Shown: piece after piece, positions 1 through 64,000 of the stretch | Numbering within the stretch: position 1 is the stretch's first letter | How the letters are laid out: every line of letters begins with the position of its first letter | Assembly (NCBI RefSeq): GCF_963676685.1 | Contig: NC_092350.1 | Coordinates: 28,458,001-28,522,000 of the forward strand | Origin: Mytilus edulis | Taxonomy: Eukaryota | Direction: 5' to 3' | Length of the DNA: 64,000 nt | Program-made: the position numbers and the translations under genes | The notes under the pieces: model-generated | What the model saw: only the letters and a program-made list of their open reading frames with translations | Database searches by the model: none | Told to the model about the DNA's origin: nothing

Positions 1-139
1 CCGTTTGAAGGAACTGAATTAGATTGAAATTAGTTTCTTCTAGTTGTCTCCCATAGACCGTTAGTTGTTTTCCCGCGCTTCATGGGATATAGCCATTCAG
101 CACGACAGGGCCGACTCGACTAGACGTGTTTCTCAGTTA
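1..139 (+). repeat. Split direct repeat A1
   Basis: Near-identical (1 mismatch seen) to 4366-4504. Confidence 0.95.
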
Positions 140-147
140 TAGTAAAT

Positions 148-811
148 ATGGATTCCGATACACCTCATGAAGAAATATCTTTGCGGACAGTTTTAGACGC
201 AGTTAATCGTCAAAAGCAGGATATCGAAGTTCTTGTTGACACTAAGATAAGTGAAAAGTTAAATAGTTTGCGCGACGAAATCCATGGCACAAACCAGAGC
301 ATGAAGGATCAAGTTAAGAAGCTGAAGTCGGACTCCCAGTACAAATGGCGTTCGGAAGGTAACAAAATTCAGTTCAATTACAATACAGAAAACCTTGAAG
401 ATTTAACACAAGCTATTTGGGCTATTGACAATGGCAAAGTTGATTATGCTAGAGACATTGTTGCATCCTGTACAGATAGGCTTAAACATAGAAATAAGCT
501 AATAAAGATCGCGGATACTTCTGATGGAGGGTGGGATACAGCTCGCCAGTACGAGGCAAACCCAATTGCTAGCGATTCTGAAGATGAGTCCAAGATTATC
601 AGGGCTGAAAACAGGGCCATTAGGAAGAAACTCTCAACAGCACTTTCGAGGGGGCCAGCCGTCTTGGTATGGAGGTTTCCCGTATGCCCAGGACCAGTAC
701 GCTGGAAAATCTCAACGGGGACCATGCTTCAACTGTGGGTCGTACAAACACTGGAGAGTTAACTGCTCCTTCCAAAACAACAAGACAGCAGCACCAAACA
801 AAAGAAACTAG
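148..811 (+). pseudogene. gag-like ORF, frame break/deletion near 630
   Basis: DIRS-type gag segment (RNKLIKIADTSDGGWDTARQYEANPIASDSEDE) in frame 148; zinc knuckle CFNCGSYKHWRVNC in the 524..811 frame. Confidence 0.85.
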
Positions 812-2834
812 CTTTGTAAAAGATGAGTATAATTTTGACATTAGTTCTTTAGATAATGAGTCTGCTCAAAATTTTACACATGATTATTACGAATATGAGC
901 AAGATGGTACTGAAATTATTGTTAAGGGTAGGCTGAAGGAAAATATACAATTTTGGATAGATATTGGTGCTTATGACTATATAATTGATACTATAAGAGA
1001 TGGTTATAAGATACCATTTTATTCCATTCCTCCGTCTACGTATTTATTCAACAATTTATCAGCTTTGAAAAATTCCGATTTTGTACATACAGCTATTCAA
1101 GATTTATTACATAGAGGGTTAATAGTTCAGTGTGACCAGCGACCTTTTGTTGTTAATCCTCTTACTGTATCAGTTCAGTCTAATTTAAAGAAAAGATTGA
1201 TACTTGATTTGAGAGCGGTAAATAAACATTTATGGAAATAGAGCGTTAAATTTGAGGACATGAGGACTGCTCAACAGCATATTAAATTGAATTATTCCAT
1301 GTTTAAGTACGACGTTCATTCAGCTTATCACCATATTGACATTTTTGAACCACACACAGAGTACTTAGGGTTTTCATGGATCATTAATGGCTGTCCTACA
1401 TTTTTCAAATTTCTTGTTTTACCATTTGGCTTAAGTACAGCTTGTTTTATTTTTACTAAACTGACTAGGCCACTTGTAAAGAAATGGCGATCTGAAGGTA
1501 AGCAAGTTATAATGTATCTTGATGATGGTTTGGGTATAGAACAAGATCAAGAAATGTGCAAGATTGTGTCAGAACAAGTTAAGCTAGATTTAGTTAAAAG
1601 TGGCTTTGTACCTAAAGCAGAAAAGTCATTGTGGGAACCTACTAAACGTTTGGTTTGGTTAGGTACATATATTGATACAGAATATGGTTTTTACAAAATA
1701 CCAGATAACAGAATAACTAAGATGATAGATTCTATTGATGACATTATATCTTGTTTGACTGGGCGTAAAAGCGTGTTTGTGAAAAAAGTTGCAACTGTTG
1801 TAGGTCAGATAATATCTACATACTTAGTTATAGGGAATTTAGTTTATTTAATGACTAAACATTTAACTATAGACGTGAACACATCTGCGTCTTGGTATTC
1901 TTATATTAAACTTTAAGAATCTAGTATTCAACAGTTACAATTCTGGAAGCTGTATATAAGTGAAGTTAATGTAAAACATTTCAGTGTTGATGAATCATGT
2001 CATAGTATTATCTACAGTGACGCTAGTGATACATGTACAGGTTTTGGTGGTTATATTGTAGAAGCACCACAAAACATTGCACATGGTATGTTGGTTGAAT
2101 CAGAACGTAGTAATAGTTCAACTTGGAAGGAACTTTCTGCGGTAAAGAAAGTTTTGCTGTCCTTAATTAACATTATATCCGGAAAAAAGGTTAAATGGTT
2201 TACAGATAACCAAAATGTTGTGAGCATTGTAAGCAAAGGAAGTACTAAAACTATTTTACAGAATTTAGCGTTGGACATATTTAGCGCATGTTTGAAGTAC
2301 AATGTCAACATTGATATAGTTTGGATACCTAGGACACTAAACGAAAAAGCTGATTTTCTGAGTCGTATCGTTGATCATGATGATTGGGGAATATCATATT
2401 ACATTTTTCAATTGATAGAATCTTTATGGGGCCTGCATGGAGTAGATTGGTTTGCTTCTGATCACAATTTCAAGTTACTGGTATTTTATTCAAGATTTTG
2501 GAATGAAAATTCTTCTGGTATTGATGCGTTCACAGTAGATTGGTATGGGGTTAACGGTCTTTTTGTACCACCTGTATTTCTTATACCACGTGTTATTTAT
2601 TACATGAGACAATGCAACGCTGTAGGTACATTGATTGTTCCTTGCTGGCCATCCGCAAGTTATTGGCCTATGTTATGCCCAAATGGGGGCGATTTCACAG
2701 ATCAAGTTATTGCATATGTAGAATTACCAAGCGGTAAGGAGTTTTATACTCCTGGTAAAAGCAAGAAGGCCATTTTTTGTAATACTGATCTTACTTTAAA
2801 GATGTTAGCTCTGAGGCTAGATTTCAGAGTATAA
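669..2834 (+). pseudogene. pol: reverse transcriptase, RNase H and DIRS-type adenine methyltransferase-like domain; two premature stops (1239-1241, 1914-1916)
   Basis: RLILDLR, LPFGLS, YLDDG (RT); YSDASD..GFGG, STWKEL, FTDNQ, NEKADFLSR (RNase H); VDWFAS..N..FYSR..DAF..W..FVPP..IVPCW (MT-like). All in one frame across the stops. Confidence 0.9.
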
Positions 2835-3168
2835 TACTGATATGTATGAAGGTTGTAAACCTATTTTGTTTATGAAGCTGTTAATGCTTATCTGGATTAT
2901 ACAGATGATATGTTAAAGGCTGTATTAGTGCCTTGTTTGTGTACTAACGTTACAATGCATATCTGAATTGGTTTCAGATTTTGGCATTAAGGCTTTAAAT
3001 GGCCTTGTTGAGAACTAATATACTAACAAATACAAATGCTTATGATCAGCATTAAGACTATTGTATATAGTCTTGTGAGATGTACTAACAAGTATTTTTC
3101 TGTTGATAGTTTCTTACATTTAAGATTCTGTTATTGTTTAATTATTGTTTATACATGTATTTTTGCAG

Positions 3169-4163
3169 GCCTATGAATCTGAGATTAATTTTTTGCCACC
3201 AGCTCTGCATACCAATGTTGATGTTCTTATGGATTTACTTTGCGAATCTAAAGCTGACAGTACCGTTAAAACTTATCATGCAGGATTTATCCGTTGGAAA
3301 AGTGGGCTGTTCATAACGGTATAAGTCGTTGTGATATTTTACCGGCAAAATCTTTGCACGTTGCACTATATTTATCTTCATTAGTTCAGAACAGTCACAC
3401 TGCTAGTCCGGTTATTTCAGCATTTTATAGTATACAATGGGCACATCATATGATTGGTCATACGTCTCCTACCGAAAATTTAGTTGTGAAAAATGTTTTA
3501 GAAGGTGCAAAACGCCGATTAGCTACTCGAATTGAGAAAAAGGAACCAGTTACTCCTGAGCTTCTATCTAAAATGTATAGTTCGTCATTTAAGGAATATA
3601 ATGTTATGTCACAGCGTTTTATATGTGCGTGTTTACTAGCTTACTCAGGTTTTTTGAGAGTGTCCGAGCTATTAAATATACGGAGATGTGATATCATTTT
3701 TGAATTAGGTTATATATCTATATTTATTCCGAAAAGTAAAACTGATATCTATCGTGATGGCAATTCTGTAGTTATAGCCGGTATGGATTCAGATATGTGT
3801 CCAGTTAAGAATTTAAAGTTATATTTGTTGTGGGCTGACATTTCGCCGGAATCAGAAGAATTTATTTTTAGAAATTTAACAAAATTCAAGGATAGATATG
3901 TTCTTCGGAAGGAAAATAAACCACTGTCTTATACACGTATGAGAGAATTATTTATTGAAGCTTTTCAACCATTTGTGTCAGATATTAAGAAATATGGATT
4001 GCACAGTTTACGTTCTGGCGGAGCTACAACTTGCGCTAATTTAGGTATTTCCGATCGATTGTTCAAAAGACATGGCAGATGGCGTTCAGAGACGGCCAAG
4101 GACGGTTATATTAAAGATTCTTTAAAAGACAGATTAATTGTTTCTGAAAATTTAGGTTTATAA
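3169..4163 (+). pseudogene. Tyrosine recombinase, 1-nt frameshift near 3300, preceded by a splice acceptor
   Basis: FLRVSEL, KSKTD, HSLRSGGAT, HGRWRS..Y catalytic motifs. An upstream frame (AYESEINF...STVKTYHAGFIRWK) begins right after ttttgcag at 3161-3168. Confidence 0.9.
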
Positions 4164-4242
4164 CCTGGTATTGACTTTTTATTTTCAAAGTGAATTAAGT
4201 TCTATAAGCAAGATAAAAAATTTATTTCCCGTTCTTTGTTTT

Positions 4243-4353
4243 TCAGCACATGGCACTGTCGTGTGGGTATTCAATTTGAACTTTAGTTTGGTTTTTTATT
4301 AGTATTATGTGCTTAGAGTTGGGTAGTCTATGGGCGTAGTTATTGTGGAAGAA
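4243..4353 (+). repeat. Split direct repeat B1
   Basis: 111 bp, 1 mismatch to 4629-4739. Confidence 0.95.
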
Positions 4354-4365
4354 ATGTAATTTCAA

Positions 4366-4504
4366 CCGTTTGAAGGAACTGAATTAGATTGAAATTAATT
4401 TCTTCTAGTTGTCTCCCATAGACCGTTAGTTGTTTTCCCGCGCTTCATGGGATATAGCCATTCAGCACGACAGGGCCGACTCGACTAGACGTGTTTCTCA
4501 GTTA
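4366..4504 (+). repeat. Split direct repeat A2 (probably starts ~4354)
   Basis: Copy of 1-139, directly following B1. Confidence 0.95.
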
Positions 4505-4628
4505 AATTGTTTATCTTGCTCATGAATTTATTTGATGTTATATGAATGTTTTGATTTCAGTAGTAATTATGAATTACTTGACTATATTTTGTCGACATGA
4601 TATTATGTATCATAATGTGCAATTAAAA

Positions 4629-4739
4629 TCAGCACATGGCACTGTCGTGTGGGTATTCAATTTGAACTTTAGTTTGGTTTTTTATTAGTATTATGTGCTT
4701 AGAGTTGAGTAGTCTATGGGCGTAGTTATTGTGGAAGAA
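4629..4739 (+). repeat. Split direct repeat B2 (element 3' end)
   Basis: Copy of 4243-4353. Confidence 0.95.
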
Positions 4740-4886
4740 GTCGTGTAAGTGATTATCTTTAAAAACACTATCAAATATTTTTCATTATTATATCAGTCTA
4801 TCAATATGTGATTTGATATGAATACCATGTTAGTGTAAAATGTTTATTTTAAATCAACTAATTAAGGGAAAATTTGTGATTTTCAG

Positions 4887-5006
4887 GTTGAAATCAAGCC
4901 TGCAGAGAAAGAGCCAGACCAAACAATGCCTAGATCAACCTCAACAACAGATGTGTCTGAATTAAAACAAAGATTTGAACGAATTAAAAAATTAGCCGAA
5001 AGTTGA
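4887..5006 (+). CDS. CKAP5: Terminal coding exon of a host gene, probably CKAP5/ch-TOG/XMAP215
   Basis: Acceptor tgattttcag, then VEIKPAEKEPDQTMPRSTSTTDVSELKQRFERIKKLAES*. This resembles the CKAP5 C-terminal 'DDLKKRLERIK' motif and is followed by a long AT-rich 3'UTR-like stretch. Confidence 0.6.
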   Translation, partial: VEIKPAEKEPDQTMPRSTSTTDVSELKQRFERIKKLAES

Positions 5007-8000
5007 ACAGTTATGATAAGATTTATAATTACATTGCCATATTCATGCTGTTAAGATCAAATTAACATACATCTTGGTGTCTGTAGCCTAAGTCTATTTA
5101 TCATGACATCTAAACATTTGATGTTTTCTTAAAGCTACAGTGTTCCTGCAATCGTGAAAGTATTGACAAGTGTAATAATTCAGCTGAGTGCTTTGTCTGT
5201 GCATTGTGTGTGTTTGTGCTAATTTCAGACTGGTGTGCTGTAAAGTGTTTCTGAAATCTAGACATTATTTTATATGTGAATGAAAGGTATATGATGTGTG
5301 TGTGTGTTATGTAAACCTTCAAACACTCAGTTCAAACACAATCATGGAGTTGGTAGATTTCAATGCAGAATTGGTATTTTCTTTCAACACCCAGAAACCA
5401 ACAGCAGTGGATGTTTATTAGATGAGCTTGAAAAACTGAAGTCTTTAAATATTTGTTTTGTACACAATTTTGATTTTTTCCATATGTTTAGGATCAACAT
5501 TAAAGTACAAACTACTTGATTGCATCTATAATTTATAGATGCCATATTGTTGCAGTATTACACACATTTTTGCTAAATTAATGTATTTTTGAACATGTCT
5601 ATATGTTTAAAAGTTTGATGTATGATTGCTGATGGATTCATCATTGCTTCTGGTACATCACATTGCCTTTATTCTCATTTTTGTGAGGGAAGTAGATTAT
5701 TCAGCAATAGAATTTCCATTTGTTTACGAGAAAAAACTGCCAAATAGAGAATAGAGAATAGCATCAATGTAATATTCATTTCCTTGTTATATCAAGCAAT
5801 GTGTTAATCCTTGTTCATTATTCCCATTGCCAACAATTAGCATCAACAAACTTAAACATTCTAGAGGCACTAAACTAATATTCATTTGTACACACATTGT
5901 TAATGATTCAATAAGATTTGAGATAGAACCAAAACCAAAGATAACTTCTTATGATGATAAACCAGTGGCTAGCAAATTTTTGTAATTGGTCTTCAAGGTA
6001 TTCTTATATATTTTATATTCATATTTTCTACTGAGTGCAACATTAATATTTAGTTGAAAAAGGAAAAATATCTTTGTTTTATGTTTATTCTTATGATACT
6101 CCATTAGATTTTGTGCTAAATTCAGCTAAGACTTCAGCTCTTTCTATTTCATTTTAGTATGTCTGTTGAATTTTTTAACATGATATATATCATTCTACTA
6201 TCTTTAGACCTTCAGTGTTATGTACTTTTGGCTATCTAAATGTAGTTTGATCATTAAGGAAATGTGCAATACTAATTTCTGTCTCTTGTAATTCACAGTA
6301 AAACTTCTGGCATTATCCATGAGTCATGCAAATTTCAATTTATAGCTCAGTAGCATTGTTTCGTAATTGTATCCCTTATATCCTCAATATGCATGAAATA
6401 TTCAACATTGACTATTAAATATATAAAAATCATTCATAAGGAATACATGGTTTATATAAGTATATATTTTCCTTAGTTTTTAAGTTTAATGAAAAAGGAA
6501 ATTTCAAATAGATTTTTTTAAGTTAACAATTTGTAATTTGAATTATGGTTTTAAAAAATTATGATTAAAAGTTTCAGAGCCACATTTTGTGCAAAACTGC
6601 GCTGTTTTGTAAGGATCATACATGGAAAAGGCACTTTTATGTTAAAAGGGAAAAACTTCAGCAGTAAGCATTTAAAATATGCCAGAAATTAAAAATAAAA
6701 TAAAAAATGCTGTCACATAGAAAATAAATAATTGACTGTACATTTCTTCATAAATATAAGTTTGATAAGTAAAACAAAAATCTGTATTTGTAAATAAAAT
6801 TTACAAGATAAAATCTTGTAATATTATTTTTTTTAAAGAAAGTCATTTGAGATTTAGAATAAAAAAGACATGATTATTTTTAGCTTAAATTCAAAAGTGT
6901 TATAATTTTGTGTGTTATTGTTCTTCAGTTTTCTCCTCTTGCAATTTTGGCATTTTCGTTTTGGCATTTGATTTATAGATTTCTCAATGCATTTGTGTTG
7001 TAAGGTGTTTCAAGAGGATTTATTCACTTTTTTTTTATAAAACTTTACAACCTTTTCATAACAAAACAATTTGTAGAATGTTAGATATAACTTTTATGAA
7101 GTAAAATGTGAATATTACTGCATCAATATTTTTTGGCTAATGGTTCCATCTTGTTTTATTGTTTATGTACAATGCATGTGCTGAATAAGAAAAGTTGAAA
7201 AATGGGTATTACTGGTGAGTTTTTAAATGATAAGCTCTGTGTATGATGGAAAAAGTAAATTCTATATTTACACGTATGTTTTGAATTTGTTTTTTCTTTC
7301 GTATGCTTATTTATTCTTTTAAGAAAGCAAAATTCTTAAGTGTGAACATATTGTAATTATAACACAAGGACTACGTCTTTAATTTTATATTGTTGTTTTG
7401 TATTATACTAAGAGTTGATGTATAAAACTTTAAAATTTGATAGAATTAACCCCAAAAAATTATTATTTCTCTTCTTTCTAATTTTACTTGAACAATCTTT
7501 CCTTTCTTTCCTGTCATAGATAGTGCACGGTATAAGAATATATTATTTTAATTGATAACACAGGTAGTACGAATCTCCTCTCCGTATTGGAGATCACTTA
7601 TACTAAAATGTCACTTGTTTTTTTGTTTTGTTTGTTTGCCTTAATTGTATTTAAGTGCTATGATCAAACTGTACAGTTTTCGTTTATTATTTTAATTTAA
7701 TGAAATAATGTTCAAATAAATTCTTCAAGATGAAGAACCTGCAAATTGTGTGATATTAAAATTACTAAGTTCTTTTGAATTTTTTGTTTGTGTATTTAGC
7801 CCTGTGAAGAGATTAAAATGGGCATTTATTTTTATACTTGCTCTTCAGTTAAATGCTATACTGAAGTCCGTTTCTTAAAAAAAACCAAACATATTATAGT
7901 TTAGTATTATAATTTTAGATTTATTTCACAATTATACACACACATTATACATAATTCATCAATTACTTTGTCCCTATAGACCCCACAAGGTTGACTAGAG

Positions 8001-8192
8001 TATACAAATATTGTAAATAAGGCTTTTCTCCGGTATAGCTGCTAAAGATGACCATCTCTGTGGAATAAGAAAATATGCAGCCATGTCTCCAATGTCTAAA
8101 ATAGGGAGAGTGGCACGCTATTTGAATTGAATGTCAATTAACCTTTGCAACAACTCTTTGAAGTGGTCTGTAGATGGTCTGTTGCAAGGTAA

Positions 8193-11100
8193 TTAACGCA
8201 AAAGAAAAGTCTGTAACAAAGTAGTTTTGAGAAAGAACAATGAACCTATACAAATGAACAGCAATAGGTAGGTAGAAATCAATACAGCATCAAACAGTAC
8301 ACAAATACACATAAGTAATACCAAAAAGGAACCCATCGCAAAATTAAAAATAGCAAAACATATGCTATCAATGATATTAGGACACGTAGCTAGAAAGATT
8401 ATACATGATGCAAAAGACAGGCTTATAACAGTTGGGACATATGATGCCACTGATGAAAACGTTGACGTTATATAAGTATTGCTTTCACTCAAGAACCTTA
8501 AGTGTCGCACTACCACTTCTTCTAGGTAATCAGGTTTTTCCGAAAACCATTCAGTAAATATACATACACCAAGATATAAGAAGCAAACCGATGTGAAGAT
8601 CAGAAAGATCATTATAGCTAAACGGGCTACACTATTATCTGGAAGAGAAAACAAAAAATTTCAATGTCAATATTTTGTAAATGCAAGCCTTATAAATATT
8701 TTTATGTACATTATTGCTGTTTTTTCTCTCGACTAGTTCGAAGTAGGAATTACAAACTGGTAGCAGCAGCAACGGCTTAAACTATTTGCATAAAGCATTA
8801 CATTTCAGTTTCAGAAAACCCAGATTCTTAATACCTTGTATACATGTGCATTGTGTTACGAAGTTTCCATCTGGCAAATAGCCATTGTCTTTGACCTCAT
8901 TTTTATGTTTCAGCGACTGTTTTTTTGTCGTGTGAATTTTTTACTAACTATGAGAAATAGGATAACTATATACTTTGGTATATGGGAGCCTTGAGTACGT
9001 TTATCATTTACTATAAGTGATATGTGAACGATATTTGGTGGGTGGAATGGTTGTAAAGTGTACAAATCTGTCTGGCAGGATTCATCTAATCTTTTAACTT
9101 ACCTCGTTTAAAAAAAAATAATGGTTTATCGGTTAATGTTAAGTTTTCTTGGTTAGGTCTGTTTCACAAATACCATATGACAATAGGTCAACAATATTTG
9201 ATGTATGGTATGTTTTAAGTCGTACATGTTTGTCCGACATTGCTTATCCAACCTTTACTAGTACCTCAATTTTATAAATTATGGATAATATTAATTTTAT
9301 GTAATACTATGCTATTTCTGTATCCATTCAACAGAAATTCAATCCTAATCAGTACATGAAAAGCAGGCGAGATATTTCAGCGTGTGCACGTTGTTAATGT
9401 TTTATTTGACTTCATAATGGCGTTTTCCTGGTATATACAATTCTTTTTGAAAAAAATTGTTTTCTTGTATACACCATAAAGTTAATATTTTGTTGGATTT
9501 AATAAATTGCTACTATAATGTTATCACAACTAAACACACTTCTGCACCTCATGACATTCCGCTAAAATTTTCTCATGCAATCTGATCTTGTTCATGAAAA
9601 AAAAGCTCTTCGTGCTTTCACAATAAGTTAACATCACCACTTGACTATGTTGTTTAAGGTTTCGATTCTTAATTTTAAAAAAAATTTCACTTTTCTACTA
9701 TTGTTTACATAATGGGAATATAATCCTTTTAAAAAAGGGGACAAAAATACTCGCATAATTAGTTTTAACTTACCTTCAATGAACATAATTGAATCAAGGA
9801 CCTTTTTCTCAATTAAGAAAATCATCCGTCTGAAACCTGAATATTTAGATAAAATATTCATGTATTTAAAAAAAAACATTTTGCGCTGAAACGAAATTAA
9901 AATTGAGTGATTTTGTTTGTCGTCTGTAATAATTGTCTCCCGGCACGCTTGAGTCAGAAGTTCGTAAACCAAATGCACATAACTTTCTTAGAAAATATAC
10001 CAATTTCCATATGCTTAAGTTATTTTATTTTTTATCTTTACTCTATTAAGTCACGTTACATATTTTTTTGCATAAAACCCTCAAGAATCCTGTCTCCTGC
10101 ATTTGAATATGGTATATCACTATTTAAATTTTCTTGTCATCATTACTTCAACAAAAAACTCTATAGAACCAGAAAAATAAACCATGGTATGGTACAAAAG
10201 TGTAAACCGTTATCCAAAAATATATGAGAATTGTACAGGTAATTTAATCAGATTATATATTTCTTCATACCTTTTGCAGGTGGAGAAGATCTATTCCGAA
10301 TGTTGGCTCGTTTAAGTTCCAGATTCAATACACCTGTAACACAAGTATGATGATACGATGTTAGGGTAACGTTATACACATACGCCCAGTGAAACGTTCT
10401 GGGATATGAACTATTTCTTATTCTCGAATACAAAGGTTTCATAGAAATACAATTAAACTTCGCCTTCTTTTCAATAACAATAATTCCCTTTGAAATATTC
10501 ATCTCTTGAACAAAAACCTTAACATTTCAATCACTCTCTCCAGTTTTCGAACAAGTTTATATAATTTGAAATGGACAATCATTTTCATTTTGGAGTTTTC
10601 CCGTGTAATGCGTAAATTCGAGTGTTGCACTCAGTTGTCAAAGATGCTCAATGTTATGACTCGTAGCTCACATTTTACAATATTTAAAATTGAGAATGGA
10701 AATGGGGAATGTGTCAAAGCGACAACAGCCGGACCATAGAGCACACAACATATATTGTTTGCAGAAATCCTGAAAATATCTATTTATACTACACACCTTT
10801 TCAACAAATTTTGTCAATTGGAATATGAAAAAACCCAAGTGATGTTTTTCATAAATATGACGTAAAGCAAATTGCGCGTGCTCAGTATATTAAAACATTA
10901 TTATCTTTCATCTTGTTTGATGTAAGCTGATCCCAATGTCTTGTTGTTTCTAACATGAATTAACACATTCTTGTTACGCCAGGACATTAAAACAATGTTG
11001 AGGCTCTTTTTAGACAAACTACATTTGATAAAAGTGTTGCATGGTCAATAAAGGCAACAGTAGTATACCGCTTTTCGAAAGTCATAAATCGATTGAGAAA

Positions 11101-14100
11101 AAAGAAACATTGAAGTGCAACAAAAAACAAAACGACAGTGCAACACCACACAGAAACAAACTATAAGATAACAACAATATCAGAGCATTGCTGCACCTAT
11201 CTGTCTTTTTTTCTTGATAAGTTATTCAATACACATCATCTGATTCATAAATATTTATACACTGATCCGGAAACCAAATGTACATAAACTATTTTGAATT
11301 AGAGAAGATATGGGTTTTGAATCCCAGAGACCAATGTTAACCATGTTAACGTTACAATCTTACTATTCTGAATTTGTAGACTCTGACAAATTGCTTCTGC
11401 TCTTTCAAAGTTGTCTTTCATTTCCTCGAACTCTAGCACCTTCTGGTCTAAACAAACATTTACCAGGAATTAAAAATTTATAACTGGTCAGATTGTTTCA
11501 CGATTATGAAAAAAGATGCGAATCAATTGTGAAAGTATAATTTTGCCGCCCGTGCTTGCCTCAGATTAATTTCTAGATATCACGTGAAATTTATAATGAA
11601 GTGTTTAGAACAGCTGAATTTAGATTGTTTCCTTTCTTCAAATGGCAATGAATTATTTATTTTCCATTAGTAAACGTTCAGTTATACATTTCGATTATAA
11701 TCAAGCTTTTGGCCTTTTGGACAATCAAACGATACTCCTCGAATATATAATAAGCTTAATTTTAAATTCTTTTGGATAGTTTCCTCATTTTCAATTGCTT
11801 GCATTACAATACAGTTCGTAGTGTCCTTGGACTGTTTTCTGTTCTTTGGTCGGGTGAAAATGTCTCTTTGACGCATTCCCCCTTTCCATTCTCAATTTTA
11901 TTTAGCTTTTCTATGAGTTTTGTATGCTTTTGTGAATCTTTCTTTTTATTGGTATACAAGAAATAATATTAATGCATAAACTTACCTATATCCCTCAACA
12001 ATACTGCATTTAAAGTCTGTACCTCGTCTACCTCAGAATGTAAACGGTGATTGCCTGGTTTAGAGAGATGTGAAAGTCGGTGATTATGACAATTATTATA
12101 ATTTACAAATAAAGTAATGGAAGAAAAGGTTAAAAGAAAGTAAAAAATGGTTACATTTACAAGGGCGTATATATGGTGCATTTGTATTTCTGTTAAAGAT
12201 TTGCATATCTTTTACCAAGAAATAATCGATTTTTTTTATTCAGGTATGGCTGTTTAATGCTTTTGTTCCTAAAAAAGCGAAGGCCGATAGAATGCTAATC
12301 CAGTTGCGAGGAATACATTTTTTTCTTCATATGGTAAAAAGGCCAAAAAATCTATATGGTATAAAACCAATAATATGTATTTACCTGTTGTCCTTGACCT
12401 CGTTTTCATTGTTTAATGGCAGAATTAAAAATCTTTATATGTTTTTATCACGGGGTATGTTTAGTTATCGTGAGTAATAGTTCAATTATCTTTTATATAA
12501 TCATCGCAAGGTATAACTAAAATCATGCGCTTTGGTCAATTCACAATTTCATTATAGAAACTAGGATTAAAATTGAGTACACAAGTCGCGCGTTTCGTCT
12601 ACACAAGACTCATCAGTGACGTCGAAAGGTCACATAAAGTATGAGGTTGAAGAGCATTTAATTGAACACTCCTTAACGTTTGCCAAATACACCTAAAGGT
12701 TATTCCGTTCTGTATCCTACACTTTGAAAATATTTTCAGTCACTATCAGTAAAAGATCAAATACATCGGACGTATATATCATTGAAAAGTCTTCATGACC
12801 TTCTGAATTGGTGTATTTAATCTTGTTTGAATTGAGCTGGGATCAGTGCCATATTTTTGTAAACTACTTGATGTCAAAGACTATACATACAATTCATATC
12901 ATAATCAACAAAACAGGCAAGGCATTTCACCGCATATATCTTGTTATTTAAAAGATCGACGATGTAAATACCCTTATGCGTGTTGGTTTTAGTTTACAGG
13001 CATACACAGTAATGTTTTTAATGGTATACGACAGTAAAATCTGATAAAATACTGCGCTACCCATTGTTAACACGAAAGAAATACAGACAAAACTCTCCGT
13101 TATAATGTAGGTAAAGCACGAACAAGTTTGCATAAAGTCACATTCTTTTGGTTAAGTATACAAAACATTATTTGAATATCTTCATTTCACTAACCACCAT
13201 TTGATTGATTCTGCCGCAAATTTTCAATAGTTGCTGTAAGTTCATTAACAGAATCCTTCAGTCTAGTCCTTTCAACAATCAGTTCTGTAAAGTATATCAC
13301 AGAGTCTATATTAAGGACTATAAACAAGGAATTATTTCAGAAAATATGTGAACCACTACGTTCTCTCTAGATATGAAATTTATTTGTACGAGGCTTTTAA
13401 ACACAAGTAACATTGGTGATCACATGAAATCTGCCTAATATTGGAAAAAGTAAAATCACAAAAATACTGAACTTAGAGGAAGATCAATTGGGAAAGTCCA
13501 TAATCACATGGCAAAATCAAATAACAAAACGCATCAAAAACGAATGGACAAGAACTGTCATATTCCTGACTTGGTACAGGCATTTTCAAATGTAGAAAAT
13601 GGTAGATTAAACCTGGTTCTATAGCGCTAACCCTCTCACTTTAATGACAGTCTCATCAATTTCCGATATTTTTACATTGATGCGTTAAATAAACAGACAC
13701 AATAAATATAATAGTCAAAATATGGGTACATCAGTCATCATCGTTTAACAATTTTAAAAGGAACAATTTAACAGAACACAAAAACATCTACTATCTACGA
13801 ACACATTTATTGATTTGAGTGTCTGACGTCAGAAAATTTTATACGTCACATAAATTTGTCGTTCAATGTACGTACAAACAATTTTAAAATTTTCATGGGA
13901 ATGTTAGCATACAGGGTTAAAAAATCAAAAGTATGTAAGAATAAATTTAAGAAATAGACCGAGATTTAAACTAGTCCAAAAGTTATATATAGAATTTATA
14001 AGAATCCAAAAATAGTTAATTTCACTACGCAATTGAATGATTTTGACGTTTGTGGTTCAACGTATATTGTAATTCATAATAGAAATATCGCATTAGACCA

Positions 14101-14880
14101 GCTTAATTTTTTTTAATTTATCTTTGTATTATTGTACTTTCGAGTACGAGAACGAAAGACCAATACATTTTAGATTATCTTTCGCTAATCTCTACAGTTG
14201 TGTATAAAACAGTTAGAAATAAAAAAAAAATACATGTTGCCCTTTAAATTTTATCAGAAATTGCCTGAATAGAATGTTAAATAAACCCCAACATATAGCC
14301 AATTAAAGGTAGCCTGGAGATGTTTGAGGGACAATTTTATAAGGAAGAATAAAACTAAAATGGCCATGGAAATAAAAATAATCAGAAATAAAACCTTTCT
14401 ATGTCAACAATTATATTATAATAATGATATGTACTAATAAAGAATTGCAAAGCTTTGATGTAGATCCGTGAAGGAAAATTTGACAGAGATACGAAAGTGC
14501 GATGTAAATTTCCCTAATGTTAAAGAGAAGCAGAAGAAACGAAAGGGATAATAGAAACACATGAAAAAAGTCAGATTAGATTAAAAACACTGTATTAAAA
14601 AAAAAGGAAATTGACTAAGGACAAACAATGGTCTACAAAATATTAAATGACTAGGACTAAACAACCTGAATCCCTACGAAAACTTTGATAACTAACCTCT
14701 GATAGATTCAGTGTCCAAGTATATAGACTGTACTGTTGTAATTGATTCCCTGCACTCTGGACATCGATTGTTGTGTCTATTTCTCCAGTCACTGATACAT
14801 TGATTGCAGTAAAGGTGTCCACAAGGAACACAGCACACTGGTTGTACTAGGTATTCAAGGCAAATGGAGCATATTGTCAT
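8193..14880 (-). CDS. Six-exon RING (C3HC4) - coiled coil - multi-transmembrane protein, ~311 aa, putative membrane E3 ligase. Exons 14880-14697, 13284-13195, 12054-11986, 11447-11364, 10333-10271, 8638-8193
   Basis: All introns are GT-AG and phase 1; internal exons are 90/69/84/63 nt and stop-free; total 936 nt. RING CSICLEYLVQPVCCVPCGHLYCNQCISDW..CPECR, heptad-rich middle exons, hydrophobic last exon. Confidence 0.8.
10687..10750 (+). repeat. Fragment of an interspersed repeat also found at 11830-11900 (-) and 61930-62146 (+)
   Basis: Shared gaatggaaa(t/c)ggggaatgtgtcaaag(c/a)gacaaca sequence. Confidence 0.7.
12579..12621 (-). ncRNA. Minimal type I hammerhead ribozyme motif (cleavage triplet mutated to GAC), Penelope/retrozyme-type repeat
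   Basis: Minus strand: cgtca CTGATGA gtct tgtgt agac GAAA cgcgc gac. Confidence 0.65.
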
Positions 14881-15816
14881 TGTGACTTTTGACCTTTTCG
14901 ACCAATTAAATTTGTGCATGAAATAAGATAGATCCATAATATAATATTTCAAATTGACTTTAAAAACAGACAACAAAAGAATTTAATACGAATTCCAGAC
15001 AATATCAGTCGCTGTTGTATACTTACTTGTTTTATGTTATCAAACAAAACATGAAGTCTTAACAATTTGTAAAGAGTTCGCACATAAATCCCGTGTCCTT
15101 CTGTGCTGGACAACCAGGACAAGTGTATTTTTCAAGGATGTAAATGAACATTTAAAGTAGATTATAGTGTACTAGTATGTGTCTATTCATTTTATGCCCC
15201 TCTAGGTTATACAGTTCAATCTTCATACAACCTTGATATTCAAATCTTTGGGTTGATTCTTACTGATTGAGATAAATACCAATAACACCTTCTGACTCGG
15301 ACGAACTAAATTTATGCAGTTTTTGTCTGTTATTTTCTAGCATAAAGTTCAATTCGTTTAATCTGAACAAAAGAAATCAGGGAATTTATTCAGTAGGCTT
15401 GCGAATTTGGTGCATCGGGATGAAGGGAGAAAAATTCAACAGTCACTGTAAAATTATGGTGAAATAGATAGGGACATAACTTTAACCATGTAACAGGTAA
15501 CATTAGGACTCAACGAAAATGTGTTTAATTTGTTCAGTTGTGTACAGGGAATGTTACATACTGTAAATGTTATTCATCTTAATCAGAAAGAATCGACCAA
15601 AAGATCGGGATTAGGTATATTTGCTACTTTACATTCCCTTAACAAAGCATCGAATTTAACATCCCTATACTGACCGTACGTGACTGTGTATCAATATATC
15701 TCGCGCAGCAAAATGGACGCAGGTACAAGAGATATATGTTATCACCTTACACGTTATAAATGTTATCTCACCTTATTCATAGATCAGTTTGTTTCTCGTA
15801 ACTTCCTGGTGTGAGA

Positions 15817-15914
15817 TAACCCGAATAATCCAGTCGTTATATTCCGACTCACTATCGATCGCTACATTAACGAGAGGACACTGACCGATAGAGGGCGCTG
15901 AATTATTCGAGTTA
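15817..15914. mobile_element. 98-bp MITE, 17-bp TIRs, 9-bp TSD GGTGTGAGA (Mutator-like)
   Basis: taacccgaataatccag ... ctgaattattcgagtta (15/17 complementary), flanked by ggtgtgaga at 15808-15816 and 15915-15923. Confidence 0.8.
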
Positions 15915-18900
15915 GGTGTGAGATAATCAAATTGATGATTTAATTATAGATTACCGTTGATCATCTCAGCGCAGTTGATTTTGTTTCGTTTGCGCTGGTA
16001 CGGCGAAAGTGAGAAATGCAATCGAGTTGTTATTGCTATTTGGCTGATGATGACGTTGTTAATTTCATTAGCCACGTGCACGTGCGCCCTTAGTTTCTAG
16101 TGATAATTGCATGAACCCCTGAGGGGTTTCATGCTTATATATTGGCGAGTTTTGGATGTGTCTATGGGCCACTCGATATCTCTCGGCCGGAAGTTAGAAT
16201 AAAATTCTCGTAACGTCTCGTAAGTTTTCGGTCATTTATACAGGTCTTAACAGGTTGTTATCTACGTCTTTGATATGGTCCCTTGATGGCCCTTGACAAC
16301 GCAATTATATTTGTTTTAAAATGACCGCTGTACACTGTGTATATCTGGGTCAATTATAACGTGGTATTGTCTGTTGACTCGATAACATGTAAAGTAATTA
16401 TGTTTGAAGATTTAACCACGGGATACTGTGTATTTCACCATAGACTTGCGGGAGAGAACATTCTGGTTAAAATAATAATATTAGATCGAAAAACAGAAAG
16501 ATGATATTCTTATCAAAAGTTATTTAATTCAATCGGAATCAAAGAAATATTTAGAGTTGCAATTAAGAAATACGTATTTTATATGGCAATATACTCTGCT
16601 TAATTTTGTATTTTTGTAAACATGGTAAAGGAAACATAGAATTTAAATCTAAATAAATTCTTGCATCCTACAAAAAAAAATGTTTATAAACAATAATCAT
16701 TATATTTCTACGTTAATTATTTCATACTATTTTAGTATTTAACTTTTATGAGTAATTATTATTTATTTTTTTGTATTGTAATATATCCATAAAACGGAAA
16801 GTAAGATAAATTTTGTTCAATATTTAAATTTTAAACGATCTTGAATAAAAATACTTGTGTGTTTTCTAATCATAAAGCATGATTTTAAATCCTTGCAGCT
16901 CACAACAACCGTAAAATGATTTACAATAATCACAACAAAATTTAATTACAATTATATTAATGTTGATTATTTTATACTATTTTAGTATGGATTTAGAAGT
17001 CTTTGCTTATAGTTTGTATAGTAATATATTCATAAAGTGGAATGTTAGAATTTAAAAATAGATCCATTTGATAAATAAAATGTCCATCCGTAAATACTTG
17101 ACGTTCTTGTTTCTTGATATTATATTATATTCAAAAGAATTTGATAAAAATGCTAACAGTAAAATAAATGTTAGTTTATTATAAAATTTTAATTCAACTT
17201 TGTTTGTTGTTTTAATAGTTTAACCTTATAGCATTTACATATTTGTACTATGGTACTGTTTTGAAAATTGTATTCACTGTGTTGACCTCAGGTGTTGACC
17301 AACTATCCTTCACGTCTTGATTCATTCACATTATAGATCACATTTCAAAAGCACATGCACTATCGGTTTGCGTTCTTAAAAATTCCGGATAAAATGTCAA
17401 TGATTCCGGATTCAAAACCTTTAATGTAGGCCGTTTGATATTCGAATTCAACTATAAGTTTAAGCAAGGAATTGTGTATTTAAAAATATACAATTCCTTG
17501 GTTTAAGATATGTGATGACGCAAATGCGTATTCTTTTCCTGAGTATCAGTGAGATGCTTTCTATTTACTATTTCGTGCGCTAAAATACTACTTGCTTAAA
17601 ATTCACTCGTGAAAGCTTATTTTCGTTTTTGTTATCTATAAATTCAGGACAAGATAGAAAGAGCTTTACATGTGACTTTCAGCACGGTCATCATTACTAA
17701 CGGTATTCTAACCTCGAGTTGTTTCTCTTTTGTTTCTTTTTTGAGTCACTGTTCTATTATAAACTTTGACCTTTTAGAAAAGCTAATGATTGTCTACCCA
17801 AGGAATAGATTCATTAACTTTGTAATGTATTTAGCAGCCTTTTAACTTTTTTCATTCGAGCGTCACTGATGCTTTATATTTGTAGACTTAACTTGTGTCT
17901 GGCGTACATCATTTTAATTCTGGTATCTTTTTATATCTACATACCTTTTTATATAAATTGATTATTTTAAAAGTATGTACAGGTATTCATAAACTTCTGA
18001 GTTAATAAATTCTTCAGCGAAATTAAGTTTCCCTGTAAAATCAGGAAACCTTAAAATTTGAGATGTTTTATGAGACCAAAATAAGTCTCTTCATAAGAGT
18101 TCCCAATCAATTGCATGCCACAGGTTTCACCGCAAACAACATCTACCATGAGTAAAGACAGCTTCAAATACGAGTTGAGAATATATAGGCATTCATGTAG
18201 GAAACGAAATATAAAGATATCATAGTTAAAATAAATGCATCCAGAATTCCAGATTATAAAGCAAACTTAGTGCATAAATTTAAATTGCGATAGCTAAATT
18301 GTGCAATTTGGTAAGTAGAAATCAGGATTTGCCAAAGGGTTATAATCGGAAAAATTATGTACATTCCCAAGTAATAAATAAAATAGTCGAGCTTTAAAAT
18401 AACAATTCAAACAGAAGCTGTAAATATATACTTTCATCTGGCTTCTTCTATTCACAGTCAATTATTTCAATTCAAAGGCAAACACAAATTCAGCAACAAT
18501 CTTTTGGTGACCCGGCAGTCAGCGGTCTTAGGTTCATGTATTGCTTTTTCTTCTTTTTTTAAAGAAAGCAACTTGTTTTTCATATCAGTCTACTGTGCTG
18601 AGAAAGGAAATTACCAGTCAGTAAGATCACAGTAAAATGGCGATAAAAGTAGCTAATATCAAAGTGTTTTTGGTTAAACGTGCTGATTCTTTTCGATGTG
18701 CATTTCGAGATTGACTTTCTGCAGGAGAGGCTCATAGCGACAAGTTGAGATCAAAATGTTCTGCCTAATGTAGTCTCTTTAGGGTTCCTTTTTCATAAAG
18801 CTGCTACACTTTCTACATATTTGTACACCACTGTCTCTCATATGTTTGGGTTCATGCGGTATTAATGAAGGAAAATTTAGAAAAGTGCCTTTGATTTACA

Positions 18901-19408
18901 CAATTTATAATGTTATTTTGATTTAGTATCAGTGAGATCTGAAATTCCACAGAGTACTTACGATTCACGAGAAGCTAGGGCATCAAGAGGAACAACAGGC
19001 GGAAGGTCCGTGTAACACTTATCAATTCAAAGTTTTAAAAAGTTTTGAAATTTTGGATTTTTGGAATTTTGATCAAAGTTTTAAAATATCAAAATTTCAA
19101 ATTGTGTAAAAGTTTTGAAATTTTGAAATTTTAACCAAATTATTAAAATATTAAAATTCTAAATATCGTTTATAAATTTGATAGTTTAGGAATTTGATCA
19201 AACTTTTAAAATACTAAAAGTTTAAACCTTACGTGAAATTTTGATTATTTCACTTTTTGAAAGTTTGATTTTTTAGATTTTTGATTAAGATATCAAAGAT
19301 AGAAAAGGGGCGAAAAGAGGGGTACCTGTAAACACTGATGTAAACACGGCTCTGATAACAATTACTCTTAGTTATAAATAAATAGCACGAAATATATCAA
19401 AATTTTTT

Positions 19409-19464
19409 TACCTCACCTGGCCCGAAGGGCCAAGTGAGCTTTTCTCATCACTTTGCGTCCGGCG
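19409..19464 (+). mobile_element. Isolated 5'-terminal fragment of HINE family A
   Basis: ctcacctggcccgaagggccaagtgagcttttctcatcac is the reverse complement of the ends at 52858, 53921, 56332 and 60110. Confidence 0.85.
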
Positions 19465-20477
19465 AGGATTTTTTTTTTTTATCGGTTATTTATTTTTTGT
19501 AAACTAAGAGGACAGATTATTCATTTTCTGCACTATTGAAGCAAGATTTTTCCTTTTCATTAAAGCAAGGGACTGATTATTCATTTTCACATGTATTGGC
19601 AAACATACTACGCCGAGCGGAGCGAGTCAAATTTTTTTTAAGGGTTTTGGAGCCACAGAAGGCCCAAGAAGCTATAGAACAAATGATGCAAAATCATGCT
19701 TTCTGGGTGTTCCGAAGACCCTTTCATAATCTGAAAATGAAGTTTTGTTTTAATAATTTTTTGACAATATTTTGGTCTCAAAGCAAAATGTATAAATTCA
19801 GTGTAAGACTGAAGTTTCTAGGGACAACATCAAAAGACCAATGTGCATGATAAAGCACATAGTTAAGCGTGTTTTTTTAAACTCATGATCAAGTTCATAA
19901 CAAAATTACTAGATTACAAAAGGAATGCAACACTAACAGAATACAGAAGGGCAATCAATGAACAAAAGACAAATAAATAAGAAACATTGATCCCGAAAAA
20001 TCAGGCTATAAGTCTGAGGGAAAACAAGACTTGCAAGGCCGTGAACACAACATGATATGGAGACAAGCGTTTGGTTTTGAAATTTCCTACATGTAGTTAC
20101 GGCCCTGTTAAAATAAAAGTGAGGTAAGGTTTCCTGAGAAAATATGTCTCAAGTTAAATGAAACCAATTTTCAGACATTTCAAGTATATTTAAATAATAT
20201 TTATACTTTTGTTATTAAAAAATTTGGGAAGTGTTTCCCGATTGTTTTGGGGAAAAAAGATGAATTTATAAAGAATCTGGTGCCATCTCATACTTTCGAT
20301 TAGACCTGCTGAGTTATTTATTTTCTATTAATTGCAAGTCAGGTAATTTATGTTCAAACTACCACAGAACAAACCATTTATTTTTGTGATTATCAAGGCT
20401 GAGTTATTTATTTTCAAAATCCTCCTGCCCCCCGCCCCCCCCCCCCCCCCAAGAATATCAAATGGTCGTCCCCTTAA
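19465..20477. mobile_element. Truncated non-autonomous DNA transposon with right end ...atcaaatggtcgtcccc|TTAA (Kolobok/piggyBac-like)
   Basis: Poly-C tract, TIR-like end and TTAA. No matching left TIR found. Confidence 0.4.
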
Positions 20478-21916
20478 TGAAGTTTGGAGTGCATTTCTTT
20501 CAAACCAACATTATGTAAACGTTGTGTGTAAGTAGAAACAAATAAATTGTTTAATCAGTGTTTACTGACCCTGTTAGAACTTTCAATAATGCTTGCACAT
20601 GTTGGTAAAAAGACTTTTTGCAAACGTAGAAAAAAATACATCGTTTAATCAGGTTGAACTGTTAGAAACAAATGTAGCGTTTGTACTAACAAACGATGAA
20701 CGACAAACTGTAGACGCATTTTTAGCGAGTTCATAGTTTGTCAAAGTTTATGTAAACTTTGCAAGCGTATGTTAGAAACAAATGAGCGCTAATATATAAT
20801 TTATAGTCGTTTGCATCGTATGTGTTAGAAAAAAATACACTCTAAAATTCTTAGATGCTCACGTTATAACGGTTCCCGCGTGGACTGAAGAACAGGTCAG
20901 ATCGACCAAGATAGAGATTAAGCAAAGATCCATTGAAATCAACGCAGCAAATATCACGTGAATACTGATACCGACTATCGATACTATCAGGATAAACTTA
21001 GAGAGATCTCGCACTTGTTACAATCAAAGCCAAAATACATGTAGTATAATTTGGCACGTGTTATAAGTGAATACCTGTTTTTGATTATCTATGATTATTA
21101 ATAAGTGGACCACTCAAACGTCAACTTGTACTTTAGATAATCCCCTACTCCGACTTGGCATCAATTCTCTCCCTTTTGAACATTTTTCTGTTAATAGTAA
21201 ATGAGTACAGTACCCAAACTACATAAACTTCGACTCTTAATGATGATGTTAGAACCAATGACTAGGATGCCAGTGTTGAAGAATTAGTTTTATATTATCA
21301 AAGATGTAGATCTTGTTTTGTGTGAAACTACTTGTAGTCCAGCGGATATCAGAATAATTGATCACTTTATGGTAAAAGCATGAAACTTGGCAAAATGAAA
21401 GATTAAAGGGTATAGACAAAATTCAGATATGGAGCCACGAACAAAAAATCCAATATGGCCGCCAAATTCAAGATGGCCGACATAAGTATAACATCATTCA
21501 CTTGATGAAGTCTTCCAATTCTAATGAGTTCCAAAGATGTCAGAAACTTAAGGAAATACAATTCAGATATGTTATTTATTATGTTGTTAAACCTTATGGT
21601 ACAGAAATCATCAAAATGGCGTCCAAATTCAAAATGGCGCGTCAAAATGTCTAAGTTTTACCGTATTCGAATGTATACACCATCATTGTGTGATAGCAGA
21701 AAGTTACCAAAGCAGTGAAACTGATCATTTGATATCGACAAAGGCTTACAATGTATCACTTTTACCTGAGTACAAAGATAATATTTTCAAAATGGCGGCA
21801 ATATTCAAAATGACGCCGTTTAACATGTAAAAATTTGACGTTTGTTTTTGAATATGGTATAAAATGATTAAAAAATAATGGATCCAAATGCAGGGAAATC
21901 AAAATAAAGCTCAGTC

Positions 21917-24900
21917 TCAATCGGTTTCTCTTTCACAGTCCGGTGAGCATTTGCATAATGCTGTGCATTTTAGTGCTGCTTTCAAGCATTTACATGCTCC
22001 TCGACATACTTTCTTACAGCCACAGTGGATGAGCTCTTGGCATGACATTGAAGCTTCAGCAAGCACAGACCAGAATGGTACCCAAGTACCATCAAGTTTT
22101 TGCCAACCAAATAAATCTGGTGATGGCATACCTGGATTTGCAACTAAACAATTTCCCCAAATAACACTACCTTGGTAAACTGCACGTTTCGTATGTTGAA
22201 GAAGTGCATCTCTTGTTGGAGGAATATTGTCAATTGTTCTTGTCTTTTGTGTGAATAACTGTTTTCTTAACTCATTCACCGTTTGAGCTGTACTAGAACG
22301 ATCATACAAAAGAACAACATACCGTTCTATTACTTTCAACACTTTTAAAATTTCCACTTCATTTGGATTCTCAATAATCTGCAGAAATGCATCTGACAAC
22401 TCCTCATATACGGACCATGTGTCCCAAGCTGATTTCTTACCTTTCCCAGAAAAAGCTGAGACTGTGTCACAACCGGTAAAAGCATGGAACAGTGGAAAGA
22501 CTTTCGATTTCAATGGTCCTAGAGCAAGGCACAATCCATGAACTGAAATATATCGGAAGTTCTTTCCAGTGCCAAAACCTATCCACAGCTGTTCAATTTG
22601 CAGTCTGTTGAAACAAGAGACAGACAAGACAACAACATCTGTGTCAACTGTTCTGATCAGTATTCTGTTGTGGCCTTTCAGGGAAGCATCTAAGGCATGC
22701 AACAACATTCTAGTATCAGCTTCCTCGTGTGAACATGGGCTTAACAATTCATAGCTGTGTTCTGCAGTATTTCCAAGGGCGTTGATCTTGTCAGTTACTA
22801 CGATCTCATTGTCGATACCAGCACTGGTTATTTTATCAGCGAATAAATGAAACAACTCAATTTTATTTTCATCTAGGCGCAAGAATTCCTGCCAATTTCC
22901 TGGTACATTTGTTTCATCTTGAACTCGTCTTCGAATACCTTTCCCACGTTTTCCTCGAGTAGATGCCTTTAAGCTATTGTCAATGTATGTGTCAAATACA
23001 ATGTCAATTCTTTGTACATCTTTTCCAATATTCTGAAAATACGGTATAAACACTTTTAAAGCGTATTCATTAAATGATTTGATATTGACAGGCTTAAGCA
23101 TATTAACAACTGCAGATCCATCAAGAATAACAGACGACACTACAGGTTTAACATCTGTTGGAGGGGTTAACCTCTCCAGACATTTTGAAAGAAGGTCAGA
23201 TTTTGTTCCTAGACGTATAGTTCCATTTTGACTAAGCGACGGAAGGAAAGCATGATTCTCATGTCTGAAGAAATCGTCAAGGTTTCCATCTCTTGATTGA
23301 CAAGCAATATACAATCTTGAAAATAAAGAACAATTACTTTTCAAAGCCATTAGCTTGTGATCTGTCGTAGACGTTTTCTTTGCAGGAGGTGGTGTTTGAA
23401 AAAGTGGTAACTTATTCCTCTTGATGGTATCAAAGACAGACGTTGTTCGATCAACAAGGCGTTCTTTCGTATACTTTTCAAACTGTTCTTGTCCCAATGA
23501 TTCTATTGTGTTAACAGTTTTAACAACTGATATGTCAACAATGTTCTTCGAATCTAATACAAGCAAATCCTTACTTGTCTCTAAAAACGGATTTCCAAGA
23601 TCATCAATTACATCATACAAAGACACAATGTCATTTCGGAAAGATTCTTCAAAGGATAATGTTTGTTCATGATGAAGTTTATTAGATGCGTTAGTGTTCA
23701 CAAAGCATTCAGTGACATTTTCAAATTCATTTACCAACCTAGCCATTTCAGGCCCTGCAACCATCCATCTACGAAGCGCCCCTGGATTTTCCGTCAACCC
23801 AACAGCACCACCATCTGCTTTAACACAAGCATTATTTTGTTCGTGAGCTTGATCAATAGCCATACAGGAAACATTTTTCTCGGTCTTGTTGACAACAAAG
23901 TTGCCCTCAAGGAATGCTCTGTTGGTTTCTTGGTTCGTTTTTGGTAACTGAACCATATCACGCAGATGAATTGGTAGCCATCGTGAATAGTTGGTGTGAT
24001 CCAAGGCAAAAAACCAAGGAATGATCTTTGAGAGAGCTTAATATATAATGAAAAGTTAGCCTCACGTATAGACCTTATAAATATTAATACTGTCAATTCA
24101 AATCGGAGAGTTGTATACCAAAATTTAAAATGAGGAGATTCTTTAGATCGTTCCAAACACCAGTCTTCAAATTCTAAGGTAACCTCATCATCCCTCAAAA
24201 CATCTTTGTATTGACAGTAAGCATTTGACAATAGACGGTAAAGTGTGCATGCTGTAACTTGGTGTGCTCTACGTGTTTTTGTAACATGAGATGCCTTTAG
24301 GAATGAATCAGCTGTACCTGGTGATGTAACCTGTGCATTTACTAACACACTAGTCCATCCACTATCTTCAAGCCAACTTCCAAGTGCTGTGAATGCAGCC
24401 ATTTCTATGTGTAGGCCACCGAACATCATAACAAAGTGATCCTCATCATATATCTGAGGCCAGTTCCACTGTATTAGTTTTGCTAAAGTGAAAAGGGGTT
24501 GGTCAAAAGCAACAACTGGAGTTTGGCCTGGATTTAGCTTTCTAACAGCGCTACGAATAATGTTCAATGAGTGTCGTATCATTGCAACAGATTTTGCCTG
24601 CTCATGAAACAGAGGTAAAAGGGCAGACACTGCTGGTAATTTATTCCCATCTGGCAGGACTGCAGCATGATAGGCGGACCATGAAATATTTGTACCCACT
24701 GTAGCCCTAACACTTGAATTTTCTGCAACATGTTTCAGCCATTTGAATTCCCCTTTTAATGCAGCTGGGAATGAGAACATATCAATTGAAAGTTCTCCTT
24801 CAACTAATGGAATATCTGGTTCGTTGAATCTTAGTACAGCTGGTGGAAGATTTGAATAACTCTCTGGTAAAAGAGAAACTCTCTTTGACTGACATTTCAA

Positions 24901-26483
24901 CATAGTTTCAGATTGGTCCAATGCTTGAACAACGCCTTGAGCATCCTCTGAAATATGTTGGAATAAAGATATACCTGTACCATGGAATGAATCTTTTGAC
25001 GATATACTGCTTGGATTGTGATCAATGTTGTCTACAGCAGATGAAGTTAATACATTTTGCAATAGATTGGTAGGGCAAACAATACCTTCTTGAACATAAC
25101 GACGACAAGCATCATTGGCCATTGAAGTAGAAATTTCTAACACTCGATCGTAGGAGACAGACAGTCCAAGTTTGAAGAAAGTATCTACTAGATCACGTTT
25201 TCTAGTCTTACAGTGGATCATGACTCCCAAATAAGCACAAACTGGAGGTTCATGATCTTTCATGTGACGGTTGGATTGTTTCTTTGTACAACTATACATC
25301 AGAAGCTGTGCTATTGTTAATGTCGACTGAGAATAGGAACGGTCCTGAATGTTGGGTCCAAACTGAATCATACTGATTAAAGAAAGCAATGACTGGGGTA
25401 CAGAAGCTTCCTGACATCCCTTTGGGAAGGTTCCTTTGAATTCTGAATTTGATGCGAAAATATCTTTACGAACAAACGTAGCTGCTTTTGATATGTTGAC
25501 AAACTCATTATCAAAGTCTTCTACGCAGACTCTCTTCAATGCAGGACCAATGTCATCTTTGAAAGCAAGAATGTTTTCACGGCCTTGTTTGTAAGCATCT
25601 AAGTCTGGGAAATTAGATACAATTCTGTCTTTTAGTCGTGAACTATTAACTCTAGATGAAACATCTGCACCTAGACATGTTATTCTTTCCGTATACAGTT
25701 TACATAGATCTGACAATTTGTAAACACTTATGGTCTCATCGCATGACCTTGTTTCATTTATATAAGAGACTAGTTCTGAAAATGCAATGCCATGGATTTG
25801 CCTTTCTTTCTTAGATTCGACATTATCATTTTTCATTTCAATTCGAGATGCACGATTATATAGGGATACTAAACATTTAGAGTGGTACTTTGCCTCCTGT
25901 GCAATTAGATCACCAGCACTTAACTTTGCAAGCAACAATGTGTCATTTAATTTTACTGCACATTCTCTCACACGTGTATCTTGTCCAAATGTTGAGGACT
26001 CGTGAAGGGCTTCTTGGCCATTTTCATTACAGAAAAAGCACACAGACGGGTTACTGGTGGACTGAACGGAAAAGCTATGTCTAGGTTTTTTTTTTTAGAT
26101 GTGGTGGCTTCATCTATACTCTCACGTGATGTTCGTTTTTCTGCTCTATTTAACTTTGTGCTATTCAGTTTTAAGTTGCAAGATTTATGCCAACATGCCT
26201 TGTGGTCAATGAAAGACTGTGCTATTCCAGATCCCTCATCTAAGTTTTCAATGCACACATTAATGCCTTCAGGCATTAATCGCAATGCATGAAACTTCTT
26301 AATATTGTCAGCTAAAGATTGATAACCAGCCCCAACATTGAGACGTTTAGAACCAAATGGGCATATCAGTTTTTCATCTATAATTTCTTGGCATAGGATG
26401 CAATTTGCCCAATCAATATTATTTGATTTAGTTGGTTTGTCATATTCTACACTTGATACCCTGAATGTCTTTTCAGTAGCCAT
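21917..26483 (-). pseudogene. Academ transposase with XPG/PIN-like nuclease and C-terminal Cys8 zinc finger (~1520 aa), frameshifts at ~26090 and ~24040
   Basis: AVDNIDHN, AFDQPL, GGLHIEM, AIDQAHEQNN, HEEADTRM, TGCDTVS, CGCKKVCRGACKCLKAALKCTALCKC across three ORFs. Confidence 0.88.
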
Positions 26484-26730
26484 GTTGTAAGAACTATGAT
26501 CGTAAATGTGTTTATATATTCCTTGTGGATAACTTCTGTATGCCAGACGCGTGTTTCGTCTACAAATGACGTATCAGTGACGCTTGAATCACAAAAGTCA
26601 AAAAGACAAACAAAATGTATGTAATTCAAGATGATAACCTAAAATCTTGAAATTTTCGCAAAACACAACTACTTGTTGATTGTTAATGGCTGTCTAGATA
26701 TACACGATATAATGTTTGAAAATAAGACTT

Positions 26731-27230
26731 TTGGCGGCCATTTTGAATTTGTCGGCCATTATCGAATTGTTTTCCATATTCAGAAAAGATAAATTAGCAT
26801 CATATGCAATATACAAAGTTTTGTGCTTTTATTTTCAAATGTTCAATTAAACCAATTTTTTTTTTTATTCTGCCTAATGACTGTTGGCCGCCATTTTGAG
26901 ATTATTTTTGATTGTTCAATATTCGTTAAGATTAATAAGCATCATTACTAACAATATGCAAAGTGGTGTGCTTTTATTTTTAATTTATAAATTATACTTT
27001 ATTTTTGGACTCTGTCTCATGACTGTGGGCGACCATTTTGAATTGGCGGCCATTATAGAATTATTTTTTTATTTTTCCATATTCAGAAAATATTAATTAC
27101 CATCATAACCAGCAATATGCGAAGTTTTGTGCTTTTATTTTCTAATGATAAATAATACTATATTTTTGAACTCAGCTTTATCACTGTTGGCAGCCATTTT
27201 GAAATTGGCGGCCATTGTGGATATTTTTTT
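26731..27230. repeat. ~150-bp degenerate tandem repeat (4 units) in the Academ subterminal region
   Basis: Units start with tggc(g)gccattttga at ~26732, 26885, 27027 and 27188. Confidence 0.75.
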
Positions 27231-27666
27231 GTATGGCTCCATATCCAAAAATGTTTATAAGCATCATAACTAACACTGTGCAAAATTTCATGCTTTTACC
27301 ATTAAGTGATCAATTGTCCCAAAATATTGGACTTAGCTGCTGGACTATTGTTAACCCCTGAGACGCATTCATGTTGCGCTTCGTATGTATGTATGTATGT
27401 ACTGGTAGATTCCTCCGTTATTCGGAGCACCCTTCGAGAGCTGCGAGGGTACAGTGGAATCCGTGTACACTCCCTTTCGGGATTAATGGAGATGTTTCAC
27501 TAACGTATTTACAATGTGCAATATTTACAAGGACAATCCCCACCCCAACACAAAGGGAGTGCTAGGACACCGGGATAGCTTTTATTATGGTCGTCGTTTG
27601 AAGTCGAGATTAATACTCTTCAAATTCGTACTTTTATAGGCCTGTTAAACTTTTTTTGAGATTAGA

Positions 27667-27709
27667 GTGTCTCTGATGAGCTTTTGGAGACGAAACACGC
27701 GTCTAGCGT
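27667..27709 (+). ncRNA. Minimal type I hammerhead ribozyme motif
   Basis: gtgtct CTGATGA gct tttgg agac GAAA cacgc GTC tagcgt; core intact, stems I and II weakened. Confidence 0.6.
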
Positions 27710-28100
27710 ATAAAATTTAATCCTAGTATCTATGATCAGTTTGTTTTTGGGTCGCATGGAGAAAGCTTACATTATTTGTAAAACTGATGGGTTAACATGG
27801 TTAATTAACTTGTCGTGGTCGACAAGCCTTATGATTCGAAGTTCCGAAATATCAGCTATGGCGGCCTACCTTGGGGTTCAACATCTGTGATCGAAAAAAA
27901 AAGCAAATCAAGTATTTTGAAAGGCTGAGTTTGATAAGAAAACTCAAACTAAACAATTTTGTAACTACAAGTTCACAACTCTGAATTGAAACTTCCGCAC
28001 TATCCTATGAATACATTTAGAGATATTCAACCTCAGTTGTCGAACGAGCATCACTTTACTGAACATGATGTTCTTTCATGATATAAAGTCATTTGTCTTA

Positions 28101-29259
28101 TATGGGCCTTTTTCAAAAAATGTGGATTTTCTTGTACAATCAAAATTTCTAAAAAAGTGTAAATATTTTTATCCAATTTTTAGATACACAATTTAGTTTT
28201 TGGTGTGTGTAACAAGTTCCAGCAAATTCAATATGAAATTTAGCTACAGAAATTGCTTTCAGTGGGTTTCAAAGGGTCTAAAAAACCCAAAATTGCTTGT
28301 ACGAAATTGAAAAACTAGTCTTTTTTAAATACTGGTTTTAATACCCAGCGGAAATTATTATTTTTCTTTTGTTATTATAAATATATAGATATCACTGCAG
28401 GTATGTATACACAAATACAGGGAATTATTAGATTTTATTAGCATTTTTTTTTACTTTTCATTTCGTACTTAAAAAAATGTCAACTACATAACACAAATGA
28501 AATAATGTTGCCAATAAACAACTGATTATATCCCTTGTAACTAAAGAAGTGCTCTCTACTTACTCTGCATCCTCTGATGACGTGCTTAAAGTTACAGGAT
28601 GACATCATGGATTCATTTCATTATAGATTAGTTTTGGTGAGAACAAATTACTCCGTAATTTTATTCTATGTCAACTTTGTAACGGCAAAAACATTGATAA
28701 ATTTTGGCATAAATATTTTTTTTTTACATAAATCATTCAAAGTTTATAATACTGACTCTAATTCAATAAAAACCATTTATCTGGTAGTATTAGGGTCAAG
28801 AAAAACATCCAAAAACCACAAATAGGTCAACTACATAACGGTCAACTACATAACGCAGTGAATCGTTATGTAGTTGACAAAAAGCGTTATGTAGTTGACA
28901 ATGCTGAATTAAATTCACTTTAAAACATGTCAAATATGTTTCTAAAAAGTGTTATTTTAACTGTTTTGAAAAAAGTGTGATGATTTTTATGGAAATATAT
29001 ATCAAGCAAAATGTAAATATTATTAAAAAAAAATTAGGGACCGAAACTAAATCCGTTATGTAGTTGACATATGTCCCATACTTGTTTCTATGTTATTTTT
29101 TAAAATATTTTTGTAGTAGCATTTAAGATTGCATATTTTTATTTCAGGTTGTATTGTTGTTAAACTATTCAATTTCATATATTAAAGTTGAAAATTGAAT
29201 ATTTTTTTGTATTGTTATTTCACAACTGAAATATCCACATTTTTTGAAAATGACCCATA
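28101..29259. mobile_element. Non-autonomous TIR element (MITE), TA-flanked
   Basis: tatgggcctttttcaaaaaatgtggat ... atccacattttttgaaaatgacccata; internal 14-bp motif repeats. Confidence 0.8.
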
Positions 29260-29527
29260 TATGGCCGTCTTCGTATTTAACTACTATTCACCCAACGATC
29301 TTTCTCGTTTTCAACGACTGATACTTAGCGTCAATTGCAGTCAATATTGAGTATTAGTCAGTTAACTCTCCATATATGCATATATTTTTATAAGCTACAT
29401 CTAATAATCATTCTACGCAATCAATACAGTTGATCTGTCACTTAAAGCATCACTGTGTCTCACATTTTCTGGGACATTTATTGCAGGAGAAAATAAAACT
29501 ATCTAACCATTCTTTCAATTGAAACCA

Positions 29528-30129
29528 CGTGTCGCTCAACTTGGTCTATGTGCATATTAAACAAAGGACACAGATGGATTCATGACAAAGTTGTGTTTTG
29601 GTGATGGTGATGTGTTTGTAGATCTTAATTAACTGAACATTATTGCTGCTTACAATGATCTCTATCTATAATGAACTTGGCCCAGTAGTTACGGTGGAAA
29701 ATATTTTGTAAAAATTTACAAAATTTAGGAAAATTGTTAAAAATTAACTATAAAGGGCAATAACTCCTTAAGGGGTCAATTGACTTATTTTTAGGTCTTA
29801 CTTTTCTTTATATTATTGCTGTTTACAGTTTATCTCTATCTACAATAATATTAAAGATAATAACCAAAAGCTGCAAAATCTACCCATTCAGGGGCAGCAA
29901 CCCAACAACGGGTTGCCTGAATGGTCTGAAAATTTCAGGGCAGATAGATCTTGACCTATTGAACAAATTTATCCTGTCAGACTTGCTCTAAATGCTTTGG
30001 AATATATATGAGCCATAAACTGCATTTTACCCTATGTACTATATTTAGCCATGTCTGGCATCTTGGTTTGAGGGTGGTGTCATCGGACACAATTTTAAAA
30101 CTAGATACGCTAATGATGATTGAGGACAA
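29528..30129 (-). mobile_element. HINE family A copy (eroded 3' end), interrupted by the Gypsy element
   Basis: gtgtcgctcaacttggtctatgtg start followed by family-A repeat sequence, which stops at the LTR start. Confidence 0.85.
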
Positions 30130-30337
30130 TGTAATATTGTAACTTTCATTCATTCATAAATATCTATACAGTTCAGAGTTCACGCACGTGTTGTGTTGAT
30201 GGACATAGCAGATAAGGTCGCGTCGTATTGCTTTATGTATTTGTGTTGATTACTTAGCTCTAGCATTATATTAAAGTATGTTAATCAGTACACATGGCTT
30301 GTCTCTTAGTTAATATATATAGGCTACCAACGTTACA
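30130..30337 (+). repeat. 5' LTR (208 bp)
   Basis: TGTAA...TTACA termini, immediately followed by the PBS. Confidence 0.85.
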
Positions 30338-30338
30338 T

Positions 30339-30351
30339 TGGCGACGAGGAT
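30339..30351 (+). promoter_or_regulatory. Primer binding site, tRNA-Ser(GCU)-like
   Basis: TGGCGACGAGGAT is complementary to the tRNA 3' end ...AUCCUCGUCGCCA. Confidence 0.75.
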
Positions 30352-30387
30352 AAAAACATAGATGGGAAATGTTAAAAATGTATTTCA

Positions 30388-33300
30388 ATGGATTTAATAA
30401 TTATTGACACTGATAATCAAACAATGGCTGCATCTTTACCAAATTTTCCAAGTTTTCCGGTACATGAGAATAATGCTGAAATAAGGTGGCGTAAATGGAT
30501 AAGTAGACTAGAAAATTTATTCATCGGTTTAAACATAAAGGACAGCAAAAGACAAAGAGCACTCTTGTTACATTACGCTGGAGAAGATGTCAACGAAGTC
30601 TTTGATACCCTTGACAATATAGGAGAAGACTTTTCTGCCGCTAAACACAAATTAACCGCTTACTTTGCTCCGAAAAAGAATACGGAATATGAAATCTACA
30701 AATTTAGGCAAGCCAAACAAACATCTGATGAAACTATCGACAGTTTTCACACGAGATTACGCCAGCTAACTGTAAACTGTGAATTTACTGAAACATCTAA
30801 AGAAGTAAAATCGCAAATTATCCAAGGTTGTCATTCAACTAGACTAAGACGAAAGGCTCTTCGGGAAGACACGACCCTTGAAGGATTAATTTCATCAGCT
30901 AGAGCGTTAGAACTTTCCGAAAAACAGGCAACGGAAATTGAACAATCAGACAAACAATCCGCAAATGCTGTGAAAAAAGGAGTTGGAAAACGTCGAAACG
31001 GACCACGATTTCTACAGACACAAACTAACCACAACGTAAAGAAAAAAAATACTTGCAGAAACTGTGGAGGTGATTTCTCACATGCAAACAAGTCTCCTGC
31101 ATTTGGAAAAAGCTGTAACTCATGTAAAAAGTTGAATCATTTCGCTTCTGTATGTAGATCTAAACGTATGGATGGAACTAGCACTTTCAAACGAAAAGTA
31201 AACAAAGTTGACAATTACGAACATGATGATGATCGTGATAGCAGTTCTGACGATGGTTACGTTTTTGAATTACGAGAAAATACTGTGAATAAAGTACAGA
31301 AAGGACAACCGAAAATCAACGTGAAAATCAATAATTCTAATGTGGATATTTTAATTGACACAGGATCAAGCATTAATGTTATTGATGAAAGCACCTTCGA
31401 GAACATCAAGTGTAAACCCAAACTTTCTCACGCCGACACTAAAGTCTTCGCATATGGTTCAGATAAAAACTTGAAATTAATGGGTAAATTTCACGCTACG
31501 ATAGAGACTGACCATAAAATAACAACCGCACCAGTGTATGTTACGGGATACGGGAATTTATTGTGCTATGATACATCTATTGAATTAAGCATAGTGCCAG
31601 TCATTTCGGCAGTAGCAGATAAACATGAAATATTATGCAATAAATATAGCGATGTGTTCAATGGAATTGGAAAATTAAAAGATGAAAAGTGAAAATTCAT
31701 ATTGATGGAAGTGTAAAACGAGTAATACAACCACATAGGCGTATTCCGTTTCACATTCGCAAACAAGTAGAAGCAGAACTCGAGAATCTCGAAAAACAGG
31801 ATATAATAGAAAAGGTGGATGGACCAACACCTTGGGTGTCCCCGATAGTTGTGGCCCCTAAACCGAAAAACAAGAACGAAATTCGACTATGCGTGGATAT
31901 GAGGGAACCGAACAAGGCTATTTTGCGTTCACGTCATATTACACCAACACTTGATGACATGATCTTGGATTTAAACGGATCTAAAGTATTTTCGAAAATG
32001 GACCTTCGAAGTGGATATCATCAATTGGAGTTAAACGAAGAATCCCGGAACATCACAACCTTCACGACCCACGTAGGATTGCGTAGATACAAACGACTCA
32101 GTTTTGGTGTTTCTTCAGCCGCAGAGTTATTCCAAAACACACTGAGTAATGCACTGGAAGGATTAGATGGAGTTCGAAATATATCCGATGATATGATCGT
32201 ATTTGGAAGGAACCAGGCCGAACATGATAAACGATTGGAAAAATTATTTGCACGTCTTAAAGAGAAGAACTTGACATTAAATAAGGCAAAATGTGAATTT
32301 AATAAGAACAAACTTGAATTCTATGGTCACATTTTTAGTGCAGATGGCATATCAGCCGATCCAAGAAAAATAAGCGCTATCAGGAACACGACAATACCGA
32401 AAGACGTAGGTGAAATTCGTAGTTTCTTAGCAATGACTAATTATGTTGGACGTTTTATTCCAAATTACTCAACTATAACTGAACCGTTCCGCAGATTAAC
32501 AAAGCAGGATTCCAAGTGGGAATGGACATCTGAACAACAGGAATCATTTGACAAGCTAAAGAATGAACTTGTTGCTGACCGTGTGATATGTCTTTCTTTG
32601 ACCCTAACAAAGAAACAATGTTGATAGTAGATGCAAGTCCCGTTGGATTAGCTGGATTATTAACACAAAATGGGAAAATAATCGCATATGCAAGCCGATC
32701 ATTGACAGACGTTGAAACACGCTATTCCCAAACAGAAAAGGAAGCATTAGCAATTGTATGGGCAATTGAACATTTTCACCTTTATTTGTACGGACAATCA
32801 TTTACATTGGTATCCGATCACCAACCGCTTGAAACTATATTCAACAGTCCAAAGGCAAAAACACCAGCACGCATTGAAAGATGGAGATTAAGATTACAGG
32901 GATATAATTTCAAAGTACAGTACAAACCAGGAAAGGCGAACGCAGCTGATTATTTATCAAGACATCCGACCCCGAATACATCAATCGCATGTAAACATTC
33001 TCAATTAGCTGAAGAATATGTCCGATACTTAACTGACAACGCTGTGCCGAAGGCAATGACCCTTAATGAAATAGCTGACAGTACACAAAAAGATAAAGAT
33101 CTACAAACTGTTATTACTGCATTAAAATCAAACAGGTGGGACAAGCATGAGAGTAATACGCTTGATACATTCTCAAGATTAAGATACGAATTAACAGTCG
33201 TTCCCGTTAATGATATGGAGATCATACTTCATGATAATAGAATTGTCATTCCGAAAGATTTACAGATGCGTGTAATTGACCTTGCACATGAAGGGCACCA

Positions 33301-34125
33301 GGGCATAGTACGTACAAAACAGTTGTTACGTGAAAAGGTATACTTCCCTTGAATAGACAAACTTGTTGAACAAACATGTAAATCATGTATACCATGTTTA
33401 GTGTCAACCCCGAAATTTTTTTTCGAACCGTTACAAATGTCTGAAATACCGAATAATGTATGGGAGAATCTCAGCATGGACTTTTATGGACCATTTCCGA
33501 ATGGATATTACGTTATGGTAATAATAGATGAATACTCAAGGTATCCTGTAATAGAAACCTTAACCAGTTTAACCGCAAAATCCGTCATACCGCTATTAGA
33601 CAAAACTTTCTCAATTTTTGGAATACCGAAAGAACTGAAAACAGACAACGGATCGCCGTTTAATTCAGGAGAGTTCCGAAATTTTGCAGATAACATGGGT
33701 TTTAAGCACCGCAAAATAACTCCGTTATGGCCTCGCGCTAACGCAGAAAGTGAAAGATTCATGAGAACTATAGGAAAAGCAATTCGTGCAGCTCAAACGG
33801 AACATCGTAGTTGGAGACAAGAAATACACACATTTCTTCGCAATTATAGAGCAACACCACACTCAACAACTAACGTGTCCCCGGCAGAACTTTTATTTGG
33901 AAGGAAAATCAATACAAAAATGCCGAACATTTCAACAAATGACCATGCCGACAGTGAAGTTCGCAAAGAAGACCACAAGAACAAAAGTAAAATGAAATTA
34001 TACTTCGAGAAAAAACATTCAGTAAAAGTACCTAATTTTACAGTTGGAGATACCGTACTAGTTAAACAGGAAAAGAAAGATAAACTATCTACCCCGTACA
34101 ATCCTCAACCATTAACAATCAAGAA
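30388..34125 (+). pseudogene. gag-pol polyprotein (frameshifts ~31690 and ~32588; stop at 33350)
   Basis: CNSCKKLNHFASVC, LIDTGS protease, ISDD RT, VDASPVG RNase H, AHEGHQG and KTDNG...AESER integrase. Confidence 0.92.
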
Positions 34126-36717
34126 CTAGAGGCTCTAAAGAGCCTGTGTCGCTCACCTTGGTCTATGTGAATATTAAACAAAGGACGCAGATGGATTCAT
34201 GACAAAATTTTGTTTTGGTGATGGTGATGTGTTTGTACATCTTACTTTACTGAACATTCTTGCTGCTTACAATTATCTCTATCTATAATGAACTTGGCCC
34301 AGTAGTTTCAGAGGAGAAGATTATTGTAAAAGATTACTAAGATTTACGAAAAATGGTTAAAAATTGACTATAAAGGGCAATAACTCCTAAAGGGGTCAAC
34401 TGACCATTTCGGTCATGTTGACTTATTTGTAGATCTTACTTTGCTGACATTTATTGCTTTTTACAGTTTATCTCTATCTATAATAATATTCAAGATAATA
34501 ACCAAAAACAGCAAAATTTCATAAAAATTACCAATTCAGGGGCAGCAACCCAACAACGGGATGTCCGATTCACCTGCAAATTTCAGGGCAGATAGATCTT
34601 GACCTGATAAACAATTTTACTACCTGTCAGATTTACTTTAAATGCTTTGGTTTTAGAGTTATAAGCCAAAAACTGAATTTTACCCCTATGTTCTATTTTT
34701 AGCCATGGCGACCATCTTGGTTTGTTGGCCGGGTCACGCCACACATTTTTTAAACTAGATACCCCAATGATGATTGTGGCCAAGTTTGGTTTCATTTGGC
34801 CCAGTAGTTACAGAGGAGAAGATTTTTGTAAAACATTACTAAGATTTACGAAAATGGTTAAAAATTGACTATAAAGGGCAATAACTCCTAAAGGGGTCAA
34901 CTGACCATTGGTCATGTTGACTTACTTGTAAATCTTACTTTGCTGAACATTATTGCTGTTTACAGTTTATCTCTATCTATAATAATATTCAAGATAATAA
35001 ACCAAAACAGTAAAATTTCCTTAAAATTACCAATTCAAGGGCAGTAACCCAACAACGGGTTGTCCGATTCATTTGAAAATTTCAGGGCAGATAGATCTTG
35101 ACCTGATAAACATTTTTACCCCCATGTCAGATTTGCTCTAAATGCTTTGGTTTTTGAGTAATAAGCCAAAAACCGCATTTTACCCTTATGTTCTATTTTT
35201 AGCCATGGCGGCCATCTTGGTTGGTAGACCGGGTCACCGGACAAATTTTTAAACTAGATACCCCAATGATGATTGTGGCCAAGTTTGGTAAAATTTGGCC
35301 TGGTAGTTTCAGAGTAGAAGATTTTTGTAAAAGATTACTAAGATTTACGAACTAGAGGGTCCAAGGACCCTGTGTCGCTCACCTTAGATTTTTGTTGACA
35401 ATTGATGCATGACATACAATAATACTTTTTGTTAAAGAAAACTTTGTGAACCAAAATCTAATTTTTCTTGTGATTGAACTACTTTCAACCAGTTTATTAT
35501 TTTCAGTTTTGAGGTCTAAAACACACTTTTCAAGTATTGTGTTTTTCTCTCATGGACATACATGTCTATATATTTGTTCTATATAAACTCATCATCGATA
35601 CCAGGACTACATATGCCAGACGCTATCATTACTGGTCAAGGATCATTAAGGAAACTTTAATTGATTTTGACATGTTCATCATATATAAGTTGTTCAATTA
35701 GTTATGACAGCAAAGTTACTGATCATTATGGAGAATGACAACAGATCAACTGTATCAATCTTTTCACTGGACCCAAGATTATCATCTTTTATGAGTGGTG
35801 ACCTGACCTTTAAATTAAGATTCAAAATGAATATGTATTACTTGAATTGAACAAGAAGGGTAGACAGAGAGAACTAAGTTTTGCTAGCTTAAATAGAGAC
35901 GACCTTTATAGTAGTTCTAACATGTGTGAAGCTGCTATTTGTTTGTCATTTTTGGGTTGTGACCATGTTTGTCTCCAACTCATTTTTTTTCTCTTCTTGA
36001 CTGGAGGTTTTGTTCCAATCAATTTCAAAAATGAATGGGGTGTGAAAAATAATAAAAGACATCAAATTTAATTGTTTATTATGAAAAATTTGAACACATC
36101 AAATACTTCAAATAATGCATTATAATATTCATTGTCTTATACATTTTTTTTATATATGTGCATTAAACACTTCATTTATAGAACAATATTTACATTCTAT
36201 AACAACACATTTTCAAAGTCAAAATATGACAGTAAAAACAGTATATATAAAAAGCGACACAGCGATTATATTATGATATGATTATTGTTTCCATAACTTG
36301 ACCTTCAAAATGACTTGAAGTTAATTTGTAAAGCCTTGTTGAGAAGAATATTCAACAGACTTTTCCAACTTAAAGAGTTTAGATTCTATATATAATTTGT
36401 TTAGATTCTATATATATATAATTTATTTCCTCTTGAGCATTTAACAACTGTCAAAGTATTTGTCATTTTTGTTTCTTTTCTATTCATGGTATACTGAGTT
36501 ATAGTCCATAGTATCTCTGTTTTAAACTGTATTCATACAATGTATCAGTTCTGGTGGATTTGCTTTAATGCAAGATTCAAGAGTTTACTCCATACATTTA
36601 TTAATTGTTGAATGATGTTAATATAACAACAACTGAAACAATCTTTATAATTCTTATTTTCTTCAGCAGTTAGTTTACTGAATTTACTTTACATTGGCTT
36701 ATTATAAAACAGTCATT

Positions 36718-37081
36718 AAATGTTCTCAAATTTCTTCTCTAATAAGCAAATGTTCTCAAATTTCTGCTCTAATAAGCACATGTTCACGAATTTCTGCTCT
36801 ATTAAGCAAATGTTCATAAATTCTTCTCTAATAGGCAAATGTCACAAATTTCTTCTCTATTAAGCAAATGTTCACAAATTTCTGCTCTATTCAGCAAATG
36901 TTCACAAATTTCTGCTCTATTAAGCAAATTAATGTTCACAAATTCTTCTCTAATAGGCAAATGTCACAAATTTCTGCTATTAAGCAAATGTTCACAAATT
37001 CTTCTCTAATAAGCAAATGTCACAAATTTCTTCTATATTAAGCAAATGTTCACAAATTTCTTCTCTATAAAGTAAATGTTT
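36718..37081. repeat. ~30-bp minisatellite, about 12 copies
   Basis: Unit aaatgttcacaaatttct(g/t)ctcta(t/a)taagc. Confidence 0.9.
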
Positions 37082-38245
37082 ACATGAATTGTTCATTAGT
37101 TTCTGTTTTATAAATGACTTCTACATATTTATCAAATGTAAAAGCAAAAATGCAACCACATAGTTGAGTAGAATGACAAATTATTGCAATATTTGACTTT
37201 TTTTTCTCAACATTTAACCCTTTGCGTGAATTAATGATTTACACATTTTGATAAACCTGTACTTAGAATAAGACATAATTGAAATCATAAGAAATAAAAA
37301 ATGTTGGATTTATGGATTGTTTTTCAATTTTGAGAACTCCAAGTAATTATATTATAATAAAATATGTGGTATTTGTACAGAAACTGATTTGTTATGTCTG
37401 ATATGAACATGAGAGCATTTCTTAAACAGAAAAGTCAATGAATATTGGATGAGATAAATATACAGATTAATTTGGCATTACAAAAAGTAAACTGTACATA
37501 CTTAATCATGACAAATGTTTAGTATATCATATATATATATATAGTGAACAAAATTATTGTAAATTGTAACAAGTTATAGATATATGAAAAATTACAATGA
37601 ATATATGTACATAACAGCAAGGATTTCAACATTCATAAACATTTTGATTATTTAATCATAGTTCATCAAACAGGCAGTTAAATTTAATCATTTTGTAGGA
37701 ATAGAAATGAGGCATGGAACTTGTGGTCTTCAAAACTCCCTTTTTACATCTATATTAAAGCAATGGCTTTTGATTGTATTCAAAAACAAATTTTTAAAGA
37801 ATTATATATATATATACATTTATAACAAGTAAATATCAGGAGTGTTCACATGCGAAGTGCACACAACTCTCCACTGATACAATGAGCATTCAGGTAGTAG
37901 AGGTTCTAAAATTTGATGTCTCCAATCAAAGAAACACAGTTTCAAATTTCTGTACCTCAGCTACCGTTAATCCAGTGTACCTATAAAGAAGAAAGCTTTA
38001 TAAAGAAGCTTGCTTCTATACAGGTAAAACTGGATACCAGGAGTCTTGAAGCCAACTCATTTCTATTCCTACTTATGAAAAGGCAAATCTGTTGGAGTGG
38101 AAACCCCTTTTCCTTTAAAACCACTCCTGCACATTTGTGGTTGCCTTTTTTAGCAACCGCAAATGTGTCATGTTTTTCAGCGGGTTTAATTTTCGTTGTT
38201 TCAAACAGAGCTGGTTTCGGAATATAAAATAATCATTACACTGAA

Positions 38246-41200
38246 TCATTGTGTTTCAATGGCTACATATATAACTTTATGATCTGACCAATAGGAATCA
38301 AGAACATCTGTTTCAAAATTTACCTTACTATCAAAATTTAGGAAAATTAAGTCCAACAATGTACCATAAGATGTAGTAGGTTTAGACACAATTTGTGAAC
38401 AGCAAAATGAATCTCTCATGAACTTTAAAAAAGAAGTGTTCCCAGTGTTTAAATCAATATTAAAGTCTCCCATTATGATAATTTTTGGATGTCTTAAATA
38501 CACATCAGGAAGAAGGTTTGCAAGGAAAGTATCTTTTAGTTGTTGCAATTTGCAGTTTGGTGCTTTGTAAACAAAGATAACCTGAAAAAGACCTTTGCTG
38601 GGTGATATTATGTCTGCTATAACAAACTCTAAAGATGTAGTTGAGAAAGTGACTGTATTGTGAAGTATACAATCATTTCGATAATATAATACCAATCCAT
38701 GAGGTGGTCTTGTATTAAAGTTTGTTTGCTTTTGGTCTAATCGAACAGGTGTTTCAAAACCAGGTACATAAAAATGATCATTTTCATCTGTTGAAATAAG
38801 TCTTGATTCAGCAATACCAATTACATCAGCATCCAAGATGTTAGGGTCTGATATAAGATCATTAAAATGAGCATGCAATGACCTTGAGTTGTTAAAAACT
38901 ACTTTAAAATAGTTACTTGATAAGTTGTACAATGGCTTAAAGCACAACTGTAGAGTTGCATCTGTCCTTAGTCTGTGTAATTCTTGTCGAACACAATCTG
39001 CTACAGCTATTGCTTCTTGATTGAGATCTAATATCTGTAATCCAGTTAGAGATGTTACTCTGCTTAGCGCAACATAGTGAATATGTGGTATTTTCCCTTT
39101 ACGTTTTGATTTCAGACTAACAACAACCTCATGTAATGTATCTCCTTGCGATTTATGAATCGTTTTTCCGGCTGCTGGCCGAAGAGGAAACTGAATTCTT
39201 TCAAAGGTCTTATATTTATAAGTAAATGACCTTTTAATGTCGAACATTGGAGTCCATATTTTTTCAACATCTTTTGTGTACAAGTGTGAATATTTTCTTC
39301 TATTGTTAGCACCAATTCTATCATCTTCAAACTTAACCCATATGATACTTGGTCTTAAAGATGTAGTTTTGCACTCAATCAATTTAAGTTCACAAGTTGA
39401 ACCATTTGTAAGACCATCAGTGACTTCAATATTAGCTGTAAGATCATATTTCATCCCAATTGCTAATACTACTTCTTTTGCAAGATTGGCTGTATCAGAT
39501 TGTTTTTCTGGTAAAGAACTAAGTAATTTTGTTTTTACAGATGCTGGTAAATCCCCACAAACTGTGTCAACTGCTGTAACTTTAACCTTTTGTGAGCCTA
39601 ATTTAGATATGTATTGCAAATTGAAATTATCCACTAAAGCATTTTCAACAAACAAATGAGTAGCATTAGTTCTGTATGTTGGATCACTGATTGAAACAGT
39701 TCTGGTACTTAAAACTGCAAAATCATTTTCAGTCAGCTGATTTTGTCTCAACCTATTTAGTAATAGAGCAAATTCTAAATCATCCTTTTGTCTCATTATT
39801 TCGGTAAGTTCATGAAAAGAAAATAATAATTTCCAGTAATTAGGAGCTAATGCTGTTAGTCCTTTGCTTAGATCATTGAAAATCCAGCTGTCAAATACAG
39901 GTTGGAGTTGGAAAAAGTCACCAATAGCTATGATACTCACACCACCAAATGAACAGTTGCTTCCCTTGATTTTTTTCAGCCTTCTCTCCAGTAAAGAGAA
40001 CATTTTGTTTCCAACCATTGAAATTTCATCAATCAAAATCAGAGACAAATTTCTGTATTTCATTCTGAGTGTATTGAGAACATCGCATGACAATGACTGG
40101 TCAAGTCCTTTATTTGGTTGTATCTGGAAAGAATTGTGAATGGTCAGACCATTTATATTGTAAGCTGCCTTTCCAGTAGGAGCACAAAGAAGAATTCTAA
40201 TATCGTCAGGGTCCTCACCTTCAATAGAACATAAGTGTCTGTGTAAAGCTTGAAATATTGCTCTGACAACTACAGATTTTCCACATCCTGCTCCACCTGT
40301 CAAAAATGTATAAAATGGTTCATGTTTTGTTTTAACCCATGTGACAACATGTTGGAAAAATTCCCACTGTTTCTTATTCAAGGATCTTATCAATGCAAAA
40401 TAATCACTCTCACTTATTCTGTTTGCATGATTTGTCAATTCTACTGTTCTTGCTTCTATTCCAACTTCACGGGACATATCATACAGTCTATGTTCTGTTG
40501 GTCTATCTGGATTGAAATGAACATACTGTTCAGATTCTGTTGGGCCTATTTCAGCATCTTCCATTTCTACTTGCTGTGTGGCAGGTGCTATTTGATCATT
40601 CTCATTACAATCGTTTTCTGCCTCTTCTATAGCTTTCTCTAGATCCATCACTTTTCCTTCATATTGTTTAGCTTTTTTTTCTAATAGTCTTGCAACAGTC
40701 AAGTACATTTTTTCGAATGTTTCATGTCCGCATTGCAAATCTGAAAGTTCATTTCTCCATGGATAAAATAATATTAAGCGTTCTCTGTAGAAGTTTTCAG
40801 AGTCAGTCTTGTAATTGTATTTAACATATCTTATAACCTTAGGTGTTTTTCTTTGATATATTCGAATACCATTCTTTAGGGTTATGTCGATTTTGTTATT
40901 GATTTCTTCTATAACATCTGCATTTGCCTCTTCATTTTCACTTTCAGATTGATGATCTTGCTGTTCTGTTTCATGATCATCTGAGGACTCTGAAGTTTTA
41001 GGATACTGCAATTCAAGCTGAGATACATAGTCTGCTAGACACCAATTCTCCAGTTGTTTTGGTCTACGCGAGTATCTTTTAATATCATTGTCGGATTCTA
41101 TTTCAGTAGAGTCTGGGCCTAGTTTTTCTAGGGCTGATGATTGCTTGAGGAGGAAAGTTCTTTTGTGTTGTGGAGATGTGTTTATGAAGACAACTTGTCT

Positions 41201-44200
41201 TGTAGCTTTTGTTAAAGGCATCTGTAGTGTTAAGTATGTTGCTTCTTGTGCGCTTGTTTCAACAGAATTTGAAAAGTAATTCCCAATGTGCCTTACTTGA
41301 TGCTTCAAGTCTAAATTTCCCTGTCGCGCTTCTTTTGCTGCTTGATCCAGTAATGCACTCATACCTTTTTGTGACTTGCTTATATATGAAACAATATACA
41401 CTGCACATGCAAATGCATCTAAAACAAACTGTAAATCATGATTTGCTTGCCAAGCTAACAACACAGTTTTCATGTAACCATTAACACGGACTTCAGATGG
41501 TTTTCGTTTGAGAAAAAACTTTTGGACCACTCAAGTTGCTTCTTATGGCCTTAATGTAATTTTCATTATCCATTTGTAACACATCATCTAAAAACATGTC
41601 ATATGTCATCTGGTCTATATCTTCAGAATTGTGGAGTGTATTAATTTCGGTTTGTATTTCTTTATATATAGCTTTGTACTTTTCTATGTCATCATTTTCT
41701 TTCAAAGGCTCTAAGATTACTGTTGCTTTCATAGGTGGACTGGGGAAACCAAAACGACAAATTGGGTGACCTTTTTTTCTGCATGTTTTTGAATGTTTAT
41801 GAACCTGCAAATTGACTAAACTAGTATTATTTTCTAAAAGTGAACAGGAGACATATTTATCAATAAATGCTACAACATCTTCATTTGAATTGCTTTCATA
41901 TACTGGTGCATTTTCAATCCAGATCAAAATATGAATATGTGGTGAACCTCTCTGTTGAAATTCAACTCTATAAAAAAAATCTGTCAATTTTCCAATAGGA
42001 TCATGATCACTTTTCAACACCAAGTTAATAAACTGTTGGACACGATAATCAAAATATCTTGAGCATGTCACAGGGTCTTTCTGAACAAGTTTAGATTTCT
42101 GATGCCAATCCATTTCTTCCAATTCATTGTCAGTATATTCTTTGCCATCATTTAATTTGCCAAGAATTCGTAACAAATCTTTCCAATTAGTGTCTGCAGA
42201 TGAAAGAGAGCCAAACCATGTTGGAAGACCCAACTGTCTGATCATCGCAAACAAATCTTTCTTCCTCTTTTCAAGGTATACTGGAGAGTTTCTTAAACTT
42301 CTAAAGATATAATAACCTTCATCTAATCTTACAAGATCGTTTACAGTGTTAGGATTCAGTACATCTTTTGCTGTCCATTTTTTTCCTTCTGATTGACACC
42401 TTCTTAGAGCAAGATTGACCTTATCACTTATGTTTTTTAACTGAATTTTTTTTAACTTGAAAAATATATTTGGTACAGACTGTGCTACTCTCCTATCCAT
42501 GGACCTTAGTTCCCATTTGACAATATCAGTATAGTGAACAGAGACAGACCTCTCTTTGTTATCTGGCCTTCTTTGACCACAAAATATAGTTGGAAAAGAT
42601 AAGTACTCTGCATCAGGATCACTGTAGAGACTAATTGGTCGTTGACCTTCACCAGGAGCAAAAGTTAAACCTGTATCACATAGTGGATTGTCGTCTGGAA
42701 TGTGATCTAACAGTGTATCTGTGTTTCCAACATGCGTTTCACTTTCATCTACCTCACTGAAATGATCGGAGTCATCATCTGAATCATTCTGATCTTGATT
42801 ATCCTCTTGTTCTGTACTATTTATTTCATTTTCATGTGTTTCTTCATTTATTTGGGCGATTTCTGTAATCCAATCCTCATTTATTTCTATTCCAGAAGAC
42901 TTGTACAAGTCACTTGTTCTCATCAAATAATGTAATGCACAAATGACAGCAAATGGTCTCACATTTTCACTAAAATCACACTTTTTGAATTCCAGCTTCT
43001 TCTTTAGTTTAACTGATATTGTACCTGATTTCTCTAATGTATGTGGAAGTGAATTTATTGTAGGTTGAACTTCAATAGGCACATTTACAACATTGCCTTT
43101 AACTGATAACTGTCCACCTCTTGGCAACTGTCGAATCTGCATAAAAGGAATTCTTAATGATAACAGTCTCTCTTCTAAAAGATACAAATGTAGTTCTTTT
43201 GGTCTTTGGGGAAATCCCATTTTATTGGCTATTGAAAATCGAGGAATTCTTTATTTTTAATTGCATTGAGACAAGTATGACATATCCATTCAATGTCTTG
43301 TACAGATTTAAAATTAGTAAAGCAATGTGACATGTTAGCAGGAGTGGTCATTTTGACAGTTTTAGAATTAACTACAGAATCACAAAACCAAGTTTGTTCA
43401 CATGAAGTACATATATATGTAGGACCATCATTAATTTTTGTTTTAAAATTTCTTATGCAAGCATCAAGGGTTATACCTTGAACTCTTTTCTTTTTTAGGT
43501 TTTTTTCATGATCTGTAAAATCAATGTTTTTTCTTTTAGTACTTTTAACTATTTTATCATAACATCTGTCTATATCAAGTTTGTTCTGTCTAGAACTCTG
43601 TTTCTTCAAACGCTCATTTTCTAAATTTTCTGGATGTGACCTATATTCTTTTTTTCTGTGGTAGTCCTGTTCGGACTCATGTTTTCTGTAGTCTTCATCT
43701 TGTCTGGCAATTTTTTTCTTTTCTGTTTCATTTCTTTTGAAAACATCATTCTTTCTAGCTTCTCTTTTAGCAGCAATTTCTCTTTGTCTCTCTATTTGTC
43801 TTTTATCAAAATTATCTCTTTGAGACTTCTTAATGTCTGCTTCAGCCCTTCTATAATTTTTTTCCTTTCTAAGTTCTCTTTTAGTAGCAAGTTCTCTTTG
43901 TCTCTCTATCTGTCTTACATCTGAATTTTCTCTTTGAGACTTCTTTCTATCTGCTTCAGTCTTTCTATAATTTGTATTCTTTCTTACTTCTCTTTTAGCA
44001 GCAAGTTCTCTTTGTCTTTCTATCTGTCTTGCATCTGAATTTTCTCTCTGAGACTTCTTTCTATCTGCTTCAGCCTTTCTATAATTTGTATCCTTTCTTA
44101 CTTCTCTTTTAGCAGCAAGATCTCTTTGTCTCTCTATCTGTCTTACATCTGAATTTTCTCTCTGAGACTTCTTTCTATCTGCTTCAGTCCTTCTATAATT

Positions 44201-45984
44201 TGTATCCTTTCGTACTTCTCTTTTAGCAGCAAGTTCACTTTTATTGAAATCTTCATTCTTTCTAGCCTCTCTTTTAGCAACAAGTTCTCTTTGTCTTTCT
44301 ATCTGTCTTAAATCAAAATTATCTCTTTTAGACTTCTTACTTTCTGCTTCAGCCCTTCTATAATTTTCATCCTTTCTAACTTCTCTTTTAGCAGCAAGTT
44401 CCCTTTGTCTCTCTATCTGTCTTGTATCTGAATTTTCTCTACGAAATTTTTTTCTATCTGCTTCAGTCATTCTATAATTTGTATCTTTTCTTGCATATCT
44501 TTTTGCATTTAATTCTTTTACCTTGAATTTTATATTTTTTCTTCTATTTTGCATGTAGTTTTTCATATATACAAATTTTGGTACCTTTATATACTGGGTA
44601 GACTTTTTTGTTTGTTTTGTTTTCCTTAGTTTCTGATCATTGAAATAATTCTTAATCTGGTTGGTCACATCTTTGTCAGTATCTATACTACTGATACATA
44701 AAGGTAAAATTTCAAATTGAGAGTCTAAATCAATTTGTAAACTTGTGTAAAAAGCATACAAGTAACTGAGGAGGTCATGTAAGTCAGTAAATCCAACCAA
44801 AATACTTTTGCCAGAGGAATCTAATGGATTGTTCAGTGTACATTCCGAATGAGAATGAGTGTCAAAAAAATAGTATATATGATTAAAATAATAAACTGCC
44901 GAATATATGGCTCCAATCATTATAAGAAATTTATTTGACTGCTTAATACAATTTTGAATTGCTTCTTGTAATGAGAGAAATCCAGTCAACTCTCTTGGTA
45001 CTGTAAAGCTATACCAAACAGAATATTTTGTTTGTTAATTATAAAAATCCCTTCAGGAATTTCAATTTTGACAGGAATTTCATCAAAATTCAAAAGCATA
45101 TTTTTAAATAATCCTTGTGTTGTTAATTCTTGAACATGCTTCCTGTAAATTTCATCACCTTTATTCAAAATGTAATCCAGGTTCAGTGTGTTTGAATCAA
45201 AATTTAAAGTAGAGAGTGATAAGAAAACTAAACAATTACAAGTACATTGGTTTCCCCTGCTTTGATCAGCAAATTTTGTGGCATACTGGTCAAAAGTTCC
45301 AAATTTAAGAAAGTTTGCATTATAAGAATTGACATATTTTGATAGCTCTTCTTCTGAATTATTTTTAAATTGTTCATTTTGGTTTTGCAACAGATCAGTT
45401 TGGATATTACTATGAGAATCTGTTTTTGCATAACTATTGTTTGATTCATGTGACAGAAAATCTGTTTGTATATAACAAGTTTCTTTTGCACAGTTATTGT
45501 AACTGTTTTCATTCAATTCTTTTGCACAGTTATTGTTACTGTTTTGATTCAACTCAGATAGTTCAAGTTTATCTAATTCAGATATTTCAAGTTCATTCAA
45601 TTCAGATGTTTCAAGTATATTCAGTTCAGATATTTCAAGTTTATTCAATTCAGATTTTTCAAGTAGTTTCAAGTTACTGTTGTTTATATTTGTGTGGAGG
45701 TCAGTATCCCCCATGTTATTTGAGTTACTGTTGTTTATATTTGTGTGGAGGTCAGTATCCCCCATGTTATTTGAGTTACTGTTGTTTGTATTTGAGTGGA
45801 GGTCAGTATCCCCCATGTTATTTGAGATACTGTTGTTGAGGGTGTCAGTATCACCCATGTCAAGGTCAATTCTAGTACTGTTTATGGGGCCAGTATCCCC
45901 AGTCAAGTCCGTCAGTGTCTTTTTCTTTGGGTTTTTTACACCACGTTTAGCCTCTGCTGCCCTCCAATTTTTTCTTCTTGGCAT
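38246..45984 (-). pseudogene. Helentron polyprotein: herpes-tegument-like cysteine protease, charged repeats, Zn finger, HUH Rep, PIF1 helicase, AP endonuclease; frameshifts at ~44990, ~43250 and ~41515
   Basis: SRGNQCTCNCLVFL and YFFDTHS (protease); VEFQQRGSPHIHILIW and YIVSYISK (Rep); GGAGCGKS, IDEISM, GDFFQL, TIHKSQG (PIF1); NSRSL, AESR, GDFN, SDH (APE). Confidence 0.93.
43740..44515 (-). repeat. 114-bp (38-aa) coding tandem repeat, about 6-7 units
   Basis: ELAAKREVRKDTNYRKAEADRKKSQRENSDARQIERQR; anchors at 43886, 44000 and 44114. Confidence 0.9.
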
Positions 45985-47339
45985 CTTTAAAAATCTATAA
46001 ATACATATGCAAATAATGTACAATAACGAGGAAAAAATGATACAAATGCATAATGCCATAAAAGAAAGGCTAGATGAACAATTGCATAATGAGAGGTAAT
46101 ATGATAAGTAACTTTAAATAAATCATGAATATAATGTGTGTTTTCTGCCATAGAGTTGTCACTTGTTTAGACATACTAAAGATACACCTTTAGATGTATC
46201 TAGAATACTGATGCCTCAATCACAGGTACATTCAATTCGAATCAAATTCGCTAATCGCATTCACACACTCTTCTTTTTTAATTCGAATTATCCTATTCAC
46301 ATTAGAAATACCTTTTTGTAAATACTAATTAACAGATAACGTCCTTAGCACAGTAAAGCAAATTTGACCCACATTGCAATTTAAATGAGAAATGACGTTA
46401 GGACGCAAAATGTTTTGAATGCCAATTGAACTTATTTCGAATTATGCATAAACTCAGCATGATATGCTTCATGTATTGGAATAAAAATAATATCGTACTT
46501 CCAAAAATTAAGTAAACAAGAGTTTCATGTAAATAAGGTGATAACATTAATGTTCATTAAGAGTAAATTTAGTTTTAACCTTATATAAAAATACATGCTT
46601 ACTTCATTCATATGTATGTGTACAGAAGTTTGAACTTTGACATTTGAAATCAGTCAATACAAATTGGTGTTAAAAACAGTTTTGTGCTTGTAAATATTAT
46701 AATTTCAATTTAAGTTATAAAGAAAAATTACCAATGCATAATTTGAAAAATTTTAATTAATTCAAAGTCACTGGACCATGTTGTAGGGGACAGGTCAAAA
46801 TAGTCATCAAATTGATATGTTATCATAGTATTGCATCTTCATACAAAATATCATTGATCTATCGCATGTAGTTCTTATCAAACTGACTTTAATACGTAGA
46901 AAACGTAACAATTGACTAGATATGTCTGAACTACATGAATGGCCCTGTCTTAAAAAGTTGAAAAATCTGTAATTTCAACAATATATGTGGCCTCAAACAT
47001 GATGGTTATCTCACATATAAAAAATCTGGGCAAAATCTTAAGGCTTGTAGAAAAATAGTCTGTATAACTGTGATTTTCAACAATTTTCAAAGTCTCTAAC
47101 TCTTAATTTTTATCAAAACTTGGCTGAGTGGAACAAAACTTTAACTTGATCTGTTACTCATCACAGTTAAGTAACATAGCAAAAATCAGCCCAATATCTA
47201 AAGGGGTTTAGAAAAAAAGTAGGTATAACTGTGATTTTCAACAATTTATAAATTTCATACCTGTAATTTCGGCAAAAATAAGTAGAGCTTAAAAACTTAA
47301 ACTTGATTTGTTACACATGATTGTCAAGTTACCTAATAA

Positions 47340-48436
47340 CAAGAATGTGTCCAAAGTACACGGATGCCCCACTTGCACTATCATTTTCCATGTTCAATGG
47401 ACCGTGAAAATGGATAAAAAACAAGAATGTGTCCAAAGTACACGAATGCCCCACTCGCACTATCATTTTCCATGGTCAATGGACCATGAAATTGGATAAA
47501 AAATATAATTAGGCATTAAAATTAGAAAGATAATATCATAGGGAACATGTGTACTAAGTTTCAAGTTGATTGGACTTCAAATTCATCAAAAACTACCTTG
47601 ACCAAAAACTTTAACCTTAAACATGCACTTTCATTTTCTATGTTCAGTGGACCGTGAAATTGGGGTCAAAAGTTTAATTTGGCTTTAAAATTAGAAAGAT
47701 CATATCATAAGGAACATGTGTACTAAGTTTCAAGTTGATTGGACTTCAACTTCATCAAAAACTACCTTGACCAAAAACTTTAACCTGAAACATGCACTTT
47801 CATTTTCTATGTTCAGTGGACCGTGAAATTGGGGCAAAAGTTTAATTTGGCTTTAAAATTAGAAAGATCATATCATAAGGAACATGTGTATTAAGTTTCA
47901 AGTTGATTGGACTTCAACTTCATCAAAAACTATCTTGACCAAAAACTTTAACCTGAAGCGGGACAGACGGACGAACGAACAGATGGACGGACGAACGGAC
48001 GGACAGACGAACGGACGCACAGACCAGAAAACATAATGCCCCTCTACTATCGTAGGTGGGGCATAAAAACAATTTGGCATTAAAATTAGAAAGATCATAC
48101 CATAGGGAACATGTGTACTAAGGTTCAAGTTGATTGGACTTCAACTTCATCAAAAACTACCTTGACCAGAAACTTTAACCTGAAACTCCTACTTTCCTTT
48201 TCCATGTTCAGTGGACTGTAAAATTGGGGTCAAAAGTCTAATTTGATTCGAAAATTAGAAAGATCATATCATAGGCAACAACTGTACTAAGTTTCAAGTT
48301 GATTGCACTTCAGCTTCATCAAAAACTACATTGACCAAAAACTTTAACCTGAAGCGGGACGAGCGGACGGACGAACAGACGGACGGACGCACAGACCAGA
48401 AAACATAATGCCCCTCTACTGTCGTAGGTGGGGCGT
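47340..48436 (-). mobile_element. HINE family B, outer copy
   Basis: caagaatgtgtccaaagtacac.gatgcccc end; aatgcccctctac...gtaggtggggc end; (GGAC)n microsatellite; ~169-bp units. Confidence 0.85.
47422..48064 (-). mobile_element. HINE family B, inner copy nested in the outer copy
   Basis: Same two termini repeated internally; three ~169-bp units. Confidence 0.85.
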
Positions 48437-49165
48437 AAAAATCAGCCCAATATCTGAAGGTGATAGAAAAAAGTCTGTATGACTGATTTTCAACAATTTT
48501 CAGTCTTCAACCCTTAATTTAGGAAAAAATCAGCAGACCGGAACTTAAACTTGTGCTGTAACTGATTATACCAAAAATCAGCTTAATATTTACAGGCGTT
48601 TAGAAATAAGTCTGTATAACTATGATTTTCAAAAATTTATCGAAGTCAAAAGACTGTAATTTCGACAAACATTAGCGTAGTGAAATAAAAGCTAAAATTT
48701 GATCTGTAACTCATCATGATTAACTCACATACCAAAAATCAGCCCAATATCTGAAGGCATTTAGAAAATAAAGTCTGTTTAACTGTAATTTTAAACAATT
48801 TATTAAAAGGCCTTAATTTCTGAAGGAAAAGAAGGCGAAGTAGAACAAACCATAATTTGATCTGTAACTCATCATGGTTAACTCATATATACCAAATATC
48901 AGCCCATTATCTGAAGGTGTTACGATAAAAAGTATGTATGAAAGGTTTGTTGCGGAATGATGGAATGACGGACAAGGGTAAAAATATATGGCCCCGACAA
49001 CTATTTTACAGATATTATTAGAAATCATAAAAATAATAGCGAGAACGTCTTTCAATTTTTAATTTGTAGAACTACAAATCAAGTATATCTGTGATATCAG
49101 ATCACAAGTTACAACAACACATAAATGCTTCAAATATTTTATTAACATGATTAATTTAAATGCAA

Positions 49166-49825
49166 CTAGATATCATTGAGATGGGAGCCATCTCTGTGGG
49201 CCCCGCTGTGAATAATGTGCATTAAAAAATTGTATCTTTACCATAGGACATGGGTTTGTCAACTGAAATCAAAGTTTTTGAACTTGACCTTTGACCTAGG
49301 AAGTTGTAAATAAATTATGACACACCCTTTGGTGTTGGTTTATAAACATGTCAAGTATAAACTTTGAAATGATAACGGTTCTTAAGATATAGAGCGGACA
49401 TGATCTTTCCCATAGGACATGGGGTTGTCAACTGAAACCAAAGTTTTTGACCTTGACCTTTGACCTAGGAAGTTGTACATAAATTATGACACACCCTTTG
49501 GTGTTGGTTTATATACATGTCAAGTATAAACTTTGAAATCATAACGGTTCTCAAGATATAGAGCAGACACGATCTACACCACAGGACACAGGGTTGTCAA
49601 CTGAAACCAAAGTTTTTTTACCTTGACCTTTGACCTAGGAAGTTGCACATACATCATGACACGCCCTCTGGTGGTGGTTAATAAACATGTAAAGTATAAA
49701 GTATGAAATCATAATGGTTCTCTAGATATGGAGCGGACACAAAAGTGTTACGGACGGACGGACGGGCGGATGGACGGACGGACAGACTGATCACTATAGG
49801 GTACCCGCCTAAAGGGGGAACCCTA
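49166..49825 (-). mobile_element. HINE family D with three 169-bp units
   Basis: CTAG end, gagatgg..ccatctc hairpin, units at ~49241/49410/49579, (GGAC)n and a terminal tagggt..accta hairpin. Confidence 0.8.
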
Positions 49826-50346
49826 ATTATAATGATTATTCTTCAGACATTTAAATATATCCATTGAAAACTTGTTTCAACTTCATACTTCTCTTTTACA
49901 AGAATGTTTTCTCCACAACAACACTGACATTGTTGGCAAAAAATGCTAAATTTACAAGTGTTTTCAAATTAGATACATTTAATTGTATGCTACCTTATTT
50001 TCGTTTGCACAACACAGTGAAATAAATATAAACAGAAAAATAATAACTAAGCTATTTCAATCAGATTAATATTATTTGCTGTCCTTTATCTGTAATGTAT
50101 AATTTCTTCCCTTTCATGACTTTCATGATCAGTCATTTTTATTTTATACTTTAATTTTACATTCTAAATTTGGAATGCTAGCTAATCAGATTATTCATTT
50201 AATTTCATTAATCCTATTCATCTATATGATATTATATCTAAAAAAAACTAAGCAGTTTGTGAGTCCCCATTATATTTTTAAACTTATGCAAACTTTTTCA
50301 TAAACATGATAAACATACTCTACCTCAGACTGTTTGTTCACTATAA

Positions 50347-51030
50347 CAAGTTTCAAGTTTCAAGTTTTTTATTTCTCAAAGACCCCAACAGGGGTATGTG
50401 AACAATAACAAATACTACATAAGTATTCATAATATAACAAATAACAAAGTATCAAAGTAATGCAGTGAACATTATAAACATTCATTAACATATATACATT
50501 TGAAAAAGTAATGCATTTAAAGGAAGACAGTAAACTTCAAATGGACATATTAATGGTTGAAACAATATTAGTTTAATTAACAACAGATAGTACAATTTTA
50601 CAAAATTTTGCAATTTTAAGAACAACATTGTAAGAGTCGGAATTAAATAATTCATAAAATTTGTCAGTATTATGATTGGTAATAAGATTACAAGGTAATA
50701 AAGATTTCCTTTCATTATTGAAAAAAGTACAATTAAATAAATAATGATATTCATCACCTAATTGGTTTTTGTTACAAATGTCACAAATTCTGTCGTCACG
50801 TTCTATACCCCAAAAGCGACCCCTTTCAATAGGGAGTCGATGATTTAGACATCTAAAATTGCATAAGGCTTTTTTCAAATCATCTGGTAAATTAAGTAAA
50901 TAAAATTCTAAACCATGATTATATTTAAAAATTCTGTAGTTAAGACATTTTGGTGAGTTAAAAATAGTTGTATACCAATTCTGCTTAAATTGATCACATA
51001 ATCTCTGTTAACAAGTTTTGATAAATTTAT
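50347..51030 (-). mobile_element. 5'-truncated LINE (CR1/L2-group-like) 3' end
   Basis: HRLPIERGR...RICDIC...DEYHYLFNC C-terminal zinc knuckle, AATAAA and an (AAACTTG)n tail. Confidence 0.75.
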
Positions 51031-54000
51031 ACATATATTCTAACTTTTCATTGAAGAGTTTCTTTTTGCTATATCTTATTACCACAAAGAAACTTCTAAA
51101 TAACAAAGTACAATAAACTAAAACTGATGACACTAAAAATATATAGTCTTTATTCTTGTAAAGTAAATGGTATGGTTCAAATATTCCTTAAATATTAATT
51201 CAATACCAATACTTTATATAGGATTTATCCAAGGAAATGAGAACAGGGGAGACAATTACATTAAAAAAATATTTTCCTAAACTTCTAACAAAATATAAAA
51301 TCAAGGATTTGTATAGTTAAACTAAATGTAAAAATCCTTGATAAAATCAAGAACTTTATTTTTTTAAAGACCAAAAACATCTTTAAATAGTTAATTGATT
51401 GATGAACATTATTTCTGCTCACAGTTTATCTCAATCTTTAATAATATTCAAGATAATAACCAAAAACTGCAAAATTTCCTTGAAATGACCAATTCAGCAG
51501 CAGCAACGCAACAACAATTGTTGCCCAATTCATCTGAAAATTTCAGGGCAGAAAAATCTTGACCTGATAAACAATTAAACTTGTGTCAGATTTGCTCTAA
51601 ATACTTTGGTTTCAGAGTTCTAACACAATATCTACATTTTAACCCTATATTCTTTTGTTAGCCATGGCAGATATCTTGGTTCTTTGGCAGGGTCACCGAA
51701 CAAATTTTTTAAACTCAATATCCTTATGATGATTGTGGACAAGTTTGGTTAAATTTGTCTTACTAGTTTCAGAGGAGAAGATTTTTGTAAACAATAAGTA
51801 AAATTGTTAAAAATTGACTCTAAATGGGCAATAACTCCTTAAGGGGTCAACTGACAATTTTGGTCATGTTGACTCATTTGTAGATCTTACTTTGCTGAAC
51901 ATTATTGCTGTTTTCAGTTTATCTCTTTCTATAATGTGGCAAAATTTCCTTAAAATTGCCAATTCAGGGGCAGCAACCCAACAACCAGTTGTCTGATTCG
52001 TCTGAAAATTTCAGGGAAGATAGATCTTGACTTGATAAACAATATGACTACTTGAAAGATTTGCTAGTAATGCTTTGGTTTCAGAGTTATAAGCCAAAAT
52101 CTTCATTTTACCCCTATGTTCTATTTTTAGCCATGGCGGCCATCTTGGTTGGTTGGCCGGGTCACCGAACACATTTTTTAAACTAAATACCCCAATGATG
52201 ATTGTGGACAAGTTTGGTTAAATTTGTCTTACTAGTTTTAGAAGAGAAGATTTTTGTAAACAATAACAAAAATTGTTAAAAAATTGTTAAAAAATGACTA
52301 TAAAGGGCAATAACTCCTTAAGGGGTCAACTGACAATTTTGGACAAGTTGACTTTTTTGTAGATCTTACTTTGCTGAACATTATTGCTGTTTACAGTTTA
52401 TCTCTATCTATAATAATATTCAAGATAATAACCAAAAAAATGGCAAAATTTCCTTAAAATTGCAAATTCAGGGGCAGCAACCCAACAACCAACTGTCTGA
52501 TTCATCTGAAAATTTCAGGGCAGATAGATCTTGACTTGATAAACAATTTAATCCCGGTCAGATTTGCTCTAAATGCTTTGGTTTCAGAGTTATAAGCCAA
52601 AATCTTCATTTTACCCCTATGTTCTATTTTTAGCCATGGTGGCCATCTTGGTTGGTTGGCCGGGTCACCGAACACATTTTTTAAACTAGATACCCTAATG
52701 ATGATTGTGGTCAAGTTTGGTTAAATTTGGCCCAGTAGTTTCAGAGGAGAAGATTTTTGTAAAAGTTAACGACGCCGGACGACGGACGACGACAGACGAC
52801 GGACGCCGGACGCTAAGTGATGAGAAAAGCTCACTCGGCCCTTCGGGCCAGGTGAGCTAAAAATGGTTAAAATTTGACTATAATGGGCAATAACTCCTAA
52901 AGGGGTCAACTGACCATTTCAGTCATGCTGACTTATTTGTAAATCTTACTTTGCTGAACATTATTGCTGTTTACAGTTTATCTCTATCTATAATAATATT
53001 CAAGATAATAACCCGAAACAGTAAAATTTCCTTAAAATTACCAATTCAGGGGCAGCAACCCAACAACGGGTTGTCCGATATATCTGAAAATTTAAGGACA
53101 AATAGATCTTGACTTGATAAACAATTTTACCCCATGTCAGATTTGCTCTAAATGCTTTGGTTTTTGAGTTATAAGCCAAATACTGCATTTTACCCCTATG
53201 TTCTATTTTTGGCCATGGCGGCCATCTTGGTTGGTTGACCGGGTTAGCGGACACATTTTTTAAACTAGATACCCCAATGATGATTGTGGCCAAGTTTGGA
53301 TTAATTTGGCCCAGTAGTTTCAGAGGAGAATATTTTTGTAAAAGATTACTAAGATTTACGAAAAATGGTTAAAAATTGACTATAAAGGGCAATAACTCCT
53401 AAAGGGGTCAACTGACCATTTTGGTCATGTTGACTTATTTGTAAATCTTACTTTGCTGAACATTATTGCTGTTTACAGTTTATCTCTATCTATAATAATT
53501 TTCAAGATAATAACCAAAAACAGCAAAAATTCCCTAAAATTACCAATTCAGGGGCAGCAACCCAACAACGGGTTGTCGGATTCATCTGAAAATTTCAGGG
53601 CAGATAGATCTTGACCTGATAAACACTTTTACCCCCATGTCAGATTTGCTCTAAATGCTTTGGTTTTTGAGTTATAAGCTGAAAACTGCATTTTACCACT
53701 ATGTTCTATTTTTAGCCATGGCGGCCATCTTGGTTGGTTGGCCGGGTCACGCCACACATTTTTTAAACTAGATACCCCAATGATGATTGTGGCCAAGTTT
53801 GGTTTAATTAGGCCCAATAATTTAAGAGGAGAAGATTTTTGTAAAAGTTAATGACGACGAAGACAACGCCAGACGCCAAGTGATGAGAAATGCTCACTTG
53901 GCCCTTCAGGCCAGGTGAGCTAAAAATCGCTCTCATTTTTCAATATTTCAATTTCTCTTTTCCTCAATTATGACATCACCGAATTTGTACTTATTGAGAG

Positions 54001-54344
54001 CAAAATGACAGGTACCACCAGTGCAATATCTGAGCACCTGAGAATACACCTGGGGTAGGGGGATGGGGTGATGGGGTGGTTTTTGTTGTTCAGTCATTAG
54101 CGTATTATGCAGTGTTTTTTTGGACTTGATTTCTAGTAATGTAAGGGTTTTTTTGCGATGGCATTGTCAGTTTTTCTATGGAAAATGACTTATATTACAT
54201 TACAGTCATAAATATCTGGCTGTATCTAGTCCAAATTTAACACTTGAAAACGGCTTGAAAACGGCAAGTAAATTAAAAGATTTTTTTGATAAGGCAAAAG
54301 AAACCTCACATATATCTACTAAATTCTCGATAAGAAAATAGAAA

Positions 54345-56332
54345 CTAGAGGCTCTAAAGAGCCTGTGTCGCTCACCTTAGTCTATGTGAATATCAAACAA
54401 AGGACGCAGATGGATTTATGACAAAATTGTGTTTTGGTGATGGTGATGTGTTTGTACATCTTACTTTACTGAAAATTCTTGCTGCTTACAATTAGCTCTA
54501 TCTATAATGAACTTGGCCCAGTAGTTTCAGTGGAAGATGTTAGTAAAAATTTACAAATTTTATGAAAATTGTTAAAAATTGACTATAAAGGACAATCACT
54601 CCTTAGGGGGTCAATTGACCATTTTGGTCTTGTTGACTTATTTTTAGTCTTACTTTGCTGTACATTATTGTTGTTTACAGTTTTTCTCTATCTATAATAA
54701 TATTCAAGATAATAACAAACTAGAGGCTCTAAAGAGCCTGTGTCGCTCACCTTGGTCTATGTGCATATATACAATACCCTTCCCTTTCATGAATATGACC
54801 TACCGAATTAGACTATTTACCGGATTTGTAATCACATAAGCAACACGACGGGTGACACATGTGGAGCAGGATCTGCTTACCCTTCCGGAGCACCTGAGAT
54901 CACCCCTAGTTTTTGGTGGGGTTCGTGTTGTTTATTCTTTAGTTTTCTATGTTGTGTCGTGTGTACTATTGTTTTTCTGTTTGTCTTTTTCATTTTTAGC
55001 CATGGCGTTGTCAGTTTGTTTTAGATTTATGAGTTTGACTGTCCCTTTGGTATCTTTCGTCCCTCTTTTAAACAAAGGACACAAATAGATTCATGACAAA
55101 ATTGTATTTTGGTTATGGTGATGTGTTTGAAGTTCTTACTTTACTGAACGTTCTTGCTTCTTACAATTATATCTATAATGAACTTTGCCCATTAGTAACA
55201 GAGAAAATTATTTGGTAAAAATTTACATAAATTTACCAAATTAATGAAAATTGTTAAAAATTGACTATAAAGGGCAATAACTCCTTAAGGGGTCAATTGA
55301 CCATTTAGGTCATGCTGACTTATTTGTAGATCTTACTTTGCTGAACATTATTGCTGTTTACAGTTTATCTCCATCTATATTAGTATTAAAGATAATAACC
55401 AAAAACGGCAAAATTTCTTTAAAAATTACCAATTGGGGTCAGCATCCCAACAACCGGTTGTCCAATTCATCTAAAAATTTCAGGGCAGATAGATATTGAC
55501 TTGATTAACAATTTAACTTCTTGTCAGATTTGCTCTAAATGCTTTGGTTTCAGAGTTATAAGCCAAAATCTACATTTTACCCCTGTTTTAACATTTTACC
55601 CCTGTTTTATTTTTAGCCGTGGCAGCCATCTTAGTTGGATGGCCAGGTCATCGGACACATTTTTCAAACTAGATACCCCAAAGATGATGTTGGCCAAGTT
55701 TGGATTAATTTGGCCCAGTAGTTTCAGAGGAGAATATTTTTGTAAAAGATTACTTAAGATTTACGAAAAATGGTTAAAAATTGACTATAAAGGGCAATAA
55801 CTCCTAAAGGGGTCAACTGACCATTTCGGTCATGTTGACTTATTTGTAAATCTAACTTTGCTGAACATTATTGCTGTGTACAGTTTATCTATATCTATAA
55901 TAATATTCAAGATAATAACCAAAAACAGCAAAATTTCCTCAAAATTACCAATTCAGGGGCAGCAACCCAACAACAGGTTGACCGATTCATCTGAAAATTT
56001 CAGGGCAGATAGATCTTGACCTGATAAACATTTTTATCACGGTCAGATTTCCTTTAAATGCTTTGGTTTTTGAGTTATAAGCCAAAAACTGCATTTTACC
56101 CCTATGCACTATTTTTAGCTGTGGCGGCCATCTTGGTTGGTTCAACTTGGTTGGCCGGGTCACGCCACACATTTTTCAATCTAGATACCCCAATGATGAT
56201 TGTGGCCAGGTTTGGTTTAATTTGGCCCAGTAGTTTCAGAGGAAAAGATTTTTGTAAAAGTTAACGAAGATGGACGACGCCGGACGCAAAGTGATGAGAA
56301 AAGCTCACTTGGCCCTTCGGACCAGGTGAGCT
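54345..56332 (-). mobile_element. HINE family A copy with duplicated 3' end (54345 and 54720)
   Basis: Both termini present; ~500-bp units. Confidence 0.88.
54769..55068 (+). mobile_element. 300-bp interspersed repeat inserted in the HINE (retroelement 3'-end-like)
   Basis: Interrupts the HINE consensus gtgcatat|taaacaaagg; a degenerate relative lies at ~54005-54180. Confidence 0.7.
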
Positions 56333-56623
56333 AAAAAAGGCTTTTTATAGTTGTCAATTTAAAAGGAAAATCTGTTGTGAAAATGATAGCTGTGCTCAAG
56401 TGCACTTTTTATATAAATGTGCAACTATGTCATCAGTTTCTATCTAGAACACTGTTCAGCCTCTTTGTTTTGGACAAATATTAATAAATTTCATCTGCTT
56501 TTATAAATTCTTAAAAATTAGATTTTGATGGAAAATATCATGAATAAAAAGTTCTGTTCTTTTAATTCATGTACATTGACTTTCATACAATGCTGCAAAA
56601 AATATCTGGAATAAGTATAGGAG

Positions 56624-57898
56624 CTACTCTTTATTAATCATCCCATTAGTCAACAAAAAATCATATAATTTTCTTGTTTTGTTAACATCAATTTTGATCA
56701 AACTTCTAGCCTGTCCAAGTTTTAAACATCCATTTTTCTTACACTCATTAATCAGGGAATCACGAAATTCTATATAAGCCTCTGGAACCAATCTAATATT
56801 AGCGCAAATCTCTTGTTCTGTTTCTCCTAGTTTTTCATAACCTGGCAAACTAGAAATGTCTAATGGAGGTGCTGTTTTCCGAGGAGCATTTGGTAACACA
56901 ACTAAGCCTCCTTTTGACATATTGTCTAGCACAGCCTGCCTTTGAAGCCATGTTTGACAAGAAGTTTCATCTTTTAAATGTGATAATAGGTCTACCATAA
57001 GATGTCTTTTAGATTTCACTACATTTCTCCTTGAGTTAAGGATGTGATACATTTTACTCTGCTGCATAGAGGTCATGCCATTTTCTCTTCTGCTCTGAAG
57101 TTTCTTGATATCATGTTTTAATTCTCTCTCATAATGTATGGCCTCAATATATTTACAATATTCATCAGGTGACACCAATGTTATGAATACTCTCAACTTG
57201 TCAATAAGGTCCTTGATGGTGTAACTGTATCTACGGCTGGCCACTTGTACTTTTGGTATGTTGATCAGACCATAATCTCTGACAATTTTCTTCCTTTTCC
57301 ATCTCTCTTTCATGCAATCGTAATACACATCCAGAACTCCCAACTGCATTTTACTATCTTCATCCTCCTCATCAAAATCTAAATGTTTGATTTCCAGTTC
57401 CATGAAGTTGTCATATTCTATTGTGAAATCACCCCTTCCAGCCATATACCCACTGAGGTCGTTGTTTTCTGGGTAGCGTGGAGGGTCGTCACACAATTTA
57501 TATAGGATTGGCTGAGGATAAACAGTCCTCTCTGCCTCTTTAAAGTGAGGCAAGTCCTCATGAGGTTTATCAATGAAATATTTATTGTAATGATTCTGAC
57601 ATTCTGACTGACTTTTTGTCCGTAGCCTGTGAGCTACATCTGACCAGTTGCCATAGCCACAGTCTGACATGATGTCAAGTAACGTTGTTTCTTCCTCTGC
57701 CGTCCATATCTGTTCAAACAGCGGAAAATCTGTTCTACAAACAGTGTAGGGATGATCGTTTTGATGAACACCAAATATAACTCCTTTAGAGAAGCAATGA
57801 ACACAGATAGTCATGGAGTGACATACTTCAGCTTTACATACAATGTATGGCTTTCTTAGTTCACATTTACAATTCATACAATAGTGTTCCTCCTCCAT
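56624..57898 (-). CDS. TADA2A: Transcriptional adapter 2-alpha (Ada2a), single coding exon, 424 aa
   Basis: N-terminal ZZ-type zinc finger, SANT (WTAEEE..GYGNW), GYMAGRGDF, C-terminal SWIRM (KIDVNKTRKLYDFL). Confidence 0.93.
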   Translation of the reverse strand: MEEEHYCMNCKCELRKPYIVCKAEVCHSMTICVHCFSKGVIFGVHQNDHPYTVCRTDFPLFEQIWTAEEETTLLDIMSDCGYGNWSDVAHRLRTKSQSECQNHYNKYFIDKPHEDLPHFKEAERTVYPQPILYKLCDDPPRYPENNDLSGYMAGRGDFTIEYDNFMELEIKHLDFDEEDEDSKMQLGVLDVYYDCMKERWKRKKIVRDYGLINIPKVQVASRRYSYTIKDLIDKLRVFITLVSPDEYCKYIEAIHYERELKHDIKKLQSRRENGMTSMQQSKMYHILNSRRNVVKSKRHLMVDLLSHLKDETSCQTWLQRQAVLDNMSKGGLVVLPNAPRKTAPPLDISSLPGYEKLGETEQEICANIRLVPEAYIEFRDSLINECKKNGCLKLGQARSLIKIDVNKTRKLYDFLLTNGMINKE

Positions 57899-57993
57899 TT
57901 CAATGTTTGTTCAATAGTTCAGTATAATATCAAATTTTTAAAATTTTCCTTAATTCATTGTGAAAAATGTCTAAGAATTACTATGAGATGACT

Positions 57994-58065
57994 TTAGCCT
58001 AATTTTGGTCCTCCATCATGATAGTTGCCTGTTATTGAAGCACCACTGAAGTCAAAACCAGGATT
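57994..58065 (-). CDS. NUDCD2: NUDCD2 last coding exon
   Basis: Acceptor ttattttacag, then NPGFDFSGASITGNYHDGGPKLG*, matching the NUDCD2 C-terminus. Confidence 0.9.
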   Translation of the reverse strand, partial: NPGFDFSGASITGNYHDGGPKLG

Positions 58066-58564
58066 CTGTAAAATAATAAAACAATATTGTGCTATTAGTG
58101 TTCAACTTACTTAATTTTCTAATAAGGTCAACTTACAGTGTTGTCTTCTTTTCATCAGTTTTTGGAAATTGGAAATAATAACTCTCAGGAATTTTTCTAA
58201 ACAATCTAAAATTGAACTAGATACCTTATTAAAGACTCAGATGTAAAATTTAAGACCACAGTGCAAAAATTTCTTAAAGGCATGCTTTTCTTACTAAAAA
58301 TACATGGTCTGTTTGATTAAAGCTTTTCAGCTGTTTTCTGATTTTTTAGTCAAAATCATGATTTAAGGATAATAGCTGGAGCTAGCTCCTATACGTTGTT
58401 TCCAATGTAGGTATCAATAGTAGAGCTATAATAGTATTATTAAAAGGGGTACACAGTTATTTTCTATAATGATTTAATGCAAAATTAACATTCAGATTCT
58501 TTTGTTTTGATAAAAAGAGAATTGAATTTTTTACTTTAAAATATCAAATATTGACAGAATAAAA

Positions 58565-60110
58565 CTAGAGGCTCTAAAGAGCCTGTGTCGCTCACCTTGG
58601 TCTATGTGAATATTAAACAAAGGAAGCAGATGGATTCATGACAAAATTGTGTTTTGGTGATGGTGATGTGTACATCTTACTTTACTAAAGTCTTGCTGCT
58701 TACAATTATCTCTATCTATAATGAACTTGGCCCAGTAGTTTCAGTGGAAAATGTTAATAAAAATTTACAAATTTTATGAAAATTGATAAAAATTGACTAT
58801 AAAAGACAATAACTCCTTAGGGGGTCAATTGACCATTTCGGTCATTTTGATTTATTTGTAAATCTTACTTTGCTGAACATTATTGCTGTTTACAGTTTAT
58901 CTCTATCTATAAAAATATTCAAGATAATAACCAAAACTAAAGGCTCTAGAGCCTGTGTCGCTCACCTTGGTCTATGTGAATATTAAACAAAGGACACAGA
59001 TGAATTCAAGACAAAATTGTGGTTTGGTGATGGTGATGTGTTTGTAGGTCTTACTTTACTGAACATACTTGCTGCTTACAATTATCTCTATCTATAATGA
59101 ACTTGGCCCAGTAGTTACAGTTGAAAATATTAGTAAAATTTTACAAATTTTGTGAAAATTGTTAAAAAATTACTATATAAAGGGCAATAACTCCTTAGGA
59201 GATCAATTGACCATTTTGGTCATGTTGACTTCTTTTTAAGGTCTTACTTAACTGTACATTATTGCTGTTTACAGTTTATCTCTATCTATAATAATATTCA
59301 AGATAATATCCAAAAACTGCAAAATGTCCTTAAAATTACCAATTCAGGGGCAGCAACCCAACAAAGGGTTGTCCGATTGGTCTGTAAATTTCAGGGCAGA
59401 TAGATCTTGACCTGATTATAACAATTTTACACCATGTCAGATTTGCTCTAAATGCTTTGGTTTTTGAGTTATAACCCAAAAACTGCATTTTACCCCTATG
59501 TTCTATTTTTAGCCGTGGCGGCCATCTTGGTTGGAAGGCCAAGTCACCGGACACATTTTTTAAACTAGATACCCCAAAGATGATTGTGGCCAAGTTTGGA
59601 TTACTTTGGCCCTGTAGTTTCAGAGGAGAAGATTTTTGTAAAAGATTACTTAGATTTACGAAAAATGGTTAAAAATTGACTATAAAGGGCAATAACTCCT
59701 AAAGGGGTCAACTGACCATTTCGGTCATGTTGACTTATTTGTAAATCTAACTTTGCTGAACATTATTGCTGTTTACAGTTTATCTCTATCTATAATAATG
59801 TTCAAGATAATAACCAAAAACAGCAAAATTTCCTTAAAATTACCAATTCAGGGGCAGCAACCTAACAACAGGTTGTCCGATTCATCTGAAAATGTCAAGG
59901 CAGATAGATCTTGTCCTGATAACAATTTTACCCCTGTCAGATTTGCTCTAAATGCTTTGGTTTTTGAGTTATAAGCCAAAAACTGCATTTTACCCCTATG
60001 TTCTATTTTTAGACGTGGCGGCCATCTTTGTTAGTTGGCCGGGTCACCGGATACACCGGATACGCAAAGTGATGGGAAAAGCTCACATGGCCCTTCGGGC
60101 CAGGTGAGCT
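58565..60110 (-). mobile_element. HINE family A copy with duplicated 3' end (58565 and 58937), in the last NUDCD2 intron
   Basis: Both termini present; ~500-bp units. Confidence 0.88.
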
Positions 60111-61174
60111 AAAAATGCTTAAAATTTTGGTTTTGAAAAATTTATCATGTTTATTAGAAACTTTCATATGATTATTATTATGTTTTTATCAAATTTAATT
60201 AAATACTGACAAAATAGACCAAACCTTACCCTACTTTTGTCTTTAATGAAGAAAATCGCCAAATTCTCCCTGAAATGGAGATATAATCTTGTTTATAAAG
60301 TAATTAAAAATATATATTTATTAGCTAAAAATAAGTTCAATGAAGTAAAGACTGCCATTCAGTTCTCAAAATCCAAACATATTTTTTTTATGTTTTATAC
60401 TGTTACACATACATCATGTTACTTTAAAATTCTATTTCTATATCAACATTTGTATTGATTGATTGTTCTTTTCTTATTGTCCAGTTACACATATTTCATG
60501 TTTATATGCCATTATTATTAAATTACATTATTCTCATTAAACACATTTCATTGGAGAGCAGACAACAGTATTAGTAACTTAACTTTACTAGTTCCTTTTT
60601 TGATTATATAATTTAGAATATGTTGGCATGAAGAGAATAAATATAAAGACTCTACTTGGAATTCAGTGAAAGTTATCAGTTTTATCAATTTAAGAATAAG
60701 TCTTCTACAATATGTACTTAATTCTATTTTAAAAGTCAATGTTTCCTTATTTTCAATCCATCCTGTTTTCATGGTCTTTAACACTGAATTTATATCTATT
60801 TTTTTGGCATTAAAATATTACCAATCATTAAATAATTATTGTCATTCATTATTTTGTGTAAAATTTCACAATTTAGATCCAATTATTTTTTAATCTAGTC
60901 CTAATGTAAATTCATAATTATTGTGATGATTTTATTAATTGTGAAAAATGCTGCAGTATCAGATTTACATTACAGAAAACTTGCATTCGTAATTCCAGTA
61001 GTGATCTAGATCTCCCTTATAAATTTTTAGCAATCACATTTACATTTAACATGTTTGCCAGCAGTCAAATTTTAGCAATAATATATATATGCAACATTAG
61101 TTTCTGAATTAACAGTATATACAATTGTATTAAATATAAACTCATCATAAATAACAGGACTAAATTTTGCATAT

Positions 61175-61218
61175 ACGCCAGATGCGCGTTTCGTCTACAA
61201 AAGACTCATCAGTGACGC
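61175..61218 (-). ncRNA. Minimal type I hammerhead ribozyme motif within a Penelope/retrozyme-type repeat (61140-61270)
   Basis: Minus strand: gcgtca CTGATGA gtct tttgt agac GAAA cgcgc ATC tggcgt; stems I and II pair. Confidence 0.75.
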
Positions 61219-61297
61219 TCGAATCCAAAAAAGTTAAAAAGGCCAAATAAAGTACGAAGTTGAGGATTGAGTAATATATATGTAACTATATGAGGGT

Positions 61298-61554
61298 TGG
61301 AAGCCTCGGTGGACGAGTGGTCTAAGTAGTTACTACTGTAATCACTAGCCAGTCAACACTGAGGTTGTGAGTTCGAACCCTGCTCATGTGGGTGCACTCG
61401 ATTTCAATCTTAATTGACTAGGATTGTCAGTTTTCCTTTCAAAGGTCTGTGGTTTTCTTCTGGCACTCGGGCTTCCTCCACCAAATTAAAAACTGGGTGC
61501 CATGAAATAGCCTAAATCCAGAGCTTAAAAGTGGCGTTTAAACACCAAAAATCA
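61298..61554 (+). mobile_element. tRNA-derived SINE (V-domain-like core) with 10-bp TSD ATATGAGGGT
   Basis: A box TGGACGAGTGG, B box GTTCGAACC, ggttttcttctggcactcgggcttcctccacc core; TSD at 61288-61297 and 61555-61564. Confidence 0.85.
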
Positions 61555-61559
61555 ATATG

Positions 61560-61807
61560 AGGGTCTGGATGGGGTTTACAAAACAGGGAATAATTGGCAA
61601 AATGTCCAGAATACAGGGCAAATAGAAGAAAAGAGAAAAATAGGCCAAAAAAATAAAAATAAAGAATAATGGGGTTTAAATATAAAGAATTGAGAATACT
61701 AGGGTTTTAAAATATAAAGAATCAAGAATAATGTCATAATAGATAAAAGAACAAAATGGTATAAAATTAAATGAATAATGAAATGAAAGACCCCTGATTC
61801 AGACCCT
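61560..61807. mobile_element. Small MITE
   Basis: agggtctggatgggg ... cccctgattcagaccct imperfect TIRs. Confidence 0.6.
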
Positions 61808-62251
61808 AAAATATACCAAAACTAATATTCTAAATTAAATAGACACAGTAAATTCAGTATAGCTAATGAATGTCAGTTCAGAGGTAAATCAAATTACTGA
61901 TAAAGAATTTTGAAATTTATAATACATAAAATTTAGAATGGAAACGGGGAATGTGTCAAAGCGACAACAACCTGACCATAGAGCAGACAACAGCTGAAAG
62001 CCACCTATGGGTCTTCAATGTAGCGAGAAACTCCCGCACCCAGAGGCGTCCTTCAGCTGGGCCCTAAACAAATATGTATGCTAGTTCAGTGATAATGGAC
62101 GTCATACTAAACTCCGAATTATACACAAGAAACTAAAATTAAAAATGTATACATTTATCATGTTTATAGTCTAATTGAATATATCATGCATACATAACAG
62201 GATATTTTTTGCTGTCATTTTTAGAATTAAATTTGTAATAATCTGCTTTAC

Positions 62252-62403
62252 CTCGTTCTGAAATTTTTCCAATGTTAATTTTTGTTCCATCTGATCAAAG
62301 GTAGAGGGATCTGCTTCATATTGTGATTTTAACAATGACTTCCAACAGTTGCCAGCAGTACTATGGACCTTTGGTAAACAGATTCTTATCAACTTCTTAT
62401 CTT
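62252..62403 (-). CDS. NUDCD2: NUDCD2 internal exon (152 nt)
   Basis: (E)DKKLIRICLPKVHSTAGNCWKSLLKSQYEADPSTFDQMEQKLTLEKFQNE; AG/GT flanks, phase-compatible with neighbouring exons. Confidence 0.92.
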
Positions 62404-62993
62404 CTGTAAACATGTATGTACATAGTCAGTAAAATTTTTCAAGTCTTTCTATTCAATTCAGTAAACCAGAACAAAACCAATGCTGACAATTCAACGAAAG
62501 TTCTATGTCAATTTCGGTTTCACTGATCATGCCAATTTAATATTACATATATATAATATTATAAAAGATTAATATTAAATGAACAGTGATATAAGAATAT
62601 CATGAATATGGCATGTATGTTTTCTTAATTCTCTTTTGAGTCAGCCAATTTTATATTATTGATCACACATTTTTTATCATATAAAAAAATAAGAAGATGT
62701 GGTATAACTGCCAATGAGACAACTCTCCACAGGAGAACAAATGAAATAGAAGTTATCAGCCATAGTTCACAGTACAGTCTTTACTCTTTAACAAAGAGCA
62801 AACCCATACCCCATAGTTAACTTAAAAGCCCCTAAATGACAAATGTAAAACAATTTAAACAAGAAAAAATAAAGGCCTGATTTATGTACAAAATAAAAAT
62901 AAAAGTGATTGATACCTTATATATAGTGTTTCTGATACAAAATGATTTACAAAAGTCCTTTGTCAATACTCAAATTATTAAACAAACTTATAC

Positions 62994-63042
62994 CTAATGT
63001 CCACACAGCTTCATCAGCATGCACAGCTTTATGCAAATCTCC
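62994..63042 (-). CDS. NUDCD2: NUDCD2 internal exon (49 nt); the first exon lies beyond the window
   Basis: GDLHKAVHADEAVWTL (CS/p23 domain), ttccag acceptor, gtataagt donor. Confidence 0.88.
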
Positions 63043-64000
63043 CTGGAAATATAGAAAAGATAAATTGCATCAACTAAAAGTAAGGGACAACAGCAGTGAA
63101 TATCTTGGCAAAAACTGGTGCAACTGATATAAATCAAAGTCTGTAATGATTGTTAAGACATGTAAGAGGCTTAAACCTTTGAGGAACATGTATGGCTGGC
63201 CTTGCATTTATGTACATTTGTATATAACTAAAATGTAGGACTGATTATGAGTACTAGTTTAAGTTATGTTAAGTTTGATTGTGGGAGCTAGAGGTTTAAT
63301 TTAGATTCTTGTAATTATTCAAGTTTTGCTTAAATTCAGGTTTACATGTAAATCAGGCTGTTGCCAGTGTTGGTTTGCTTGTTTGAATTGTTTATGTCTA
63401 TGATATAGTATCAGTTACACTCATTGATGAATGCCATACAGTGATCTATAGTTGCTTACATCCATCATATCCATAACATATCATTTTGATTAAGGTAGAT
63501 AGTAGTCTCATTGGATATCATTCTATATCTCAATTTCATACTTTTGTCTAGCTATGGCTGTTTCTGATGGGAAATATAAAAAAGAAGTGGTTTAATTGCC
63601 AATGAGACAGCTCTTCTCAAGAGACCAAATGACAGATATATATTAACAACTATTAGTCTATCAGAGAATCACAAAAAAAACCTAACAATATACTATATAA
63701 ACAAGGAATTTCTTAGAAACAGACAGTAAAACTTTTGCAAAGATTTACTTTTTATTGGAATTGAAGGGTGGCATACCTCTGCACTAAAAAAAGGTCATGG
63801 TGATCCCTGAAAATGGCAGGTTTTCCTAACTTGAGGATGTCATAAAGTGATGATGTCATGTTCCTACAACATATTTAATTAATAGAAAACTAAGTGTTTT
63901 CCTACAGTCAGGGTACTACTTATACAAGTAATTTTTATTTACTTGAGGAAGTAAAAATAAATATACACATATATAAGTTAATTTGTAGGATACTTGTACA

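Follow-up and report, generated by a model that had tools for sequence, protein, structure and literature searches.

We find that the co-chaperone gene NUDCD2 and TADA2A, which encodes a chromatin adaptor, lie in one shared transcription unit in Mytilus edulis, a conclusion well supported by assembled contigs and raw RNA reads. We put at about 65% the probability that this is a conserved dicistronic locus of mytilids, expressed through a shared mRNA. In this model, transcription would start from the NUDCD2 promoter and splicing of the pre-mRNA would connect exons 1-3, directly or by way of a conserved 40-nt cassette, to a terminal exon uniting the C-terminus of NUDCD2, an A+T-rich spacer of 95 nt and the complete TADA2A ORF. 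Polyadenylation would occur after TADA2A alone, via an AATAAA in its last codons, and TADA2A would be placed inside what would otherwise be the 3' UTR of NUDCD2. We infer that, in the main mature mRNA, single molecules carry both ORFs and that TADA2A protein is made from them. Models of NUDCD2 and TADA2A are already contained in the public annotation.

The 3' three quarters of NUDCD2 are found on the minus strand of the window, by which we mean the whole 64-kb stretch of DNA analysed. Exon 1 with the ATG falls 2.85 kb past the end of the window (window-equivalent positions 66852-66667; 2852-2667 of locus L002). It is followed on the same strand by exon 2 (63042-62994; 49 nt, GDLHKAVHADEAVWTL), which has canonical AG/GT sites and matches the database protein P0122, and by exon 3 (62403-62252; 152 nt, ...EDKKLIRI...LEKFQNE), covered by contigs of runs X1 and X5 and by stranded reads. 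The coding part of the terminal exon (58065-57994) follows the acceptor ...TTTTACAG and encodes NPGFDFSGASITGNYHDGGPKLG, 23 amino acids ahead of a TAA at 57996-57994. All NUDCD2 splice sites are canonical, and the exon translations equal P0122, a protein of 152 aa with PF04969 that RefSeq names 'nudC domain-containing protein 2-like isoform X1 [Mytilus edulis]' and whose C-terminus is that of the terminal exon. The product carries the CS domain, the conserved C-terminal NPGFDFSG tail and the length of about 150-157 aa proper to the NUDCD2 family. Its start codon is in a good context, GAAATGG, with A at -3 and G at +4.

The C-terminus of NUDCD2 varies in Mytilus records, with forms of 152 aa (...KLG), 156 aa (...KLSHSNS) and 158 aa (...KLGSSHSNS). 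Because of these differences, the stop codon and the first bases of the spacer (57994-57970) must be polymorphic, with a spacer length varying by about 20 nt. At the other end of the gene, Logan contigs of 907-1516 nt read from exon 1 into intron 1 (L002 2852-2586, window-equivalent 66852-66586), with ORFs of 89 aa and 73 aa (P0121, P0174-P0176); they point to intron-1 retention or to products of early termination.

The spacer (57993-57899, minus strand; 95 nt, 77.9% A+T) is followed by the intronless TADA2A ORF (57898-56624, minus strand; 424 aa and TAG). Neither AATAAA nor ATTAAA is present in the spacer, which holds only the weak variant AATGAA, and from the NUDCD2 stop to 57586 there is no canonical poly(A) signal; at 57586, early in the TADA2A ORF, an AATAAA occurs. 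A micro-uORF, ATG AAT TAA (ATGAATTAA), begins at 57958 within the spacer, and a second small uORF, MMEDQN*, begins at 58019/58016 inside the terminal exon of NUDCD2, both on the minus strand. The context of the TADA2A ATG is ATTGAAATGG. The scan for signals also gave, on the minus strand, an AATAAA in the last TADA2A codons (56635-56630) and an ATTAAA at 56566. Two complete, non-overlapping ORFs thus stand on one strand, with a short spacer free of cleavage and poly(A) signals, as in a dicistronic gene.

A preliminary description of this DNA, drawn from its letters, had put the NUDCD2 stop at 57994-57996 and the TADA2A ATG at 57898 on the same strand with a gap of 95 nt, and had called the spacer AT-rich, devoid of AATAAA and ATTAAA and endowed with a micro-uORF; it had seen poly(A)-like signals at the end of TADA2A and had taken an in-frame TGA five codons ahead of its ATG to exclude a fusion. 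All of this holds. Read-through or frameshifting into a fusion protein is rejected, as the two frames differ, the NUDCD2 frame meets a TGA 12 codons past its stop and the TADA2A frame has the TGA five codons ahead of its ATG.

We mapped RNA on positions 56460-62450, using two stranded raw RNA-seq runs labelled as a sister Mytilus (X21 and X22) and Logan contigs of runs X1 and X5, from two further studies. Record 8 of X5, a contig of 1903 nt, covers 56596-58065 without a break, continues in a cassette exon at 60269-60230 and then in exon 3; its remaining 239 nt equal exon 2 plus exon 1, up to about 4 nt ahead of the NUDCD2 ATG. Record 1 of X1 (1559 nt), from a different study, has identical joints. 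Together, the contigs of X1 and X5 link NUDCD2 exons 1-3 through the cassette and terminal exons to the spacer and the entire TADA2A ORF, with the reservation that Logan contigs are short-read assemblies in which mRNAs overlapping by at least 31 nt would fuse, and that a two-gene contig is no demonstration of a single transcript. The terminal exon that the preliminary description had thought common to both genes is indeed continuous in both contigs, from 58065 through the spacer and TADA2A.

The joints 58065->60230 and 60268->62251 are present in both contigs and in 2+1 and 2+2 raw reads, respectively, of X21 and X22, a low support of 1-2 reads per joint and run. The canonical joint 62252->58065 is not among the joints listed, for which the threshold was 3 reads or one contig. 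Coverage in X21 and X22 is wholly in the orientation of minus-strand RNA. Over the stretch 58066-58460 of the last intron RNA is essentially absent, with zero depth at 58260-58460 and a value of about 0.1 at 58060-58259; the RNA signal therefore does not stem from contaminating DNA, and a start site in the intron adjoining the terminal exon is rejected. The mature RNA is thus continuous across the spacer and spliced to NUDCD2 exons in two contigs and two stranded runs.

Corrected for the exon's share of its bin, the depth of exon 3 is about 11 and 4.6, to be compared with about 5 and 5 for TADA2A. Since exon 3 is no less covered than TADA2A, additional TADA2A-only RNA is not needed to explain the coverage. 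The apparent 3' end of the RNA lies near 56596-56620 on the minus strand, downstream of the AATAAA at 56635-56630: the X5 contig ends at 56596, and within the bin 56460-56659 raw depth drops from about 2.7 to 0.2, in data whose depth of 2-8x is too low to call pile-ups of starts or ends. A check for a spliced-leader acceptor in the spacer (57899-57993) found no loose ends or joints among those listed, and we know of no report of spliced-leader trans-splicing in molluscs.

Two separate, overlapping mRNAs could leave similar traces. NUDCD2 RNA would then be cleaved in the spacer or early in TADA2A, for instance after the AATAAA at 57586, TADA2A would have its own cap in the terminal exon or spacer, and the assembly would merge the two, as De Bruijn contigs do with overlapping RNAs. 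Canonical cap-dependent translation would suffice, with no special mechanism. The spacer offers A/T-rich, TATA-like runs; the bin 57860-58059 has a depth of 2.6 and 2.0, below that of the TADA2A body (about 5); and the RefSeq TADA2A protein of M. galloprovincialis bears no isoform number and may come from a separate gene model. However, such a dip is expected beside a triple splice junction, where reads are only partially laid, and TADA2A is not covered more deeply than exon 3 of NUDCD2. The spacer and the terminal NUDCD2 exon lack a canonical poly(A) signal, and the absence of RNA in the intron before the acceptor confines any start site to the 167 nt ahead of the TADA2A ATG. The ratio of observed to expected CpG is 0.12-0.36 around the TADA2A 5' end, with no signature of an unmethylated promoter, versus 0.65-0.81 at and upstream of NUDCD2 exon 1: a promoter-proximal, CpG-richer region is shown at NUDCD2 exon 1 and none at TADA2A. 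Finally, all six Mytilus Logan contigs holding TADA2A measure 1654-3428 nt, each exceeding the 1470 nt that separate the terminal-exon acceptor from the end of the RNA, the greatest length that a monocistronic mRNA could have. We regard separate mRNAs as possible, if rather unlikely.

The cassette exon of the shared unit (60269-60230, minus strand; 40 nt), which the preliminary description had missed, has strong splice sites. It reads GGA GAA TTT GGC GAT TTT CTT CAT TAA, that is GEFGDFLH and a stop at 60245-60243, and shortens NUDCD2 to 137 aa ending in ...FQNEGEFGDFLH. The whole terminal exon is then untranslated, and 180 nt of mature RNA separate the stop from the TADA2A ATG; the distance of 95 nt given in the preliminary description applies to the canonical form, not to this one. 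The cassette form is the one assembled in both Mytilus contig runs. An identical GEFGDFLH tail ends the 137-aa NUDCD2 of another mytilid (P0125, P0144), 73-77% identical to that of Mytilus, and RefSeq has 137-aa NUDCD2 isoforms for M. edulis, M. galloprovincialis and M. californianus, which argues that the cassette exon is not noise.

Under the usual 50-nt rule for nonsense-mediated decay, the cassette form should escape degradation, as its stop is placed 13 nt before the last exon junction. Splicing of the cassette yields no TADA2A-only mRNA, because the NUDCD2 ORF is retained. The preliminary description had proposed one unit giving either a common mRNA or alternatively spliced forms from one promoter: contigs and junction reads bear out the shared unit, and the alternative splicing observed does not supply the TADA2A-only mRNA implied by the second proposal. 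Separately, in a database model of M. coruscus (P0166, 167 aa) the cassette region (60230-60274) is read in another frame (VQENLEIFFIKDKNR), in-frame with the terminal exon; this is probably a gene-prediction artefact, but could reflect a real alternative acceptor in that species.

Other features share this neighbourhood. An interspersed repeat of roughly 370-500 nt has several copies in the last NUDCD2 intron (58560-60100) and downstream of TADA2A (55338-56264). Its families D1-D5 are 89-95% alike, with an RNA depth of hundreds to thousands, mostly in one orientation, and loose RNA ends at 59644 enter a (GACGAC/GGAC)n-like tract; it looks like an abundant transcribed mobile element. In the same intron, the stretch 61300-61480 of the minus strand contains GGTTCGAACTCACAACC, resembling the B box of a tRNA, with moderate RNA depth in both orientations. 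A search of this intron with ARAGORN gave no tRNA gene; the stretch may be a tRNA-derived SINE.

The TADA2A ORF encodes four domains, all above curated cut-offs, in the order ZZ_ADA2 (PF25299, 7-53), SANT/Myb (PF00249, 65-108), TADA2A-like_3rd (PF22941, 148-219) and SWIRM (PF04433, 355-422). Its identity to the M. galloprovincialis protein that RefSeq calls 'transcriptional adapter 2-alpha-like' is 99%, and its best matches in other animals all bear the name transcriptional adapter 2-alpha. A maximum-likelihood tree places the mytilid TADA2A clade inside Pteriomorphia, together with scallops and oysters, at 97/90 support. Accelerated evolution of the intronless gene is rejected: its stem branch of 0.47 is similar to that of scallops, 0.49. 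By these comparisons, the mytilid intronless TADA2A is taken as a true orthologue, rather than a decaying copy or a divergent paralogue.

The assembly of 1.37 Gb has a single full-length TADA2A. A second PF22941 locus, on another chromosome (G000:C3:30545103-30545222, L004), has its domain split by an intron of about 1.1 kb and is most likely the TADA2B paralogue. Among the variant sites listed in the TADA2A ORF, 7 of 10 are synonymous, which fits purifying selection. Judged by its single full copy, its placement as an orthologue without acceleration and its synonymous variants, TADA2A is functional. Two scans of metagenome contigs with mytilid TADA2A proteins found no relative.

A look-up of protein clusters supports the NUDCD2/TADA2A layout in three mytilid lineages, Mytilus and two others. 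In the latter, NUDCD2 and TADA2A come from contigs of equal size, which points indirectly to co-location of the two genes: 2113 nt for a 137-aa NUDCD2 and a 427-aa TADA2A, 1824 nt for proteins of 151 aa and 432 aa, and 762,426 nt for a third pair. If the 1824-nt contig holds both the 151-aa and the 432-aa ORFs, as it appears to, at most 66 nt would be left for the spacer and both ends. On the 762,426-nt contig, the gene call for NUDCD2 exon 1 is a 68-aa ORF that extends into the intron; this points to a prokaryote-style gene caller, by which the 427-aa TADA2A there would also be intronless. A spacing of 95 nt or less appears to be kept across mytilid genera.

RefSeq numbers a TADA2A-like isoform X1 and NUDCD2-like isoforms X2 and X3 consecutively in M. 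californianus, and similarly in M. trossulus, so that both proteins appear to come from one gene model in these species. Five other lophotrochozoans were compared: the unionid mussel Sinanodonta, the gastropods Gigantopelta, Patella and Plakobranchus, and the tubeworm Lamellibrachia. In each, the chromosome or scaffold that carries NUDCD2 differs in length from the one that carries TADA2A, which makes the linkage a derived state. The synteny that the preliminary description had suggested checking in other molluscs is supported within mytilids by equal-size contigs, and absent from the five other lophotrochozoans.

The same data bear on whether the joined RNA is mere noise, a minor by-product of failed termination between two independent genes that plays no role in TADA2A expression. 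Conjoined read-through transcripts of close tandem genes are common in animals, and the junction reads are few. Yet the joined form was assembled in every run examined, depth is similar over both ORFs and there is no termination signal present to fail; moreover, contig sizes point to the joined form in two further mytilid lineages, and the spacing of at most 95 nt is kept across mytilid genera. We consider noise of this kind very improbable.

Most likely, the TADA2A of the shared unit descends from an ancient retrocopy, inserted directly behind the NUDCD2 stop, that took the place of its parental gene. Its location is new with respect to the ancestral one, represented by the five lophotrochozoans, and the single full copy means that a parental one is absent. 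The ORF is uninterrupted, whereas an intron divides the other PF22941 locus of M. edulis. Taken together, the relocation, the apparent loss of every intron and the lack of a parental copy argue that TADA2A was retroposed into the 3' UTR of NUDCD2 and that the parent was then lost. In the sequence around the ORF we found no A-run after TADA2A and no flanking direct repeat; if retroposition predates the mytilid radiation, decay of the poly(A) remnant and of the target-site duplication would be expected.

Efficient translation of a second ORF behind one of 137-152 codons is unusual in eukaryotes, which weighs against the shared-mRNA model. How TADA2A would be translated from the shared mRNA can be narrowed down. 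Leaky scanning as the main route is rejected, since the NUDCD2 start is strong and ten ATGs stand ahead of the TADA2A ATG, a number close to chance expectation. A structured IRES finds no support: the predicted fold of the spacer is no stabler than shuffles (z -0.48) and an Rfam search of the spacer gave no match at E <= 1. The routes remaining are reinitiation, entry on an unstructured A/U-rich sequence, or a minor monocistronic mRNA starting within the 167 nt. If TADA2A is made from the shared mRNA, ribosomes would most likely reach it by termination-reinitiation or by entering, independently of the cap, at the unstructured A/U-rich spacer.

A stricter version would make the dicistronic mRNA obligate: the sole TADA2A would be produced solely by reinitiation or cap-independent entry after an ORF of 137-152 codons, and the cassette exon would act as a switch, lengthening the distance between the upstream stop and the TADA2A ATG from 95 to 180 nt and tuning the amount of TADA2A relative to NUDCD2. 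We find this version doubtful.

It is rare in animals, and poorly understood, for an essential protein to be expressed efficiently from the second ORF of a cellular mRNA when the first one is full-length. The mytilid locus offers a natural test case in a heavily sequenced, tractable animal, with conservation across genera, a short spacer and an alternative exon that changes its length. With retroposition as its probable origin, it would also illustrate how a parent gene can be supplanted by a retrocopy inserted in the 3' UTR of a host. On the practical side, the RefSeq 'isoform' labels given to NUDCD2 and TADA2A in some Mytilus can mislead analyses of orthology and expression.

Two genes on one message are an uncommon layout in animals, not an unknown one. 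Dicistronic mRNAs include human RPP14/HTD2, CERS1-GDF1 and SNURF-SNRPN, and Drosophila stoned and Adh-Adhr; in each, a single mRNA, capped and polyadenylated, carries two unrelated, non-overlapping ORFs separated by a short spacer, and trans-splicing is not involved. None of these involves NUDCD2 or TADA2A, and in the mussel, unlike these, the downstream ORF encodes an essential chromatin factor that has no other copy in the genome. Our literature searches returned nothing relevant on NUDCD2 together with TADA2A, or on nuclear polycistronic or dicistronic genes in Mytilus or molluscs.

By analogy, animal dicistronic mRNAs such as RPP14/HTD2 and CERS1-GDF1, along with host-driven retrogenes, would be the closest mechanistic analogues. 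Like the latter, mytilid TADA2A would be an intronless copy of a normally intron-bearing family in a new chromosome context, with host exons as a leader and the parent absent. As a rule, host-driven retrogenes lie within introns and are spliced around the ORF of their host, whereas mytilid TADA2A sits after the host stop and the full NUDCD2 ORF remains upstream. In green algae, polycistronic nuclear genes are described as conserved co-linear ORF pairs on a single mRNA, translated by leaky scanning (PMC11291117). The conserved co-linear pair is common to the algal genes and the mussel locus; leaky scanning is unlikely in the mussel.

The preliminary description had also stated that Drosophila Ada2a shares a transcription unit with Rpb4, which is stated in the literature, where the unit is termed a 'bi-cistronic operon' (PMC7413394). 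In both animals the ATAC adaptor Ada2a shares its transcription unit with an unrelated housekeeping gene, but the partner is Rpb4 in the fly and NUDCD2 in the mussel. Muratoglu et al. (2003) reportedly found that the two fly proteins arise through alternative splicing of shared 5' exons. Mussel TADA2A differs in being a complete, intronless second ORF after a complete first ORF, with no fusion possible. Because the two genes are unlinked in other molluscs, the fly and mussel cases are independent, and the mytilid locus stands as a separate parallel to the Ada2a/Rpb4 unit.
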